Origin: a virus | Lineage: Duplodnaviria; Heunggongvirae; Uroviricota; Caudoviricetes | DNA: 34,178 nt | Virus record (IMG/VR): IMGVR_UViG_2526164599_000011 | Direction: 5' to 3' (one strand) | Shown here: piece by piece, positions 1 through 34,178 of the stretch | Layout of the letters: every line of letters starts with the position of its first letter | Position numbering within the stretch: the stretch's first letter is position 1 | Made by a program: the position numbers and the translations under genes | The notes under the pieces: generated by a model | Databases searched by the model: none | The model's input: only the letters and a program-made list of their open reading frames with translations | What the model was told of the DNA's origin: nothing

Positions 1-981
1 TTATAACGTCACTCCGCCTTTTAGTGGATTCAGAGCGACGGCGTTCTGCAGGTAGTCAGGCGCAAGGTGCGCATAGGTCATTGTCTGCTGAATGCTCGCA
101 TGCCCCAGAATCTGTTGCAGTGCAATTATGTTGCCCCCATTCATCATGAAATGGCTTGCGAATGTATGCCGCAGAATGTGGGTTGCCTGATTGGGAGGTA
201 TATCAGGTTTCACTCTGCGTAAAATCCCGCAAAACTTCTCATAATCTACCTTGAACAATTTGGCGCTGGCCTCCTCTTTAACTTTTTTCTCCAGTTCCTC
301 AGAAATCGGCACTGTTCGCTTTTTACCGTTTTTGGTTTTCAGGAAGGTAACCCTGCAACTTGTAATCTGTGCTGGTTTTAGTGTGGCAACTTCCGTCCAC
401 CTTCCTCCAGTGCTCAGACATAAAAGCGCGACAAGTAAGTCATCACCAGTCAAAACATTTAGCAGTTTTTCGATTTCTGCTTTTTCCAGGAACGTCATTT
501 CAGGGTTAGCCTCCGTCAGTGGCGGCAGTCCGTGAATTGGGTGTTGCCCGGAAAATTCATCCAATTGAATTAATTTTGTGAACATGCCGGATAATCGGTA
601 CATGTCGCGGTTTATCGTTGCAGCACTGATGCCATCACGTAGTCGCATGGAGCGATAATCCATCAAAGCCCTTTTGTTCATCCGACTCACTGGTATATCA
701 CCTATGCCGCTGATGGTTTTGAGCAGATGATTAAACTCTTTTGTCCCATGCTCGTGGTTTTGCCCGTGGTATTTCCACCAGATGTCGAGCAATTCTGTCA
801 AAGTTCGGCGGTCTGCTCGCTGGCCTCCCCATTCTTTCTGACTGGCATTGGCGATTGTGTATCGCTCAAATGCTAGTGCTTCAGCTTTTCTTTCAAATTT
901 CCTGCGGATGCGTTTTCCGTTGCGACCGCGAGGTCTAATGTCCACTTCATAGCGACCATCATCGAGCTTCTTAATTGCCAT
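1..981 (-). CDS. int: Phage integrase, tyrosine recombinase (P2 Int-like); alternative upstream ATG at 1011
   Basis: 336-aa minus-strand ORF whose stop codon is at window bases 1-3. C-terminal region has tyrosine-recombinase-like motifs (ILRHTFASHF, LGHASIQQTMTYAHL). ATG at 981 is preceded by GGAGGG; ATG at 1011 has no obvious SD. Lies directly downstream of repressor C as in P2. Confidence 0.9.
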   Translation of the reverse strand: MAIKKLDDGRYEVDIRPRGRNGKRIRRKFERKAEALAFERYTIANASQKEWGGQRADRRTLTELLDIWWKYHGQNHEHGTKEFNHLLKTISGIGDIPVSRMNKRALMDYRSMRLRDGISAATINRDMYRLSGMFTKLIQLDEFSGQHPIHGLPPLTEANPEMTFLEKAEIEKLLNVLTGDDLLVALLCLSTGGRWTEVATLKPAQITSCRVTFLKTKNGKKRTVPISEELEKKVKEEASAKLFKVDYEKFCGILRRVKPDIPPNQATHILRHTFASHFMMNGGNIIALQQILGHASIQQTMTYAHLAPDYLQNAVALNPLKGGVTL

Positions 982-1050
982 AAGAAAGCCCTCCGGCGCT
1001 GTATTCACCATCTTGGTGGCAAATGGTGAAAATGTAATTTTTATATAGAG

Positions 1051-1344
1051 TTAGCCAATCCTTTTCGCGGAGTGGTTGGATTCTGTTGACTCTGGCCCAC
1101 TGTGCGCGAGAGCCGGTGCGATTTGTCCCGCTTCCGGCGCTGTTTTATCTGTCATGAGCCATAGTGTGTATTTTTGGAACTGAGGTGCATTGGTGACCTG
1201 CAACACAACTTGGATGCCAGGGTCTTGATGGCCTCCTTCGTAATTCTTTAGCGTTCCTAACGCTATGCCGCTGATTTCACTGAATTTTGCTTGAGTTAGC
1301 CCTTCCGATTGTCTTATTGCTCTTAATTTCTGTGCGATATTCAT
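1051..1344 (-). CDS. C: Immunity repressor, P2 C-like HTH protein
   Basis: 97-aa ORF (P2 C is about 99 aa) with HTH-like N-terminus (LTQAKFSEISGIALGTLKNYEGG) and the segment PQFQKYTLWLMTDKTAPEAGQIAPALAH that I recall as typical of P2-family C repressors. Sits immediately upstream of int and divergent from cox. Confidence 0.8.
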   Translation of the reverse strand: MNIAQKLRAIRQSEGLTQAKFSEISGIALGTLKNYEGGHQDPGIQVVLQVTNAPQFQKYTLWLMTDKTAPEAGQIAPALAHSGPESTESNHSAKRIG

Positions 1345-1480
1345 TTGACATAGTCCTGACTTAATGACTATATTCCCCGAAAAAGGTCATTAATCCAGAA
1401 CCTTTTCGGGCGTGAGTCCAGCGCCGCTTAAACGGTTCCAAGCGGTTTTTAAGGGGCTGGATCCTATGAGGGTAACATAG
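1345..1480. promoter_or_regulatory. Lysis-lysogeny switch region between C and cox (expected early and repressor promoters and operators)
   Basis: Position only: 136-bp intergenic spacer between divergent C and cox, which in P2-like phages holds the Pe/Pc promoters and C operators. No specific promoter hexamers or operator repeats identified by eye. Confidence 0.4.
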
Positions 1481-1753
1481 ATGGAAGTTAATGATTATGT
1501 GATTAAGTACCCGCTTGATGCGGTACATGCGGAAAAGTTTGCAGATTTATTGGGTAAACCAAAAACCGCAGTTACAGAAATGATAAAGGCTAACAAGCTA
1601 CCGGTTATCGAGCTTCGAGATCCAAATAAGCCGAAGGCCCGCGCCGGTGAGAAATGGGTTTTCATTCCAGAGTTTAATCGCGCTGTACGTGAGGCGTTTT
1701 ATAACCGACCGGTTGAACAGCGTGATGCATGGCTTTTGTGGATGGGGTTGTGA
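1481..1753 (+). CDS. cox: Cox-like excisionase / transcriptional regulator
   Basis: 90-aa ORF (P2 Cox 91 aa), first gene of the rightward early operon; contains KLPVIELRDPNK...GEKWVFIP and C-terminal DAWLLWMGL resembling P2 Cox. Confidence 0.8.
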   Translation: MEVNDYVIKYPLDAVHAEKFADLLGKPKTAVTEMIKANKLPVIELRDPNKPKARAGEKWVFIPEFNRAVREAFYNRPVEQRDAWLLWMGL

Positions 1754-1755
1754 TT

Positions 1756-1926
1756 ATGAATGAGCCGCGTTGTATTGCGCAGTTACTGCGTAACGAAAGC
1801 CCCAGGGCGATTGACTTCACCATCACCCACGGTAAGGGGCGTAAGGGAATCATTATCCGCACCAAAAAACAGAGTCCGTTAAAAAAGGCTCTGAACTTTC
1901 TGAAAAGCCGGAGGGTCTGGAAATGA
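1756..1926 (+). CDS. Small hypothetical early protein (position of P2 orf78)
   Basis: ATG at 1756 overlaps the cox stop (TGA 1751-1753); 56 codons ending at 1926 just before B. Supported by position only. Confidence 0.4.
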   Translation: MNEPRCIAQLLRNESPRAIDFTITHGKGRKGIIIRTKKQSPLKKALNFLKSRRVWK

Positions 1927-2423
1927 CAGTGATGACACTTAATCTCGTCGAAAAACAGCCAGCAGCTATGCGCCGGATAATTGGTAAGCATCTGGCCGTC
2001 CCTCGCTGGCAGGAGACATGTGATTATTATAATCAGATGATGGAACGTGAACGGCTAACGGTTTGCTTCCATGCGCAGTTAAAACAACGTCACGCAACGA
2101 TGCGTTTCGAAGAAATGAACGATGTCGAACGTGAACGGCTGGTTTGTGCAATTGATGAATTGCGTGGGGCATTCTCAAAACGCCGTCAGGTCGGTGCAAG
2201 TGAGTATGCATATATTAGTTTTTTAACAGTCAGTCAGCGGCGTACTTTATTTATGCATGCCAGATTGACAGAAAAAGAATTCAACCAGCCATACTGGCTA
2301 ATTAATGAAAAATCATGTTACTGGCGTGATGCTTTATTCCGTGCATTACGTGAATTATTCAGTCTGTTTGAGTATGCACCGACAATTCTGACATCGGTAA
2401 AACCAGAGCAATATCTGCATTAA
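1923..2423 (+). CDS. B: Replication gene B protein (P2 gpB-like, helicase-loader function)
   Basis: 166-aa ORF, exactly the length of P2 gpB, in the expected position between cox and A. Confidence 0.8.
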   Translation: MTVMTLNLVEKQPAAMRRIIGKHLAVPRWQETCDYYNQMMERERLTVCFHAQLKQRHATMRFEEMNDVERERLVCAIDELRGAFSKRRQVGASEYAYISFLTVSQRRTLFMHARLTEKEFNQPYWLINEKSCYWRDALFRALRELFSLFEYAPTILTSVKPEQYLH

Positions 2424-2486
2424 GCAATTAACCAGAGTTTTTAACGCACTTAATTGTGCGGGGCTTCTTTTTGCCTGGAGAAAGTC

Positions 2487-2711
2487 ATGCATACAGTTTC
2501 TGAAAATCAGTGCGGTAAATACGCATTACTACTGCAACAGGCCAGAACCGAAGCACAGGCCGACGCTGCGACGCGCTTTTCTTCTCATCTTGACGCCATG
2601 ATTCGCCACATCACAAAGGCGGAGTTATCCCGCGTGGAGATAGTTGAGCTGCTCAGTCAGGAGTCGGAAAAATTTCACAATATCGGATTGTCTCGCGGGG
2701 AGGTGCTTTGA
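2487..2711 (+). CDS. Hypothetical early protein (P2 orf80-like position)
   Basis: ATG at 2487 preceded by GGAG; 74 aa; stop overlaps the next start (TGATG at 2709-2713). Confidence 0.5.
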
Positions 2712-3013
2712 TGTCCTGTTCTCGTTCGGTTGTATTACTGAATAACGCCTTAAAAATCGCCGTTATGAAAAATGGTGATTTGTCTCTTATTCAACTTGGT
2801 ATTGATAAAGAGAAGCGCGAAATAACTGAATCTGTTATCGCGATTTATCAGAGTGAATTAAACCTCCTGTCTGATGTGGTCAATTTACTTGTTAAACGCG
2901 CTGTATTCCACAAGCAAATTTCCTCAGTGGATGAACTGACAAAATTAACGACAGAACTCGCCAGTTATTGCGCTGATGAATTTAAGAAGCTGAACGACAA
3001 AAGGAGCTGGTAA
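2711..3013 (+). CDS. Hypothetical early protein (P2 orf81-like position)
   Basis: ATG at 2711 translationally coupled to the preceding ORF; 100 aa; ends at 3013 just before the next start. Confidence 0.5.
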   Translation: MSCSRSVVLLNNALKIAVMKNGDLSLIQLGIDKEKREITESVIAIYQSELNLLSDVVNLLVKRAVFHKQISSVDELTKLTTELASYCADEFKKLNDKRSW

Positions 3014-3237
3014 TGCCGGACAACGTGGATTTTATTCAGGAACAACAGGCTGAATTACTGGAGCGCCAGATTAACGCGGCAAGGGTAAAACATTGCGGTG
3101 TTTCTGCGCTGGTTTGCGAAGAGTGTGACGCGCCAATACCTGCTGCCCGTCGTGCGGCTTATCCGTCAGCCACGCGTTGTGTTTCCTGTCAGTCAGTCTT
3201 TGAAGCAAAAAACAAACATTACCGGAGAACGGCATGA
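3013..3237 (+). CDS. TraR/DksA-family C4 zinc-finger protein (P2 orf82-like)
   Basis: 74 aa with CxxC...CxxC arrangement (CEECDAPIPAARRAAYPSATRCVSC), characteristic of TraR/DksA zinc fingers encoded in P2-like early operons. Confidence 0.65.
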   Translation: MPDNVDFIQEQQAELLERQINAARVKHCGVSALVCEECDAPIPAARRAAYPSATRCVSCQSVFEAKNKHYRRTA

Positions 3238-3509
3238 GTATTCGTATTGAAATTGGCGAACGTTATGTCGTTACCAGTGACAGCTTTCAGTTTATTCTCC
3301 ACGAGAAAAAGAGAGCGGAAAGCGGTAAAAACGCCGGTCAGGAATGGCTGGCGGTGGTTGGTTATTACCCGAAATTAGGCCAGCTCGTTTCCGGCCTGAT
3401 GCATCACGATATTCTGACCGGAAGCGCAAAATCTTTTGCTGATTTAAACGCGCAGGTTGAGCAACTCAGCAAGCGTTGTTCAGAGGCTTTTGGCTCATAT
3501 GGCCGTTAA
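3234..3509 (+). CDS. Hypothetical early protein (P2 orf83-like position)
   Basis: 91-aa ORF; its start overlaps the previous stop and its end overlaps the A start. Confidence 0.5.
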   Translation: MSIRIEIGERYVVTSDSFQFILHEKKRAESGKNAGQEWLAVVGYYPKLGQLVSGLMHHDILTGSAKSFADLNAQVEQLSKRCSEAFGSYGR

Positions 3510-5775
3510 AGCCTCCGGGCGTTTTGTCCCTCCGTCAGCATTTACCGCAGGCACCGGTAAGGCGTTTACCGGTGCTTATGCATGGAACGCGCCACGCGAG
3601 GCTGTCGGGCGCGAAAGACCTCTTACACGTGACGAGATGCGTCAGGTGCAAGGTGTTTTATCCACGATTAACCGCCTGCCTTACTTTTTGCGCTCGCTGT
3701 TTACTTCACGCTATGACTACATCCGGCGCAATAAAAGCCCGGTGCACGGGTTTTATTTCCTCACATCCACTTTTCAGCGTCGTTTATGGCCGCGCATTGA
3801 GCGTGTGAATCAGCGCCATGAAATGAACACCGACGCGTCGTTGCTGTTTCTGGCAGAGCGTGACCACTATGCGCGCCTGCCGGGAATGAATGACAAGGAG
3901 CTGAAAAAGTTTGCCGCCCGTATCTCATCGCAGCTTTTCATGATGTATGAGGAACTCTGCGATGCATGGGTTGATGCGCATGGTGAAAAAGAATCGCTGT
4001 TTACGGATGAGGCGCAGGCTCACCTGTATGGTCATGTTGCTGGCGCTGCACGTGCTTTCAATATTTCCCCGCTCTACTGGAAAAAATACCGTAAAGGACA
4101 GATGACCACGAGGCAGGCATATTCTGCCATTGCCCGTCTGTTTAACGATGAGTGGTGGACTCATCAGCTTAAAGGCCAGCGTATGCGCTGGCATGAAGCG
4201 TTACTGATAGCTGTCGGGGAGGTCAATAAAGACCGTTCTCCTTATGCCAGTAAACACGCCATTCGTGATGTGCGTGCGCGCCGCCAGGCAAATCTGGAAT
4301 TTCTTAAATCGTGTGACCTTGAAAACAGGGAAACCGGCGAGCGCATCGACCTTATCAGTAAGGTGATGGGCAGTATTTCTAATCCTGAAATTCGCCGGAT
4401 GGAGCTGATGAACACCATTGCCGGTATTGAGCGTTACGCCGCCGCAGAGGGCGATGTGGGGATGTTTATCACGCTGACCGCACCGTCAAAGTATCACCCG
4501 ACACGTCAGGTCGGAAAAGGCGAAAGTAAAACCGTGCAGCTTAATCACGGCTGGAACGATGAGGCATTTAATCCAAAGGATGCGCAGCGTTATCTCTGCC
4601 GTATCTGGAGCCTGATGCGCACGGCATTCAAGGATAATGATTTACAGGTTTACGGTTTGCGAGTCGTCGAGCCACACCACGACGGAACGCCGCACTGGCA
4701 TATGATGCTTTTTTGTAATCCACGCCAGCGTAACCAGATTATTGAAATCATGCGTCGCTACGCGCTCAAAGAGGATGGCGACGAAAGAGGAGCTGCGCGA
4801 AACCGTTTTCAGGCAAAACACCTTAACCGGGGCGGTGCTGCGGGATATATCGCGAAATACATTTCAAAAAACATCGACGGCTATGCACTGGATGGTCAGC
4901 TCGATAACGATACCGGCAGGCCGCTGAAAGACACTGCCGCGGCTGTTACCGCATGGGCGTCAACGTGGCGCATTCCGCAATTTAAAACGGTTGGCCTGCC
5001 GACAATGGGGGCTTACCGTGAACTACGCAAATTGCCTCGCGGCGTCAGCATTGCTGATGAGTTTGACGAGCGCGTCGAGGCTGCACGCGCCGCCGCAGAC
5101 AGTGGTGATTTTGCGTTGTATATCAGCGCGCAGGGTGGGGCAAATGTCCCGCGCGATTGTCAGACTGTCAGGGTCGCCCGTAGCCCGTCGGATGACGTTA
5201 ACGAGTACGAGGAAGAAGTCGAGAGAGTGGTCGGCATTTACGCGCCGCATCTCGGCGCGCGTCATATTCATATCACCAGAACGACGGACTGGCGCATTGT
5301 GCCGAAAGTTCCGGTCGTTGAGCCTTTGACTTTAAAAAGCGGCATCGCCGCGCCTCGGAGTCCTGTCAATAACTGTGGAAAGCTCACCGGTGGTGATACT
5401 TCGTTACCGGCTCCCACACCTTCTGAGCACGCCGCAGCAGTGCTTAATCTGGTTGATGACGGTGTTATCGAATGGAATGACCCGGAGGTCGTGAGGGCGC
5501 TCAAAAGCGCATTAAAACACGGCCTGAGAAGACCAAACCGTCAGCAAAGAAACGGAAACCCGTTAAAACCACATGAAATTGCACCATCGGCCAGACTGAG
5601 CCGGTCGGAGCGATTGCAAATCACCCGTATCCGCGTTGACCTTGCTCAGAATGGAATCTTGCCCCAGCGATGGGAGCTTGAGGCGCTGGCGCGTGGGGCA
5701 ACCGTAAATTATGACGGGAAAAAATTCACGTATCCGGTTGCTGATGAGTGGTCGGTTTTTTCAATTAAACAATAA
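3499..5775 (+). CDS. A: Replication initiation protein A (rolling-circle HUH-type endonuclease, P2 gpA-like)
   Basis: 758 codons from ATG 3499 (ORF extends upstream to 3457); P2 gpA is about 761 aa. HUH-like motif PHWHMMLF and the tyrosine-bearing segment GYIAKYISKNIDGY are present. Last gene of the early operon. Confidence 0.85.
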   Translation: MAVKASGRFVPPSAFTAGTGKAFTGAYAWNAPREAVGRERPLTRDEMRQVQGVLSTINRLPYFLRSLFTSRYDYIRRNKSPVHGFYFLTSTFQRRLWPRIERVNQRHEMNTDASLLFLAERDHYARLPGMNDKELKKFAARISSQLFMMYEELCDAWVDAHGEKESLFTDEAQAHLYGHVAGAARAFNISPLYWKKYRKGQMTTRQAYSAIARLFNDEWWTHQLKGQRMRWHEALLIAVGEVNKDRSPYASKHAIRDVRARRQANLEFLKSCDLENRETGERIDLISKVMGSISNPEIRRMELMNTIAGIERYAAAEGDVGMFITLTAPSKYHPTRQVGKGESKTVQLNHGWNDEAFNPKDAQRYLCRIWSLMRTAFKDNDLQVYGLRVVEPHHDGTPHWHMMLFCNPRQRNQIIEIMRRYALKEDGDERGAARNRFQAKHLNRGGAAGYIAKYISKNIDGYALDGQLDNDTGRPLKDTAAAVTAWASTWRIPQFKTVGLPTMGAYRELRKLPRGVSIADEFDERVEAARAAADSGDFALYISAQGGANVPRDCQTVRVARSPSDDVNEYEEEVERVVGIYAPHLGARHIHITRTTDWRIVPKVPVVEPLTLKSGIAAPRSPVNNCGKLTGGDTSLPAPTPSEHAAAVLNLVDDGVIEWNDPEVVRALKSALKHGLRRPNRQQRNGNPLKPHEIAPSARLSRSERLQITRIRVDLAQNGILPQRWELEALARGATVNYDGKKFTYPVADEWSVFSIKQ

Positions 5776-5919
5776 TGGCTACTGCCGCAGCGTTGTGGGA
5801 ATGCTATAGTGTTTGTAGAATTATCCCATGAAAAACAACTAATTAATCTGTTTTTCATATTGAACTAATTTTTTATGGCCACAGTTGTTAAAAAGTGAGA
5901 ACATAATCTTGTTCAAAAC

Positions 5920-5960
5920 CTGCTTCTATATACGGAGGCTTTCGCTATAATACGCGGTCG
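5920..5960 (+). promoter_or_regulatory. Putative sigma70-type promoter for the methyltransferase gene
   Basis: TATAAT at 5946-5951 inside an AT-rich tract, about 25 nt upstream of ATG 5977; -35 element is weak (CTTCTA around 5923-5928). Strong SD AGGAGG at 5966-5971. Confidence 0.25.
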
Positions 5961-5976
5961 GTTTTAGGAGGGGATA

Positions 5977-6921
5977 ATGCCAACAGTAGTTTCACTTTTT
6001 TCTGGATGCGGTGGTTCCGATGCGGGGGTTCTGAGAGCTGGCTTTGATGTGCTTATGGCCAACGATATCTTGCCGTATGCGCGCGATGTTTATATTGCCA
6101 ATCATCCAGAAACTGATTACATTTTAGGCAATATTGCTGATGTAACTACTTTTCCTAAATCTGATTTGCTAGTAGGTTGTTATCCATGTCAGGGATTCAG
6201 CCAGGGTGGTGCGCGTAAGGCCGATCGAAAAATTAATACTCTTTATTTAGAGTTTGCTAGAGCTTTAAACAATATAAAGCCTAAAGCTTTTATAGTAGAA
6301 AACGTGTCTGGTATGGTTAGAAAAAACTTCGAGCATTTGTTATCTGACCAGATCAGGGTTTTTACTGAAGCAGGTTATGCTGTTTCAGCAAAAGTTTTGA
6401 ATGCGGCTGAATATGGAGTAGCGCAGGAAAGAAAAAGAATATTTATCGTAGGAATCCGTAATGATTTCAAAGTTAAGTACGAGTTCCCTCAGCCAACTCA
6501 TGGGCCGGCGACTGGCGTCAACTATGTTACTATTAAAGATGCTATAGGGCATTTACCTGAATGGCCAGAAGGTGAATTTTATGATATGGGGTTCCATTGG
6601 TATTATATGTCTCGCAATCGTCGCCAAGATTGGGATCAAATTTCAAAGACAATAGTTGCTAATGCAAGGCATATGCCGTTGCATCCTATCAGTCCTTCGA
6701 TGGAGAAAGTAAGAACTGATGAATGGAGGTTTGTTGAGGATCGGAGAGCTCGCAGATTCAGTTTTCGAGAGGCAGCACTATTACAAGGGTTTGAGGATCT
6801 AGTGTTTCCCGAAACAAATGCTGCAAGTCTTGGCATGAAATACACGGTGGTTGGTAATGCAGTGCCTCCGCCGCTTTTTGAAGCTGTAACGAAGGCATTG
6901 CCAATAGAATTATGGGATTGA
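5977..6921 (+). CDS. DNA (cytosine-5)-methyltransferase
   Basis: 314 aa with canonical C5-MTase motifs: FSGCGG (motif I, AdoMet binding), GCYPCQGFSQGG (motif IV, catalytic PCQ), ENV (motif VI), QERKR (motif VIII), GNAVPPPL near the C-terminus (motif X). Strong SD; gene is visibly more AT-rich than the phage backbone. Confidence 0.9.
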   Translation: MPTVVSLFSGCGGSDAGVLRAGFDVLMANDILPYARDVYIANHPETDYILGNIADVTTFPKSDLLVGCYPCQGFSQGGARKADRKINTLYLEFARALNNIKPKAFIVENVSGMVRKNFEHLLSDQIRVFTEAGYAVSAKVLNAAEYGVAQERKRIFIVGIRNDFKVKYEFPQPTHGPATGVNYVTIKDAIGHLPEWPEGEFYDMGFHWYYMSRNRRQDWDQISKTIVANARHMPLHPISPSMEKVRTDEWRFVEDRRARRFSFREAALLQGFEDLVFPETNAASLGMKYTVVGNAVPPPLFEAVTKALPIELWD

Positions 6922-6928
6922 TAAGCTA

Positions 6929-7921
6929 TTAAGGCTCTGGATTTAATGTATAAAGTTCTTCTTCAAATTCGCGAAACCAATCAGAGGTAGTTATCGCTTC
7001 CCATTGGTTTGCCTTATCAAGTAGATATATGATCCTCAACCTATCTAATAATAATACACCAGCGGTTGCATGTGTGCTTACCCATTCGCCATTTGCTTCC
7101 CGATAGAAAACAGGCGTGAACATTGTTGATGGATGCTGGAAAGCAATTTGGAAATAGGTGGTCAGTTTTAACACGTTAGCCTCTAATGTTTTGCTTGGCC
7201 ACCCTGTTTCTTGTGCACCACATTGACCAAGAATTCCATAGTTGCTAGTTTGACCATCAGGAAATTCCACTGTAGCAATTAGGTCAAACCCAGCATCACC
7301 AGATGTGGGAGCTTTATTTATTTCCCTTGTGTTTAAACTACAAACTCCAAGATCTTTTCCTAAAATTTGTAGAGCATTCCGAAGATTCGTTCCATAATAT
7401 TTTTGCCTATCATCGGAGTTAGCATCAAAAATTCTTACGGTGCCATGTGCAGGTAAGAGAGAAATCATTGCAACTTTACATACTCTGGCAAAGCTCTTTG
7501 CCCAACGTTGTGCTGCTCCTCTAATCGACTTAAAGGATCTAAGTCTAGAGCAACAAAGGAGAAAAACATATATTCTTTGTTGTTGGTTTAGATTTTCTTT
7601 AATAATTATCTCATCACCTGAAATTATAAATGGATATATCTTTCCAAGAGCGCTTTCTCTATATTCGAGTTGTGTCCAAACATCTTCTAGTTGCTCTTCA
7701 AAACGATCATTTCTCTCTGCGTCTCCATCAATTTCTTCTTCAAAATTACATTCTTCATCAATTTCTTCAACACTTGTCATGCCGAATTTTCTTACTGAAT
7801 CTAAATCATTTTTATGCAGAGAGTTACGTCCGATATAATTAATCACCGTGAGTAACTCGGCTAAATCTGCAAACAAATGGGGAGAGTTGGGATGCATAAC
7901 TCCTACTTCAAAAGTCATCAT
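6929..7921 (-). CDS. Hypothetical protein, family not recognised; convergent with the MTase, downstream partner of the ParB-like gene
   Basis: About 330 aa; GTG at 7924 then ATGs at 7921 and 7918; start overlaps the stop of the upstream ParB-like gene (TGA 7908-7910). Acidic N-terminal region (EEIDEECNFEEEIDGDAERNDRFEEQLED). Stop TAA at 6929-6931 is 7 nt from the MTase stop. AT-rich. Confidence 0.7.
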   Translation of the reverse strand: MMTFEVGVMHPNSPHLFADLAELLTVINYIGRNSLHKNDLDSVRKFGMTSVEEIDEECNFEEEIDGDAERNDRFEEQLEDVWTQLEYRESALGKIYPFIISGDEIIIKENLNQQQRIYVFLLCCSRLRSFKSIRGAAQRWAKSFARVCKVAMISLLPAHGTVRIFDANSDDRQKYYGTNLRNALQILGKDLGVCSLNTREINKAPTSGDAGFDLIATVEFPDGQTSNYGILGQCGAQETGWPSKTLEANVLKLTTYFQIAFQHPSTMFTPVFYREANGEWVSTHATAGVLLLDRLRIIYLLDKANQWEAITTSDWFREFEEELYTLNPEP

Positions 7922-9029
7922 CACCTCTGCTATTTTTCTCTGCTATTTCAGAACCTATAAGCTTAATATGTTTATTGATTCTTCGTGCTACTTCATGAGC
8001 CTGTCTATCATACTCTACTGTGGCAACCATGCCTGCTGCATCTATCAAAGCCGCTTCAACTTGATAAAGTAACTGGAGAAAGTCCTTAGTAATATCAGAT
8101 GTCAATTGGTAGGCCACTGCGAGTGGAGCCCCCATTCGGAATTGCTCCAATGCCTTAGGGCTACTAACAACAGCAGCTAATTCTCTTAAATTACGTGACT
8201 CTCCAACACGAGTTTTTTTATCCTCACCTTTTTTATATAACCACTCAGTTAGCTCTTTTATTTCTTTGTTCTTTAAGCTATTAGAGTTGATAATAGGATG
8301 ACTTGGTATTGTGTCTCCATCGTCTTCGATTGAAACTCCGACAAATTGGCCTAACCGCTCATCAGCAAGTGCTGTTGATAATACTGAAAATTTAATCGTT
8401 TCTTCATCTAGTTTTTCAATACCATAAAAATCATTTTCTTTAATGATTTCATACACCGCTAAAGCGTCTAGGTTACGCTTGATATGATCCCTACGACTGC
8501 CAATAGCTCTGGCAACCTCATAGTAGCGTAGCATCGGATCCTGATTTGCATTGGTATAATCAAAAAGCTGTTTAATATATCGAGCTTTTGATAAGGGCTC
8601 CCATTGTTTGACACCAGTAATATGTCTGAAACCAAGATACGGAAGAATCTCTTCTCTTGTTTGGCGCTCAATGACAGGAACACGATCGACTGTATGTTTT
8701 GCATTTGATGCAATTTCTCGTAGTCGAGCACTTGGATTTTCACATAGTGTCGGATCGCGTAATAATTTAACTGCGGATAGGCGACGGTTTCCTTCAACTA
8801 CAATGTACTTCCCCGGCGCGACACTGTCAGGAATGACAATCAATGGTTCTCCAGGGAAAAAACCATTTTCCGCAATAGCACTCATTAGATCTTCGATAGA
8901 TGTTGAGGTTGCTATGTAGTTAATCATTCCCAATTGGTCACGAGACACGCCTTCAGGAAGTCTTGGGTTTTCTGTGTCAAGTTCCAAATCATCTAGCGGA
9001 ACATAAAGTATTTCTGAATCAGCAATCAT
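7908..9029 (-). CDS. ParB/Srx-like N-terminal domain protein (ParB-type nuclease/NTPase fold), function unknown
   Basis: 373 aa; N-terminal ILYVPLDDLELDTENPR...GEPLIVIP...YIVVEGNRRLSAV matches the ParB box I / GxxRxxA box II pattern. SD GGAG 7-10 nt upstream of ATG at 9029. AT-rich; first gene of a two-gene leftward operon. Confidence 0.75.
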   Translation of the reverse strand: MIADSEILYVPLDDLELDTENPRLPEGVSRDQLGMINYIATSTSIEDLMSAIAENGFFPGEPLIVIPDSVAPGKYIVVEGNRRLSAVKLLRDPTLCENPSARLREIASNAKHTVDRVPVIERQTREEILPYLGFRHITGVKQWEPLSKARYIKQLFDYTNANQDPMLRYYEVARAIGSRRDHIKRNLDALAVYEIIKENDFYGIEKLDEETIKFSVLSTALADERLGQFVGVSIEDDGDTIPSHPIINSNSLKNKEIKELTEWLYKKGEDKKTRVGESRNLRELAAVVSSPKALEQFRMGAPLAVAYQLTSDITKDFLQLLYQVEAALIDAAGMVATVEYDRQAHEVARRINKHIKLIGSEIAEKNSRGDDDF

Positions 9030-9255
9030 CTGGATCTCCGTTGAACATGTCTACGAGAAGGAGCACAAAGTTATTTCATAACATGCAATATACTCATTCT
9101 GTAGCCATAAATGAATTATTCATGATGTAAGATTCGCGTTGATGTGCGTGAATTCGCAAGTAATTTTATAGCAAGGTTTGATTGGGTATCGTTAGCACTG
9201 GCGCGGTTTCAACGTATTCATGCACCTGCATTAAAACCGACCCATGAAGCGGGCG

Positions 9256-9274
9256 GGCGAGGCGGGGAAAGCAC
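9256..9274. other. Probable cos site (19-nt cohesive end of P2-type phages)
   Basis: GGCGAGGCGGGGAAAGCAC at 9256-9274 matches the P2 cohesive-end sequence as I recall it, and lies about 170 bp from the end of portal gene Q where P2 cos sits. Sequence identity is from memory and not verified. Confidence 0.6.
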
Positions 9275-9443
9275 TGCGCGCTGGCGGTGGTGCTGATTTT
9301 ATTTTTTCAGCGTCTGAGCGCGTCGTGATGGCGTTTAGATTGTTAGCCGGGGCGTTGGTGTGTCTGCGGGCTGTTTTGTGCGGTGGTGAGCGTGTGAGAG
9401 CGTGATGGCGGGTTGTAAAAAAGCCGCCCGCAGGCGGCGATGT

Positions 9444-10478
9444 TCAGCCGTTGTCAGTGTCCAGTGAGTAGTTTTTAAAGCGGATGACCTCCTGACCGAG
9501 CCAGCCGTTTATCTCGCGGATCCTGTCCTGTAACGGGATAAGTTCATTGCGGACAAAGACCTTTGCCACTTTCTCAATATCACCCAGCGACCCGACGTTC
9601 TCCGGCTTGCCACCCATCAACTGAAAGGGGATGCGGTGCGCGTCCAGCAGGTCAGCGGCGCTGGCTTTTTTGATATTAAAAAAATCGTCCTTCGTCGCCA
9701 CTTCACTGAGGGGGATAATTTTAATGCCGTCGGCTTTCCCCTGTGGGGCATAGAGAAACAGGTTTTTAAAGTTGTTGCGGCCTTTCGACTTGACCATGTT
9801 TTCGCGAAGCATTTCGATATCGTTGCGGTCCTGCACGGCATCGGTGACGTACATGATGTATCCGGCATGTGCGCCGTTTTCGTAATACTTGCGGCGGAAC
9901 AGCGTGGCCGACTCATTCAGCCAGGCAGAGTTAAGGGCGCTGAGATATTCCGGCAGACCGTACAGCTCCTGATTAATATCCGGCTCCAGCAGGTGAAACA
10001 CGGAGCCGGGCGCGAAAGGTGTCGGCTCGTTGAAAGACGGCACCCACCAGTAAACATCCTCCTCCACGCCACGACGGGTATATTTGGCCGGTGAGGTTTC
10101 CAGTCTGATGACCTTACCGGTGGTGCTGTAACGCTTTTCCAGAAACGCATTACCGAACACCAGAAAATCCAGCACAAAACGGCTGAAATCCTGCTGGGAA
10201 AGCCACGGGTGCGGGATAAACGTTGAAGCCAGAATATTACGTTTGACGTAAATCGGTGAGCTGTGATGCACGGCAGCACGCAGACTTTTTGCCAGGCCGG
10301 TAAAGCTGACCGGTGGCTCATACCATCTGCCGTTACTGATGCACTCGACGTAATCCAGAATGTCACGCCGGTCGAGTACCGGTACCGGCTCACCAAAGGT
10401 GAATGCCTCCATTTTCGGGGCGCTGGCGGTCATTGTTTTTGCCGCAGGTTGCGGTGTTTTCCCTTTTTTCTTGCTCAT
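9444..10478 (-). CDS. Q: Portal protein (P2 gpQ-like)
   Basis: 344 aa, identical in length to P2 gpQ; leftward, adjacent to cos, followed by the terminase large subunit with start/stop overlap at 10478-10480. Confidence 0.9.
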   Translation of the reverse strand: MSKKKGKTPQPAAKTMTASAPKMEAFTFGEPVPVLDRRDILDYVECISNGRWYEPPVSFTGLAKSLRAAVHHSSPIYVKRNILASTFIPHPWLSQQDFSRFVLDFLVFGNAFLEKRYSTTGKVIRLETSPAKYTRRGVEEDVYWWVPSFNEPTPFAPGSVFHLLEPDINQELYGLPEYLSALNSAWLNESATLFRRKYYENGAHAGYIMYVTDAVQDRNDIEMLRENMVKSKGRNNFKNLFLYAPQGKADGIKIIPLSEVATKDDFFNIKKASAADLLDAHRIPFQLMGGKPENVGSLGDIEKVAKVFVRNELIPLQDRIREINGWLGQEVIRFKNYSLDTDNG

Positions 10479-12250
10479 CAGTAAAACTCCAGAATGGTGG
10501 ATGTCAGCGGAGTGCTGATACCGGCGGTGAGTGGCTCATTTAACAGGGCGTGCATGGTCGCCCAGGCGAGGTCGGCGTGGCTGGCTTCCTCGCTGCGGCT
10601 GGCCTCATAGGTGGCACTGCGTCCGCTGCTGGTCATGGTCTTGCGGATAGCCATAAACGAGCTGGTGATGTCGGTGGCGCTGACGTCATATTCCAGACAG
10701 CCACGGCGGATAACGTCTTTTGCCTTGAGCACCATTGCGGTTTTCATTTCCGGCGTGTAGCGGATATCGCGCGCGGCGGGATAGAACGAGCGCACGAGCT
10801 GGAACACGCCGACACCGAGGCCGGTGGCATCAATTCCGATGTATTCGACGTTGTATTTCTCGGTGAGTTTGCGGATGGATTCAGCCTGAGTGGCAAAGTC
10901 CATGCCTTTCCACTGGTGACGCTCAAGGATCCTGAATTTGCCACCGGCCACCACCGGCGGTGCCAGTACCACGCATCCGGCGCTGTCGCCACGGTGTGAC
11001 GGGTCGTAACCAATCCATACCGGGCGGGAGCCGAACGGATTCGCGGCAAACGGCGCATAGTCTTCCCATTCTTCCAGCGTGTCGACCATGCAGCGTTGCA
11101 GCTCCTCGAACGGGAACACCGATGCCTTGTCGTCAACAAATTCACACATGAACAGGTTTTTAAAATCGTCGGCGCTGTTTTCACGTTTGAGCTGCTCAAT
11201 GTCGAACAGCGTGCAGCCGCCTTTCAGGGCATCCTCAATGGTGACAATCTGCCGCCACTGGCCGTCCGCACAGAGAAGACCTCCGGCAAGGGCGTTATGA
11301 CTGACGTCGATTTCCACGCGTTCGGCGGCGCTGGCGCGTCCCCGGTTGAACAGTTCACCCGACCAGAACGGGTAGGCGTCGTGCGCCAGCGTGGACGGGG
11401 TGGAGAAATAGGTCGAGCGCAGGTGACTCTGTGAGGCCATACCTGATGCCACCTTACGCAGTACCTGAAAATTCGGGATCCAGAAAATCTCGTCGACGTA
11501 CAGGTCGCCGTTATGGCTCTGTGCGGTGTTGGAGTTGGTGCCGAGAAAAATCAGTTTTGCGCCGTTATTGCCCAGGACAATCGGGTCACCGGTCAGGTCA
11601 ACGTCAACCAGTCGGGCAAAGGCGATGATGTATTCGCGGAACACATACGCCTGCGTTTTACTGGCCGACAGAAAAATCTGGTTATGACCGGTTTTCAGGG
11701 CGCGCAGCAGCGCCTCGCGGGAAAAATAAAACGTCGCGCCAATCTGGCGGGATTTCAGGATATCGCGGATGCGGTGCTCAAGCCCGGCGCGATACCAGTG
11801 CAACTGATATTCGAAAGACTGCTCAAAGAAAATCTGCTCCAGCTTTTCGATAGCCTCGTCGCTGAAAAAATTCTTTTTCGGTTTGCGCCGCCCGCCTTTG
11901 TTGCGGTTAGCGATGTTCGGATTAAGGTCTGCCTCGTTGCCGGTCTGGTTGTAGCGGTTTACCCGTGCCAGTCGTTCAATCTGGCGTCCGAGCAGGTCAA
12001 TTTCCTTGAAGTCACCGCCGGTTTTCTGCGGTTTTATGATGAGCTGGGTCAGCCGCGCTTCCAGACTCATTTCGACACGGCTGATGGGGGCAACGCTGTC
12101 CCAGCCGTCGCGCTGTTTCCAGCTCTGCACCGTCGGGCGTTTCATCTGCAACATGGCGGCAATCTGCGGCACGGAAAACCCCTGCCAGTACAGCAGCGCC
12201 GCCTGACGACGCGGGTCGTGTAAAAGAGTGGTGTCTGTGGTGATGGTCAT
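10478..12250 (-). CDS. P: Terminase large (ATPase) subunit (P2 gpP-like)
   Basis: ORF runs to 12280 (TTG); first ATG at 12250 gives 590 aa, the length of P2 gpP. Divergent from capsid scaffold gene O. Confidence 0.85.
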   Translation of the reverse strand: MTITTDTTLLHDPRRQAALLYWQGFSVPQIAAMLQMKRPTVQSWKQRDGWDSVAPISRVEMSLEARLTQLIIKPQKTGGDFKEIDLLGRQIERLARVNRYNQTGNEADLNPNIANRNKGGRRKPKKNFFSDEAIEKLEQIFFEQSFEYQLHWYRAGLEHRIRDILKSRQIGATFYFSREALLRALKTGHNQIFLSASKTQAYVFREYIIAFARLVDVDLTGDPIVLGNNGAKLIFLGTNSNTAQSHNGDLYVDEIFWIPNFQVLRKVASGMASQSHLRSTYFSTPSTLAHDAYPFWSGELFNRGRASAAERVEIDVSHNALAGGLLCADGQWRQIVTIEDALKGGCTLFDIEQLKRENSADDFKNLFMCEFVDDKASVFPFEELQRCMVDTLEEWEDYAPFAANPFGSRPVWIGYDPSHRGDSAGCVVLAPPVVAGGKFRILERHQWKGMDFATQAESIRKLTEKYNVEYIGIDATGLGVGVFQLVRSFYPAARDIRYTPEMKTAMVLKAKDVIRRGCLEYDVSATDITSSFMAIRKTMTSSGRSATYEASRSEEASHADLAWATMHALLNEPLTAGISTPLTSTILEFY

Positions 12251-12423
12251 GAATACCTCGCCGTGATGAATACACGGCAAGGCTACTGAGTCGTGCCCTG
12301 CGATTCGCTAAGGTGCTGTTGTGTCAGTGATAAGCCATCCGGGACTGATGGCGGAGGATGCGCATCGTCGGGAAACTGATGCCGACATGTGACTCCTCTA
12401 ATCACTATTCAGGACTCCTGACA
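12251..12423. promoter_or_regulatory. Divergent late promoter region (expected Ogr-dependent P-leftward and O-rightward promoters)
   Basis: Position only: intergenic region between divergent P and O, as in P2. I could not find an unambiguous TGT-N12-ACA activator site by eye. Confidence 0.35.
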
Positions 12424-13278
12424 ATGGCAAAAAAAGTCTCAAAATTCTTTCGTATCGGCGTTGAGGGTGACACCTGTGACGGGCGTGTCATCAGTGCGCA
12501 GGATATTCAGGAAATGGCCGAAACCTTTGACCCGCGTGTCTATGGTTGCCGCATTAACCTGGAACATCTGCGCGGCATCCTGCCTGACGGCATTTTTAAA
12601 CGTTATGGCGATGTGGTCGAACTGAAGGCCGAAAAGATTGACGATGATTCGGCGCTGAAAGGCAAATGGGCGCTGTTTGCGAAAATCACCCCGACCGATG
12701 ACCTTATCGCGATGAACAAGGCCGCGCAGAAGGTCTATACCTCAATGGAAATTCAGCCGAACTTTGCCAATACCGGCAAATGTTATCTGGTGGGTCTGGC
12801 CGTCACCGATGACCCGGCAAGCCTCGGCACGGAATACCTGGAATTCTGCCGCACGGCAAAACACAACCCCCTGAACCGCTTCAAATTAAGCCCTGAAAAC
12901 CTGATTTCAGTGGCAACGCCCGTTGAGCTGGAATTTGAAGACCTGCCTGAAACCGTGTTCACCGCCCTGACCGAAAAGGTGAAATCCATTTTTGGCCGCA
13001 AACAGGCCAGTGATGACGCCCGTCTGAATGACGTGCATGAAGCGGTGACCGCTGTTGCTGAACATGTGCAGGAAAAGCTGAGTGCCACTGAGCAGCGCCT
13101 CGCTGAGATGGAAACCGCTTTTTCCGCACTTAAGCAGGATGTGACTGACAGGGCGGATGAAACCAGCCAGGCATTCACCCGCCTGAAAAACAGTCTCGAC
13201 AGCACCGAAAGTCTGACCCAGCAGCGCCGCAGCAAGGCCACCGGCGGTGGCGGTGATGCCCTGATGACGAACTGCTGA
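12424..13278 (+). CDS. O: Capsid scaffolding protein (P2 gpO-like)
   Basis: ATG at 12424 gives 284 aa (P2 gpO 284 aa); coiled-coil-like C-terminal half; precedes the major capsid gene. Confidence 0.85.
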   Translation: MAKKVSKFFRIGVEGDTCDGRVISAQDIQEMAETFDPRVYGCRINLEHLRGILPDGIFKRYGDVVELKAEKIDDDSALKGKWALFAKITPTDDLIAMNKAAQKVYTSMEIQPNFANTGKCYLVGLAVTDDPASLGTEYLEFCRTAKHNPLNRFKLSPENLISVATPVELEFEDLPETVFTALTEKVKSIFGRKQASDDARLNDVHEAVTAVAEHVQEKLSATEQRLAEMETAFSALKQDVTDRADETSQAFTRLKNSLDSTESLTQQRRSKATGGGGDALMTNC

Positions 13279-13336
13279 CCGGCGTCAGTCAGTCCGGGAA
13301 AACCTTCACGATTAACCCTTAATTTCAGGAAAAACT

Positions 13337-14410
13337 ATGCGCCAGGAAACCCGCTTTAAATTTAATGCCTACCTGTCCCGTGTTGCCGAACTGAACGGCA
13401 TCGACGCCGGTGATGTGTCGAAAAAATTCACCGTTGAACCGTCGGTCACCCAGACCCTGATGAACACCATGCAGGAGTCCTCTGACTTTCTGACCCGCAT
13501 CAACATTGTGCCGGTCAGCGAAATGAAAGGGGAAAAAATTGGTATTGGTGTCACCGGCTCCATCGCCAGCACCACCGACACCGCCGGTGGCACCGAGCGT
13601 CAGCCGAAGGACTTCTCGAAGCTGGCGTCAAACAAGTACGAATGCGACCAGATTAACTTCGATTTTTATATCCGCTACAAAACGCTTGACCTGTGGGCGC
13701 GTTATCAGGATTTCCAGCTCCGTATCCGTAACGCCATTATCAAACGCCAGTCCCTTGATTTCATCATGGCCGGTTTTAACGGCGTGAAGCGTGCCGAAAC
13801 CTCTGACCGCAACAGCAATCCGATGTTGCAGGATGTGGCGGTCGGCTGGCTGCAGAAATACCGCAATGAAGCCCCGGCGCGCGTGATGAGCAAGGTCACT
13901 GACGAGGAAGGGCGCACCACCTCTGAGGTTATCCGCGTGGGTAAGGGCGGTGATTATGCCAGCCTTGACGCACTGGTGATGGATGCGACCAACAACCTGA
14001 TTGAACCGTGGTATCAGGAAGACCCTGACCTTGTGGTGATTGTGGGACGTCAGCTACTGGCGGACAAATATTTCCCCATCGTCAACAAGGAGCAGGACAA
14101 CAGCGAAATGCTGGCCGCTGACGTCATCATCAGCCAGAAACGCATCGGTAACCTGCCGGCGGTACGCGTCCCGTACTTCCCGGCGGATGCGATGCTCATC
14201 ACGAAGCTGGAAAACCTGTCCATCTACTACATGGATGACAGCCATCGCCGCGTGATTGAGGAAAACCCGAAACTCGACCGCGTGGAGAACTACGAGTCAA
14301 TGAACATTGATTACGTGGTGGAAGACTACGCCGCCGGTTGTCTGGTGGAAAAAATTAAGGTCGGTGATTTCTCCACACCGGCTAAGGCGACCGCAGAGCC
14401 GGGAGCGTAA
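13337..14410 (+). CDS. N: Major capsid protein (P2 gpN-like)
   Basis: 357 aa, the length of P2 gpN; position O-N-M. Confidence 0.9.
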   Translation: MRQETRFKFNAYLSRVAELNGIDAGDVSKKFTVEPSVTQTLMNTMQESSDFLTRINIVPVSEMKGEKIGIGVTGSIASTTDTAGGTERQPKDFSKLASNKYECDQINFDFYIRYKTLDLWARYQDFQLRIRNAIIKRQSLDFIMAGFNGVKRAETSDRNSNPMLQDVAVGWLQKYRNEAPARVMSKVTDEEGRTTSEVIRVGKGGDYASLDALVMDATNNLIEPWYQEDPDLVVIVGRQLLADKYFPIVNKEQDNSEMLAADVIISQKRIGNLPAVRVPYFPADAMLITKLENLSIYYMDDSHRRVIEENPKLDRVENYESMNIDYVVEDYAAGCLVEKIKVGDFSTPAKATAEPGA

Positions 14411-14413
14411 CCG

Positions 14414-15157
14414 ATGACGAGTCCCGCACAGCGCCACATGATGCGGGTCTCGGCAGCGATGACCGCGCAGCGGGAAGTCGCCCCGCTGCGACATGCAACT
14501 GTCTATGAGCAGATGCTGGTTAAGCTCGCCGCAGACCAGCGCACACTGAAAGCGATTTATTCAAAAGAGCTGAAGGCCGCGAAAAAACGCGAACTGCTGC
14601 CGTTCTGGTTGCCGTGGGTGAACGGCGTGCTGGAGCAGGGCAAAGGTGCACAGGATGACATTCTGATGACGGTCATGCTGTGGCGTCTGGATACCGGCGA
14701 TATTGCCGGTGCGCTGGAGATTGCCCGTTATGCCCTGAAGTACGGTCTGACCATGCCGGGTAAACACCGCCGCACCCCGCCGTACATGTTCACCGAGGAG
14801 GTGGCGCTCGCGGCCATGCGTGCTCACGCTGCCGGTGAGTCTGTGGATACCCGCCTGCTGACGGAGACCCTTGAACTGACCGCCACGGCTGACATGCCTG
14901 ATGAAGTGCGCGCAAAGCTGCACAAAATCACCGGTCTGTTTCTGCGTGACGGTGGTGATGCCGCAGGGGCGCTGGCGCACCTGCAACGTGCGACACAGCT
15001 CGACTGTCAGGCAGGCGTCAAAAAAGAGATTGAACGACTGGAGCGGGAGCTGAAACCGAAGCCGGAGCCGCAGCCCAAAGCGGCCACCCGTACCCCGCGT
15101 AAGACCCGGAGCGTGACACCGGCAAAACGTGGACGCCCGAAAAAGAAAGCCAGTTAA
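14414..15157 (+). CDS. M: Terminase small / endonuclease subunit (P2 gpM-like)
   Basis: 247 aa (P2 gpM 247 aa); basic C-terminal tail (RTPRKTRSVTPAKRGRPKKKAS). Confidence 0.85.
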   Translation: MTSPAQRHMMRVSAAMTAQREVAPLRHATVYEQMLVKLAADQRTLKAIYSKELKAAKKRELLPFWLPWVNGVLEQGKGAQDDILMTVMLWRLDTGDIAGALEIARYALKYGLTMPGKHRRTPPYMFTEEVALAAMRAHAAGESVDTRLLTETLELTATADMPDEVRAKLHKITGLFLRDGGDAAGALAHLQRATQLDCQAGVKKEIERLERELKPKPEPQPKAATRTPRKTRSVTPAKRGRPKKKAS

Positions 15158-15256
15158 CAACCGAATGCGCCCCGCGCCAGGGCGGCACGCCGGTCAGTGA
15201 GGGTGAATCACCTGACACTGCACCGGCGTCCACCGCCCGACTTTTCAGAGGTGGTC

Positions 15257-15766
15257 ATGATGACGCTGATTATTCCGCGAAAGGAGGCTCCCGTGTCCGG
15301 TGAGGGTACGGTGGTCATCCCGCAACCGGCAGGCGACGAGCCGGTGATTAAAAACACGTTCTTTTTTCCCGATATCGACCCGAAGCGCGTCCGGGAACGT
15401 ATGCGCCTTGAGCAGACCGTCGCCCCCGCCCGTCTGCGTGAGGCTATCAAGTCAGGCATGGCGGAGACAAATGCGGAGCTGTACGAGTATCGCGAACAGA
15501 AAATTGCCGCCGGTTTTACGCGTCTGGCGGACGTCCCGGCGGACGACATCGACGGTGAAAGCATCAAAGTTTTTTACTACGAGCGCGCCGTGTGTGCGAT
15601 GGCGACCGCGTCGCTTTATGAGCGTTATCGCGGCGTGGATGCCAGTGCGAAAGGCGACAAGAAGGCCGACAGCATTGACAGCACCATTGATGAACTGTGG
15701 CGGGATATGCGCTGGGCGGTGGCGCGTATCCAGGACAAGCCGCGCTGCATCGTGAGTCAAATCTGA
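15257..15766 (+). CDS. L: Head completion/stabilisation protein (P2 gpL-like)
   Basis: ATG at 15257 with SD AGAGGTGG gives 169 aa (P2 gpL 169 aa); stop overlaps the X start (TGATG at 15764-15768). Confidence 0.85.
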   Translation: MMTLIIPRKEAPVSGEGTVVIPQPAGDEPVIKNTFFFPDIDPKRVRERMRLEQTVAPARLREAIKSGMAETNAELYEYREQKIAAGFTRLADVPADDIDGESIKVFYYERAVCAMATASLYERYRGVDASAKGDKKADSIDSTIDELWRDMRWAVARIQDKPRCIVSQI

Positions 15767-15969
15767 TGAAGACCTTTGCGCTACAGGGCGACACGCTCGA
15801 CGCCATTTGTGTCCGGTATTACGGGCGCACTGAGGGCGTGGTTGAGACCGTGCTCGCCGCAAATCCGGGACTGGCTGAACTGGGTGCGGTGCTGCCACAC
15901 GGCACCGCCGTCGAACTGCCCGACGTTCAGACCGCGCCCGTGGCTGAAACTGTCAATCTGTGGGAGTAA
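15766..15969 (+). CDS. X: Tail protein X (LysM-like, P2 gpX-like)
   Basis: 67 aa from ATG 15766 (P2 gpX 67 aa); immediately precedes the holin. Confidence 0.8.
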   Translation: MKTFALQGDTLDAICVRYYGRTEGVVETVLAANPGLAELGAVLPHGTAVELPDVQTAPVAETVNLWE

Positions 15970-15972
15970 CGC

Positions 15973-16254
15973 ATGACAGCAGAAGAAAAAAGCGTCCTGT
16001 CGCTTTTCATGATTGGGGTGCTGATTGTTGTCGGCAAGGTGCTTGCCGGTGGTGAACCCATCACCCCGCGTCTGTTTATCGGGCGCATGTTGCTCGGCGG
16101 TTTTGTCTCGATGGTTGCCGGTGTTGTTCTGGTGCAGTTTCCTGACCTGTCACTGCCTGCGGTGTGCGGCATCGGTTCCATGCTGGGTATCGCCGGTTAT
16201 CAGGTGATTGAGATTGCCATTCAGCGCCGCTTTAAGGGCAGGGGGAAACCGTAA
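15973..16254 (+). CDS. Y: Holin (P2 gpY-like)
   Basis: 93 aa (P2 gpY 93 aa) with hydrophobic transmembrane segments (VLSLFMIGVLIVVGKVLAGG; VSMVAGVVLV). Confidence 0.85.
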   Translation: MTAEEKSVLSLFMIGVLIVVGKVLAGGEPITPRLFIGRMLLGGFVSMVAGVVLVQFPDLSLPAVCGIGSMLGIAGYQVIEIAIQRRFKGRGKP

Positions 16255-16751
16255 TGCCGGTAATTAACACGCATCAGAATATCGCCGCCTTTCTCGACAT
16301 GCTGGCCGTGTCCGAAGGGACGGCGAATCATCCGCTGACGAAAAACCGGGGCTATGACGTGATAGTCACCGGACTGGACGGAAAGCCGGAAATTTTCACC
16401 GACTACAGTGACCACCCGTTCGCGCATGGCCGACCGGCGAAGGTGTTTAACCGTCGCGGTGAAAAATCCACGGCCTCCGGTCGCTATCAGCAGCTTTACC
16501 TGTTCTGGCCGCACTACCGCAAACAGCTTGCCCTGCCGGATTTCAGTCCGTTGTCACAGGACAGGCTCGCCATTCAGTTGATCCGCGAACGCGGTGCACT
16601 GGATGACATCCGGGCGGGACGCATTGAGCGCGCCATTTCACGCTGTCGCAATATCTGGGCGTCCCTGCCGGGTGCCGGTTACGGTCAGCGTGAGCATTCA
16701 CTGGAAAAACTGGTCACCGTCTGGCGTACCGCCGGCGGCGTACCGGCTTAA
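16254..16751 (+). CDS. K: Endolysin, phage lysozyme family (P2 gpK-like)
   Basis: 165 aa (P2 gpK 165 aa); N-terminal FLDMLAVSEGT lysozyme-like catalytic region; start overlaps the holin stop. Confidence 0.85.
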   Translation: MPVINTHQNIAAFLDMLAVSEGTANHPLTKNRGYDVIVTGLDGKPEIFTDYSDHPFAHGRPAKVFNRRGEKSTASGRYQQLYLFWPHYRKQLALPDFSPLSQDRLAIQLIRERGALDDIRAGRIERAISRCRNIWASLPGAGYGQREHSLEKLVTVWRTAGGVPA

Positions 16752-16765
16752 ACGGAGTAAACACC

Positions 16766-17191
16766 ATGAAGAAATTATCCCTTTCACTGATGCTGAACGT
16801 GTCGCTGGCGCTGATGCTGGCACTGTCCCTGATTTACCCGCAGAGCGTGGCCGTCAGTTTTGTCGCCACCTGGGCGATTCTGGCGACGGTTATCTGTGTG
16901 GTTGCCGGTGGTGTCGGCGTGTATGCCACGGAGTATGTGCTGGAACGCTACGGGCGGGAGCTGCCGCCGGAATCGCTGGCCGTGAAGATTGTCACGTCGC
17001 TGTTTTTGCAGCCGGTGCCGTGGCGCAGACGGGCGGCGGCTCTGGTGGTGATGGTGGCGACGTTTATCTCGCTGGTCGCTGCCGGGTGGATTTTTACCGC
17101 GCTGATTTATCTCGTGGCGTCGCTGTTTTTCCGGTTGATGCATACGGCCTGCCGCCAGCGTCTTGAGGGGCGGAAACCATGTCAAGGCTGA
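16766..17191 (+). CDS. lysA: LysA, membrane lysis-timing protein
   Basis: 141 aa (P2 LysA 141 aa), strongly hydrophobic with multiple predicted TM segments. Confidence 0.8.
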   Translation: MKKLSLSLMLNVSLALMLALSLIYPQSVAVSFVATWAILATVICVVAGGVGVYATEYVLERYGRELPPESLAVKIVTSLFLQPVPWRRRAAALVVMVATFISLVAAGWIFTALIYLVASLFFRLMHTACRQRLEGRKPCQG

Positions 17192-17622
17192 TGACTGTGC
17201 TGATTGTGTTGTTATCGCTGGCGGTGGCCGGTCTGTTTCTGGTGAAACACAAAAATGCCAGCCTGCGCGCCTCGCTGGACAGGGCGAACAATGTCGCCAG
17301 TGGGCAGCAGACGACCATCACCATGCTGAAAAATCAGCTTCATGTTGCACTCACCAGGGCAGACAAAAACGAGCTGGCGCAGGTGGCACTGCGTCAGGAA
17401 CTGGAGAACGCCGCGAAGCGTGAAGCACAGCGCGAGAAAACCATCACGAGGTTACTCAATGAAAACGAAGATTTTCGCCGCTGGTACGGTGCTGACCTGC
17501 CTGATGCTGTGCGCCGGTTGCACCAGCGCCCCGCCTGCACCGACGCCAGTGATTGTCCACAACGCCTGCCCGAAAGTGAGTCTTTGCCCGATGCCGGGCA
17601 GCGACCCGCAGACGAACGGTGA
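17179..17622 (+). CDS. lysB: LysB, Rz-like inner-membrane spanin
   Basis: 147 aa with N-terminal TM segment (LMTVLIVLLSLAVAGLFLV) and a coiled-coil-like periplasmic part; downstream of lysA. Confidence 0.8.
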   Translation: MSRLMTVLIVLLSLAVAGLFLVKHKNASLRASLDRANNVASGQQTTITMLKNQLHVALTRADKNELAQVALRQELENAAKREAQREKTITRLLNENEDFRRWYGADLPDAVRRLHQRPACTDASDCPQRLPESESLPDAGQRPADER

Positions 17623-17749
17623 TTTAAGTGCCGATATCCGGCAGCTTGAGAACGCGCTGGCGCGCTGTGCCAGCCAGGTAAAAATGATTAAACACTGTCA
17701 GGACGAAAACGATGCTCAAACCCGACAGCCTGCGCAGGGCGCTGACTGA
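17459..17749 (+). CDS. lysC: LysC, Rz1-like outer-membrane lipoprotein spanin, overlapping lysB in another frame
   Basis: ATG at 17459 inside lysB in a different frame; lipoprotein signal with lipobox (LTCLMLCAGC) followed by a proline-rich segment (PPAPTP); extends into the start of R. Confidence 0.7.
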   Translation: MKTKIFAAGTVLTCLMLCAGCTSAPPAPTPVIVHNACPKVSLCPMPGSDPQTNGDLSADIRQLENALARCASQVKMIKHCQDENDAQTRQPAQGAD

Positions 17750-18179
17750 TGCCGTCACGGTGCTGAAAACTAACCCCGATATGCTGCGGATATTCGTGGA
17801 TAACGGGAGTATTGCCTCCACACTGGCGGCGTCGCTGTCATTCGAAAAGCGTTACACGCTCAATGTGATTGTGACCGACTTTACCGGTGATTTTGACCTG
17901 CTCATTGTGCCGGTGCTGGCGTGGCTGCGGGAAAATCAGCCCGACATCATGACCACCGACGAAGGCCAGAAAAAGGGCTTCACGTTTTATGCAGACATCA
18001 ACAATGACAGCAGCTTTGATATCAGTATCAGCCTGATGCTGACCGAGCGCACGCTGGTCAGTGAGGTGGACGGCGCACTGCATGTGAAGAATATCCCGGA
18101 ACCCCCGCCGCCGGAGCCGGTCACCCGCCCGATGGAGCTTTATATCAATGGCGAACTGGTGAGTAAGTGGGATGAATGA
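17712..18179 (+). CDS. R: Tail completion protein R
   Basis: 155 aa (P2 gpR 155 aa); position after the lysis cassette. Confidence 0.85.
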   Translation: MLKPDSLRRALTDAVTVLKTNPDMLRIFVDNGSIASTLAASLSFEKRYTLNVIVTDFTGDFDLLIVPVLAWLRENQPDIMTTDEGQKKGFTFYADINNDSSFDISISLMLTERTLVSEVDGALHVKNIPEPPPPEPVTRPMELYINGELVSKWDE

Positions 18180-18624
18180 GTTTAAGCGTTTTGAAGACCG
18201 GCTGACCGGGCTGATTGAATCGCTGTCACCGTCAGGGCGTCGGCGACTGAGCGCCGAACTGGCGAAACGTCTGCGTCAGAGTCAGCAGCGTCGGGTGATG
18301 GCACAGAAAGCCCCGGACGGCACCCCCTACGCGCCACGTCAGCAGCAGAGCGCCAGAAAAAAGACCGGTCGCGTTAAGCGAAAAATGTTTGCGAAACTTA
18401 TCACCAGTCGTTTTTTGCATATCCGCGCCAGCCCGGAACAGGCATCAATGGAATTTTACGGCGGGAAGTCGCCGAAAATCGCCAGTGTGCATCAGTTCGG
18501 TCTGTCGGAAGAAACCCGGAAAGACGGTAAGAAAATTGATTATCCGGCGCGTCCTCTGCTCGGCTTTACCGGTGAGGATGTGCAGATGATTGAAGAGATT
18601 ATCCTGGCTCACCTCGACCGTTAG
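18172..18624 (+). CDS. S: Tail completion protein S
   Basis: 150 aa (P2 gpS 150 aa); start overlaps the end of R. Confidence 0.85.
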   Translation: MNEFKRFEDRLTGLIESLSPSGRRRLSAELAKRLRQSQQRRVMAQKAPDGTPYAPRQQQSARKKTGRVKRKMFAKLITSRFLHIRASPEQASMEFYGGKSPKIASVHQFGLSEETRKDGKKIDYPARPLLGFTGEDVQMIEEIILAHLDR

Positions 18625-18690
18625 TTGTGCCATTCCCGACACCTCATCGTCACATTGCCGCCGGTATGACCCGGCGGCATCCTTCCCGTT

Positions 18691-19326
18691 ATGAACACTC
18701 TCGCAAATATTCAGGAACTCGCGCGCGCACTGCGCAACATGATACGCACCGGCATTATCGTCGAAACCGACCTTAACGCCGGTCGCTGCCGTGTGCAGAC
18801 CGGCGGCATGTGCACCGACTGGCTTCAGTGGCTGACCCATCGCGCCGGACGTTCGCGCACGTGGTGGGCACCTTCCGAGGGGGAACAGGTGCTGATTCTG
18901 GCCGTGGGCGGTGAACTCGACACAGCGTTCGTTCTGCCGGGGATTTATTCCGGTGATAACCCCGCGCCGTCTGCGTCGGCGGATGCCCTGCATATCCGTT
19001 TCCCTGACGGGGCGGTGATTGAGTATGAACCCGAAACCAGTGCACTCACGGTAAGCGGAATTAAAACGGCCAGCGTGACGGCTTCTGATTCTGTTACTGC
19101 CACGGTGCCGGTGGTCATGGTGAAAGCGTCAACCCGCATCACCCTGGACACCCCGGAGGTGGTCTGCACCAACAGACTGATTACCGGCGCGCTGGAAGTG
19201 CAGAAGGGCGGGACGATGCGCGGCAACATTAAACATACCGGCGGTGAACTCTCATCAAACGGTAAGGTACTGCATACCCATAAACACCCCGGCGACAGCG
19301 GCGGCACAACCGGGAGTCCTCTATGA
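18691..19326 (+). CDS. V: Baseplate spike / assembly protein V
   Basis: 211 aa (P2 gpV 211 aa); first gene of the V-W-J-I-H-G block. Confidence 0.85.
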   Translation: MNTLANIQELARALRNMIRTGIIVETDLNAGRCRVQTGGMCTDWLQWLTHRAGRSRTWWAPSEGEQVLILAVGGELDTAFVLPGIYSGDNPAPSASADALHIRFPDGAVIEYEPETSALTVSGIKTASVTASDSVTATVPVVMVKASTRITLDTPEVVCTNRLITGALEVQKGGTMRGNIKHTGGELSSNGKVLHTHKHPGDSGGTTGSPL

Positions 19327-19670
19327 CAGCGCGTTATCTTGGAATGAATCGCAGTGATGGCCTGACTGTCACTGACCTTGAGCATATCAGCCAGAGTATC
19401 GGCGATATCCTGCGCACGCCGGTCGGCTCACGGGTGATGCGTCGTGATTACGGCTCATTGCTGGCGTCAATGATTGACCAGCCGCAGACCCCGGCGCTTG
19501 AGTTACAGATTAAGGTCGCCTGTTACATGGCGGTGCTGAAATGGGAACCCCGCGTCACCCTGTCATCCGTCACCACTGAGCGCAGTTTTGACGGGCGAAT
19601 GACAGTTACGTTAACCGGCCAGCACAACGACACCGGCCAGCAACTTTCGTTAACCATCCCTGTGAGTTGA
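19323..19670 (+). CDS. W: Baseplate wedge protein W (gp25/GPW family)
   Basis: 115 aa (P2 gpW 115 aa); start overlaps the V stop. Confidence 0.85.
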   Translation: MTARYLGMNRSDGLTVTDLEHISQSIGDILRTPVGSRVMRRDYGSLLASMIDQPQTPALELQIKVACYMAVLKWEPRVTLSSVTTERSFDGRMTVTLTGQHNDTGQQLSLTIPVS

Positions 19671-19674
19671 AACC

Positions 19675-20583
19675 ATGCCGATTATCGACCTGAACCAGCT
19701 ACCCGCACCGGATGTGGTCGAGGAGCTGGACTTTGAAACCATTCTTGCCGAACGCAAGGCGACACTGATTTCCCTTTACCCGGAAGACCAGCAGGAGGCG
19801 GTTGCCCGTACCCTGACGCTGGAATCCGAGCCTCTCGTCAAACTGCTGGAGGAAAATGCTTATCGTGAGCTTATCTGGCGTCAGCGTGTGAATGAGGCCG
19901 CACGGGCGGTAATGCTGGCCTGTGCCGCCGGTAATGACCTTGATGTGATTGGTGCCAATTACAACACCACACGCCTGATTATCACCCCGGCAGATGATTC
20001 GACCATCCCGCCGACACCGGCAGTGATGGAATCTGACACCGATTATCGGCTGCGTATTCAGCAGGCGTTTGAAGGTTTAAGCGTCGCCGGGTCGGTGGGT
20101 GCCTATCAGTATCATGGCCGCAGTGCCGACGGGCGTGTCGCGGATATCTCTGTCACCAGTCCGTCTCCGGCCTGCGTCACTATCTCTGTGCTGTCACGTG
20201 AAAATAACGGTGTCGCATCCGAAGACCTGCTGGCGGTGGTGCGTAACGCCCTTAATGGCGAGGACGTCAGGCCGGTGGCCGACCGCGTGACCGTGCAGTC
20301 TGCCGCCATCGTTGAATACCAGATAAACGCCACGCTTTACCTTTACCCTGGTCCCGAAAGCGAACCCATACGCGCTGCCGCCGTGAAAAAACTGGAAGCG
20401 TATATCACGGCACAGCACCGGCTGGGGCGCGATATCCGACTGTCTGCCATTTATGCCGCTTTGCATGTGGAAGGCGTGCAGCGTGTCGAACTGGCTGCAC
20501 CGCTGGCCGATATCGTGCTTAACAGCACGCAGGCGTCTTTCTGTACCGAATACCGCGTCGTGACCGGAGGCTCGGATGAGTGA
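19675..20583 (+). CDS. J: Baseplate assembly protein J
   Basis: 302 aa (P2 gpJ 302 aa). Confidence 0.85.
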   Translation: MPIIDLNQLPAPDVVEELDFETILAERKATLISLYPEDQQEAVARTLTLESEPLVKLLEENAYRELIWRQRVNEAARAVMLACAAGNDLDVIGANYNTTRLIITPADDSTIPPTPAVMESDTDYRLRIQQAFEGLSVAGSVGAYQYHGRSADGRVADISVTSPSPACVTISVLSRENNGVASEDLLAVVRNALNGEDVRPVADRVTVQSAAIVEYQINATLYLYPGPESEPIRAAAVKKLEAYITAQHRLGRDIRLSAIYAALHVEGVQRVELAAPLADIVLNSTQASFCTEYRVVTGGSDE

Positions 20584-21106
20584 TTCGCGACTGCTGCCGA
20601 CCGGCTCATCACCGCTTGAAGTCGCCGCCGCAAAAGCCTGTGCGGAAATTGAAAAAACGCCGGTCAGGATTCGTGAGCTGTGGAACCCGGACACCTGCCC
20701 GGCAAATTTGCTGCCGTGGCTGGCGTGGGCGTTTTCGGTCGACAGATGGGATGAAAAGTGGCCGGAAGCGACAAAACGCGCCGTTATCCGCGATGCCTAT
20801 TTCATCCACTGTCATAAAGGCACTATCGGCGCAATCCGGCGTGTGGTGGAGCCGCTCGGCTATCTCATCAACGTGACGGAGTGGTGGGAAAACAGTGACC
20901 CGCCCGGCACCTTCCGGCTCGATATTGGTGTACTGGAAAGCGGTATCACAGAGGCAATGTATCAGGAAATGGAACGGCTGATTGCTGATGCCAAACCTGC
21001 AAGCCGTCACCTTATTGGTCTGAACATTACCCGGGACATTCCCGGCTACCTGTTCGCCGGTGGTGTGGCTTATGACGGCGATGTAATTACGGTTTACCCC
21101 GGATAA
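20576..21106 (+). CDS. I: Baseplate/tail protein I
   Basis: 176 aa (P2 gpI 176 aa); start overlaps the J stop. Confidence 0.85.
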   Translation: MSDSRLLPTGSSPLEVAAAKACAEIEKTPVRIRELWNPDTCPANLLPWLAWAFSVDRWDEKWPEATKRAVIRDAYFIHCHKGTIGAIRRVVEPLGYLINVTEWWENSDPPGTFRLDIGVLESGITEAMYQEMERLIADAKPASRHLIGLNITRDIPGYLFAGGVAYDGDVITVYPG

Positions 21107-22110
21107 GTGAGGAATAATGAGCACAAAATTCAGAACCGTTATCACCACTGCCGGTGCAGCAAAGCTGGCAGCGGCAACCGCGCCGGGAGGGCGGAAGGTC
21201 AACATTACCACGATGGCCGTCGGGGATGGCGGTGGTAAATTGCCTGTCCCGGATGCCGGACAGACCGGGCTTATCCACGAAGTCTGGCGACATGCGCTGA
21301 ACAAAATCAGCCAGGACAAACGAAACAGTAATTATATTATCGCAGAGCTGGTTATTCCGCCGGAGGTGGGCGGTTTCTGGATGCGTGAGCTTGGCCTGTA
21401 CGATGATGCGGGAACGTTAATTGCCGTGGCGAACATGGCCGAAAGTTATAAGCCAGCTCTTGCCGAAGGCTCAGGGCGTTCGCAGACCTGCCGCATGGTC
21501 ATCATCGTCAGCAGTGTGGCCTCAGTGGAGCTGACCATTGACACCACAACGGTGATGGCGACGCAGGATTACGTTGATGACAAAATTGCAGAGCACGAAC
21601 AGTCACGACGTCACCCGGACGCCTCGCTGACCGCAAAAGGTTTTACTCAGTTAAGCAGTGCGACCAACAGCATGTCTGAAATGCTTGCCGCAACGCCAAA
21701 AGCCGTTAAGACGGTAATGGATGAAACGAACAAGAAAGCGCCATTAAACAGCCCTGTACTGACCGGAACGCCAACGACGCCAACTGCGCGACAGGGAACG
21801 AATAATACTCAGATCGCAAACACGGCTTTCGTTATGGCCGCGATTGCCGCCCTTGTAGACTCGTCGCCTGACGCACTGAATACGCTGAACGAGCTGGCGG
21901 CGGCGCTGGGCAATGACCCGAATTTTGCTACCACCATGACTAATGCGCTTGCGGGTAAGCAACCGAAAGATGCTACCCTGACGGCGCTGGCGGGGCTTGC
22001 TACTGCGGCAGACAGGTTTCCGTATTTTACGGGGAATGATGTTGCCAGCCTGGCAACCCTGACAAAAGTCGGGCGGGATATTCTGGCTAAATCGACCGTT
22101 GCCGCCGTTA

Positions 22111-22115
22111 TCGAA
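22111..22115. repeat. Target-site duplication (TCGAA), left copy, flanking IS2
   Basis: TCGAA immediately 5' of the IS2 left terminus; identical 5-mer immediately 3' of the right terminus; IS2 makes 5-bp duplications. Confidence 0.8.
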
Positions 22116-22206
22116 TAGACTGGCCCCCTGAATCTCCAGACAACCAATATCACTTAAATAAGTGATAGTCTTAATACTAGTTTTTAGACTAGTCATTGGA
22201 GAGCAG

Positions 22207-22572
22207 ATGATTGATGTCTTAGGACCGGAGAAACGCAGACGGCGTACTACACAGGAAAAGATCGCTATTGTTCAGCAGAGTTTTGAACCGGGAATGACGG
22301 TCTCCCTTGTTGCCCGGCAACACGGTGTGGCAGCCAGCCAGTTATTTCTCTGGCGCAAGCAATACCAGGAGGGAAGTCTTACTGCTGTGGCCGCAGGAGA
22401 GCAGGTCGTTCCTGCCTCTGAACTTGCTGCTGCCATGAAGCAGATTAAAGAACTCCAGCGCCTGCTCGGCAAAAAAACGATGGAAAATGAACTCCTTAAA
22501 GAAGCCGTTGAATACGGGCGTGCAAAAAAGTGGATAGCGCACGCGCCCTTATTGCCCGGGGATGGGGAGTAA
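22207..22572 (+). CDS. insC: IS2 transposase OrfA (InsC, HTH DNA-binding component)
   Basis: 121 aa from ATG 22207; sequence [52 protein letters not shown] is recognisable as IS2 InsC. Confidence 0.9.
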
Positions 22573-23435
22573 GCTTAGTCAGCCGTTGTCTCCGGGTGTC
22601 GCGTGCGCAGTTGCACGTAATTCTCAGACGAACCGATGACTGGAAAGATGGTCGCCGCAGCCGTCACTCAGATGATACGGATGTGCTTCTCCGTATACAC
22701 CATGTTATCGGAGAGCTGCCCACGTATGGTTATCGTCGGGTATGGGCGCTGCTTCGCAGACAGGCCGAACTTGATGGTATGCCTGCGATCAATGCCAAAC
22801 GTGTTTACCGGATCATGCGCCAGAATGCGCTGTTGCTTGAGCGAAAAACCGCTGTACCGCCATCGAAACGGGCACATACTGGCAAAGTGGCCGTGAAAGA
22901 AAGCAATCAACGATGGTGCTCTGACGGGTTCGAGTTCCGCTGTGATAACGGAGAAAAACTGCGAGTCACGTTCGCGCTGGACTGCTGTGACCGTGAGGCA
23001 CTGCACTGGGCAGTCACTACGGGCGGCTTCGACAGTGAAACAGTACAGGACGTAATGCTGGGAGCGGTGGAACGCCGCTTCGGCAACGAGCTTCCGGCGT
23101 CTCCAGTAGAGTGGCTGACGGATAATGGTTCATGCTACCGGGCTAATGAAACACGGCAGTTTGCCCGGATGTTGGGGCTTGAACCGAAGAACACGGCGGT
23201 GCGGAGTCCGGAGAGTAACGGCATAGCAGAGAGCTTCGTGAAAACGATAAAGCGTGACTACATCAGTATCATGCCTAAACCAGACGGGTTAACGGCAGCA
23301 AAGAACCTTGCAGAGGCGTTCGAGCATTATAACGAATGGCATCCGCATAGTGCACTGGGTTATCGCTCGCCACGGGAATATCTGCGGCAGCAGGCCAGTA
23401 ATGGGTTAAGTGATAACAGGTGTCTGGAAATATAG
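22530..23435 (+). CDS. insD: IS2 transposase OrfB (InsD, DDE catalytic domain), normally expressed as an OrfAB fusion by -1 frameshift
   Basis: 301-aa ORF with DDE-type integrase-core sequence (WCSDGFEF...DNGSCY...ESNGIAESF); A AAA AAG slippery heptamer at 22524-22530 in the overlap with insC. Confidence 0.9.
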
Positions 23436-23446
23436 GGGCAAATCCA

Positions 23447-23451
23447 TCGAA
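23447..23451. repeat. Target-site duplication (TCGAA), right copy, flanking IS2
   Basis: Identical to the 5-mer at 22111-22115, directly abutting the IS2 right terminus. Confidence 0.8.
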
Positions 23452-24475
23452 TATCTCGGTTTACAGGAAACGGTAAACCGAGCCGGGAACGCCGTGCAAA
23501 AAAATGGCGATACCTTGTCCGGTGGACTTACTTTTGAAAACGACTCAATCCTTGCCTGGATTCGAAATACTGACTGGGCGAAGATTGGATTTAAAAATGA
23601 TGCCGATGGTGACACTGATTCATTCATGTGGTTTGAAACGGGGGATAACGGCAATGAATATTTCAAATGGAGAAGCCGCCAGAGTACTACAACAAAAGAC
23701 CTGATGAATCTTAAATGGGATGCTTTGTATGTTCTTGTCAATGCCATTGTAAATGGCGAAGTCATATCAAAATCAGCAAACGGCCTACGTATTGCTTATG
23801 GTAATTACGGATTCTTTATTCGTAATGATGGTTCAAATACATACTTCATGTTGACAAACTCCGGTGACAACATGGGGACTTATAACGGATTAAGGCCATT
23901 ATGGATTAATAACGCTACTGGCGCTGTTTCGATGGGGCGTGGCCTTAATGTTTCAGGGGAGACGCTTTCAGACCGTTTTGCTATTAACAGCAGTAATGGT
24001 ATGTGGATTCAGATGCGCGATAACAACGCTATCTTTGGGAAAAATATAGTTAACACTGATAGCGCTCAGGCGTTGCTTCGCCAGAATCACGCTGACCGCA
24101 AGTTCATGATAGGTGGACTGGGGAACAAGCAATTTGGCATCTACATGATTAATAACTCAAGGACAGCCAATGGCACCGATGGTCAGGCGTACATGGATAA
24201 TAACGGTAACTGGCTTTGTGGCTCGCAAGTTATTCCCGGCAACTATGGCAATTTTGATTCCAGATATGTGAAAGATGTTCGACTTGGTTCACAGCAATAT
24301 TATGGAGTTAACAACTGGCAAACATGGAATTTCCAGTGCCCGTCAGGTCATGTATTGTCTGGTATTAATGTTCAGGATACAGGGTCCAACTCTGCCGATA
24401 ATATAGCGGGCGTTTATTACAGACCCGTTCAAAAGTATATAAATGGCACCTGGTATAATGTAGCGAGCGTTTAAT

Positions 24476-25003
24476 ATGATGCACTTAAAGAACATAAAAG
24501 CGGGTAACGCTAAAACACTGGAACAGTATGAGTTAACAAAGAAACACGGAGTTATCTGGCTTTACTCTGAGGACGGAAAAAACTGGTATGAGGAAGTGAA
24601 GAACTTTCAGCCAGACACAATAAAGATTGTTTACGATGAAAATAATATTATTGTCGCTATCACCAGAGATGCTTCAACGCTTAATCCTGAAGGTTTTAGC
24701 GTTGTTGAGGTTCCTGATATTACCTCCAACCGACGTGCTGACGACTCAGGTAAATGGATGTTTAAGGATGGTGCTGTGGTTAAACGGATTTATACGGCAG
24801 ATGAACAGCAACAACAGGCAGAATCACAAAAGGCAGCGTTACTTTCCGAAGCGGAAAGCGTTATTCAGCCACTGGAACGCGCTGTCAGGCTGAATATGGC
24901 GACGGATGAGGAACGTGCACGACTGGAGTCATGGGAACGCTACAGCGTTCTGGTCAGCCGTGTGGATCCTGCAAATCCTGAATGGCCGGAAATGCCGCAA
25001 TAA
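24476..25003 (+). CDS. G: Tail fibre assembly chaperone (P2 gpG-like)
   Basis: 175 aa (P2 gpG 175 aa); immediately downstream of H. Confidence 0.85.
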
Positions 25004-25218
25004 GTTGTATGAGCTCTAGTGTGGGCTTACATATCTATGGCACAGAGTAAAGCCTAATCTGACAGTCCACTCTGTGCCAGAGGTGGGCATTGCTGATGTC
25101 ATAAAATATTATGCCAGCAGCCGTCTTAGGGGAGTGTTTACATTTCAATGATCGGGTATGATCTCGGCATGTTAATGGTTTATTACTAAATGCTTGCGCC
25201 TATCTTTATGGAGGAGTA

Positions 25219-26118
25219 ATGAGTGGTATTCGTATAACTCAGGCTATTGATAACAATCAGATTTTAGTCAATGTAAATACTTTTAATTATAGTGTTAATC
25301 CCTATCCACTCAAATGTCCTGACCCAAATTGCTCTGCTCATTTGGTGTATGTCAAAAGCCATATTCGTCGGAGTTTTAATAAAACCTTGCATATCCCCGC
25401 CTTCTTTAGACTGGAAAAAAATTTCACGCATGACAAATTATGTCAGTATGGAACTTCAGGATTGAATACAATTTATGCAAGTGATTCCAGTCATGATATC
25501 AGCCGTGCGCTTGCCACAGGTAATAATATATTCCGTATACATATACTCGATGAAGATGATATCTCTAAATTAAGCAGAAAAGCTGCAGCTATGCAGGCAA
25601 ATCCACCTTCTGATACTACAGACCGCGTTTATGTCAAGAGAGGTCGGAAAGCCCCCTATGTGAAGAACATGGATAGCTTACGGGAGATCTATGAATATGG
25701 AAAAGCTCACCCCAACAAGAGAAACAGCATAAAAATTGTTACTGGAACAAGTACTGTAACGTGGTCTGATTTTTTCTATGAAACAACGCAGTTAGAACGA
25801 TTGTCAACTTACCTCCAGAAAGTAAAAATAGCTCAGGTTGCTGTAATTATGAAAGTGCATGTGGCGAGAATCCCTATGGCGAAATTTAATTATCGACACT
25901 TCATTGAAGGTTCGCCAATGAGGATAAAAGGGGGCTTTAATATATATCCTACGATTCAATTAGGAAATGTTACTCCAAAATTATTTCCGTTGAGTAGCAT
26001 TGTCATGGTACTCGGTAAATTTACTATTCCAACAAATAGAAAAATGATAATGGATCCAACATTTGAGCGTGAAGTCAGAACCATAGTTTCTAGTGAAGAG
26101 CAAGTGCTAATTCTTTGA
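25219..26118 (+). CDS. Hypothetical 299-aa protein, family not recognised; AT-rich cargo gene at the P2 Z/fun position
   Basis: ATG at 25219 with strong SD GGAGG; 299 aa; much more AT-rich than the flanking tail genes, with AT-rich non-coding DNA on both sides (25004-25218 and 26119-26437). Contains CPDPNCSAH near the N-terminus; no family assigned by eye. Confidence 0.7.
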   Translation: MSGIRITQAIDNNQILVNVNTFNYSVNPYPLKCPDPNCSAHLVYVKSHIRRSFNKTLHIPAFFRLEKNFTHDKLCQYGTSGLNTIYASDSSHDISRALATGNNIFRIHILDEDDISKLSRKAAAMQANPPSDTTDRVYVKRGRKAPYVKNMDSLREIYEYGKAHPNKRNSIKIVTGTSTVTWSDFFYETTQLERLSTYLQKVKIAQVAVIMKVHVARIPMAKFNYRHFIEGSPMRIKGGFNIYPTIQLGNVTPKLFPLSSIVMVLGKFTIPTNRKMIMDPTFEREVRTIVSSEEQVLIL

Positions 26119-26312
26119 AATCAAGAGGATTTGGCTCGGATGATTATGTGCGGCTTATAACCATAACGTAATGAGCGGATTTTTCTACTGCTTTTTATCA
26201 TTTTGGTTAACTAAAACTAATCTCTGCTCCTCGCTCAAAGCAGACTGTCAGATTTGATAGCGTTTTGGCTATGTAAATTGTCAGTCGGAAAATGAGTGAG
26301 TACAAATCAGGA

Positions 26313-26342
26313 CAGGCGGGCGAATTGCCTGCCTTTTCTTTA
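26313..26342 (+). terminator. Putative rho-independent terminator downstream of the 299-aa cargo gene
   Basis: Short GC stem (CAGGC...GCCTG, about 26313-26332) followed by TTTTCTTT. Confidence 0.4.
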
Positions 26343-26437
26343 TCTGTTGTTTCATCCACTGACCAGCCAGGTCAAATAGCGTCTCATGCTCTGCACAACA
26401 GAAAATAGTTGCACCCATTAACCACGGAGTTAAACGG

Positions 26438-27628
26438 ATGAGCGACTATCATCATGGCGTGCAGGTGCTGGAGATTAACGACGGCACCCGCGTCATTTCC
26501 ACTGTATCCACCGCCATTGTCGGCATGGTCTGCACGGCCAGCGATGCGGATGCGGAAACCTTCCCCCTCAATAAACCGGTGCTGATTACCAATGTGCAGA
26601 GCGCAATTGCAAAGGCTGGTAAAAAAGGCACGCTGGCGGCATCGTTGCAGGCCATCGCTGACCAGTCAAAACCGGTCACCGTTGTTGTGCGTGTGGAAGA
26701 CGGCACCGGCGACGACGAGGAAACGAAACTCGCGCAGACCGTATCCAATATCATCGGCACCACCGACGAAAACGGTCAGTACACCGGACTGAAAGCCCTG
26801 CTGGCGGCGGAGTCGGTAACCGGTGTTAAACCGCGTATTCTCGGCGTGCCGGGGCTGGATACCAAAGAGGTGGCTGTTGCACTGGCATCAGTCTGTCAGA
26901 AGCTGCGCGCTTTCGGGTATATCAGCGCATGGGGCTGTAAAACCATTTCCGAGGTGAAAGCCTACCGCCAGAATTTCAGCCAGCGTGAGCTGATGGTCAT
27001 CTGGCCAGATTTCCTCGCATGGGATACGGTCACCAGTACCACCGCCACCGCGTATGCCACCGCCCGTGCGCTGGGTCTGCGCGCTAAAATCGACCAGGAG
27101 CAGGGCTGGCATAAAACGCTGTCCAATGTCGGGGTAAACGGTGTTACCGGCATCAGTGCCTCTGTATTCTGGGATTTGCAGGAGTCCGGCACCGATGCTG
27201 ACCTGTTGAACGAGTCAGGTGTCACAACGCTGATTCGCCGTGACGGTTTCCGCTTCTGGGGTAACCGTACCTGCTCTGATGACCCGCTGTTCCTCTTTGA
27301 AAACTACACCCGCACCGCGCAGGTGCTGGCCGACACGATGGCTGAGGCGCACATGTGGGCGGTGGACAAGCCCATCACCGCAACGCTGATTCGCGACATC
27401 GTTGACGGCATCAATGCCAAATTCCGTGAGCTGAAAACAAACGGCTATATCGTGGATGCGACCTGCTGGTTCAGCGAAGAATCCAACGATGCGGAAACCC
27501 TCAAGGCCGGAAAACTGTATATCGACTACGACTATACACCGGTGCCTCCTCTTGAAAACCTGACCCTGCGCCAGCGTATTACCGATAAATACCTGGCAAA
27601 TCTGGTCACCTCGGTTAACAGCAATTAA
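26438..27628 (+). CDS. FI: Contractile tail sheath protein (P2 gpFI-like)
   Basis: 396 aa (P2 gpFI 396 aa); SD GGAG upstream; first gene of the FI-FII-E-T-U-D operon. Confidence 0.9.
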   Translation: MSDYHHGVQVLEINDGTRVISTVSTAIVGMVCTASDADAETFPLNKPVLITNVQSAIAKAGKKGTLAASLQAIADQSKPVTVVVRVEDGTGDDEETKLAQTVSNIIGTTDENGQYTGLKALLAAESVTGVKPRILGVPGLDTKEVAVALASVCQKLRAFGYISAWGCKTISEVKAYRQNFSQRELMVIWPDFLAWDTVTSTTATAYATARALGLRAKIDQEQGWHKTLSNVGVNGVTGISASVFWDLQESGTDADLLNESGVTTLIRRDGFRFWGNRTCSDDPLFLFENYTRTAQVLADTMAEAHMWAVDKPITATLIRDIVDGINAKFRELKTNGYIVDATCWFSEESNDAETLKAGKLYIDYDYTPVPPLENLTLRQRITDKYLANLVTSVNSN

Positions 27629-27640
27629 GGAGCCTGACCG

Positions 27641-28159
27641 ATGGCAATGCCGCGCAAACTCAAGTTAATGAACGTCTTTCTGAACGGCTACAGCTATCAG
27701 GGCGTCGCGAAGTCCGTCACGCTACCAAAACTGACCCGTAAGCTCGAAAACTATCGCGGTGCGGGGATGAACGGCAGCGCACCGGTAGACCTCGGCCTTG
27801 ATGACGATGCGCTGTCAATGGAGTGGTCGCTCGGTGGCTTCCCGGATTCGGTTATCTGGGAGCTTTACGCCGCAACCGGTGTGGATGCCGTACCGATTCG
27901 TTTTGCAGGCTCTTACCAGCGCGACGATACCGGCGAAACGGTGGCCGTCGAGGTGGTCATGCGTGGACGTCAGAAAGAAATCGACACCGGCGAGGGCAAA
28001 CAGGGAGAAGACACCGAGTCGAAAATCTCCGTGGTCTGCACCTATTTCCGGCTGACGATGGACGGTAAGGAGCTGGTCGAAATCGACACCATCAACATGA
28101 TTGAGAAGGTGAACGGCGTCGACCGGCTGGAGCAACACCGCCGCAATATCGGCCTGTGA
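27641..28159 (+). CDS. FII: Tail tube protein (P2 gpFII-like)
   Basis: 172 aa (P2 gpFII 172 aa), directly after the sheath gene. Confidence 0.9.
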   Translation: MAMPRKLKLMNVFLNGYSYQGVAKSVTLPKLTRKLENYRGAGMNGSAPVDLGLDDDALSMEWSLGGFPDSVIWELYAATGVDAVPIRFAGSYQRDDTGETVAVEVVMRGRQKEIDTGEGKQGEDTESKISVVCTYFRLTMDGKELVEIDTINMIEKVNGVDRLEQHRRNIGL

Positions 28160-28215
28160 TTTTCATCCGGTCAGCCTGGCTGACCGGTTAACCCCGATTC
28201 AGAAGTGAGAAAACC

Positions 28216-28491
28216 ATGAACAAAGAAAATGTGATTACCCTGGACAATCCGGTCAAGCGTGGTGAGCAGGTTATCGAACAGGTCACGCTGATGAAACCTA
28301 ATGCCGGGACGCTGCGCGGTGTCAGTCTGGCTGCGGTCGCAAACTCCGAAGTCGATGCACTGATTAAGGTGCTGCCGCGCATGACGGCACCGATGCTGAC
28401 CGAGCAGGAGGTCGCCGCGCTGGAACTGCCTGACCTTGTGGCGCTGGCCGGTAAGGTGGTCGGTTTTTTGTCGCCGAACTCGGTGCAGTGA
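28216..28491 (+). CDS. E: Tail assembly chaperone E
   Basis: 91 aa (P2 gpE 91 aa); contains slippery heptamer T TTT TTG at 28464-28470 near its 3' end. Confidence 0.85.
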   Translation: MNKENVITLDNPVKRGEQVIEQVTLMKPNAGTLRGVSLAAVANSEVDALIKVLPRMTAPMLTEQEVAALELPDLVALAGKVVGFLSPNSVQ

Positions 28492-28643
28492 CGTTTCCGA
28501 AAAATCTCTCGGTCGATGACCTGATGGCAGATGTGGCTGTGATATTTCACTGGCCGCCATCAGAACTGTATCCCATGAGTCTGACCGAACTCATCACATG
28601 GCGCGAAAAGGCGCTCCGGCGAAGCGGAAACACGAATGAGTAA
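28216..28643 (+). CDS. E': Tail assembly chaperone E+E' produced by programmed -1 ribosomal frameshift at T TTT TTG (28464-28470)
   Basis: After a -1 shift at 28464-28470 the -1 frame stays open to TAA at 28641-28643, overlapping the T start (ATG 28636). Predicted fusion is about 142 aa, the size of P2 E+E'. Same arrangement as the lambda G/GT frameshift upstream of the tape measure gene. Confidence 0.65.
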
Positions 28644-31083
28644 CAATGTAAAATTACAGGTATTGCTCAGGGCTGTTGACCAGGCATCCCGCCCGTTTAA
28701 ATCCATCCGCACAGCGAGCAAATCGCTGTCGGGGGATATCCGGGAAACACAAAAATCACTGCGCGAGCTGAACGGTCAGGCATCCCGTATTGAGGGATTT
28801 CGCAAGACCAGTGCACAGCTCGCCGTGACTGGTCATGCACTTGAAAAGGCACGGCAGGAGGCCGAAGCCCTTGCCACACAGTTTAAAAACACCGAACGTC
28901 CGACACGTGCTCAGGCGAAAGTGCTGGAATCCGCGAAGCGTGCGGCGGAGGACTTACAGGCGAAATATAACCGCCTGACGGATTCCGTTAAACGCCAGCA
29001 GCGGGAACTGGCCGTTGTGGGAATTAATACCCGCAATCTTGCACATGATGAGCAGGGACTGAAAAACCGTATCAGTGAAACCACCGCACAGCTTAACCGT
29101 CAGCGTGACGCGCTGGCGCGTGTCAGTGCGCAACAGGCAAAACTTAACGCAGTAAAACAGCGTTATCAGGCAGGCAAGGAACTGGCCGGAAATATGGCCT
29201 CAGTGGGCGCTGCCGGTGTGGGGATTGCGGCGGCGGGAACGATGGCCGGAGTTAAGTTGCTGATGCCAGGTTATGAGTTTGCGCAGAAAAACTCAGAATT
29301 GCTGGCCGTGCTCGGAGTGGCAAAAGACTCCGCCGAAATGACCGCACTACGCAAACAGGCGCGCCAGCTCGGCGACAATACCGCCGCCTCGGCGGATGAT
29401 GCGGCCGGTGCACAGATAATCATCGCGAAAGCCGGTGGGGATGTTGATGCCATTCAGGCGGCAACGCCGGTCACGCTGAATATGGCGCTGGCGAACCGCC
29501 GCACGATGGAAGAAAACGCCGCCCTGCTGATGGGGATGAAATCCGCCTTTCAGCTTTCAAACGATAAGGTCGCTCATATCGGGGATGTTCTCTCCATGAC
29601 GATGAACAAAACCGCCGCCGATTTTGACGGCATGAGCGATGCGCTGACCTATGCCGCACCTGTGGCAAAAAATGCCGGTGTCAGCATTGAAGAAACCGCC
29701 GCAATGGTCGGGGCGCTGCATGATGCAAAAATCACAGGCTCAATGGCGGGGACGGGAAGCCGTGCCGTGTTAAGCCGCCTGCAGGCACCGACGGGAAAAG
29801 CGTGGGATGCACTGAAAGAGCTTGGTGTGAAAACCTCAGACAGCAAGGGAAACACCCGACCAGTATTTACCATTCTGAAAGAAATGCAGGCCAGTTTTGA
29901 GAAAAACCGGCTCGGTACTGCCCAGCAGGCAGAATACATGAAAACCATTTTCGGGGAGGAGGCCAGCTCAGCCGCCGCTGTGCTGATGACTGCCGCGTCA
30001 ACCGGAAAGCTGGACAAACTGACCGCTGCGTTTAAAGCCTCAGACGGAAAGACCGCAGAACTGGTAAATATCATGCAGGACAACCTCGGCGGTGACTTTA
30101 AGGAGTTTCAGTCCGCTTATGAGGCGGTGGGGACTGACCTGTTTGACCAGCAGGAAGGCGCACTGCGTAAGCTCACTCAGACGGCCACAAAGTATGTGTT
30201 AAAACTCGACGGCTGGATCCAGAAAAACAAATCACTGGCGTCAACCATCGGCATCATTGCCGGTGGCGCACTGGCGCTGACTGGCATCATCGGTGCCATT
30301 GGTCTTGTAGCCTGGCCGGTTATCACCGGCATCAATGCCATCATCGCGGCAGCAGGCGCAATGGGGGCAATCTTCACGACGGTTGGCAGTGCTGTTATGA
30401 CGGCCATCGGGGCGATTAGCTGGCCGGTTGTGGCCGTGGTGGCCGCCATTGTCGCCGGGGTGTTGCTTATCCGTAAATACTGGGAGCCTGTCAGCGCATT
30501 CTTTGGCGGTGTGGTGGAAGGGCTGAAAGCGGCATTTGCGCCGGTGGGGGAACTGTTCACGCCACTTAAGCCGGTGTTTGACTGGCTGGGCGAAAAGTTA
30601 CAGGCCGCGTGGCAGTGGTTTAAAAACCTGATTGCCCCGGTCAAAGCCACACAGGACACCCTGAACCGTTGCCGTGACACGGGCGTCATGTTCGGGCAGG
30701 CACTGGCTGACGCGCTGATGCTGCCGCTTAATGCGTTCAACAAACTGCGCAGCGGCATTGACTGGGTACTGGAAAAGCTCGGGGTCATCAACAAAGAGTC
30801 AGACACACTTGACCAGACCGCCGCCAGAACTCATGCCGCCACGTATGGCACCGGTGGTTATATTCCGGCGACCAGCTCTTATGCAGGCTATCAGGCTTAT
30901 CAGCCGGTCACGGCACCGGCTGGCCGCTCTTATGTGGACCAGAGTAAAAACGAATATCACATCAGCCTGACGGGTGGTACTGCGCCGGGGACACAGCTTG
31001 ACCGCCAGTTACAGGATGCGCTCGAAAAATACGAGCGGGATAAACGTGCGCGCGCCCGTGCCAGCATGATGCATGACGGTTAA
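28636..31083 (+). CDS. T: Tail tape measure protein (P2 gpT-like)
   Basis: 815 aa (P2 gpT 815 aa); coiled-coil-rich N-terminal part and Gly/Ala-rich hydrophobic segment (IIAGGALALTGIIGAIGLVAWPVITG...). Confidence 0.9.
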   Translation: MSNNVKLQVLLRAVDQASRPFKSIRTASKSLSGDIRETQKSLRELNGQASRIEGFRKTSAQLAVTGHALEKARQEAEALATQFKNTERPTRAQAKVLESAKRAAEDLQAKYNRLTDSVKRQQRELAVVGINTRNLAHDEQGLKNRISETTAQLNRQRDALARVSAQQAKLNAVKQRYQAGKELAGNMASVGAAGVGIAAAGTMAGVKLLMPGYEFAQKNSELLAVLGVAKDSAEMTALRKQARQLGDNTAASADDAAGAQIIIAKAGGDVDAIQAATPVTLNMALANRRTMEENAALLMGMKSAFQLSNDKVAHIGDVLSMTMNKTAADFDGMSDALTYAAPVAKNAGVSIEETAAMVGALHDAKITGSMAGTGSRAVLSRLQAPTGKAWDALKELGVKTSDSKGNTRPVFTILKEMQASFEKNRLGTAQQAEYMKTIFGEEASSAAAVLMTAASTGKLDKLTAAFKASDGKTAELVNIMQDNLGGDFKEFQSAYEAVGTDLFDQQEGALRKLTQTATKYVLKLDGWIQKNKSLASTIGIIAGGALALTGIIGAIGLVAWPVITGINAIIAAAGAMGAIFTTVGSAVMTAIGAISWPVVAVVAAIVAGVLLIRKYWEPVSAFFGGVVEGLKAAFAPVGELFTPLKPVFDWLGEKLQAAWQWFKNLIAPVKATQDTLNRCRDTGVMFGQALADALMLPLNAFNKLRSGIDWVLEKLGVINKESDTLDQTAARTHAATYGTGGYIPATSSYAGYQAYQPVTAPAGRSYVDQSKNEYHISLTGGTAPGTQLDRQLQDALEKYERDKRARARASMMHDG

Positions 31084-31097
31084 GGAGGTGACGAAAA

Positions 31098-31577
31098 ATG
31101 ATGCTCGCGTTAGGTATGTTTGTTTTTATGCGCCAGACGCTGCCACACCAGACCATGCAGCGTGAATCAGATTATCGCTGGCCGTCAAATTCCCGTATCG
31201 GTAAACGGGATGCCTACCAGTTTCTCGGCGTTGGCGAGGAAAACATGACGCTGGCCGGTGTGCTTTATCCCGAACTGACCGGCGGCAAGCTGACGATGAC
31301 CACGCTCAGGCTGATGGCAGAGGAAGGTCGGGCGTGGCCGTTGCTGGATGGCACCGGCATGATTTACGGCATGTATGTCATCAGCAGGGTGAGTGAAACA
31401 GGGAGTATTTTCTTTGCAGACGGCACACCCCGAAAAATTGATTTTACGCTGTCGCTCACCCGCGTTGACGAATCACTGGCCGCGCTTTATGGCGATATCG
31501 GTAAACAGGCGGAATCGCTCATCGGTAAGGCTGGCAGTATGGCGACTAAATTCACAGGTATGACGGGGGCGGGATAA
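31098..31577 (+). CDS. U: Tail protein U
   Basis: 159 aa (P2 gpU 159 aa); SD AGGAGGTG upstream. Confidence 0.85.
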   Translation: MMLALGMFVFMRQTLPHQTMQRESDYRWPSNSRIGKRDAYQFLGVGEENMTLAGVLYPELTGGKLTMTTLRLMAEEGRAWPLLDGTGMIYGMYVISRVSETGSIFFADGTPRKIDFTLSLTRVDESLAALYGDIGKQAESLIGKAGSMATKFTGMTGAG

Positions 31578-32740
31578 TGCTGGATGCACTGACATTTGAT
31601 GCAGGCAGTACGCTGACGCCGGATTACATGCTGATGCTCGACAGCAGGGATATTACCGGCAATATCAGCGACCGTCTAATGAGCATGACTCTGACGGATA
31701 ACCGGGGCTTTGAGGCTGACCAGCTTGATATTGAACTGAACGATGCCGACGGGCAGGTCGGGCTGCCGATTCGTGGCGCTGTCCTGACGGTGTATATCGG
31801 CTGGAAAGGTTTTGCCCTGGTATGCAAAGGGAAATTTACCGTTGATGAGGTTGAACACCGGGGCGCGCCGGATGTGGTCACCATCCGCGCCCGGAGTGCA
31901 GATTTTCGCGGGACGCTCAATTCCCGCCGTGAAGGCTCCTGGCATGACACCACGCTCGGTGCGATTGTTGAGGCAATAGCCTCCCGTAACAGGCTGGAAG
32001 CCAGTGTCGCGCCGTCACTGGCCGGAATTAAAATCCCGCACATCGACCAGTCGCAGGAGTCTGATGCAAAATTCCTGACCCGCCTTGCTGAACGCAACGG
32101 CGGTGAGGTGTCGGTAAAAATGGGAAAATTGTTGTTTCTCAAAGCGGGGCAGGGGGTGACGGCCAGCGGTAAAAAAATCCAGCAGGTCACCATCACCCGC
32201 AGCGACGGCGACCGTCATCATTTTGCGATTGCTGACCGTGGAGCCTACACCGGCGTAACGGCAAAGTGGTTACACACCAAAGACCCGAAGCCGCAAAAGC
32301 AGAAGGTAAAACTGAAACGCAAAAAGAAAGAGAAACACCTGCGCGCACTGGAGCACCCGAAAGCGAAACCGGTCAGGCAGAAGAAAGCGCCAAAAGTACC
32401 GGAAGCGCGCGAAGGTGAATACATGGCCGGTGAGGCTGACAACGTTTTTGCCCTGACCACGGTATATGCCACGAAAGCACAGGCCATGCGCGCCGCTCAG
32501 GCTAAGTGGGATAAACTGCAACGGAGTGTAGCAGAGTTCTCCATCAGCCTGGCTACCGGTCGGGCCGATATTTACACGGAAACACCGGTTAAAGTGTCAG
32601 GCTTTAAGCGCGTCATAGACGAGCAGGACTGGACAATCACTAAGGTGACACATTTTCTTAATAATAGCGGCTTCACGACGTCCTTAGATCTTGAGGTCAG
32701 GCTTTCTGATGTGGAGTACGAAACAGAAGATGATGAGTGA
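31577..32740 (+). CDS. D: Tail protein D (late control gene D)
   Basis: 387 aa (P2 gpD 387 aa); start overlaps the U stop (TAATG at 31575-31579). Confidence 0.85.
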   Translation: MLDALTFDAGSTLTPDYMLMLDSRDITGNISDRLMSMTLTDNRGFEADQLDIELNDADGQVGLPIRGAVLTVYIGWKGFALVCKGKFTVDEVEHRGAPDVVTIRARSADFRGTLNSRREGSWHDTTLGAIVEAIASRNRLEASVAPSLAGIKIPHIDQSQESDAKFLTRLAERNGGEVSVKMGKLLFLKAGQGVTASGKKIQQVTITRSDGDRHHFAIADRGAYTGVTAKWLHTKDPKPQKQKVKLKRKKKEKHLRALEHPKAKPVRQKKAPKVPEAREGEYMAGEADNVFALTTVYATKAQAMRAAQAKWDKLQRSVAEFSISLATGRADIYTETPVKVSGFKRVIDEQDWTITKVTHFLNNSGFTTSLDLEVRLSDVEYETEDDE

Positions 32741-32821
32741 TGTTTTTATTTTATCTGTTTGTTTTGTAAGGATAAATTAACTAAAATGACACCATCAACA
32801 AAACCGGAAGAGGTGCTCGCG

Positions 32822-33040
32822 ATGTTTCATTGTCCTTTATGCCAGCATGCCGCACATGCGCGTACAAGCCGCTATATCACTGACACGACAAAAGAGCGTT
32901 ATCACCAGTGTCAGAACGTGAATTGCAGCGCCACGTTCATCACTTATGAGTCGGTGCAGCGATACATCGTGAAGCCGGGAGAAGTCCACGCCGTAAGGCC
33001 GCACCCGTTGCCGTCAGGACAGCAAATTATGTGGATGTGA
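32822..33040 (+). CDS. ogr: Ogr late-gene transcriptional activator (zinc-finger protein)
   Basis: 72 aa from ATG 32822 (P2 Ogr 72 aa): MFHCPLCQHAAHARTSRYITDTTKERYHQCQNVNCSATF... with the CxxC...CxxxxC zinc-binding arrangement; located at the prophage end opposite int. Confidence 0.9.
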   Translation: MFHCPLCQHAAHARTSRYITDTTKERYHQCQNVNCSATFITYESVQRYIVKPGEVHAVRPHPLPSGQQIMWM

Positions 33041-33051
33041 TCACAAAAATA

Positions 33052-33076
33052 GCCCCTCAGTTGAGGGGCTTTATTT
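33052..33076 (+). terminator. Rho-independent terminator after ogr
   Basis: GCCCCTC-AGTT-GAGGGGC hairpin (33052-33069) followed by TTTATTT. Confidence 0.7.
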
Positions 33077-33168
33077 ATGGTCGATGTGGACGCTATGTGG
33101 ACAGAGTTTGATATAAATCCATTTATATCATCAGGTTAGGTGCTTTTTTTTGACACCATCCCTGTCTT

Positions 33169-33194
33169 CCCCCACATGATGTGGGGTTTTTTTT
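33169..33194 (+). terminator. Rho-independent terminator in the prophage-host junction region
   Basis: Near-perfect palindrome CCCCACAT-G-ATGTGGGG (33170-33186) followed by eight T residues (33187-33194). Confidence 0.7.
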
Positions 33195-33275
33195 ATCCTC
33201 AATTTGCCTGCTGCTTAATGCATTGCAGATGATTTGCTTCCGTTATACTAGCGTCAGTTGATAGCGGGAGTATTT

Positions 33276-34178
33276 ATGAATCAATCTTATGGACGGCTGG
33301 TCAGTCGGGCGGCGATTGCTGCGACGGCGATGGCTTCGTTGCTATTGCTGATTAAAATTTTTGCATGGTGGTATACCGGGTCGGTGAGTATTCTCGCCGC
33401 GCTGGTGGATTCGCTGGTGGATATCGGCGCGTCGTTGACGAATTTATTGGTGGTGCGATATTCCCTGCAACCTGCCGACGATAATCACTCGTTTGGTCAC
33501 GGTAAAGCTGAGTCCCTCGCGGCGCTGGCGCAAAGTATGTTTATCTCCGGTTCGGCACTATTCCTGTTTTTGACGGGTATTCAACATCTGATATCTCCAA
33601 CACCGATGACAGATCCAGGCGTCGGGGTTATCGTGACAATTGTGGCGCTAATTTGTACGATTATCCTTGTCTCGTTTCAGCGTTGGGTGGTGCGGCGGAC
33701 GCAAAGCCAGGCGGTGCGGGCTGATATGCTACATTACCAGTCTGATGTTATGATGAACGGCGCAATTCTGCTGGCGCTGGGGTTGTCCTGGTACGGCTGG
33801 CATCGCGCCGATGCTCTGTTTGCATTGGGAATCGGCATCTATATTTTATATAGCGCGTTACGCATGGGATATGAGGCGGTACAGTCATTACTGGATCGCG
33901 CATTGCCTGATGAGGAACGGCAAGAAATTATTGATATCGTGACTTCCTGGCCGGGTGTTAGCGGCGCTCACGATCTTCGCACGCGGCAGTCAGGGCCGAC
34001 CCGCTTTATTCAGATTCATTTGGAAATGGAAGACTCTCTGCCTTTGGTTCAGGCACATATGGTGGCGGATCAGGTAGAGCAGGCTATTTTACGGCGTTTT
34101 CCGGGATCGGATGTAATTATCCATCAGGACCCCTGTTCCGTCGTACCCAGGGAGGGTAAACGGTCTATGCTTTCATAA
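33276..34178 (+). CDS. fieF: Cation-efflux pump FieF (YiiP), cation diffusion facilitator family; host gene
   Basis: 300 aa from ATG 33276 with SD GGGAG; sequence [54 protein letters not shown]... is recognisable as enterobacterial FieF; GC and codon usage differ from the adjacent cargo regions. Confidence 0.9.

Follow-up and report, generated by a model that had tools for sequence, protein, structure and literature searches.

A three-gene methyltransferase, ParB-like and nuclease-fold cassette at the gpA-cos locus of a P2-like prophage as a candidate restriction-modification-like system

Results and Discussion

The cargo between gpA and cos of a P2-like prophage, contained in a viral DNA stretch of 34,178 nucleotides (the window), consists of a C5-cytosine DNA methyltransferase (MTase) gene and a convergent, overlapping operon for a ParB-like protein of 373 aa and a protein of 331 aa, as judged from the ORF coordinates. 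We give a probability of about one half to the reading that this cassette is a prophage-borne restriction-modification (R-M)-like exclusion system, in which methylation marks self and the ParB-like and nuclease-like proteins restrict unmarked DNA. An R-M-like or defence function, as proposed in the sequence-only reading, is the best interpretation available for the cassette.

Organization of the locus

The features of the locus are as follows.

3457..5775, plus strand: P2 gpA replication endonuclease, 772 aa, left boundary of the hotspot (ORF; annotated as 'replication endonuclease' by RefSeq at the TW10590 locus, which is identical)
5776..5976, plus strand: AT-rich intergenic region 5' of the MTase gene, containing TATAAT (~5946-5951) and, ahead of the ATG, an AGGAGG ribosome-binding site (sequence)
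5977..6921, plus strand: C5-cytosine DNA methyltransferase, 314 aa (Pfam, TIGR00675, motifs)
6922..6928, no strand: 7 nt separating the stop codons of the converging MTase and 331-aa genes (ORF coordinates)
6929..7924, minus strand: 331-aa protein (329 aa in PGAP), winged helix and PD-(D/E)xK fold, candidate restriction/effector subunit (ORF with GTG start; fold and profile matches)
7908..9029, minus strand: 373-aa ParB/Srx-fold protein, first gene of the two-gene operon (ORF; fold matches)
9030..9255, minus strand: AT-rich region upstream of the ParB-like/nuclease operon, reaching cos, with a single weak promoter-like match (minus strand, 9053-9025) (sequence)
9256..9274, plus strand: P2-type cos with the 19-nt cohesive-end sequence GGCGAGGCGGGGAAAGCAC, which we take to be the P2 cos sequence, right boundary of the cargo (sequence read)
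9444..10478, minus strand: gpQ portal protein, conserved flank bounding the hotspot on the right (ORF; RefSeq 'phage portal protein')

The 3.5-kb cargo contains no genes other than these three in the ORF list. The sequence-only reading had described a visibly AT-rich three-gene cassette between A and cos, in which the MTase and 331-aa genes stop 7 nt apart, tail-to-tail, and this description agrees with the ORF coordinates and with the base composition. The GC content of the cassette is 0.398, as compared with 0.49 and 0.54 for the remaining window, and it is 0.35-0.43 over 5600-9200 and 0.52-0.59 on either side. The extent of 6929-7921 given to the 331-aa gene has to be revised at one end; the ORF is present, but it starts at 7924 when the GTG codon is used and at 7918 when the ATG codon of RefSeq/PGAP is used, giving 329 aa. 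The overlap between the ParB-like and 331-aa genes is 11-17 nt, and similar values (11-14 nt) are found in the Burkholderia and Methylophilaceae loci. Scans for consensus promoters and terminators gave counts no better than those of shuffled sequences. The proposal that the old/tin locus is a variable P2 hotspot with foreign cargo is supported. The flanks are gpA on the left and portal Q/terminase P (9444-12280) on the right. In Yersinia phage HQ103, the end of the linear record aligns to window position 9255.

Distribution and co-divergence

Near-identical copies in other genomes, with identities of 100% in E. coli TW10590, 99.9% in ATCC 8739 and 97% in phage HQ103, show that the cassette did not arise by chance. 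It is present at full length in 48 of 5,426 complete E. coli genomes. The three genes had been proposed to form one unit, and comparison of the locus for co-occurrence had been named beforehand as the check on this proposal. Co-occurrence is complete: the three genes are found together in all of the 58 loci with an intact region, with the same order and orientation in 57. Among these loci are P2-like phages belonging to several genera, with gpA identities of 31-98%, as well as prophages of other types from Burkholderia and Methylophilaceae that are not P2-like, and the tail-to-tail 7-nt junction is conserved.

The identities of the ParB-like and 331-aa proteins to those of the window correlate strongly over the 58 loci (Pearson 0.99, Spearman 0.90), a descriptive measure, as these loci are phylogenetically non-independent. 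The MTase is 65-99% identical over all 58 loci, reaching a plateau of 72-78% while the other two proteins diverge. In the L057 copy the nuclease-like gene is interrupted by an IS3 element and the MTase gene is intact, a pattern typical of R-M decay, and phage L-413C contains only a remnant of the cassette.

HNH_2 nuclease genes accompany the module in some loci, and the cassette is widely distributed on integrative elements, adjoining integrases.

C5-methyltransferase

The MTase matches Pfam DNA_methylase (PF00145) over its full length at 5e-65 and also TIGR00675, and the motifs FSGCGG, PCQ, ENV, QERKR and GNAVPP are readable in its sequence. With these conserved catalytic motifs intact, the enzyme is active-looking. 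It aligns to M.HaeIII 3-320 (E 2.8e-48), with the target-recognition region included, and its site is probably GGCC-like because the resemblance to M.HaeIII extends through this region. The observed/expected ratio of GGCC in the window is 0.66, the second lowest of the 4-mer palindromes after GATC (0.28), a value that is not decisive for specificity unless set against a host baseline. The PADLOC profiles matched by the MTase are DruM2 (best) and MTase_II. Assignment to Druantia type II on the basis of the DruM2 match is rejected; the cargo contains no DruE, DruF or DruG partners, and the other two proteins match no Druantia model among the best 25 of 63 PADLOC matches.

ParB-like protein

The 373-aa protein consists of a ParB-N domain, an HTH-like region and a helical C-terminal half. 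It matches the ParB fold of KorB, PadC and Spo0J and contains the arginine-rich GNRR box, features that place it, by sequence, in the ParB/Srx superfamily. According to the alignment, the invariant R135-H136 pair is located roughly at the third conserved box of canonical ParB.

PADLOC detects a match to PD-Lambda-5_A (1.6e-28), in which residues 9-192 correspond to profile positions 7-196 of 440. PD-lambda-5 is a prophage-borne, validated system with broad protection, which is called a compacted RM+Abi system by its authors (Vassallo et al. 2022). Its protein A, of about 450-500 aa, has a homologous ParB-N module at its start and is paired with a DNA MTase. However, PD-lambda-5 has two genes and no counterpart of the 331-aa nuclease-fold protein of the window, its MTase is a D12-class N6-adenine enzyme (PF02086, MethyltransfD12; Vassallo Table S3) whereas that of the window is a C5 enzyme, and the C-terminal half of its protein A (weak DUF4145/HEPN) is without a counterpart in the window ParB-like protein. 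A true PD-lambda-5 member, from phage ValB1MD-2, covers the profile at positions 4-238 and 250-502 of 503. The PD-Lambda-5_B model is absent from the best 25 of 63 PADLOC matches for the cassette. Membership in PD-lambda-5 is rejected, because protein A is matched only in its N-terminal module, the MTase is of the C5 and not the D12 class, and three genes are linked.

Nuclease-like protein

The 331-aa protein, annotated as 'hypothetical', combines an N-terminal winged helix with a C-terminal PD-(D/E)xK nuclease fold of the MspJI/Mrr type; the best fold and sequence matches of this C-terminal domain are to MspJI. This fold assignment is new in this work. Pfam, NCBIfam and PADLOC (best 25 of 63 matches) give no match for this protein, nor does a profile of its close homologues when compared with the PDB; the broad superfamily profile alone reached MspJI. 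The GDGGxD and Q motifs are in register with those of MspJI and Mrr. D214 and Q234 align to the D and Q of the SGDGGVD...GQAKC motif of MspJI, presumably D334 and Q355. The position of Lys in the D...(Q/E)xK motif is occupied by G, A or C throughout the family. Pfam Mrr_cat matches one of 90 relatives, at 0.005, and hhalign to Mrr gives a probability of 10-13%, with a co-linear greedy alignment and motifs in register, which is supportive only. Membership in the Mrr_cat/MspJI family is not supported, given the missing Lys, the single Mrr_cat match and the hhalign probability of 13%. Family membership aside, the protein may work like the Mrr/MspJI fold class. It resembles these Type IV enzymes in the combination of an N-terminal winged helix with a C-terminal catalytic domain, but differs from them in that the motif Lys is absent and that its gene is encoded with MTase and ParB-like partners, which those of Mrr and MspJI are not.

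The family of the 331-aa protein comprises more than 1,200 cluster representatives at 50% identity. Polar residues at the catalytic positions, D214, Q234, K245, R295 and R297, are strongly invariant over 1,219 cluster representatives. The window subfamily has Ala146 at the position where 90% of the superfamily has Glu146, and has an invariant acidic block of its own, FDANSDDR. This block suggests that the catalytic residues have migrated and are not lost; the protein, without canonical Lys and Glu146, could also be catalytically dead. Among the fold matches there is neither a domain known to read modified bases, SRA-like or otherwise, nor a fold of the dioxygenase or transferase type.

Previous records of the cassette

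The cassette had been put forward as a candidate undescribed system, which is not supported. Rousset et al. (2022) list DNA_methylase + hypothetical + ParBc among the arrangements found between gpA and gpQ at the P2 hotspot, and their Table S5B gives this group the label 'RM-like system' (#2), with 1,136 occurrences out of 18,150 loci; by this count, such cassettes rank second in frequency among the cargoes carried at this hotspot in E. coli. The window cassette has both the gpA/gpQ location and the arrangement that define this group, and its 97% allele (WP_001143636, WP_000142509 and WP_000559725) is in Table S5A. The entry differs from a characterized system in being a catalogue label with Pfam tags, for which no activity is reported there.

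A homologous trio, gp98/gp96/Mth, has long been present in the record of phage Wphi. It resembles the window cassette in its locus and three-gene architecture, with identities of 76% for the MTase, 34% for the ParB-like protein and 26% (E 1e-25) for the middle protein. It differs in subfamily, gp96 having Glu146 where the window protein has Ala146 and the FDANSDDR block. Cloned as pFR107 'RM-like', the Wphi trio was challenged with eight phages in MG1655; it is listed in Table S2B among 'additional tested systems', not in the validated set (Rousset et al. 2022). This single published negative test may have missed an activity, because the host was McrBC+/Mrr+ and the allele is diverged.

No function, name or mechanism has been demonstrated for any member of the 'RM-like' group or of the middle-protein family, and our literature search found no paper on the mechanism of the trio and none on PDC-M38. 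The earlier impression that the cassette corresponds to no named system holds in that no named or validated system covers it, PADLOC giving only the partial PD-Lambda-5_A match among the best 25 of 63; nor is it an ordinary annotated Type II R-M system, the finding named beforehand as counting against the proposal.

Proposed function

We infer the following mechanism. The C5-MTase would methylate a short, probably GGCC-like site on host and prophage DNA, providing a self mark. The ParB-like and 331-aa proteins, encoded by one overlapping operon, most likely act as a complex, in which the former may serve as the DNA-binding subunit and as a switch or clamp gated by a nucleotide, by analogy with other ParB/Srx-fold proteins, and the latter may supply a winged helix for DNA binding and an Mrr/MspJI-type PD-(D/E)xK nuclease domain that would be active despite its non-canonical site. 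Incoming phage or other mobile DNA without the methyl mark would be cut, and methylated resident DNA would be spared, giving the cassette anti-phage activity.

This R-M-like reading is supported by the linkage of the three genes in 58/58 loci, the co-divergence, the operon overlap and the ParB fold, by the homology of the ParB-N module to validated PD-lambda-5 A, by the decay pattern of L057, by the gpA-gpQ hotspot, which holds old/tin and many validated systems, and by the 'RM-like' label given independently by Rousset et al. Against it are counted the absence of Wphi pFR107 from the validated systems after testing, the non-canonical nuclease site (Lys to G/A/C; Ala146), and the fact that the nearest nuclease relatives, MspJI, AspBHI and Mrr, cut modified and not unmodified DNA. 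With the nuclease fold assigned to the 331-aa protein, and with its co-divergence with the ParB-like protein beside a near-constant MTase, what was a catalogue entry becomes a model that can be tested at defined residues.

It is conceivable, if rather doubtful, that the ParB-like protein is a CTP-type DNA clamp like ParB and KorB, which licenses the Mrr-like nuclease only on DNA without the cognate 5mC. If so, the cassette would represent a mechanistically new R-M class with a ParB-type switch in place of ATP motors or simple dimers, and PD-lambda-5 and the DUF262/HEPN/MTase cassettes would be sister designs. Gating of restriction by a nucleotide switch would link the clamp mechanism of ParB/KorB to immunity and help to explain PD-lambda-5, which is validated but mechanistically unexplained.

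The enzymes GmrSD, BrxU and SspE combine a ParB-fold DUF262 NTPase with a nuclease effector. The cassette may combine two co-travelling functions, an orphan-like MTase shielding phage and host DNA from other restriction and a separate two-gene, Type IV-like system of a ParB-like sensor and an Mrr-like nuclease, analogous to those enzymes and directed against phages with modified DNA, but we regard this as unlikely. In its favour, the enzymes nearest to the nuclease-like protein (MspJI and AspBHI, with co-linear motifs of the Mrr type) depend on modification, GmrSD and SspE are built from a ParB/DUF262 fold and a nuclease, T-even phages, with their heavily modified DNA, are those that PD-lambda-5 counters best, and the MTase evolves at a tempo different from that of the other two genes. 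However, the MTase is never apart from the pair in the 58 loci, non-P2 contexts included, the 7-nt tail-to-tail junction is conserved, and a 5mC-dependent nuclease encoded beside a 5mC MTase would be toxic to its own cell if the two did not differ fully in specificity; moreover, no modified-base reader is seen in the fold matches of the 331-aa protein.

Also improbable, and placed behind the two-function alternative, is a selfish addiction or stabilization module, which would, as many Type II R-M systems do, act by post-segregational killing and so hold the prophage in its lineage, with little or no phage protection. The R-M-like layout, the wide spread on integrative elements next to integrases and the existence of decayed copies (the L057 IS insertion and the L-413C remnant) are compatible with it, as is the lack of reported defence by the Wphi homologue. 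The last point is weakened, however, because the negative test concerned one allele diverged in two of three proteins (34% and 26% identity) in a McrBC+/Mrr+ host; furthermore, the cargo of this hotspot is mostly anti-phage, the relative PD-lambda-5 is protective, and addiction and defence are not mutually exclusive. Even as an addiction module only, the cassette would commonly supply 5mC methylation to E. coli, to Yersinia phage HQ103 and to further hosts.

It is very improbable that the pair formed by the ParB-like and 331-aa proteins has no nuclease role at all and acts instead, with an inactive nuclease-like domain, in a phage process linked to DNA methylation (regulation, partition/maintenance, packaging near cos or hypermodification). 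Such a role might be supposed from the missing Lys and, in the window subfamily, Glu146, from KorB and ParB being DNA clamps or regulators and not nucleases, from the phages with ParB-like partners of DNA-modifying enzymes described in PMC13229309, and from the putative partition system at the gpA-gpQ locus of ~1/4 of P2-like phages. Against it, the cassette has no ParA/StbA partner, the 331-aa protein has neither a dioxygenase nor a transferase fold, the polar residues at its catalytic positions are strongly invariant, the FDANSDDR block suggests migration of residues, and HNH_2 genes join the module in some loci.

Comparison with other nuclease-containing cassettes

The R-M-like cassette may share a design principle with GmrSD/BrxU/SspE and with PD-T4-2, namely coupling of a ParB/Srx-fold nucleotide-binding DNA sensor to a nuclease effector. 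It differs from GmrSD/BrxU/SspE in that its ParB-like protein is of the GNRR ParB_N/KorB type and not DUF262 (DGQQR), its nuclease-like protein is PD-(D/E)xK and not His-Me/HEPN, and the MTase is obligatory. PD-T4-2 consists of DUF262 and HEPN (Vassallo Table S3), and a sister arrangement, 'DUF262 + DNA_methylase + HEPN', is present at the same hotspot in the table of Rousset et al. Burkholderia phage KL3, which carries EcoRII-C, Vsr and an EcoRII MTase, resembles the window in having a C5-MTase and a nuclease gene as portal-proximal P2-like cargo. In contrast to KL3, the window cassette is without a recognizable REase family or Vsr, and contains an additional ParB-like subunit that co-evolves with the nuclease-like protein.

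Organization and composition of the cassette

The segment between gpA and cos (5776-9255) contains the following three genes, as located by ORF listing, and is flanked by the genes given in the first and last lines.

3457-5775, gpA, left flank of the cassette
5977-6921, plus strand, C5-MTase gene, 314 aa
6929-7924, minus strand, 331-aa (middle) gene, GTG start
7908-9029, minus strand, ParB-like gene, 373 aa
9444-12280, portal Q and terminase P, right flank of the cassette

The RefSeq/PGAP start of the 331-aa gene is the ATG at 7918, which gives a protein of 329 aa. The 331-aa and ParB-like genes share 11-17 nt where they overlap, and the MTase and 331-aa genes are arranged tail to tail with their ends 7 nt apart. 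The GC content is 0.35-0.43 over approximately 5600-9200, as compared with 0.52-0.59 on either side, and is 0.398 for the cassette versus 0.49 and 0.54 for the remainder of the window. The sequence-only reading had claimed an AT-rich three-gene cassette at the P2 old/tin locus, and the position of all three genes, the AT-richness and the 7-nt junction are confirmed by these values. The 19-mer GGCGAGGCGGGGAAAGCAC at 9256-9274 is recognizable as P2 cos, and the genome of Yersinia phage HQ103, which is deposited in linear form, ends at the position that matches 9255. The window represents an entire P2-like prophage, with the integrase gene (1-1011) at one end and a cation-efflux gene of the host (33258-34178) at the other. 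Copies of the cassette occur in E. coli TW10590 (100% identity), ATCC 8739 (99.9%) and phage HQ103 (97%). Among 5,426 complete genomes of E. coli, 48 carry it at full length.

Nuclease-like fold of the 331-aa protein

The 331-aa protein matches no family in Pfam, NCBIfam or PADLOC, and falls in PHROG 3984, which is labelled 'unknown function'. Its family is nonetheless large: it comprises 273 close relatives of approximately 330 aa from Gamma- and Betaproteobacteria, and an exhaustive profile search collects 1,219 representatives of clusters formed at 50% identity. Foldseek ranks MspJI first for this protein (prob 0.97), followed by BsaWI, Cdn1, CinB and Mus81. By sequence alone, MspJI is also the top PDB match (E 0.011) for a profile built from 90 diverse members of the family. 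The profile alignment pairs 'SGDgGlD...fgQCac' of the family with 'SGDGGVD...LGQAKC' of MspJI, which we take to be the catalytic D334...Q355-x-K357 motif. Because of this pairing, D214 and Q234 of the 331-aa protein are predicted to sit at catalytic positions. The position of the motif lysine is occupied by G, A or C throughout the family.

D214, Q234, W242, R295 and R297 are invariant across the superfamily, and Glu146, GDxG, K245 and D294 are nearly invariant. Residue 146 is Ala in the window subfamily, whereas it is Glu in 90% of the superfamily and in gp96, the middle protein of phage Wphi. The FDANSDDR block (166-173) is invariant in the window subfamily only and is absent from Wphi gp96. 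Migration of acidic active-site residues is known in this nuclease fold class, and the presence of Ala146 together with a FDANSDDR block of its own suggests that an acidic residue may have migrated in the window subfamily. E. coli Mrr likewise consists of a winged helix and a catalytic domain. Its hhalign match to the 331-aa protein is weak (10-13%), and a greedy alignment keeps the two proteins co-linear along almost their whole length, so that the GDGGxD, Q and terminal LxDxxR motifs line up.

MTase and ParB-like protein

The MTase is clearly a C5-cytosine methyltransferase, as had been read from the sequence, because it matches PF00145 at 5e-65 and also TIGR00675. All usual motifs of this class are legible. 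The nearest solved structure is that of M.HaeIII, which recognizes GGCC (residues 4-308 versus 3-320, E 2.8e-48). This alignment extends across the target-recognition region, so that a GGCC-like recognition site is a reasonable guess. In the window as a whole, GATC is strongly depleted (38 observed versus 137 expected, ratio 0.28), far more so than any other 4-bp palindrome. GGCC ranks second (ratio 0.66), a depletion that is not decisive for the site of the MTase.

In the ParB-like protein, the invariant EGNRR lines up with the GERR box of ParB. NPR (21-23), GFRHITGVKxW (133-143) and GESR (276-279) are further invariant blocks, and the C-terminal half is helical. A HEPN-like reading of RRINKH in this protein is rejected, because RRINKH is not conserved.

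Linkage and co-divergence of the three genes

Loci were gathered from genome contigs, phage records, two E. coli chromosomes and 53 IMG/VR contigs encoding relatives of the 331-aa protein. Co-occurrence of the three genes, which the sequence-only reading had proposed to compare, is complete in all 58 loci with an intact region, and the order ParB-like gene, middle gene and convergent MTase gene is kept in 57 of them. The trio is present not only in P2-like phages with gpA identities of only 31-37%, but also in non-P2 prophages, such as a Burkholderia vietnamiensis prophage in which it adjoins the integrase gene.

Identities to the window proteins, for groups set by the identity of the middle protein to that of the window
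Closest group (85% or more): ParB-like 96%, middle protein 93%, MTase 94%
54-85% group: ParB-like 63%, middle protein 58%, MTase 78%
40-54% group: ParB-like 55%, middle protein 48%, MTase 72%
Wphi type (below 40%): ParB-like 35%, middle protein 26%, MTase 74%

The identities of the ParB-like and middle proteins vary together (Pearson 0.99, a descriptive value since the loci are related), and that of the MTase plateaus. As judged from these identities, the pattern fits a putative co-adapting ParB-like/middle protein pair beside a methylase of constant specificity.

At two Methylophilaceae loci (L003 7165-7929 and L004 3165-4097), an additional gene, for an HNH_2 endonuclease (PF13391, 5.5e-11), separates the MTase gene from the nuclease-like one. 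At a Wphi-type locus (L057 5962-8103, IMG/VR 2945748529_000005), an IS3-family element with transposase ORFs of 102 aa and 281 aa splits the nuclease-like gene, and the adjoining MTase gene is intact; a costly nuclease half would be expected to leave such a pattern. In Yersinia phage L-413C (L007 207-1199), the sole remnant at the hotspot is a truncated ParB-like ORF (62% identical, residues 9-303), which orf91 abuts, and the middle and MTase genes are missing.

Comparison with PD-lambda-5

PD-lambda-5 is the nearest validated system, yet it is different from the cassette. Its protein A is approximately 500 aa long and contains ParBc and a weak DUF4145/HEPN match, its protein B belongs to the D12 class of adenine MTases, and there is no third gene (Vassallo 2022). 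Thus, PD-lambda-5 has two genes and an adenine MTase, whereas the cassette has three genes and a C5-MTase. In Vibrio phage ValB1MD-2, a clear PD-lambda-5 case, both halves of the A profile are matched, and the B profile is matched at 2e-118. In contrast, the window ParB-like protein and its Wphi homologue gp98 match only the first 160-200 or so positions of the A profile, and nothing is matched by the middle proteins. Membership in PD-lambda-5 is rejected because of the partial match to the A profile, the different MTase class and the third gene.

Protein A of ValB1MD-2 (L063 2947-5386) is annotated as two ORFs of 252 aa and 265 aa, which correspond to the N-terminal and C-terminal halves of the PADLOC profile and are followed by a Dam-like MTase gene. 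The split is either natural or due to a frameshift.

Prior record and possible function

The record of phage Wphi has homologues of all three genes at this locus (gp98/gp96/Mth), with identities to the window proteins of 76% for the MTase, 34% for the ParB-like protein and 26% for the middle protein (E 1e-25). Rousset et al. (2022) surveyed the P2 hotspot across all E. coli genomes. Their Table S5A lists 'DNA_methylase + hypothetical + ParBc' as WP_001143636, WP_000142509 and WP_000559725. The 97% allele encodes precisely these proteins; the sibling accessions of the window are WP_001143635, WP_000142507 and WP_000559726. In their Table S5B, such cassettes form system #2, which occurs 1,136 times and is annotated as 'RM-like system'; one of the proteins listed for it is homologous to the 331-aa protein. 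The cassette is therefore not undescribed, as had been supposed from the sequence; it is catalogued, yet unnamed and unvalidated, and belongs with RM-like, ParB-associated defence cargo. Further cassettes that Rousset et al. list in Table S5A for the same hotspot in other E. coli genomes suggest a modular class, in which an MTase is combined with a ParB-fold sensor and with an effector that is either a nuclease or a HEPN protein.

The Wphi version was cloned from E. coli ATCC 9637 as pFR107, 'RM-like' (Rousset 2022). It stands in the list of 'additional tested systems', and only three other P2 systems are named as active in the main text, so that no defence was reported for pFR107. MG1655, the host of this test, carries mcrBC and mrr, and the PD-lambda-5 work of Vassallo et al. 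required a host with the mrr region deleted (Vassallo 2022). In addition, two of the three proteins of the pFR107 allele have diverged widely from those of the window. Given such a host and the diverged allele, activity of the cassette may have been missed in MG1655.

New in this analysis are the nuclease-fold assignment of the 331-aa protein with its residue-level candidates, the complete three-gene linkage with its co-divergence pattern, the clear separation from PD-lambda-5, and this concrete explanation of why activity may have gone unseen.

The best-supported reading of the cassette, with a probability of about 0.5, is that it follows restriction-modification logic but has a restriction half of an unusual kind. 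The MTase would mark self DNA, the ParB-like subunit would bind DNA and probably switch upon nucleotide binding, and unmarked DNA would be cut by the winged-helix/Mrr-like subunit, the 331-aa protein. If the ParB-like subunit should prove to be a nucleotide-gated clamp controlling restriction, the cassette would gain in interest. Four main doubts bear on this reading. The catalytic site of the 331-aa protein is non-canonical, the fold scores are modest, the nearest nuclease relatives cut modified, not unmodified, DNA, and the one published test, of pFR107, is negative. There are three rival readings. That two functions travel together, an orphan MTase and a Type IV-like pair, is unlikely; that the cassette is mainly a selfish addiction module is about as unlikely; and a non-nuclease phage function is very improbable.

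Second cargo gene

A second AT-rich cargo gene (25219-26118, plus strand, 299 aa, GC 0.35-0.41) occupies the second P2 hotspot (Z/fun position), with a gene for tail-fibre assembly (24476-25003) on one side and FI (26438-27628) on the other. Its product has no match in Pfam or PADLOC, and the gene could be another defence candidate.

Follow-up and report, generated by a model that had tools for sequence, protein, structure and literature searches.

The window, by which we mean the whole stretch of 34,178 nucleotides analysed here, is a P2-like prophage of E. coli. Positions 5700–9200 match sequence from E. coli TW10590 at 100% identity and from ATCC 8739 at 99.9%; there, the locus lies in a P2-like prophage adjoining cpxP. 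Within the window, we identified three cargo genes between the gene for the gpA replication endonuclease and the portal gene, beside the cohesive-end site. The methylase encoded by the first of these had been proposed to be prophage cargo, and its position in the gpA-portal hotspot of a P2-like prophage bears this out. The features of this region are as follows.

3457–5775, plus strand: gpA replication endonuclease, left flank of P2 hotspot 1 (ATCC 8739 annotation)
5873–5884, plus strand: conserved upstream element TTATGGCCACAG, containing a GGCC site ~100 nt 5' of the methylase ATG
5946–5951, plus strand: candidate -10 box TATAAT of the methylase (read in the sequence; kept in orthologous loci)
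5966–5971, plus strand: Shine-Dalgarno AGGAGG, 5 nt 5' of the ATG (read in the sequence; conserved)
5977–6921, plus strand: C5 cytosine DNA methyltransferase, 314 aa, M.HaeIII-like (ATG start; PF00145, TIGR00675 and 1dct alignment)
6929–7918, minus strand: partner 2, a 329-aa protein, phrog_3984 (RefSeq start ATG at 7918)
7908–9029, minus strand: partner 1, 373 aa, a ParB/Srx-fold protein whose middle domain is HTH-like and whose C-terminus is helical
9256–9274, plus strand: P2 cos cohesive-end 19-mer GGCGAGGCGGGGAAAGCAC (exact match; 0.03 expected by chance)
9444–10478, minus strand: gpQ portal protein, right flank of P2 hotspot 1 (annotated as “phage portal protein”)

The 19-mer, which we take to be the P2 cos sequence, corresponds to the end of the linear phage genome and lies ~227 bp away from where the ParB-like gene starts. 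An intrinsic-terminator-like site was also observed at 9438–9423, just downstream of the portal gene. The GC content of the cargo is 40.8%, compared with 53.1% in the remainder of the window. The whole cargo was found in Yersinia phage HQ103 and, among 5426 complete E. coli genomes, in 48. In P2 itself the gpA-portal hotspot holds old and tin, and several other defence systems have been validated from the P2 hotspot (Rousset et al, 2022; Vassallo et al, 2022).

The 314-aa protein matches Pfam family PF00145 with E = 5.2e-65 and 220.4 bits (cut-off 22), the alignment covering residues 3–308 of the protein and positions 2–322 of the 324 in the model, and it scores 191.7 bits against TIGR00675 dcm (cut-off 100.65). 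These full-length matches exceed the curated cut-offs and place the protein among the C5 cytosine DNA methyltransferases. The original prediction of a C5 methyltransferase with all core motifs is borne out by these matches and by the motif reading, in which motifs I, IV, VI, VIII, IX and X are all present in the translation in canonical order.

Motif I: FSGCGG, residues 8–13
Motif IV: PCQ, residues 70–72, with the catalytic Cys71
Motif VI: ENV, residues 108–110
Motif VIII: QERKR, residues 150–154, of the QxRxR type
Motif IX: RRFSFREAALLQGF
Motif X: GNAVPPPL

M.HaeIII (1dct, a 324-residue chain) could be aligned across residues 4–308 of the methylase (E = 2.8e-48), with an overall identity of ~40%. 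This alignment covers the target-recognition domain, the core of which is ~46% identical by hand count from the printed alignment. M.HhaI (327 residues) could be aligned to residues 5–174 only, which correspond to the catalytic half. The protein had been described as unusually compact at 314 aa, with a target-recognition domain that must be small. Neither point holds: the PF00145 model itself spans 324 positions, chains of M.HaeIII in the PDB measure 324–331 residues and that of M.HhaI 327, and the target-recognition domain is simply HaeIII-like and aligned throughout. On these alignments the methylase joins the HaeIII-like C5 methylases as a new but unremarkable member; it is complete and active-looking, and would be expected to be catalytically active.

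In M.HaeIII, base contacts to GGCC are reported for residues S224, R225 and R227, and the R243Q substitution moves specificity away from this sequence (PMC3526282). The four residues correspond in the alignment to S212, R213, R215 and R231 of the methylase; all four are conserved, and their equivalents are retained in the orthologues from Wphi and Pseudomonas phage D14A. Based on this conservation and the overall identity to M.HaeIII, we predict that the target of the methylase is most likely GGCC, with modification of the inner cytosine. The observed/expected ratio of GGCC in the window is 0.66; because GGCC is under-represented in E. coli DNA regardless, this depletion is uninformative and was dropped as a clue to specificity.

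A strong Shine-Dalgarno sequence and the TATAAT at 5946–5951 had both been pointed out ahead of this analysis, and both can be read in the sequence and are conserved in orthologous loci. A consensus promoter scan did not include TATAAT at 5946–5951 among its reported sites because no -35 hexamer matching at least four of six positions lies 16–18 nt upstream; across the region, 10 promoter-like sites were found with 9.7 expected from shuffled sequence, which is no excess. To compare upstream regions, we used seven enterobacterial loci whose proteins are 75–90% identical, including those of K. variicola, K. pneumoniae, Wphi, vB_EcoM-12474III and Edwardsiella. At these loci, TTTCGCTATAATACGCGGTCGG(T)TTTTAGGAGGGG forms a nearly invariant block 5' of the methylase orthologues, within sequence that is otherwise variable. 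TATAAT itself is invariant in all seven and is found at the same distance in Pseudomonas phage D14A. This conservation amid variable flanks is the strongest indication of a real, independent promoter and leader for the methylase; expression in the lysogen, which had also been suggested, goes beyond what it shows. Further upstream, TGGCCA at -101 to -104 is kept in seven of the eight loci compared. A 12-mer similar to TTATGGCCACAG occurs at 9099–9110, 5' of the ParB-like operon. We considered TTATGGCYACAG as a shared operator for both transcription units and demoted it because the ParB-side copy is kept in close relatives only and the pattern was defined post hoc.

The methylase gene and the gene for the 329-aa protein are convergent, with stop codons 7 bp apart, and in several related loci their 3' ends overlap by 4 nt. 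The latter gene had been listed as a convergent 331-aa gene; its orientation was correctly described, but in the RefSeq annotation translation begins with the ATG at 7918 and yields 329 aa. It overlaps the ParB-like gene by 11 nt, so that the two form one operon.

Searches of the 329-aa protein against Pfam, NCBIfam and PADLOC gave no match, no relative was found among the sequences of solved structures, and the PHROGs matches were to “unknown function” families only. Its family comprises 1237 clusters at 50% identity (E ≤ 1e-3), all of them stand-alone proteins of ~300–365 aa. The protein models as an N-terminal winged helix followed by a C-terminal PD-(D/E)XK-like core, and the top fold matches of its C-terminal half are restriction endonucleases, with modest scores. 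Residues D208, D212, D/E221, Q232, K243 and E246 are kept in homologues down to 26% identity, and the conserved lysine is off the canonical (D/E)xK position. In view of these modest scores and the displaced lysine, we regard this protein as a probable rather than an established nuclease.

The 373-aa protein shows the fold, the Box I (NPR) and the Box II (GxRR) of ParB/Srx proteins. In the fold search, KorB, a member of the ParB family, was the best match, with further ParB/Srx proteins ranking behind it. Both DxxNPR and EGNRR are invariant across the family, the Box II arginines are kept, and the GNRRLTA sequence shows a weak alignment to the H. pylori ParB box GERRLRA. At the profile level, residues 9–192 match the PADLOC PD-Lambda-5_A models (best E = 1.6e-28), and the protein matches ParB models weakly, below the curated cut-offs for partition proteins. 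A HEPN motif or domain was sought in the C-terminal half and not found.

The three genes are tightly linked. Among IMG/VR loci encoding the 329-aa protein, the methylase is adjacent in 28 of 28 (convergent in 27, upstream in one), and the ParB-like gene is present in all 27 that could be read. We identified the same triad in all four phages inspected, namely HQ103, vB_EcoM-12474III, Wphi (gp98-gp96-mth) and Pseudomonas D14A, and in all five methylase clusters for which context was looked up (Klebsiella, Enterobacter, Gibbsiella). In species-representative genomes, the ParB-like gene adjoins the 329-aa gene at every readable locus and the methylase is adjacent at 12 of 18 of these, including loci in Betaproteobacteria and in an Acidobacteriota MAG. 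No methylase without both partners was found among the phage, prophage and genome contexts sampled. A Klebsiella methylase allele is indexed in 987 blocks of a contig collection.

The components have diverged to different extents. Across loci the methylases are 60–89% identical, and the 329-aa and ParB-like partners fall to 25–35%; methylases of ~76% identity are joined to partner pairs of either ~57% or ~26% identity. This pattern fits a fixed methylation mark combined with diversifying attack components, as would be expected if a modification enzyme served a restriction-type effector exposed to counter-defence; recombination could equally have given rise to it. At the remaining six of the 18 readable species-representative loci, the ParB-like/329-aa pair is found without an adjacent methylase. 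These loci are chromosomal and belong mostly to Methylococcales MAGs, and all the conserved residues of the pair are intact. One such pair sits in a type I restriction–modification (R-M) locus, where it directly follows hsdM and hsdS, and some of the others sit between housekeeping genes. The pair may therefore not depend on the methylase for host survival, unless a methylase is encoded elsewhere in the genome.

Comparison with characterised systems identified PD-λ-5 as the closest that has been tested. This E. coli prophage system consists of a ParB/HEPN protein and a methyltransferase, provides broad phage defence, and could be cloned only in a host lacking the mrr region (Vassallo et al, 2022). 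Similar to the present locus, it is prophage-borne and compact and combines a ParB-like-domain protein with a DNA methyltransferase. However, PD-λ-5 has two genes, whereas here there are three, with a C5 methylase, no HEPN domain found, and a separate PD-(D/E)XK-like protein that has no PADLOC match. According to the HHpred tables of Vassallo et al (2022), PD-λ-5B matches PF02086 (MethyltransfD12), making it a D12/Dam-class N6-adenine methylase, and PD-λ-5A ends in a HEPN (RNase-type) domain. Identity with PD-λ-5 was ruled out, given its Dam-class methylase and HEPN-bearing ParB protein and the PF00145 methylase here; because what the two have in common is limited to the ParB-like domain and the overall logic, we place the locus outside the PD-λ-5 family.

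The M.HaeIII Type II R-M system resembles the locus in that the methylases align over their full length and that a gene for a probable nuclease is adjacent and convergent. Linkage between methylase and putative nuclease was seen in 28 of 28 viral loci, the nuclease call itself coming from modest fold matches. Unlike classical systems of this type, the locus includes an always-linked third gene encoding the ParB-like protein, which overlaps the putative nuclease gene, is present at all readable loci and does not fit a two-component organisation. The mth-gp96-gp98 locus of phage Wphi, the record of which annotates the methylase orthologue as “mth, DNA cytosine methylase”, has the same architecture and hotspot; its methylase is 76% identical, but its partners gp96 and gp98 are 26% and 34% identical, respectively, and represent a deeply diverged subtype.

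GmrSD, BrxU and SspE also couple a ParB/Srx-fold domain (DUF262 NTPase) to a DNA nuclease in a restriction context, and by analogy suggest how a ParB-like sensor could drive a nuclease. They differ in being single polypeptides with an HNH/DUF1524 nuclease that target modified DNA and have no cognate methylase, whereas the proteins at this locus are separate, the putative nuclease has a PD-(D/E)XK-like fold and a methylase is linked. A profile search of the locus for DUF262 and DUF1524 returned no match, which separates it from GmrSD. The best PADLOC match of the methylase is Druantia DruM2 (E = 1e-113), and DISARM DrmMII also matches. No DruE/F/G or Drm helicase gene was found in the window, the neighbouring genes match other families, and the largest ORFs of the window encode 815 aa (a P2 late-region ORF) and 772 aa (gpA). 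With only the methylase matching such models and the other components absent from the window, membership in Druantia II or DISARM was ruled out.

We consider it reasonably likely that the methylase is the modification component of a three-gene, R-M-like anti-phage module in the P2-like hotspot. Because it is always carried beside a ParB-like protein and a predicted nuclease, its role is most likely self-protection. In a lysogen, host and prophage DNA would carry the mark set by the methylase; the ParB/Srx-fold and HTH protein would bind nucleotide and DNA and act as a sensor or loader; the winged-helix and PD-(D/E)XK-like protein would be the DNA-cleaving effector; and this pair would attack incoming phage DNA that lacks the mark, cleavage being presumably sensitive to methylation. 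An R-M pair with the convergent gene was one of three roles originally proposed for the methylase and is the best supported of them, with the correction that the unit comprises three genes rather than two. The poor -35 element of the methylase gene was counted against this reading, and the loci without an adjacent methylase are the reason why we hold it at this level and retain a methylation-independent rival.

More tentatively, the triad might represent a new nucleotide-dependent class of R-M system in which a ParB clamp on unmethylated DNA licenses a separate nuclease, a possibility to which we give a modest weight. Here, the ParB/Srx protein, possibly CTP-dependent as are ParB and KorB, would recognise unmethylated (GGCC) DNA, load or slide, and then license the PD-(D/E)XK nuclease, the clamp standing in for the helicase or translocase motor of Type I and Type III systems. 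The attack pair would diversify fast under phage counter-defence, and the methylation mark would stay fixed.

In the methylation-independent rival, the ParB-like/329-aa pair and the methylase travel together but have separate functions (“R-M plus Abi”), the pair providing methylation-independent defence or abortive infection and the methylase acting alone, for example by shielding phage and host DNA from other GGCC-type nucleases. The six genome loci of 18 with an intact pair and no adjacent methylase agree with this, as does the departure of the methylase tree from the partner tree, and PD-λ-5 has been called a compacted “RM+Abi” (Vassallo et al, 2022). However, the triad is invariant in the 28 viral loci and in every phage context sampled, none of which showed the methylase without the pair, and the convergent genes are tightly packed, to the point of 4-nt 3' overlaps in several loci. 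Because linkage of the triad across phyla would otherwise be hard to explain, we favour functional dependence and regard separate functions as unlikely. The same linkage bears on the second role that had been suggested for the methylase, that of an orphan anti-restriction enzyme protecting lytic P2-like progeny from GGCC-cutting enzymes in new hosts. Solitary C5 methylases are common in phages; the gene here is preceded by a promoter-like region of its own and a strong ribosome-binding site, and its conservation exceeds that of its neighbours. Yet it was never solitary in the contexts sampled, its hotspot is defined by defence cargo, the same partners also occur in non-phage chromosomal loci, and an orphan role would not account for the two conserved partner genes. 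As the methylase was invariably accompanied by its two partners in these contexts, this role is disfavoured and, in our estimate, distinctly unlikely.

For that same reason we disfavour the third proposed role, an epigenetic regulator of host or prophage expression acting through phase variation or in a Dam/CcrM-like manner. The conserved GGCC ~100 nt 5' of the methylase start codon would suit such a regulator, given that promoter 5mC is able to alter transcription, but neither a regulatory partner nor a phase-variable repeat was seen 5' of the methylase, the linkage to a nuclease-like partner and the position in a defence hotspot point elsewhere, and mobile cargo present in 48 of 5426 E. coli genomes is a poor candidate for a core regulator; we consider this reading very improbable. 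Equally improbable is that the ParB-like protein serves maintenance of the prophage or of a plasmid state, with the methylase and the 329-aa protein as accessories to phage DNA metabolism. A ParB fold joined to an HTH domain, the location of the module 227 bp from cos, and the putative partition systems noted in about a quarter of P2-like hotspots (Rousset et al, 2022) would be compatible with maintenance. Set against this, the locus has no ParA/StbA-type partner gene, the ParB match is below the cut-offs curated for partition proteins, the top PADLOC matches are defence families, and the pair is also present in non-phage chromosomal loci, one of them within a type I R-M operon.

The locus has appeared in earlier publications: the P2 defence hotspot has been described, and the supplementary table of P2 hotspot loci catalogues this one as “DNA_methylase + hypothetical + ParBc” (Rousset et al, 2022). 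The accessions given there for the methylase and the ParB-like protein are one digit off those of ATCC 8739. No ParB-containing system appears in the other supplementary files of that study, including the tables of tested systems, and the locus was not found in ranks 6–83 of its frequency table. Functional and methylome studies of the locus were sought in the literature, and none was found; an M.BatI paper and a paper on a Burkholderia P2-like phage were set aside as they concern unrelated methylases. The methylase alone is routine, and the added value of the present analysis is the three-gene context, which most likely represents a widespread restriction-like candidate joining a ParB-fold protein to a novel nuclease-like family.

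Should the module prove to be an R-M-like system with a ParB-fold protein at its core, it would constitute a new mode of discriminating self from non-self DNA, and would explain part of the superinfection immunity of P2-like prophages in Enterobacteriaceae. GGCC 5mC deposited by such prophages would also bear on the interpretation of methylome data and, in McrBC+ or Mrr+ hosts, on cloning and transformation. K-12-type mcrBC was identified in 597 of the 5426 complete E. coli genomes.

Pairs of the ParB-like and 329-aa genes with no adjacent methylase gene were identified at several of the loci compared with the window's module (L004, L009, L012 and L015–L017), in Methylococcales and Burkholderiaceae MAGs, and every residue conserved in the family is intact in these pairs. 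At L004, the pair is positioned directly 3' of hsdM, an AAA ATPase gene and hsdS within a type I R-M locus. Among loci that do carry a methylase, the methylases at L026, L028, L040, L003, L025 and L036 are all 75–78% identical to the methylase of the window, whereas the partner proteins are of two deeply different types, with identities to the window's pair of ~57%/64% in the first three loci and ~26%/33% in the last three. Based on these sequence comparisons, near-equal methylases accompanied by such divergent partners suggest either module shuffling or a far tighter constraint on the methylase than on its partners. The Gibbsiella prophage locus L040 also contains, in addition to its hotspot methylase, a second PF00145 methylase gene (positions 1–467 of the locus), upstream of gpA.

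The cargo region has a GC content of 40.8% versus 53.1% in the remaining window. Across the whole window, GATC is strongly depleted (observed/expected 0.28) and GGCC moderately so (0.66). If the product of the methylase is GG(5mC)C, incompatibility with McrBC hosts is expected. Of 5,426 complete E. coli genomes, only 597 carry K-12-type mcrBC, and many of these are laboratory strains.

The same 12-mer, TTATGGCYACAG, is found upstream of both transcription units, in identical orientation relative to the respective downstream gene:
5873–5884, + strand, 12-mer upstream of the methylase gene
9099–9110, - strand, 12-mer upstream of the ParB-like operon
In seven enterobacterial loci, the methylase-side copy, which includes GGCC, is conserved ~100 nt 5' of the ATG; the ParB-side copy is retained in close relatives only. 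This 12-mer could serve as a regulatory or methylation-sensing site, or could have arisen by chance.

An exact match to the 19-mer GGCGAGGCGGGGAAAGCAC, the P2 cos cohesive end, is located at 9256–9274. This position therefore places the defence cargo ~227 bp from one terminus of the packaged linear genome.

The window also features an ORF at the second P2 hotspot (fun/Z position), where defence genes have been reported (Vassallo et al):
24476–25003, tail-fibre assembly gene
25219–26118, + strand, 299-aa ORF
26438–27628, tail sheath gene
The 299-aa ORF, which showed no match in Pfam or PADLOC, is a candidate for an unknown defence gene.

The tail-fibre gene is split by an IS3-family transposase, identified by its rve domain and the annotation of the E. 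coli TW10590 genome:
21117–22118, upstream tail-fibre fragment, annotated as a pseudogene
~22321–23549, IS3-family transposase (ORF 22530–23435)
23410–24474, downstream tail-fibre fragment
The transposase strand in the TW10590 annotation table disagrees with that of the ORF in the window. With its tail-fibre gene interrupted, this copy of the prophage probably has a defect in the production of infective particles, yet the cargo is retained.

What the first reader, a model, noticed from the sequence alone, without database searches (positions are those of the whole stretch)
7908..9029. ParB/Srx-fold protein with no visible partition context, first gene of the cargo operon
The N-terminus has the ParB box I/II pattern (...NPR...; VVEGNRRLSAV = GxxRxxA). 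ParB/Srx-fold domains act as CTP/NTP-binding switches or nucleases and recur in defence contexts (DndB-like DGQHR proteins, DUF262 of GmrSD-type enzymes). A ParB-fold protein coupled to an unknown 331-aa protein next to an MTase in a phage defence hotspot is not a combination I recognise. No parA or parS-like partner is seen in the window.
Basis: partly seen in the sequence, partly recalled or inferred. Interest (0 to 1): 0.75.

Follow-up and report, generated by a model that had tools for sequence, protein, structure and literature searches.

The report
ParB-like subunit of prophage restriction cassette
The gene encodes a real ParB-fold DNA-binding protein that has nothing to do with plasmid partition. 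It is the first gene of a widespread, still uncharacterised three-gene restriction-modification-like cassette (ParB-like protein, probable nuclease, cytosine methylase) carried in the known defence hotspot of P2-like prophages.

Summary
**Observation: confirmed.**
- Window 7908-9029 (-) encodes a 373-aa protein with DxxNPR and EGNRR motifs.
- Its AlphaFold model (pLDDT 88.8) matches KorB, PadC, sulfiredoxin and Spo0J, so it has a ParB N-domain followed by a helix-turn-helix.
- The prophage carries no ParA and no parS.

**What it belongs to.**
- The gene overlaps by 11 nt the start of a 329-aa gene. That protein models as a winged helix plus a restriction-endonuclease-like fold, with modest support.
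- This pair converges on an M.HaeIII-like C5 methyltransferase.
- The trio was intact in every related locus with enough flank, from Escherichia, Pseudomonas, Burkholderia and Methylomonas. Distant versions occur in phage Wphi (gp98/gp96/Mth) and a Pseudomonas phage.
- The closest defence family is PD-lambda-5 (ParB/HEPN protein plus Dam-like methylase, experimentally validated). Only the first ~190 residues match it.
- Rousset et al. 2022 already list these exact proteins as a P2-hotspot locus. I found no functional test of them.

**Verdict.**
- Best reading (confidence ~0.5): this is an R-M-like defence cassette in which the ParB-like protein is the DNA-sensing, nucleotide-switch subunit that licenses the nuclease on unmethylated DNA.
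- Main rival: it is a KorB/C-protein-like transcriptional controller.
- It is a new variant of a known kind, of moderate-to-good interest.

The parts
7908..9029 (-). Gene for the 373-aa ParB-like protein (WP_000559726), first gene of the restriction-side operon.
   Evidence: ORF; NCBI annotation; more than 2000 homologues; PADLOC PD-Lambda-5_A 1.6e-28; phrog_3694, function unknown.
8655..9011 (-). ParB/Srx N-terminal nucleotide-binding fold, about residues 7-125. It contains DxxNPR (8958-8978), the Box I-like SIEDLMSAIAENGFFPGEP, and Box II EGNRR (8781-8795).
8613..8636 (-). LGFRHITG motif (residues 132-139), which occupies the place of ParB Box III (ENLQR).
   Evidence: L132, G133, R135, H136 and G139 are 95-100% conserved across 139 representatives, as are W143 and K148. 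The correspondence to Box III is my manual alignment against the H. pylori ParB hit; I extended that alignment past the reported stretch using the remembered ParB consensus.
8430..8597 (-). Helix-turn-helix DNA-binding region, about residues 145-200, with the near-invariant stretch IGSRRDHIKRNLDALAVY.
7911..8429 (-). C-terminal, mostly helical domain (residues 201-373) with no informative structural match. It carries an invariant GESR (276-279) and an acidic tail ending in Phe (DDDF).
6929..7918 (-). Gene for the 329-aa partner (WP_000142507): an N-terminal winged helix, an acidic linker, and a C-terminal PD-(D/E)xK-like domain, the probable nuclease. Its start overlaps the ParB gene's end by 11 nt.
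5977..6921 (+). C5 cytosine DNA methyltransferase (WP_001143635), convergent with the ParB/nuclease operon; the stop codons are 7 nt apart.
   Evidence: Pfam DNA_methylase 5e-65. Best solved relative is M.HaeIII (GGCC) at 2.8e-48, aligned over the full length including the target-recognition domain. M.HhaI aligns only over the catalytic half, at 1e-23.
9030..9197 (-). Cassette-specific leader and promoter region of the ParB/nuclease operon, between the gene and the P2 backbone and cos site (cos at 9256-9274).
   Evidence: Phage homology to P2 relatives covers only window ~9198-9443; cos found; sequence. No promoter has been mapped.
5776..5976 (+). Methyltransferase promoter region: a conserved TTTCGCTATAAT (-10 at 5946-5951), an AGGAGG ribosome-binding site, and a conserved ATGGCCAC (TGGCCA at 5876-5881).
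   Evidence: Conserved in many related loci, including a Burkholderia one; TGGCCA positions.

Best explanation
The 373-aa protein is the ParB/KorB-like subunit of a three-gene, restriction-modification-like anti-phage cassette carried as cargo in the P2 gpA-gpQ hotspot.

**Proposed working.**
1. The M.HaeIII-like C5 methyltransferase marks host and prophage DNA, probably at GGCC-containing sites. The enzyme class is shown by homology; the specificity is inferred.
2. The ParB-like protein and the 329-aa winged-helix/PD-(D/E)xK-like protein are made together from overlapping genes. This is shown by the sequence.
3. The ParB-like protein binds DNA through its helix-turn-helix. It uses its invariant nucleotide pocket (DxxNPR, EGNRR, RH) as an NTP-controlled switch, as ParB, KorB and the DUF262 sensor domains do. 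This lets it engage unmethylated DNA and recruit or license the nuclease. This step is inferred.
4. The nuclease cuts unmodified incoming DNA. This step is inferred.

In short, the cassette is a split relative of PD-lambda-5 with its effector and methylase swapped.
For: **The trio behaves as one unit.**
- All three genes are present in every related locus with enough flank, across four genera and several kinds of mobile element.
- Identities fall together across loci: ParB 99 to 43%, partner 97 to 30%, methylase 99 to 63%.
- Distant trios occur in phage Wphi and Pseudomonas phage D14A. There the partner is still homologous (hhalign probability 99.4% and 99.7%), and the Wphi methylase is 76% identical.
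- The ParB and partner genes overlap by 11-14 nt in most loci.

**Link to a validated defence system.**
- The nearest family is PD-lambda-5_A, at 1.6e-28. PD-lambda-5 is an experimentally validated ParB/HEPN plus methylase system.
- Component A of PD-lambda-5 occurs fused in Marinobacter phage AS1. In Vibrio phage ValB1MD-2 it is split into a ParB part and an effector part with overlapping genes. The ParB module therefore belongs physically with the effector.

**The pocket is under strong selection.** Pocket residues are 95-100% conserved across 139 representatives that are 33-56% identical to the query.

**Folds.** ParB-N plus HTH for this protein. The top structural matches for the partner are restriction endonucleases in two methods.

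**Context.** Low-GC cargo lying between gpA and gpQ, the hotspot described in PMC9122126 and PMC9519451.
Against: - No experiment exists on this cassette; Rousset 2022 only lists it.
- ParB Box III (ENLQR) is replaced. Nucleotide specificity cannot be predicted for this fold (PMC12704722).
- I found no fusion of this ParB family with this nuclease family.
- The best structural match, KorB, is a transcriptional repressor.
Confidence: 0.5

Rival explanations
1. **Controller model.** The 329-aa protein is a conventional type II restriction enzyme. The ParB-like protein is a large KorB/C-protein/DndB-like transcriptional controller. It binds the promoters, possibly nucleotide-dependently, and delays or limits nuclease expression so that the methylase acts first.
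For: - The gene sits immediately upstream of, and overlapping, the nuclease gene, convergent with M. From my knowledge of the field, this is how C genes lie in systems such as Esp1396I.
- DndB is a ParB-like regulator inside a modification system (background cited in PMC12065111).
- Phage L-413C keeps a truncated ParB gene alone, so the protein is not toxic by itself.
Against: - At 373 aa with an invariant nucleotide pocket, it is far larger than C proteins.
- I found no conserved operator. The 32-nt similarity between the two promoter regions (I1) is not kept in the close relatives L013 and L014.
- In PD-lambda-5 the homologous module is fused to the effector itself.
Confidence: 0.25
2. **ParB-as-nuclease model.** The ParB-like N-domain is itself the DNA-cleaving or nicking enzyme. 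The 329-aa protein is an inactive endonuclease-like DNA-recognition or regulatory partner.
For: - The partner lacks the canonical (D/E)xK lysine.
- The invariant R135-H136 could be catalytic.
Against: - D208, D212, Q232, K243 and E246 of the partner are invariant down to 24-30% identity. That argues for an active site there.
- D-x19-Q resembles the MspJI D...QxK motif (motif recalled from memory; MspJI is the top Foldseek match).
Confidence: 0.1
3. **Not primarily defence.** The methylase protects the phage genome from host restriction, or alters host gene expression. The ParB-like/partner pair serves phage DNA handling, or acts with the methylase as a selfish addiction module that stabilises the prophage.
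For: - ParB-fold/methyltransferase fusions are common in phages and have been proposed to act in anti-defence (PMC12704722).
- The cassette travels on viable phages such as Yersinia phage HQ103.
- Addiction is a known property of restriction-modification systems.
Against: - The ParB gene is coupled to the nuclease-like gene, not to the methylase.
- The strict three-gene linkage holds outside phages too, in Methylomonas next to a transposase.
- The cassette sits in a hotspot enriched for defence genes, and its relative PD-lambda-5 protects against many phages.
Confidence: 0.1

Closest known systems
PD-lambda-5 (Vassallo et al. 2022, PMC9519451): a ParB/HEPN protein (A) plus a D12-class adenine methyltransferase (B)
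   Same: - Prophage-borne and compact, pairing a ParB-fold protein with a methylase.
- The authors call it a 'compacted RM+Abi' system.
- The first ~190 residues (ParB-N fold and the start of the HTH) are homologous, at 1.6e-28.
- Component A can be split into a ParB part and an effector part, giving the same three-gene logic.
   Different: - The effector here is a separate winged-helix/PD-(D/E)xK-like protein with no PADLOC match, rather than the HEPN-like C-terminus.
- The methylase is C5 and M.HaeIII-like, not Dam-like.
- This ParB protein has its own ~170-residue C-terminal domain.
- M is convergent rather than co-directional.
Type II restriction-modification systems with a controller gene (C-R operon plus M)
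   Same: - A methylase plus an endonuclease-fold protein in strict linkage.
- A small upstream gene overlaps R.
- Convergent M, and carriage on mobile elements.
   Different: - The upstream gene encodes a 373-aa ParB-fold protein with an invariant nucleotide pocket, not an ~80-100-aa HTH protein.
- No C-box was found.
- The nuclease matches no Pfam or PADLOC restriction-enzyme family.
ParB-superfamily (DUF262/DGQHR) sensors in defence: GmrSD, SspE, DndB, Menshen NsnA
   Same: A ParB-fold NTP-binding domain followed by a DNA-binding domain, coupled to a nuclease effector. These are used to sense the modification state of DNA (PMC12065111).
   Different: - No DUF262 or DndB profile match.
- The motif is EGNRR, not DGQQR or DGQHR.
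- Those systems are modification-dependent or work with phosphorothioation. This cassette carries its own C5 methylase, so it should attack unmodified DNA.
KorB / chromosomal ParB (CTP-dependent DNA sliding clamps)
   Different: - No ParA, KorA or parS.
- Box III is replaced by FRHITG.
- No LG-(R/K)-GL ParA-binding motif.
- The C-terminal domain is unrelated.
- The partner is a nuclease-like protein.
Phage Wphi orf98-orf96-mth and the 'DNA_methylase + hypothetical + ParBc' locus in Rousset 2022 Table S5A
   Same: These are the same cassette. Rousset lists the exact accessions WP_000559726, WP_001143635 and WP_000142507. Wphi carries a distant homologue of it at the same hotspot.
   Different: These are catalogue entries only. 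No function, domain analysis or test was found in the searched literature.

Membership tests
Partition ParB (ParABS) | ParB N-terminal fold with Box II GxxRxxA | tested here: met
Partition ParB (ParABS) | Reaches the curated family threshold (Pfam ParB_N, TIGR00180) | tested here: not met
   Pfam 13.3 bits against a cutoff of 26.3; TIGR00180 32.8 bits against 58.45.
Partition ParB (ParABS) | Cognate ParA ATPase gene nearby and an N-terminal ParA-binding motif LG-(R/K)-GL | tested here: not met
   No ParA in the annotated prophage, nor in the related loci whose gene tables I read. The N-terminus MIADSEILYVPLDDLELD lacks the motif (motif as defined in PMC12704722).
Partition ParB (ParABS) | parS centromere site | tested here: not met
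   No site with fewer than 2 mismatches; the number of matches is within the chance range.
Partition ParB (ParABS) | Box III ENLQR (Mg/phosphate contacts, CTP hydrolysis) | tested here: not met
   The equivalent stretch reads GFRHITGVK, by manual alignment to H. pylori ParB. R135 and H136 are the conserved residues there.
PD-lambda-5 | Component A: N-terminal ParB-like module | tested here: met
   25 of the PD-Lambda-5_A models listed match; the best is 1.6e-28, covering residues 9-192.
PD-lambda-5 | Component A: C-terminal HEPN-like effector region | tested here: not met
   No model matches beyond residue ~202. The H of RRINKH is not conserved. The 329-aa partner matches no PADLOC model.
PD-lambda-5 | Component B: D12-class N6-adenine methyltransferase | tested here: not met
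   The methylase here is C5 (PF00145, 5e-65; M.HaeIII-like). PD-lambda-5B is MethyltransfD12.
PD-lambda-5 | Protects against phage when cloned | not testable with these tools
   Needs plaque assays.
Type II restriction-modification | DNA methyltransferase strictly linked to the restriction gene(s) | tested here: met
   All three genes are present in every related locus with enough flank.
Type II restriction-modification | Endonuclease with a PD-(D/E)xK (or other nuclease) catalytic core | tested here: inconclusive
Type II restriction-modification | Sequence-specific cleavage blocked by the cognate methylation, with no NTP needed | not testable with these tools
   Needs biochemistry.
DUF262 / DndB-DGQHR defence sensors | Profile match to PF03235 or PF14072, and a DGQQR/DGQHR motif | tested here: not met
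   No such Pfam hit at E<=1; the motif here is EGNRR.
R-M controller (C) proteins | Small (~80-100 aa) HTH protein with a conserved C-box operator upstream of its own gene | tested here: not met
   The protein is 373 aa. No operator is conserved across loci, and the I1 repeat is not kept in L013 or L014.
KorB-type CTP-switch repressors | ParB-CTPase fold plus an operator-binding HTH | tested here: met
KorB-type CTP-switch repressors | CTP binding and clamp closure; a KorA-like partner; defined operators | not testable with these tools
   Nucleotide specificity of this fold cannot be predicted from sequence or AlphaFold3 (PMC12704722).

The most novel reading that the evidence does not exclude
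The ParB-like protein is a nucleotide-gated (CTP or another NTP) DNA clamp. It loads on unmethylated target sites, slides, and delivers or activates the PD-(D/E)xK partner. That would be a new class of NTP-dependent restriction enzyme, in which a ParB-CTPase fold replaces the helicase-type ATPase motors or switches of type I, III and ISP enzymes. It would also supply the mechanism for the whole PD-lambda-5 / PDC-M38 group.
Probability: 0.25. Interest if true: 0.8.

Novelty: new variant of a known kind. Interest (0 to 1): 0.6.

Why it matters
- **Abundance.** The cassette and its relatives are common. 48 of 5426 complete E. coli genomes carry this near-identical version, and the ParB-like family has 330 clusters (at 50% identity) at E<=1e-30. 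It is found in P2-like phages of Escherichia and Yersinia (the Yersinia phages grown on Y. pestis) and in prophages or islands of Pseudomonas and Burkholderia.
- **Invisible to annotation.** The nuclease-like partner matches no PADLOC model, only the N-terminal half of the ParB-like protein hits PD-lambda-5_A, and PHROGs lists both families as 'unknown function'.
- **What working it out would give.** It would show how a ParB-fold nucleotide switch can be wired to a nuclease and a methylase. It would also give a mechanism for the validated but unexplained PD-lambda-5, and possibly a new kind of restriction enzyme.
- **Prophage biology.** It bears on how P2-like prophages exclude other phages.

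Tried and rejected
1. **HEPN reading of the C-terminus.** RRINKH fits Rx4H, but H355 is not conserved in the family. Rejected.
2. **A shared operator in both promoter regions.** The 32-nt similarity (5853-5884 versus 9099-9130) and 'GCTACAG' upstream of ParB in three loci looked promising. The element is not kept in the close relatives L013 and L014. Rejected.
3. **CATGCA-type repeats upstream of the ParB gene.** They occur only in P2-context loci and continue the cos-flanking backbone. They are absent from the Methylomonas, Burkholderia and Pseudomonas loci. I attribute them to the P2 backbone, not the cassette.
4. **TGGCCA as the target, shown by site enrichment.** Four of the five sites in the window lie in the cassette. 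Across 36 loci there is no general enrichment: 0.40 per kb in cassettes against 0.31 in flanks. Left open.
5. **Rosetta-stone fusion of this ParB family with this nuclease family.** None appeared among the 150 best representatives or the 276 partner homologues.
6. **Sequence searches of solved structures.** Only a marginal ParB hit for the ParB-like family (E 0.022) and nothing meaningful for the partner.
7. **Pfam scan of 54 partner homologues.** No consistent family.
8. **AlphaFold-database fold search.** The library was unavailable.
9. **Literature searches.** I searched for PDC-M38, for ParB/CTPase in anti-phage roles, and for the Wphi methylase. None turned up a paper describing this trio's function. 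A Tn-seq paper that looked relevant concerns other R-M systems.
Full report
**Where we are.** The window is a complete P2-like prophage, 100% identical to E. coli TW10590 and integrated between cpxP and fieF.
- After the replication gene gpA (3457-5775) comes a 3.4-kb block with GC of 37-42%, against about 55% in the backbone.
- The block ends at the P2 cos site (9256-9274) and the portal gene.
- This is the gpA-gpQ locus, which holds old/tin in P2 itself. Rousset et al. (PMC9122126) and Vassallo et al. (PMC9519451) describe it as a hotspot of anti-phage systems.
- Homology to other P2 phages stops at about window 9198. Everything from about 5776 to 9197 is therefore cargo.

**Checking the observation.** The ORF at 7908-9029 (-) encodes 373 aa, with DTENPRL at residues 18-24 and EGNRR at 79-83.
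- General profiles are only suggestive. Pfam ParB_N gives E 0.09, below threshold. TIGR00180 gives 5e-8, below its cutoff.
- The defence-specific library is clear. Twenty-five listed PD-Lambda-5_A models match, the best at 1.6e-28 over residues 9-192. PDC-M38A matches at 2e-21 over residues 43-339.
- An AlphaFold2 model built on 53 homologues is confident (pLDDT 88.8).
- So the first ~200 residues are a ParB N-domain followed by a helix-turn-helix, as in true ParB and KorB. Residues ~200-373 are a helical domain with no informative match.
- There is no ParA in the prophage and no credible parS.
- No DUF262 or DndB profile matches.

**Conservation.** The family is large: more than 2000 word-indexed homologues. 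The exhaustive search found 3598 clusters at 50% identity, 330 of them at E<=1e-30, and the best 150 have nearly all the same ~360-400-aa architecture.
- I compared 139 representatives that are 33-56% identical to the query. The residues kept at 95-100% are D18, N21-P22-R23, E61, E79-G-N-R-R83, L132-G133, R135-H136, G139, W143, K148, G177 and F214; S278 (94%), W263 (92%) and R279 (91%) are nearly as constant.
- These correspond to Box I and Box II of the ParB-CTPase fold, plus a family-specific RH motif where ParB has Box III (manual alignment to the hit).
[quoted passage not shown] It also reports that CTP, ATP or GTP preference cannot be predicted from sequence or AlphaFold3 (PMC12704722).
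- I therefore claim a conserved nucleotide pocket, not CTP.
- The C-terminal RRINKH looks like HEPN Rx4H, but the His is not conserved.
- The close subfamily ends in an acidic tail with a terminal Phe (DDDF or EDEF). The Phe persists in the Methylomonas homologue, where the genes do not overlap, so it is not a by-product of the overlapping reading frame.

**The neighbours.**
- *Partner gene.* The next gene (6929-7918, 329 aa) starts 11 nt before the ParB stop, with the sequence AGAGGTGATGATGACTTTTGAA. It has no Pfam, NCBIfam or PADLOC match and about 275 homologues, all named 'hypothetical'.
- *Partner active-site candidates.* G207-D208, D212, Q232, W240, K243 and E246 are invariant even in members only 24-30% identical. 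The lysine expected two residues after Q232 is a Gly or Ala. I therefore rate 'nuclease' as probable, not shown.
- *Methylase.* The third gene (5977-6921, +) is a C5 methyltransferase (PF00145, 5e-65). Its best solved relative is M.HaeIII (GGCC), aligned over the full length including the target-recognition domain at 2.8e-48. M.HhaI aligns only over the catalytic half. The aligned region keeps SRNR and a following Arg. From memory, these are the M.HaeIII base-contacting arginines; I treat that as a lead, not a test. The target probably contains GGCC.

**The trio is one unit.**
- Genome look-ups of distant ParB homologues found ParB, then a ~330-aa gene, then a convergent C5 methylase in three settings. 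These were Methylomonas (beside a transposase), a Burkholderia prophage, and a Pseudomonas integrative element.
- Among those loci and 34 viral contigs, every locus with enough flank has all three genes. Identities fall together: ParB 99 to 43%, partner 97 to 30%, methylase 99 to 63%. One locus has the order M, ParB, partner on a single strand.
- Phage Wphi carries gp98 (34% identical to the ParB-like protein), gp96 (hhalign probability 99.4% to the partner family) and Mth (76% identical methylase) at the same hotspot. Pseudomonas phage D14A carries another such trio.
- Yersinia phage L-413C retains only a truncated ParB gene.

**Relation to what is known.**
- PD-lambda-5 was selected experimentally from ECOR7. 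[quoted passage not shown] Its B component is a D12 adenine methylase.
- I found the fused form in Marinobacter phage AS1.
- I found a split form in Vibrio phage ValB1MD-2. There a 252-aa ORF matches model positions 4-238 of 503 (4e-109). An overlapping 265-aa ORF matches positions 250-502 (2e-69). A PD-Lambda-5_B methylase follows.
- This fused/split pair shows that the ParB module works physically with the effector. The cassette here has the same logic with a different effector, a different methylase class and an extra C-terminal domain.
- It fails three of the four defining features of PD-lambda-5. I therefore call it a relative, not a member.
- Rousset et al. list exactly WP_000559726 + WP_001143635 + WP_000142507 ('ParBc + DNA_methylase + hypothetical') among P2-hotspot loci. 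There are about 99 rows of this arrangement in the held part of their table. The accessions appear only in that catalogue file.
- PHROGs holds both proteins as families of unknown function.
- No searched paper describes the trio's function.

**Mechanism.**
- *Shown.* The folds, the operon overlap, the strict linkage, the conserved pocket, and the homology to a validated defence component.
- *Inferred.* The methylase marks self DNA. The ParB-like protein reads DNA through its HTH and switches state on nucleotide binding. It then recruits or licenses the nuclease on unmethylated DNA.
- *Main rival.* The ParB-like protein is a KorB/C-protein-like controller of an otherwise ordinary type II enzyme. 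Gene order and the KorB match fit that. The protein's size, its invariant pocket, the lack of a conserved operator and the PD-lambda-5 fusion argue against it.
- *Limits.* The two readings are not exclusive.

**Verdict.**
- The cassette is a widespread, catalogued but uncharacterised R-M-like system. It is a new variant within the family of ParB-fold defence systems.
- Interest is moderate to good. It would be high if the ParB-like subunit proves to be a nucleotide-gated clamp that drives restriction.

Noticed in passing
window 22162-23435: An IS3-family insertion sequence (orfA/orfB with a programmed frameshift) interrupts the tail-fibre gene. NCBI marks the flanking tail protein as a pseudogene, so this prophage is probably defective for particle formation.
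   Followed up: partly
window 25219-26118 (+): A 299-aa hypothetical protein sits in a second low-GC island (39-42%) between the tail-fibre assembly gene and the sheath gene. This is the P2 'hotspot #2' (Z/fun locus) noted by Vassallo et al. It matches phrog_7195 (unknown function) and no PADLOC model, so it is a candidate second cargo or defence gene.
   Followed up: partly
window 5876-5881, and related loci ~95-100 nt upstream of the methylase start: ATGGCCAC (containing TGGCCA, and within it GGCC) is conserved upstream of the methylase gene in many otherwise diverged loci. Four of the five TGGCCA sites in the window lie inside the cassette (5876, 6056, 6562, 7196). This could be methylation-sensitive autoregulation, or the system's own target. 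No general enrichment was seen across 36 loci.
   Followed up: partly
window 7908-7925: The ParB-like protein ends in an acidic tail with a terminal Phe (GDDDF). This recalls the SSB and T7 gp2.5 C-terminal tails that dock onto partner proteins. It is conserved in the close subfamily even where the genes do not overlap. Wider relatives keep an acidic tail but not the Phe.
   Followed up: partly
L045 (Yersinia phage L-413C, AY251033 29530-30522): This P2-like phage (host given as Yersinia pestis in the RefSeq record) keeps only a truncated copy of the ParB-like gene (query residues 9-303, 62% identical). The nuclease-like and methylase genes are gone, leaving a decayed cassette.
   Followed up: no
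L047 (Vibrio phage ValB1MD-2) 3132-5571; L048 (Marinobacter phage AS1) 3468-5933: PD-lambda-5 component A occurs split into two overlapping ORFs (a ParB part and an effector part) in one phage, and fused in another. Each is followed by the Dam-like methylase.
   Followed up: yes
whole window: Short palindromes are strongly depleted. Observed/expected ratios are GATC 0.28, CCAGG and CCTGG 0.4-0.5, GGCC 0.66 and TGGCCA 5 against 16.6 expected. This is consistent with long-term restriction avoidance by the P2 backbone.
   Followed up: no
window 17234-17249: TGTTTCTGGTGAAACA is a parS-like imperfect palindrome (2 mismatches to the consensus) inside the lysis-gene region. The number of such matches is within the chance range (5 of 100 shuffles).
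   Followed up: yes
L043 (phage Wphi) versus the window: The methylase is far better conserved than its partners. Against Wphi it is 76% identical, while the ParB-like protein is 34% and the nuclease-like protein about 26%. This suggests either fast diversification of the restriction side or exchange of the methylase gene.
   Followed up: no

Follow-up and report, generated by a model that had tools for sequence, protein, structure and literature searches.

The PD-lambda-5 system of Escherichia coli ECOR7, which comprises a 'ParB/HEPN' protein and a methyltransferase, has been validated experimentally and provides broad protection (Vassallo et al. 2022, PMC9519451). Its cloning required a Δmrr host and it was interpreted as a compacted restriction-modification (RM) plus abortive-infection (Abi) system; the HHpred table lists ParBc, a weak signal for DUF4145/HEPN and an adenine methylase of the D12 class (PMC9519451). 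PD-lambda-5 has two genes, with the effector region, weakly HEPN/DUF4145-like, fused to ParB in one protein of ~500 aa. In the GmrSD, BrxU and SspE systems, a nucleotide-binding domain of the ParB/Srx superfamily is likewise coupled to a DNA endonuclease for restricting foreign DNA; these systems use a DUF262 DGQQR variant together with a His-Me finger (DUF1524/HNH) nuclease, usually in a single protein, target modified DNA and carry no methylase.

The window analysed here, a stretch of 34,178 nucleotides, is an E. coli P2-like prophage that, in the segment 5700-9500, matches strain TW10590 with 100% identity and ATCC 8739 with 99.6%. A low-GC cargo island (5776..9443; GC 0.38-0.42 versus 0.50-0.58 in the flanks) is situated between the P2 gpA replication gene (3457-5775) and the portal gene Q (9444-10478), a site corresponding to the tin/old locus, P2 defence hotspot #1 (PMC9519451, PMC9122126). 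The island contains three genes, encoding a C5 cytosine DNA methyltransferase (5977..6921, plus strand), the protein under study (6929..7924, minus strand) and a ParB-like protein (7908..9029, minus strand). Like PD-lambda-5, this is an E. coli accessory cassette combining a ParB-like module, a DNA methyltransferase and an effector, although the likeness is limited to the ParB module, the two systems differing in effector, in class of methylase and in number of genes. We found no literature description of, or experiment on, this triad, and our best reading is that it represents an unannotated, undescribed and fairly common RM-like system related to PD-lambda-5. With modest confidence, we favour the view that the gene at 6929..7924 encodes the DNA-cleaving subunit of this three-gene, RM-like anti-phage cassette carried as cargo in a P2 prophage hotspot. 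This explanation is based on the hotspot location, the conserved core of the protein, synteny, co-divergence and the homology of the ParB-like protein to the validated PD-lambda-5 protein.

Among 5426 complete E. coli genomes, the triad occurs in at least 188, in one of three allelic forms: that of the window in 48 genomes, the vB_EcoM-12474 / O145:H28-type in 36, and the Wφ-type (orf98–orf96–mth) in 104, E. coli W among them. The carriers thus include two laboratory strains, ATCC 8739 and W. The triad is also found in phage isolates, namely HQ103, vB_EcoM-12474II–V and Wφ, where it is always annotated as hypothetical. The only plasmid occurrence was one weak match.

Direct reading of the junction between the ParB-like gene and the gene under study (7908..7928, minus strand) revealed three in-frame candidate starts for the latter, GTG 7924, ATG 7921 and ATG 7918, as well as the ParB-like stop codon, TGA, at 7910-7908; the two genes therefore overlap by 17, 14 or 11 nt, respectively. 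Counted from GTG 7924 the product has 331 aa, but the true start is probably ATG 7918, giving 329 aa and an 11-nt overlap. RefSeq entry WP_089520486 (329 aa, named hypothetical) begins at this ATG, the equivalent Met is the first residue of most homologues in our alignment, and a Shine-Dalgarno sequence, AGAGG, is found at 7928-7924, spaced 5 nt ahead of it. An earlier note on this DNA had proposed translational coupling through a start/stop overlap of about 14 nt, which agrees with our range of 11-17 nt, depending on the start, and the overlap recurs in other genera. The convergence with the methylase gene described in the same note was likewise borne out, the two stop codons being 7 nt apart, as was a strongly acidic N-terminal stretch, in which 16 Asp/Glu occur within residues 52-81, although this stretch is variable among homologues and deleted in some.

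To follow the three genes across genomes, loci were drawn from a species-representative genome collection and from an IMG/VR scan, and their flanks were then searched locally. A ParB-like gene was found directly upstream of the nuclease homologue in all 42 loci with upstream sequence, and a HaeIII-like methylase gene adjoined the pair in 37 of the 40 loci that could be assessed. Specifically, the ParB-like gene was upstream in 15/15 genomic loci and in 27/27 viral loci seeded with distant family members, and the methylase was adjacent in 11 of 14 and 26 of 26 assessable loci, respectively. The loci, which often lie next to integrases, come from Burkholderia, Pseudomonas, Methylophilaceae, Halomonas, Acinetobacter, Acidovorax, Salmonella and IMG/VR prophages. 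Gene calls were examined for five loci, from a Burkholderia prophage, a Methylophilaceae island, the P2 hotspot of Salmonella, a Pseudomonas island adjoining an integrase gene, and Ferrovum. Each of them had the order ParB-like gene to nuclease gene, with an overlap of 11-14 nt and a convergent C5 methylase gene, whereas two methanotroph loci had a short gap in place of the overlap. Three loci, L016, L019 and L021, lacked an adjacent HaeIII-like methylase yet retained an intact or near-intact pair; an IS605/resolvase element lies downstream in L016, an ORF of 302 aa with no assigned function replaces the methylase in L019 (Crenothrix), and in L021 the nuclease is truncated at its C-terminus.

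Measured against the window's own three proteins, identities ranged from 24 to 60% for the nuclease and from 33 to 65% for the ParB-like protein, the more conserved of the two, and the two sets of values were strongly correlated (r = 0.97), a relation that extends down to ~27% for the nuclease and ~34% for the ParB-like protein. The methylase, on the other hand, stayed at 64-84% in 37 of 38 loci, with 47.5% in the remaining one (L025), and its identity did not follow that of the nuclease (r = -0.21). Since the identities of the pair fall together while that of the methylase stays at 64-84%, deeply diverged pairs adjoin essentially the same methylase. A near-constant methylase next to fast-evolving restriction genes is the pattern expected of a classical RM system under an arms race. 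The presence of the ParB-like gene upstream in every related locus and the parallel divergence strengthen the earlier proposal that the two proteins form a functional pair, and the recurrence of the HaeIII-like methylase across unrelated mobile elements and genera fits the proposal that the gene under study is the effector or restriction component of the cassette.

The methylase matches Pfam PF00145 (E=5e-65) and can be aligned with M.HaeIII over its full length, with residues 4-308 corresponding to 3-320 and the target-recognition region included (E=2.8e-48), so its specificity is probably GGCC or something close. We also considered the frequency of GGCC as a clue to specificity; it was 0.66 of expectation in the window, a value that would be informative only against an E. 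coli genome-wide baseline. The C5 methylase of the cassette differs in class from PD-Lambda-5_B, which is a Dam-like N6-adenine enzyme (PF02086). The cassette also shares features with Type II RM systems with HaeIII-like methylases (GGCC family), in which, as here, the methylase is conserved, the restriction genes diverge rapidly, and a convergent gene whose product has a restriction-endonuclease fold (here predicted) abuts the methylase gene. However, the restriction module of the cassette includes an obligatorily linked, translationally coupled ParB-like protein, and the sequence of its nuclease is not detectably similar to that of any restriction enzyme with a solved structure.

A word-indexed search with the protein under study retrieved 273 homologues of 50-60% identity from Gamma- and Betaproteobacteria, and an exhaustive search with its family retrieved 1194 cluster representatives at E<=1e-3. 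Among the matches listed, nearly all full-length relatives have ~300-365 aa, and the shorter entries are fragments. The numbers of homologues and their uniform size indicate that the ORF is not a chance one. In an alignment at ~25% identity, residues D20, E23, R89, Y97-P98-F99, D210, D214, Q234, C235, W242, D294, R295 and R297 are invariant and K245 is nearly so, delineating a conserved core, GDxGxD-x19-QC...W..K, whose positions are all invariant or nearly so. Searches of Pfam, NCBIfam and PADLOC with the protein gave no match, Pfam searches with 30 aligned family members, run at E<=10, produced nothing beyond sporadic chance matches, and a profile search of PDB sequences gave only coiled-coil noise. 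The two PHROGs matches, families 3984 and 14650, are both annotated as "unknown function".

In its predicted structure, the protein consists of a winged-helix/helical N-terminal part, a portion of which is matched by small winged-helix proteins, and a C-terminal domain with the core alpha-beta-beta-beta-alpha-beta fold of PD-(D/E)xK restriction-endonuclease-like nucleases. The lower-ranked fold matches of the model included NucC, Can2, Card1, EcoT38I, SgrAI, Cfr10I, AgeI and SdaI. A separate Foldseek search against the PDB gave MspJI as its only match, with a borderline score (E 0.03, probability 0.92). The invariant D214 begins a predicted strand at 215-219 and the invariant Q234 ends another at 229-235, positions that in the model coincide with the usual placement of a D...(D/E/Q)xK motif. 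The residue two positions after Q234, where the motif lysine would be expected (Q234-C-G236), is Gly or Ala in nearly all family members; K245 is a candidate stand-in for the missing lysine. If the domain is catalytic, K245 or some other residue would have to take over this function; alternatively, it may bind DNA without cutting it.

The nuclease-like core suspected in the earlier note therefore corresponds to a predicted PD-(D/E)xK fold, and the central stretch quoted there, which contains D210, D214, Q234, C235, W242 and K245, lies at its conserved centre. The remote-homology and structure comparisons suggested in that note agreed only in part, in that the fold was predicted but neither a match to a curated nuclease sequence family (e.g. 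Pfam Mrr_cat) nor a HEPN-like match was obtained. With an N-terminal DNA-binding part and a C-terminal PD-(D/E)xK part in ~300 aa, and MspJI as the best Foldseek match, the predicted protein resembles Mrr and MspJI, and by eye its GDAGFD-x19-QCG resembles GDGGID-x13-QAK of Mrr. However, alignment of the family profile by hhalign was significant neither with E. coli Mrr nor with the Mrr catalytic-domain profile (2.6% probability), so that we regard the motif as a lead and not as evidence of membership. Because the sequence-family matches were not significant, the protein is filed, on structural evidence, under the predicted PD-(D/E)xK fold and not under Mrr_cat or any other named sequence family. 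It differs from Mrr and MspJI also in the Gly or Ala replacing the motif lysine and in its linkage to a methylase, as opposed to a dependence on modification.

The ParB-like partner (373 aa) is made up of an N-terminal ParB/Srx domain, a helix-turn-helix (HTH), a helical C-terminal region and a conserved acidic tail, ...DDDxF, that closes the C-terminus. Its Pfam and TIGR ParB matches were sub-threshold, and its first ~190 residues matched 25 PADLOC PD-Lambda-5_A profiles (best E = 1.6e-28), with PDC-M38A of PADLOC matching as well. Invariant motifs in the family are NPRLP, the box-I-like SAIAENGFFPGEPL, and EGNRRL, the last of which aligns with GERRLRA of Helicobacter pylori ParB and represents canonical ParB box II. 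In the model, the protein has what is predicted to be the canonical fold of ParB, in which the GxxRR nucleotide-pocket motif is intact, followed by the HTH. Box III, ENLQR, is replaced by GFRHI, making the chemistry of nucleotide hydrolysis uncertain. This replacement, together with the association with nuclease and methylase genes at defence hotspots and the lack of a partition ATPase or parS context, distinguishes the protein from the CTP-dependent clamps ParB, KorB and Noc.

Known systems containing such modules differ from the cassette in the effector. In contrast to the fused protein of PD-lambda-5, the effector is here a separate protein with a predicted PD-(D/E)xK fold and no PADLOC match, and the ParB-like protein ends, after its HTH, in a helical C-terminus and not in a HEPN domain. 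A HEPN effector, which the description of PD-lambda-5 would suggest for the cassette, was considered and rejected, as neither the model of the protein under study nor that of the ParB-like protein gave a HEPN-like match. In contrast to GmrSD, BrxU and SspE, the cassette has a canonical N-terminal ParB domain (GNRR motif) with an HTH, its predicted PD-(D/E)xK nuclease is a protein of its own and a methylase is linked to the pair; the ParB-like protein has neither a DUF262 match nor a DGQQR motif.

The last observations bear on the idea that the pair, like the split GmrS/GmrD or Mrr and MspJI, is a Type IV-like enzyme attacking modified phage DNA, in which a ParB NTPase assists the nuclease, and that the methylase is an unrelated anti-restriction gene of the prophage. 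We consider this highly unlikely, as the methylase is linked in 37/40 loci from distant taxa and mobile elements, an m5C-directed nuclease next to an m5C methylase would be self-destructive, the DUF262/DGQQR motif and a His-Me finger nuclease are both absent, and the alignment with Mrr_cat was not significant.

Another possibility is an ordinary Type IIP enzyme. The protein under study would then be the sole cognate nuclease of the HaeIII-like methylase, and the ParB-like protein would be a transcriptional controller resembling KorB, in the role of a C protein, by which expression of the nuclease is delayed or kept low. The adjacent and convergent methylase gene, the predicted restriction-enzyme fold accompanied by a winged-helix domain able in principle to recognise DNA unaided, and the finding that KorB, a ParB-family repressor, is the best structural match of the partner are all compatible with this explanation. 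RM controller proteins, however, are typically small HTH proteins, whereas the partner has 373 aa, has kept every nucleotide-pocket motif of ParB, shows higher conservation than the nuclease, and is translationally coupled to and co-diverging with it; furthermore, the homologous ParB module of PD-lambda-5 is fused to an effector-like domain and not to a regulator. The constant coupling of the nuclease to a ParB-like protein whose nucleotide-pocket motif is intact likewise argues against a plain Type IIP enzyme, which we think unlikely.

We instead favour the RM-like cassette with a ParB-dependent cleaving subunit. In this scheme, the HaeIII-like C5 methylase would mark host and prophage DNA at its site, and the ParB-like protein would form one complex with the nuclease, the overlap of their genes ensuring a fixed ratio of the two. 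The ParB-like subunit may contact DNA through its HTH, with the nucleotide-binding ParB/Srx domain acting as a switch or clamp, and would license the PD-(D/E)xK domain to cut DNA without the methyl mark. A different outcome would follow if the pair were an abortive-infection effector, silent until phage infection or until loss or inhibition of methylation, and then degrading DNA indiscriminately and killing the cell. The methylase would in that case be an antidote or an addiction partner, along the lines proposed for PD-lambda-5 (RM plus Abi). We regard such an effector as improbable, in that nothing like a second-messenger sensor or a HEPN domain is seen in the predicted structures and the tight linkage of the methylase and the winged-helix domain suit site-directed restriction equally well. 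The abortive-infection and site-directed readings are not fully exclusive of each other.

A more specific form of the RM-like reading, which we put forward as a speculative possibility, is that a clamp of the ParB family, gated by CTP like ParB or KorB, loads on DNA, scans it and licenses the PD-(D/E)xK nuclease only on DNA without m5C, which would constitute a new class of nucleotide-dependent restriction. If so, the ParB clamp would do what a helicase, McrB or SMC motor does in the long-range restriction systems described so far, and a clamp-gated nuclease would also account for the role of the ParB module in PD-lambda-5. ParB-like modules recur in defence (PD-lambda-5, GmrSD, SspE, DndB and DpdB), with roles that in the literature covered here are debated or only proposed, and the triad, being compact and common and having an easily recognised methylase, is tractable for asking whether a canonical ParB fold gates a restriction nuclease. 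The triad, in which the pair diverges fast beside a nearly constant methylase, also provides a clean case for the arms-race evolution of restriction modules. The system would, in addition, be an RM-like barrier to gene transfer that has escaped annotation and is only half detected by current defence-finding tools.

The triad of ParB-like, nuclease and methylase genes also occurs in a deeply diverged version in phage Wφ (Wphi; orf98, orf96 and mth; NC_005056), with the nuclease and the ParB-like protein sharing only about 26% and 34% identity, respectively, with their counterparts in the window, whereas the methylases share about 77% identity. Among complete E. coli genomes, 104 carry this Wφ allele, those of E. 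coli W and KO11FL being two of them.

Gene content also varied at related loci carrying the ParB-nuclease pair. In two of them, L004 (Methylophilaceae; 9165-9929) and L005 (3165-4097), an extra gene for an HNH_2 (PF13391) endonuclease was located between the nuclease and methylase genes; its product, which is weakly similar to putative restriction endonuclease families, could act either as an additional effector or in Vsr-like repair. In Crenothrix sp. D3 (L019), the pair is intact and the HaeIII-like methylase is missing; the next gene after the pair, on the same strand, encodes a 302-aa protein (7092-8000) for which searches of Pfam, PADLOC and NCBIfam returned no match, and which may be an alternative gene for modification or immunity.

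The ParB-like protein of the window (7908-9029, minus strand) ends in an acidic …DDDxF tail that was conserved in alignment A2, with a near-invariant terminal Phe. Residues 369-373 are predicted to be disordered (pLDDT <50), and the tail looks like a short docking peptide, the partner of which is possibly the nuclease.

For the C5 methylase (5977-6921, plus strand), the top PADLOC match was DruM2|DruM, a profile for the methylase of Druantia (E = 1e-113), although no further Druantia genes were seen among the three genes of the low-GC island; automated tools could mislabel this methylase. Across the whole window, GATC was strongly scarce, with 38 sites observed versus approximately 136 expected (ratio 0.28), and GGCC ranked second among the depleted 4-mer palindromes (ratio 0.66); seven GGCC sites lie within the cassette itself.

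A second low-GC pocket (GC 0.387) of the window contains an ORF of 299 aa (25219-26118, plus strand), flanked by genes for tail-fibre assembly (24476-25003) and for the sheath (26438-27628). The ORF had no match in Pfam, PADLOC or NCBIfam and matched PHROG 7195, a family annotated as 'unknown function'. Its locus corresponds to the fun/Z locus, or P2 'hotspot #2', from which Vassallo et al. (PMC9519451) reported three defence systems. The ORF is a candidate for an uncharacterised defence gene.

Follow-up and report, generated by a model that had tools for sequence, protein, structure and literature searches.

Gene H of the temperate phage P2 is, by established P2 genetics, an essential tail gene. 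In the P2 record it belongs to the operon V-W-J-I-H-G, and its product (gpH; NC_001895) is a tail fibre protein of 669 aa. A second temperate phage, P1, has long been linked to insertion of IS2 into a restricted region, since Sengstag, Shepherd and Arber reportedly described in 1983 a P1 'hot target for IS2 insertion' along with IS2 insertion mutants of this phage. The choice of targets by IS2 is reportedly non-random and falls near curved DNA, a context in which the P1 'hot target' is also cited (PMC3299598). Both themes meet in the enterotoxigenic (ETEC) Escherichia coli strains TW10590 and TW10573, whose P2-like prophages each carry a complete IS2, bordered by a 5-bp target-site duplication (TSD), in the middle of H.

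Here we describe a comparable locus in a 34,178-nt stretch of DNA, hereafter the window (IMG/VR record IMGVR_UViG_2526164599_000011), which holds a P2-like prophage of E. coli DEC13D. The DEC13D insertion differs from those of TW10590 and TW10573 in position, orientation and TSD. The explanation that we favor, and hold to be very probable as a whole, is that a recent insertion of IS2 in H has rendered an otherwise complete P2-like prophage defective. The event as such is ordinary, since a prophage turned defective by an IS element in one of its structural genes is a textbook case, and the DEC13D sequence has been public since 2012.

Anatomy of the interrupted H gene

The two parts of H lie between I and G, which is the position of gpH in P2, and the region is organized as follows.

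1–33040, + strand: P2-like (Peduovirus-type) prophage, from the int stop codon to ogr, just upstream of fieF (33277–34178)
20576–21106: I, baseplate gene, directly before H
21117–22115, + strand: H 5' fragment, codons 1–333, tail-collar domain and shaft repeat, baseplate-proximal
22111–22115: left copy of the TSD, TCGAA
22116–23446, + strand: complete IS2, 1331 bp, transposase direction the same as H
22116–22157, + strand: IS2 IRL, 42 bp, terminal sequence TAGACTGGCCCCCTGAATCTCC...
22207–22572, + strand: IS2 orfA (InsC-type, 121 aa), 121/121 identical to K-12 insC1, Pfam HTH_Tnp_1
22524–22530, + strand: A AAA AAG (A6G) programmed −1 frameshift motif, orfA-orfB, sequence GCAAAAAAGTGG
22530–23435, + strand: IS2 orfB (301 aa, DDE/rve catalytic part), full length, Pfam HTH_21/rve/rve_3
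23406–23446, + strand: IS2 IRR, 41 bp, ending ...GGGGCAAATCCA
23447–23451: right copy of the TSD, TCGAA
23452–24474, + strand: H 3' part, codons 334–673 plus stop, Gp34-type trimerisation domain and P1 S/Mu S-like distal (receptor-binding) region
24476–25003, + strand: G, tail-fibre assembly chaperone, 175 aa, intact, 94% identical to P2 gpG, PF02413

The original prediction that a complete IS2 splits H was borne out by two exact termini (the element begins TAGACTGGCCCCC... and finishes ...GGGGCAAATCCA), by the length of 1331 bp, by intact ORFs and by an end-to-end alignment with K-12 IS2A (insC1/insD1; IS3 family), which revealed 95.7% nucleotide identity over 1331/1331 nt with 0 gaps and 57 differences. 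The ~1.33-kb element shows imperfect terminal repeats (TAGACTGG... / ...CAAATCCA), for which the published definition gives 42 and 41 bp (PMC3299598), and two overlapping ORFs with the A6G frameshift that supply the HTH and DDE parts. The 5-bp TSD is present on both sides, and its target is single-copy in relatives with the empty site. The window copy and IS2A thus share length, termini, OrfA, the 301-aa OrfB, A6G and the 5-bp duplication, and differ in the 57 nt and in a handful of OrfB substitutions, as scored by alignment to K-12 insD1. An identical copy in TW10590 is annotated by PGAP as a 1229-nt 'programmed frameshift' transposase. With its ORFs and ends intact, the window IS2 is apparently functional, and the identical copy elsewhere in TW10590 fits recent activity.

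The insertion point lies between codons 333 and 334 of H. The TAG at 22116–22118 that had been predicted to end the H frame is indeed made up of IS2 bases 1–3, and H resumes after the element in another frame, also as proposed, with coding from 23452, immediately after the second TCGAA at 23447 (21117 mod 3 = 0 versus 23452 mod 3 = 1). The 3' part is left with no start or promoter of its own. No continuous ORF of ~670 codons exists at this locus, which instead holds 333 codons followed, in the other frame, by a remainder of 340 codons; such an ORF is regained only by in silico deletion of 22116–23451. Joining 21117–22115 to 23452–24474 yields 2022 nt and 673 codons with the sole stop at the end, in agreement with the ~670 codons anticipated for excision of IS2 plus one TCGAA and with the size of P2 gpH, whereas keeping both TCGAA copies in the join results in a frameshift and an early stop. 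The H 5' fragment has been deposited as EHX58435.1 (333 aa, E. coli DEC13D), and Pfam assigns PF12571 to its aa 1–151 (E 1.7e-60) and PF03406 to aa 170–210. PF21446 spans aa 375–485 of the repaired H; the cut site is upstream of this domain, within a stretch identical to P2 gpH.

Alignment to an intact P2-like H, suggested earlier as a check, revealed the repaired protein to be identical over 673/673 residues to a natural protein (P0122). At least six other assemblies carry this prophage at the ogr-fieF-pfkA locus too, and in them it encodes P0122. Six relatives are colinear with the IS-less window at 99.2–99.8%, and in each of them the uninterrupted target (...GCCGTTATCGAATATCTCGG...) contains TCGAA once; in PSUO2, the 2022-nt H gene runs without interruption at 99.9%. 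The same alignment found P2 gpH near-identical over the N-terminal ~430 aa, including the cut residues, and the likeness returns in the last 12 or so residues and in a conserved GNFDSRYVKDVRLG motif. This N-terminal portion of 430 aa is strongly conserved among H alleles. In contrast to P2 gpH, the repaired window H is devoid of one 44-aa shaft repeat and its residues ~435–612 are unrelated to P2. The distal ~240 aa belong to the P1 S/Mu S type, and from H nt ~1000 onward the gene is 94–95% identical at the nucleotide level to tail-fibre gene S of P1, D6 and D108 (Mu-like). The closest full-length phage match of H is 'Peduovirus P2' NC_070904 (98.8%). The restored H is therefore not the P2 allele.

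Age, independence and placement of IS2 insertions in H

Intact IS2 ORFs and an intact TSD had been read as signs of a relatively recent insertion, and comparison with TW10590 points the same way. Over 21 kb, the TW10590 prophage and the window are separated by 3 SNPs, the TW10590 H, once repaired, is identical to the repaired H of the window (2022/2022), and so is its IS2 (1331/1331), the window variant being 95.6% identical to that of TW10573 and 95.5% to that of L026, an IMG/VR contig with a further H insertion. A survey of IS2 copy number and of this insertion in related strains, also recommended at the outset, revealed ~20 IS2 copies in related genomes and an IS2 insertion within the neighboring cargo gene in GN03139/GN03551, and recovered the H-IS2 junction of the window in 0/5,426 complete genomes. 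Since the repaired H shows no substitution with respect to TW10590, the IS2 copies are identical and the junction is unshared, the insertion is evidently recent and strain-specific.

In TW10590, IS2 sits inverted at H nt 1193, about 195 bp downstream of the window site, with GGGGA as TSD; this type of H::IS2 allele is probably also present in DEC13A/3350-73. In TW10573, where both the H allele and the IS2 variant are different, the element is inverted at H nt ~1293 and the TSD is AGCCC. An inversion or local rearrangement linking the window to TW10590 was rejected, as the intervening 194-bp segment keeps the same orientation and each IS2 has a perfect TSD of its own. Judged from these sequences, the insertions of the window, TW10590 and TW10573 are independent events and do not derive from common ancestry. 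The lesion is also a clean single-event marker by which DEC13D can be told apart from DEC13A/TW10590 and from those sister strains whose H is intact.

Such repeated insertion in mid-H could reflect a target preference of IS2, either regional (low-GC or curved DNA, the shaft-distal junction) and/or dictated in minor part by CGTTATCG-NN next to IRL, a reading that we find credible while placing it somewhat below even chances. On this view, host selection is not required. The four independent insertions known to us, in the window, TW10590, contig L026 and TW10573, map to H nt 999, 1193, ~1285 and ~1293 and differ in TSDs, orientations, IS2 variants and H alleles. The probability that four sites placed uniformly in 2022 nt span 294 nt or less is P = 0.011, but most of the H cases came from H-anchored queries, and P rises to 0.038 with a 1300-nt detection window. 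Local GC content falls from ~0.58 to ~0.36 over the insertion zone; the window site itself, however, is not low in GC (0.53 over ±50 nt). Among 102 distinct IMG/VR IS2 sites, we observed a weak A/T bias, C being scarce 3 bp outside the TSD. At H, GCCGTTATC is found 3 bp outside IRL in the window and TW10590 alike, and CGTTATCG recurs in the same register at two fimbrial-gene insertions 1 bp apart and on one metagenome contig. On the other hand, the motif is missing from TW10573 and L026, and GTTATC occurs in 0/102 unbiased IS2 sites. A general IS2 consensus was also considered as the source of the common GCCGTTATC and rejected, the same IMG/VR sites showing only the weak A/T tendency and none of them this hexamer.

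Further scans for the motif beside IRL returned 0 GTTATC versus 0 GATAAC in the unbiased IMG/VR set, 0 matches to GWTAWC in GTDB representative genomes and four matches to GWTAWC in metagenomes (1 GTTATC, 0 GATAAC, 2 GATATC and 1 GTTAAC). A 56-aa IS2-antisense-tail query yielded no meaningful H heads among the best 120 of 710 clusters, where ORF calls were of ≤97 aa and H fusions are invisible. Collectively, this evidence, moderate in extent, suggests a regional preference of IS2 for the middle of H.

More speculatively, the ~300-nt junction between the H shaft and the distal module may be a genuine, partly sequence-directed IS2 hot target and hence a recurrent route to fibreless, cargo-bearing P2-like residents, a proposal to which we assign a rather low probability. 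It draws on the placement of CGTTATCG two bases outside IRL and on its occurrence as an inverted pair about 195 bp apart in the window H allele. If true, E. coli with active IS2 (ETEC DEC13, TW10590, TW10573) would predictably make their P2-like prophages fibreless, one route of prophage decay would be target-driven and predictable, and H would be a natural setting in which to study how IS2 chooses its targets, a matter that is poorly understood. An analogy to the classical hot target of IS2 in the tail-fibre operon of P1 is likewise conceivable, if doubtful. GenBank V01534, which we take to be the P1 hot-target sequence of Sengstag et al. 1983, falls in P1 on the end of gene 16, on gene R and on the 5' part of tail-fibre gene S. 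The likeness would be a temperate phage in which inactivating IS2 insertions favor a limited region, one that is, here too, a tail-fibre operon. The link is a lead only. The portion of P1 S homologous to the window H lies elsewhere, at 35044–35869, and V01534 has no nucleotide similarity to the H insertion zone, tblastx returning only a fibre-repeat match elsewhere. A literature search on V01534 and AIHI00000000 gave nothing relevant; in PMC6906374 the match was to IS26 and not to IS2.

Prophage context and predicted consequences of the insertion

A tblastn search with all P2 proteins uncovered the whole P2 gene set in P2 order, colinear with the phage. Q, P, O, N, M, L, X, Y, K, lysA-C, R, S, V, W, J, I, G, FI, FII, E, T, U, D, ogr, B and A are all full length, with 94–100% aa identity to P2; for int, C and cox the identities are 52, 45 and 46%, respectively, int and cox being full length and the C homologue 97 aa long. 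In the same search, orf30, fun(Z), orf91, tin and old were absent or replaced by other cargo. PGAP flags H as the sole pseudogene of the near-identical TW10590 prophage, and in the DEC13D prophage H is, as far as the sequence can tell, the only visible lesion.

Cargo loci sit at both classical P2 accessory positions. The product of 5977–6921 is a C5 cytosine methyltransferase (PF00145) that matches PADLOC MTase models, and for the 373-aa product of 7908–9029 (− strand) the match to PD-Lambda-5_A (E 1.6e-28) was confined to the N-terminal ~190 positions of that model; neither the 331-aa nor the 299-aa product had a match in Pfam or PADLOC. Of these four proteins, earlier designated 'defence cargo', a single one thus showed a match, itself partial, to a defence family.

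We propose that IS2, an IS3-family element that moves by copy-out/paste-in via a minicircle, entered H between codons 333 and 334 and thereby duplicated TCGAA. Translation of H would then end at the IS2-borne TAG, leaving a 333-aa stub with the baseplate-proximal collar and shaft, from which the trimerisation domain and the receptor-binding distal region would both be missing. The prophage would be single-hit defective and its particles fibreless and non-adsorbing, with repression, excision, replication, packaging and lysis still expected. We infer this loss of infectivity from P2 genetics and domain logic, and retention of the excision and lysis functions from the gene content described above; polarity of IS2 on G, which lies downstream of the element in the operon, is assumed. 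At least one plaque-essential function is lost, with H truncated at aa 333 of 673, and because H is essential in P2 and everything beyond aa 333 is cut off, the prophage is probably defective, as the original prediction soundly concluded. Prophage predictors should consequently not score the DEC13D P2-like prophage as intact or inducible, nor is release of plaque-forming P2-like phage or competent helping of a P4-type satellite to be expected from this strain.

The further claim that the cargo is now fixed in the host as a domesticated element finds no support, as int and cox are full length and the prophage is presumably still able to excise and be lost. P2-type phages whose C repressor is short classically fail to respond to SOS induction. 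Mitomycin C induction, which had been put forward as a check, would therefore be a poor test for a prophage with a 97-aa C that is 45% identical to that of P2.

Rescue would have to come from H of a co-resident P2-like prophage, from recombination with an intact allele or from rare precise excision of IS2. The lysogen might remain infectious, with intact H (and G) provided in trans by another P2-like prophage of the same cell or H regained by recombination with such a copy, and the defect would be conditional; we judge this improbable. P2-type H 5' sequences occur in 1,727/5,426 complete genomes, at up to five places per genome, two places in TW10590 match the 5' half of H, and conservation of the N-terminal 430 aa makes docking of a heterologous fibre plausible and ensures that recombination substrates exist. 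However, going by P2 biology, P2-type late genes would be silent in the lysogen and need Ogr and replication, so that both prophages would have to be active together in one cell.

We also give little credence to the idea that loss of H was positively selected, yielding a domesticated prophage that leaves the host its immunity and cargo without producing infectious phage or serving as a satellite helper, and that this explains the ETEC knock-outs. Essentially one prophage does exist with two independent H::IS2 alleles and an intact one, a third insertion is found in TW10573, and the accessory positions are both occupied by cargo. Loss-of-function hits should nonetheless scatter over the whole gene and other late genes and not over 300 nt, and IS2 inside the neighboring cargo gene of GN03139/GN03551 is the opposite of cargo preservation. 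Intact int and cox also speak against selection, as does the mere abundance of IS2 at ~20 copies in these genomes, and IS moves may, as a matter of general knowledge, have built up in old collection strains during storage.

Defectiveness through a genuine IS2 insertion remains the preferred reading. That the element is instead a collapsed repeat misplaced by assembly, with the DEC13D H intact or interrupted as in TW10590, is extremely unlikely: the source is a 2012 draft assembly (WGS contig AIHI01000030.1), in which placement of a multi-copy IS within a contig relies on assembly, related genomes have ~20 IS2 copies, and the closest complete genome, TW10590, has IS2 elsewhere in H, but a TSD is not expected from misassembly and argues strongly for the placement, the IS2 termini are exact and the 5-bp TSD perfect around a target that is single-copy in the six empty-site relatives, the TW10590 target (GGGGATAACGGC) is unbroken in the window, which is thus not a mis-joined TW10590 structure, and the insertion is interior to a 156-kb contig identical to the window and recorded in three samples.

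Anatomy and authenticity of H::IS2

Direct reading of the sequence and scripted arithmetic bore out every coordinate and claim of the original prediction concerning the split of the P2-type tail-fibre gene H by IS2, which is laid out in the window as follows.

21117-22115, plus strand: H 5' fragment, 333 in-frame codons
21640-21650 (H aa ~177): position of a 44-aa fibre repeat of P2 gpH that is missing here
22111-22115 and 23447-23451: TCGAA copies before and after the element
22116-22118, plus strand: stop codon TAG, the first three bases of the inserted element
22116-23446, plus strand: IS2, 1331 bp, with termini TAGACTGGCCCCC... and ...GGGGCAAATCCA
22207-22572: OrfA, 121/121 identical to InsC1
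22524-22530: A AAA AAG frameshift motif
22530-23435: OrfB, full-length (301 aa), with a handful of substitutions
23452-24474, plus strand: H 3' part including the stop, in a frame different from that of the 5' fragment

Scripted joining of 21117-22115 to 23452-24474, i.e., removal of IS2 plus one TCGAA, yielded a 2022-nt ORF of 673 codons (repaired H), and retention of both TCGAA copies resulted in a frameshift and an early stop. The element aligns end-to-end and without gaps to IS2A of E. coli K-12 MG1655 (95.7% identity), and Pfam assigned HTH_Tnp_1 and HTH_21/rve/rve_3 to its called genes; every sequence-level hallmark of IS2 is present, including the 5-bp duplication.

The window matches contig AIHI01000030.1 (assembly GCA_000250375.2) exactly, and the truncated H product is deposited as EHX58435.1 of E. 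coli DEC13D. Repaired H is identical (673/673) to a natural uninterrupted protein, P0122, which is encoded by the same prophage in at least six other assemblies and lies there ahead of the same cargo gene (299 aa), ogr, fieF, and pfkA. Without its IS2, the window is colinear with these loci (99.2-99.8%), which carry the target ...GCCGTTATCGAATATCTCGG... uninterrupted, with one TCGAA; PSUO2 also has the 2022-nt gene without interruption (99.9%). An assembly artefact would not produce a target duplication at the exact IS ends, and we therefore regard the insertion as real. A screen of complete E. coli genomes (n = 5,426) did not yield its H-IS2 junction.

Age of the insertion and related alleles

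The closest complete genome, that of ETEC TW10590, harbors this prophage, too, and in the same location; its copy departs from that of the window by three substitutions in 21 kb and, in the spacer between ogr and fieF, by two homopolymer-tract differences. The latter, T tracts at window 33150 and 33187 in the attR region, are the sole TW10590 differences to the right of H and may be homopolymer sequencing errors of the 2012 draft. Repaired H of TW10590 and its IS2 copy are identical to those of the window (2022/2022 and 1331/1331, respectively), and neither H fragment in the window shows decay, which together indicate a very recent insertion, as originally proposed. Given the known behavior of IS elements in stored cultures, we conjecture that it perhaps occurred as late as culture-collection storage.

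Further IS2 insertions were identified in and near H (H nt, position in the repaired gene).

TW10590 (L001, NZ_CP035850.1), 21194-22524, inverted: IS2 at H nt 1193, duplication GGGGA; window equivalent 23641-23646
TW10573 (L142, NZ_CP127035.1), 5202-6532, inverted: IS2 at the equivalent of ~nt 1293, duplication AGCCC
IMG/VR locus L026 (IMGVR_UViG_2537561977_000012), 8660-9988, orientation of the gene: 1329-bp IS2 at the equivalent of ~nt 1285, duplication TTCTG
GN03139/GN03551 (L002, GN03139), 6062-7392: IS2 splitting the neighboring cargo gene; window equivalent 25509-25513

The window is uninterrupted at the TW10590 site, and the 397-aa partial H of DEC13A (3350-73) ends exactly at this insertion point. 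Since this site differs from that of the window, the clonal group has H both intact and as two H::IS2 alleles of independent origin. The third independent insertion, in TW10573, affects a different 681-aa H allele at the point where H-allele homology breaks, and involves an IS2 variant 95.6% identical to that of the window. The fourth, in L026, lies after '...NLKWDTLNIL' in an H/S-type fibre gene (84-87% identity). In another IMG/VR prophage (L018), IS2 resides in the cargo region directly downstream of G. H::IS2 in DEC13D is a fresh strain-specific case of a well-known type of event.

Consequences for the prophage and its cargo

With each of the P2 proteins as query, tblastn revealed a complete P2-type prophage whose gene order is that of P2. 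The genes Q, P, O, N, M, L, X, Y, K, lysA/B/C, R, S, V, W, J, I, G, FI, FII, E, T, U, D, ogr, B, and A are full-length with 94-100% amino acid identity, and other cargo replaces P2 orf30, fun(Z), orf91, tin, and old. Int, C, and Cox, encoded within window 1-1753, share just 52, 45, and 46% identity with those of P2, so that immunity and integration specificity are unlike those of P2. This immunity and integration module is a mosaic, inserted beside fieF.

In repaired H, aa 1-151 form a tail-collar domain, 170-210 a single fibre repeat, and 375-485 a trimerisation domain of the Gp34 type. Its first ~430 aa are almost identical to those of P2 gpH, save for the absent 44-aa repeat; a 717-aa H variant (93% identity) is common in the database. 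From ~aa 435 (listed span 22420-24474), H is instead of the P1 S/Mu S type, matching gene S of P1, D6, and D108 at 94-95% of nucleotides, which implies a receptor specificity other than that of P2. The cut falls between …AAVIE and YLGL…, within a stretch identical to P2 gpH, so that the stub retains the baseplate-proximal part and lacks those for trimerisation and receptor binding.

The core of the original prediction, a probably defective prophage with H split by IS2, is therefore supported, as H is cut off at aa 333 and no other essential gene is damaged; G, too, is intact but lies downstream of IS2 in the V-W-J-I-H-G operon. Judging from P2 biology, the lysogen would keep immunity, replication, packaging, and lysis, and presumably excision, since int and cox are intact. 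Released particles would be fibreless and unable to adsorb, and the prophage could not provide competent help to P4-type satellites. Rescue might come from H of a co-resident P2-like prophage, recombination with an intact H allele, or rare precise IS2 excision; in TW10590, two places match the H 5' half. With a P2-type immunity region, mitomycin C induction would probably tell little.

The further proposal that defence cargo is fixed as a domesticated element found no support, because excision functions are intact; in GN03139, the homologous cargo gene was destroyed by IS2 rather than preserved. The P2 tin/old position (window 5977-9029) holds three genes, listed here with the cargo gene next to G.

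5977-6921, plus strand: C5 cytosine methyltransferase
within 5977-9029, minus strand: 331-aa protein
within 5977-9029, minus strand: 373-aa protein, its N-terminal ~190 aa matching the defence-family model PD-Lambda-5_A (E 1.6e-28, partial)
25219-26118, between G and FI: 299-aa cargo gene

The 373-aa protein is annotated in TW10590 with a ParB N-terminal domain, and neither the 331-aa nor the 299-aa protein yielded Pfam or PADLOC matches. The tin/old-position set is a candidate defence locus, and evidence for defence cargo is thin.

Recurrent insertion in mid-H

The four IS2 sites in H, that of the window included, cluster within 294 nt of the 2022-nt gene (P ~0.011 under uniformity; 0.038 if the detection window is 1300 nt), in a zone coinciding with a GC drop from ~0.58 to ~0.36. 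IS2 targeting has been described as non-random and near curved DNA, with a P1 'hot target' cited for the element (PMC3299598). The 9-mer GCCGTTATC, present in H twice in opposite orientations with a spacing of 195 bp, lies 3 bp outside the left inverted repeat (IRL) in the window and TW10590 insertions (window 22104-22115 and 23644-23652). In the same register, CGTTATCG is found beside IRL at two insertions 1 bp apart in a fimbrial-usher gene of the unrelated strains 08-00022 and A8, as well as in a single metagenome contig (motif loci L128, L132, L138, and L114). There may thus be a minor sequence-specific IS2 target at GCCGTTATC/CGTTATCG. However, the motif is absent at the TW10573 and L026 insertions, and 102 distinct IMG/VR IS2 sites displayed a weak A/T preference and no GTTATC (0/102); unbiased motif scans returned too few matches for a decision. 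On this mixed evidence, a regional or sequence preference of IS2 is plausible yet unproven, and we lean slightly against it.

Recurrent mid-H targeting is a modest side lead. V01534 (locus MYOVP1) maps on the P1 record (L006, AF234173.1) to 1182-2771, i.e., P1 37099-38688, a stretch of the P1 tail-fibre operon made up of the gene 16 end, gene R, and the 5' portion of tail-fibre gene S. We take V01534 to be the 1983 P1 'hot target for IS2 insertion' sequence. This segment has zero nucleotide similarity to the H insertion zone; if the assignment is correct, the classical IS2 hot spot would likewise be located in a tail-fibre operon, at a sequence non-homologous to the zone in H.

Follow-up and report, generated by a model that had tools for sequence, protein, structure and literature searches.

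An AT-rich single-gene cargo at the second P2 hotspot encodes a candidate phage-defence protein

A single AT-rich gene carried between the tail-fibre assembly gene G and the tail sheath gene FI of a P2-like prophage is a good candidate for a new single-gene phage-defence protein. The gene lies in a stretch of 34,178 nucleotides (the window), and its product is the protein known as gp44 in phage Wphi. It is plausible that gp44 is a new protein that binds nucleic acid and acts by itself in defence or exclusion, and its candidate role in defence is drawn from two sources, position and guilt by association. Our preferred reading, held with slightly less than even confidence, is that the insert forms an accessory cassette of one gene whose product, a basic, cytosolic, non-enzymatic nucleic-acid binder, serves the lysogen as a stand-alone anti-phage factor that blocks phage replication.

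The variable segment between G and FI

The original prediction placed a 299-residue open reading frame in an AT-rich insert between G and FI, and this arrangement is borne out by the reading frame itself (plus strand, ATG start), by base composition and by the Pfam matches of both flanking genes (Table 1). GC content is 0.36-0.40 from 25100 to 26300, the late genes on either side have 0.52-0.59, and the cargo as delimited below is 37.3% GC, compared with 51.8% for the whole window. However, the entire interval from 25004 to 26437, which had been taken as the insert, is not variable. In alignments with P2 and Wphi the left P2 homology ends near 25083 and the right homology restarts near 26222, so that the variable cargo measures about 1.14 kb and both ends of the interval are homologous to P2.

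The cargo begins immediately 3′ of a backbone hairpin, and the site is bracketed by inverted-repeat arms. In all nine P2-like loci compared, differing cargos follow the left arm, which has an indel in P2. Comparison of the locus across related phages, a check that had been proposed, revealed at least seven unrelated AT-rich cargos within the same repeat arms in sequenced P2-like phages. The assignment of this position to the second P2 cargo hotspot, that of Z/fun, is likewise correct, with P2 fun(Z) located between G and FI. Vassallo et al. (2022) described the site as a second P2 locus enriched for defence, with fun and three systems that they newly validated (PMC9519451), and the iLund4u preprint rediscovers the same hotspot (10.1101/2024.10.15.618418).

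Among the expression signals, the strong Shine-Dalgarno sequence that had been noted is present, and a candidate sigma-70 promoter where the cargo begins on the left is weakly supported, given that the consensus scan returned 10 sites where 6.4 were expected. The hairpin at 26313-26342 is real, with a stem, a T-run and a free energy of -17.9 kcal/mol (z = -3.0), but it is not the cargo's own terminator, as had been supposed, since it is backbone sequence shared with P2, a short way 5′ of the late promoter pF. Together with the pF region and the ribosome-binding site of FI, it is common to P2 and to phages with other cargo. By alignment to P2, the pF region probably includes an Ogr activator site at about 26345-26370 and a transcription start at about 26412-26414. 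An Rfam scan of the G-FI interval found no retron-like or other noncoding RNA (best E = 0.6, 17 bits against a 128-bit cutoff).

Table 1. Features of the G-FI interval and its flanks (window coordinates)
Feature	Coordinates	Strand	Basis
Gene G, tail-fibre assembly; left conserved flank	24476..25003	+	Pfam Caudo_TAP E = 1.6e-37; named G in Wphi
Backbone hairpin just 3′ of G; 14-nt arms, 20-nt loop, no T-run	25035..25082	+	Inverted repeat I3; dG -22 kcal/mol, z = -1.8; also in P2
Left arm of hotspot-bracketing inverted repeat, core AATCTGACAGT	25056..25080	.	Inverted repeat I1, 25 nt, 80% complementary to 26230-26254
Variable AT-rich cargo, about 1.14 kb, unlike P2 and other P2-like phages	25084..26221	.	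P2 and Wphi alignments; GC content
Candidate sigma-70 promoter TGGGCA-17-TATTAT at cargo left edge	25084..25112	+	Consensus scan, 9/12 matches
Shine-Dalgarno GGAGGAG, 2 nt 5′ of ATG	25210..25216	+	Direct sequence reading
gp44-family gene, 299 aa, pI 9.8 (9.76)	25219..26118	+	Identical to Wphi orf44; phrog_7195 member
Codons 31-77, predicted zinc-binding beta module, C33/C38/H71/C75	25309..25449	+	Residue invariance; AF2 model
Codons 204-299, predicted OB-fold beta-barrel	25828..26115	+	
Right arm of hotspot-bracketing inverted repeat, core ACTGTCAGATT; backbone restarts	26230..26254	.	Repeat search; comparison with P2 and P2-like phages
Rho-independent terminator-like hairpin, backbone element	26313..26342	+	9-bp G+C stem and T-run; aligned to P2
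Late promoter pF region (putative)	26345..26414	+	Alignment to P2 features 17555-17583 and 17626-17628
Gene FI, tail sheath; right conserved flank	26438..27628	+	Pfam Phage_sheath_1, Phage_sheath_1C, Gp18_domIII_N

Identity, family signature and predicted fold

The window protein is 100% identical to Wphi gp44 (orf44; NP_878219), which occupies the same G-FI position, and to the product of an open reading frame in Yersinia phage HQ103. It matches the phrog_7195 profile over its full length (E = 5.8e-218, residues 1-299 of 299), and all 71 diverse family members match this PHROG and no other. The original prediction assigned the protein to no family; its sequence was already catalogued as Wphi orf44/gp44 and in phrog_7195, which carries no functional annotation, and the identity provides a name, not a mechanism. 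Every record annotates gp44 as ‘hypothetical’. Literature searches found no mention of WP_000014362 or phrog_7195, and a search on Wphi and orf44 returned only papers on the Wphi repressor and Cox and unrelated uses of ‘orf44’. Neither the gp44 accession nor its peptide strings were found in the DefensePredictor supplements.

Among 5426 complete E. coli genomes, the flank sequence is matched in 1033 and the full insert in 115, and the gene occurs on 835 contigs of the protein collection. Near-identical copies are confined to the G-FI site in P2-like phages. More distant relatives, of about 300 residues, were recovered by a deep profile search (151 representatives at 50% identity) from Gammaproteobacteria, Bacillota and Bacteroidota; a genome scan for relatives used a sub-clade alignment anchored on HPICIEG.

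Residues C33, C38, H71 and C75 do not vary among 71 sequences that share 16-73% identity, and F63, Y147, W182, F185 and Q295 are conserved in at least 90% of these members. The window protein carries the resulting signature, C-x4-C ... H-x3-C, in a basic polypeptide of about 300 residues. Basicity is general in the family (median pI 9.2, with pI above 8 in 99% of members), whose members have no transmembrane segment. Apart from the four metal ligands, the 71 sequences conserve no His, Asp, Glu or Lys that could form a catalytic set, and no fused effector domain was found in longer relatives. One NeuB/SAF match among the latter looks like a chimeric gene call. The CCHC site would bind zinc and gp44 nucleic acid, with the high pI of 99% of members as indirect support for the latter.

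Searches of Pfam and NCBIfam with the window protein and 71 relatives yielded nothing significant, and close and deep profiles found nothing among PDB sequences. A comparison with defence-system profiles, which had been recommended, matched no PADLOC v2 model to the window protein at E <= 10 (PADLOC-DB v2.0.0, including the PD-T4, PD-T7, PD-Lambda, HEC and PDC candidates), and the 71 relatives gave only six scattered single-member matches with E values from 3e-4 to 0.04. A CoiA-like or HNH zinc nuclease, which the C...C...H...C pattern might suggest, was also considered and rejected; there is no Pfam match apart from sub-threshold zinc-finger noise, and no His, Asp, Glu or Lys beyond the metal ligands is conserved.

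An AF2 model built from the 71-sequence alignment has a pLDDT of 91.8 and a pTM of 0.84, and is the model used throughout, a shallow alignment of 13 sequences having given a pLDDT of 47. In its predicted architecture, a helical middle separates an N-terminal zinc/beta domain, with beta hairpins between the ligand pairs of the zinc module, from a C-terminal OB-fold. The OB-fold forms a five-stranded closed beta-barrel of OB topology in the model, and fold comparison matches this region to both ssDNA binders and tRNA binders.

Genomic contexts and competing explanations

Relatives of gp44 occur singly, on plasmids, in integrase islands and at accessory sites of prophages. A P22/lambda-like prophage has a homologue with 88% identity in its accessory region, and homologues with 65-73% identity are in integrase islands and at prophage ends. 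(A second 299-residue open reading frame at the P22-like locus, considered as a paralogue, is unrelated.) At least 14 of 20 contexts bear hallmarks of mobile genetic elements. No neighbouring or partner gene is conserved in about 20 contexts, which agrees with the original prediction of a single-gene cargo. Terminators lie directly 3′ of the gene in two contexts, and upstream regions are not conserved across contexts, so no promoter appears to travel with the gene.

Recognisable defence genes occur within a few genes of the relative in about 7 of about 20 contexts, a qualitative association. For example, type I restriction-modification systems are near the relatives in Serratia and Psychrobacillus, a DEAD helicase, GmrSD and an integrase are near that of Thalassobacillus, and AbiTii, SIR2-STAND, kinases and PLD are near that of Billgrantia. 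The Morganella relative, at a prophage end, is accompanied by a reverse transcriptase (RT) and an AAA_15 ATPase, an island adjacent to smpB includes one RT, and a relative on a Vibrio plasmid has AbiH, GIY-YIG, a HEPN-associated protein and large NTPases nearby. Qualitatively, then, members of the family recur beside defence genes and in swap hotspots in unrelated taxa.

The original prediction is partly supported, in the position at the second hotspot and in the single-gene cargo; that the cargo is a defence gene is a candidate reading. On this reading gp44 would be expressed in the lysogen, have an anti-phage effect and act on a nucleic-acid target. The insert constitutes a one-gene accessory cassette at the second cargo hotspot of P2-like prophages, and gp44 would be a cytosolic, basic, non-enzymatic protein in which a helical middle joins an N-terminal CCHC zinc/beta module to a C-terminal OB-fold. 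In the lysogen it may act as a stand-alone anti-phage factor, of a superinfection-exclusion or abortive type, by binding nucleic acid from an infecting phage. Single-stranded DNA or replication and recombination intermediates would be the most likely ligands, with tRNA or other RNA less likely, and binding would block replication of the infecting phage. A bolder extension, which we regard as doubtful, is that gp44 represents a new, phylum-spanning single-protein immune family, devoid of enzymatic domains, in which the CCHC zinc module and OB-fold recognise phage single-stranded nucleic acid or an SSB-DNA complex and arrest replication through sequestration or filaments. A non-enzymatic mechanism is harder to rationalise for defence than that of a nuclease or NADase.

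The strongest competing explanation, though an unlikely one in our estimation, is that gp44 serves the phage itself, as a nucleic-acid binder, expressed late or constitutively, with a protective or processing role for phage DNA, as an anti-defence (anti-restriction or anti-sensor) factor or as a DNA-binding regulator. The gene is oriented like the late V and F operons, whereas fun(Z), like most of the other cargos found there, is on the minus strand. This co-orientation, 3′ of a hairpin without a T-run, runs counter to a role in defence, because gp44 could then be part of a late lytic transcript that serves the phage rather than the lysogen; with the backbone terminator following the gene, late read-through is plausible. 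The weak consensus match of the lysogenic promoter also counts against defence. Moreover, an OB-fold with a zinc module is typical for accessory proteins in replication and repair, and gp44 has no catalytic or toxic domain. However, only 3 of 50,697 sequenced phages carry gp44, all at one hotspot, and most of the family lies on chromosomes or plasmids, beside restriction-modification or Abi genes and far from phages. In addition, gp44 has stayed intact in a prophage in which an IS element disrupts the tail-fibre gene, and anti-defence genes are mostly small and expressed early.

Far less probable is a role in inter-bacterial conflict, wherein gp44, for example as an orphan immunity or accessory protein, would counter DNase bacteriocins or polymorphic toxins and would benefit the host by lysogenic conversion. 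Three contexts are bacteriocin or polymorphic-toxin loci, not anti-phage islands, which again is unfavourable to defence. The Proteus relative adjoins a colicin/pyocin DNase operon, two relatives in the Bacillus cereus group adjoin LXG-colicin-DNase toxins and one on a Bacillus plasmid adjoins a NucA/NucB DNase, and a DNA-binding protein could shield DNA. Known colicin-DNase immunity proteins, however, are helical and about 85 residues long, and the Proteus locus already has one (PF01320). A toxin is absent from most contexts, there is no conserved cognate pairing, and the P2, P22-like, restriction-modification and Abi contexts are better suited to anti-phage islands.

It is very improbable that gp44 has diverged from P2 Fun(Z) or P2 Tin while keeping the same job. 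Fun(Z) is at the same locus and all three are AT-rich, non-essential single genes, but homology is rejected at both sequence and profile level. The Fun(Z) option, raised in the original prediction, fails on a best BLASTP E value of 3.6, an hhalign probability of 0.2% (0.24%) with the 71-sequence profile, and the opposite strand of Fun(Z); hhalign against Tin (NP_046797) gave a probability of 0.15%. The proteins also differ in length, with 299 residues in gp44 against 528 and 253.

Equally negligible is the chance that gp44 is a spurious or decaying reading frame in AT-rich junk DNA, since its low GC content (33-41% in every host examined), ‘hypothetical’ label and lack of domain matches are outweighed by dN/dS values of 0.06-0.22, the retention of exactly 299 codons by orthologues in six unrelated genomic contexts, the 151 family representatives at 50% identity, a pLDDT of 92 and the strong Shine-Dalgarno sequence. 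Sequence comparison thus indicates that the orthologues are under strong purifying selection and that the reading frame is a real gene.

About one in five complete E. coli genomes harbours P2-like prophages, and several defence systems from the two hotspots of these prophages have already been validated. The gp44 family, with about 150 clusters at 50% identity, has no Pfam, NCBIfam or PADLOC entry. If gp44 is protective, it would add a defence family, and a zinc module and OB-fold without catalytic residues imply a mechanism unlike those of nuclease, NADase and membrane effectors; defence by nucleic-acid binding alone would become testable with one small gene. If gp44 instead serves the phage, the hotspot would be of mixed purpose, and position alone would over-predict defence.

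Comparison with known systems

P2 Fun(Z) is associated with exclusion of T5 and with FUdR sensitivity. Like Fun(Z), gp44 is an AT-rich, non-essential single gene located between G and FI within the same inverted-repeat arms. Unlike Fun(Z) (NP_046777), which has 528 residues and is antisense to the late genes, gp44 has 299 and is on the late-gene strand.

The validated cargos of the P2 hotspots, namely Old, Tin, PD-T4-5, PD-T4-9/CmdTAC, PD-T4-10, PD-Lambda-5, DprA-PRTase and Rst_DUF4238, are swappable prophage genes that protect the lysogen (PMC9519451, PMC9122126, 10.1101/2024.10.15.618418). The gp44 gene resembles them in being swappable prophage cargo at a P2 hotspot, and differs from them in having neither a PADLOC v2 HMM match nor a recognisable enzymatic or toxin domain.

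Structural comparison was extended to ssDNA binders with an OB-fold and zinc module (the MCM10 internal domain, RPA70 DBD-C and the MCM N-terminal domain), to the anticodon-binding OB domains of class IIb aminoacyl-tRNA synthetases and to HIN-200 domains. About 100-135 of the 299 residues align with these proteins at 7-18% identity, with TM scores to the query of at most 0.28; there is no sign of common descent with any of them, and no full-length structural match was found in the PDB or BFVD libraries searched. The arrangement of modules also differs. In the OB/zinc binders compared the zinc module is inserted in the OB-fold or directly follows it, whereas in gp44 it is N-terminal and a helical domain intervenes. 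In principle, the mode of action in the bolder extension would resemble nucleic-acid sensing of the HIN or RPA type, with gp44 as a self-contained bacterial defence carried on P2-like, P22-like and island elements.

The cargo site between genes G and FI

The original prediction placed an AT-rich insert, carrying one 299-aa ORF with a strong SD sequence, between gene G (tail-fibre assembly) and gene FI (tail sheath). All of these elements are present: the interval holds a single substantial ORF, encoding gp44, preceded by an SD sequence, and GC content is 0.36-0.40 over 25100-26300 vs 0.52-0.59 in the neighbouring late genes. However, the insert had been taken to extend over 25004-26437, and backbone homology in an alignment with P2 (NC_001895) and Wphi runs through G to ~25083 and restarts at ~26222. 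The variable cargo is therefore confined to about 25084-26221 (1.14 kb, 37.3% GC vs 51.8% for the window), the remainder being P2 backbone. The hairpin downstream of the ORF is likewise real, but because it lies within the conserved backbone, together with the region whose P2 counterpart is annotated as Ogr-binding site and pF start, it is a P2 feature insulating the late promoter pF and not, as had been proposed, the insert's own terminator.

Another conserved hairpin directly precedes the left cargo border, and the two borders each carry one arm of a 25-nt inverted repeat. Comparison of nine P2-like loci bears out the proposed hotspot, since unrelated cargos share this bracketed site. In seven of them (the window, Wphi, P2, R18C, L-413C, vB_EcoM-12474III and vB_YpM_46) both arms flank unrelated AT-rich cargos of 1.07-2.1 kb; pro147 and 720R8 keep the left arm alone at the threshold used. 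The repeat itself is no rarer than chance (shuffle mean of about 1 for an 11-mer inverted repeat in 1.5 kb), and what is notable is its placement exactly at the swap boundaries, where it could act as a recombination anchor for cargo swapping. The cargos of P2 (fun), pro147, L-413C, 12474III (SMEK domain) and YpM_46 lie opposite to the late genes, and those of 720R8 and the window on the same strand. Among 5426 complete E. coli genomes the flanks were matched in 1033 and the gp44 cargo in 115, chromosomal every time.

In the window, cargo is also present at the other P2 hotspot, which lies between replication gene A and portal gene Q; this cargo may be a PD-Lambda-5-like variant. The tail-fibre gene H is interrupted by an IS3-family element. 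This region is uninterrupted in E. coli PSUO2, E4 and APEC E19035; in GN03139 and GN03551 the alignment covers all of H-IS-G (100% of the query, 98.6% identity) and falls into three blocks, which extend over about 900 bp more than the query does, and TW10590 has, close to the site of the window's element, another kind of IS3 element that points the other way.

Features of the window at the two hotspots and in gene H
Feature	Coordinates	Remarks
C5 cytosine methyltransferase	within 5977-9029	best PADLOC matches DruM2/MTase_II, E = 1e-113
331-aa ORF	within 5977-9029	unannotated, minus strand
373-aa ParB-N protein	within 5977-9029	first ~190 residues match PD-Lambda-5_A models, E = 1.6e-28
Interrupted H	21117-24474	
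H, N-terminal part	21117-22118	
IS3-family ORFs	22162-22572 and 22530-23435	overlapping transposase pair
H, C-terminal part	23410-24474	
G, tail-fibre assembly	24476-25003	Pfam Caudo_TAP
Conserved hairpin	25035-25082	
Repeat, left arm	25056-25080	core AATCTGACAGT
Candidate promoter	25084-25112	9/12 consensus match
SD	25210-25216	GGAGGAG
gp44 ORF	25219-26118	+ strand, 299 aa
A-Q-V-A-V-I-M codons	25831-25851	residues 205-211
Repeat, right arm	26230-26254	core ACTGTCAGATT
Terminator-like hairpin	26313-26342	9-bp stem and T-run; dG -17.9 kcal/mol, z = -3.0
Putative Ogr site and pF start	~26345-26414	our mapping from the P2 annotation
FI, tail sheath	26438-27628	

Distribution, selection and neighbourhoods

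Wphi orf44/gp44 and an ORF of Yersinia phage HQ103 encode exactly the window protein (100% identity), and an ORF in a 'Peduovirus P2' record nearly so (99.7%); these three are the only gp44-encoding phages among 50,697 records. IMG/VR holds eight further P2-like loci with the order G-gp44-FI, and the exact sequence occurs on 835 contigs, annotated as hypothetical throughout. A word-indexed search returned no more than 12 clusters, all of them from Enterobacterales, about 299 aa long and 65-99% identical. Searched exhaustively with a profile, 1.84 billion representatives yielded 151 proteins (E <= 1e-3), of which nearly all have 295-330 aa. Scanning genomes with the alignment of a sub-clade brought up members in Bacillus, Thalassobacillus, Peribacillus, Psychrobacillus, Clostridium, Capnocytophaga and Mesorhizobium, and tblastn more on Vibrio, Pseudoalteromonas, Klebsiella and Bacillus plasmids. 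The window protein gives a full-length match to phrog_7195 (unknown function), and all 71 family members examined match this PHROG and no other.

Orthologues in E. coli, Serratia, Proteus, Morganella, Leclercia and one metagenome have exactly 299 codons each, with pairwise dN/dS of 0.06-0.22 (dS 0.6-2.9) and a GC content of 33-41% whatever the host. A reading of the ORF as junk was rejected. Because the orthologues share neither a conserved upstream leader (each has an AT-rich one and an SD of its own) nor a conserved neighbour, and in two of them a terminator comes right after the stop codon, the mobile unit is the single gene. An 88%-identical homologue (9001-9900 of compared locus L044, on a 122-kb contig of JGI metagenome 3300007747) has DUF968/GIY-YIG genes on one side and HNH/holin genes on the other, in a P22/lambda-like prophage with CI/Cro, lambda-P and P22 portal. 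Thus gp44 has passed between temperate phages of unrelated types and remained in accessory slots throughout.

Genomic contexts of family members
Clade	Context
Own	P2 hotspot (window)
Own	P22/lambda-like prophage, accessory region between replication and lysis genes, 88% identity
Own	Serratia integrase island, directly following Type I R-M system, 73% identity
Own	Morganella prophage, icd-proximal end, adjoining RT and AAA_15 ATPase pair
Own	smpB-adjacent island with Pox_D5, portal fragment, 561-aa RT
Own	Leclercia AlpA/FRG islet
Own	Proteus colicin/pyocin region
Own	Islet with H-NS, Rpn, Peptidase_C14 genes
Distant	Billgrantia, between AbiTii/SIR2-STAND and kinases/PLD
Distant	Thalassobacillus, adjoining DEAD helicase, GmrSD, integrase
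Distant	Psychrobacillus, immediately following HsdM-HsdS-HsdR-YgjP
Distant	Vibrio plasmid array with AbiH, GIY-YIG, HEPN-associated protein, large NTPases
Distant	Bacillus LXG-DNase toxin loci
Distant	Elements with Mu-like transposase or serine recombinase
Distant	Two uninformative islets
Distant	Capnocytophaga; only annotated near neighbours SbcC/RAD50-like ATPase and DUF389 protein

Recognisable defence genes stand within a few genes in about 7 of ~20 independent contexts, a qualitative count with no background rate computed, and hallmarks of mobile genetic elements occur in at least 14 of ~20. Such neighbourhoods appear to be the classic signature of defence cargo. Three contexts, all bacteriocin/toxin loci, point elsewhere. 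DNase toxin genes (colicin/pyocin DNase operons, LXG-colicin-DNase polymorphic toxins, NucA/NucB) adjoin four members, one in Proteus, two in the Bacillus cereus group and one on a Bacillus plasmid, a recurrence that an anti-phage reading does not explain. On Vibrio tubiashii plasmid pFP31 the member (locus L025, 9001-9900) is annotated as two short ORFs (9001-9378, 9562-9900) and is probably a frameshifted pseudogene; it lies within a same-strand array of short cassettes, including HEPN-associated protein, 5'-nucleotidase, GIY-YIG and AbiH genes, that resembles an integron-like defence cassette array.

Conserved residues and predicted fold

In line with the original prediction, the protein could not be assigned to a family beyond phrog_7195: Pfam, NCBIfam and the defence profiles of PADLOC v2 gave no match for it and only noise for its 71 relatives, and PDB sequence searches were empty. 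The option of a fun homologue did not survive comparison by BLASTP (E = 3.6 against Fun(Z)) or by the 71-sequence profile (hhalign probability 0.2% each against Fun(Z) and Tin). A literature search found no paper naming the accession or PHROG, although a recent validation under another name is conceivable, and gp44 is not in the DefensePredictor supplements.

The 71-sequence alignment spans 16-73% identity to the window protein, and only C33, C38, H71 and C75 are invariant; F63, Y147, W182, F185 and Q295 are kept at 90% or more, and an F-R-L strand occurs twice (63-65 and 105-107). No nuclease- or enzyme-type set of acidic, His or Lys residues is conserved across this alignment. The family is basic (median pI 9.2, 99% above 8; pI 9.8 and net charge +16 for the window protein), with no hydrophobic segment and no recognisable fused domain in longer members. 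At the first OB strand the majority clade shows an additional conserved motif, H-P-I-C-I-E-G (family alignments A5 and A6), whose H, P and C are invariant in 23 sequences. The window clade has A-Q-V-A-V-I-M in its place, and the motif could be a second metal/ligand site lost by the enterobacterial clade.

AlphaFold modelling reached a pLDDT of 47 with a shallow alignment and of 91.8 (pTM 0.84) with the 71 sequences. Three parts make up the model. In the N-terminal one, rich in beta structure, two beta-hairpins are enclosed by the two ligand pairs; residues ~112-202 form a helical middle, and a barrel of six strands (~204-299) the C-terminal part. Searches of PDB and BFVD with Foldseek are in agreement (TM to query <= 0.28), so an OB-fold for the barrel has support at the level of the predicted fold; neither library yielded a close structural counterpart of the architecture as a whole.

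Possible roles of gp44

We tentatively read gp44 as a stand-alone, non-enzymatic, zinc-stabilised OB-fold nucleic-acid binder that would serve the lysogen as an anti-phage factor. That it binds some nucleic acid is probable, and on balance we lean towards a defence gene. Zinc would stabilise the protein, which would bind nucleic acid without enzymatic activity; its most likely target would be phage ssDNA or replication intermediates, and the outcome an exclusion or abortive effect on the phage. Sequestration of ssDNA specifically seems doubtful. Expression in the lysogen is presumed, with only one candidate promoter, at the left end of the cargo.

The strongest rival, a phage-serving or anti-defence role, we consider rather unlikely. 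It would suit the co-orientation of gp44 with the late operons, fun(Z) and most other cargos at the site being on the minus strand, and since the preceding hairpin has no T-run, late transcripts could plausibly read through it and stop at the backbone terminator. Such an orientation may imply a different expression logic, in which gp44 depends on this read-through and not on a separate promoter active in the lysogen. However, the great majority of family members are non-phage, the family keeps company with R-M and Abi genes, and gp44 is intact in a prophage whose split H probably leaves it defective for tail fibres. A role in inter-bacterial conflict, to which the three bacteriocin/toxin neighbourhoods point, is very improbable.

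The anti-phage reading makes gp44 a well-supported and cheaply testable candidate, although not an astonishing one, as hypothetical genes in these hotspots are expected to be defensive. Both the Z/fun hotspot and Wphi orf44 were already known, but not the function and family of the protein. Fun(Z), which occupies the site in P2, differs in having 528 aa and in being encoded on the opposite strand. We rate gp44 as a single-gene cargo of a prophage hotspot with an unprecedented protein architecture.
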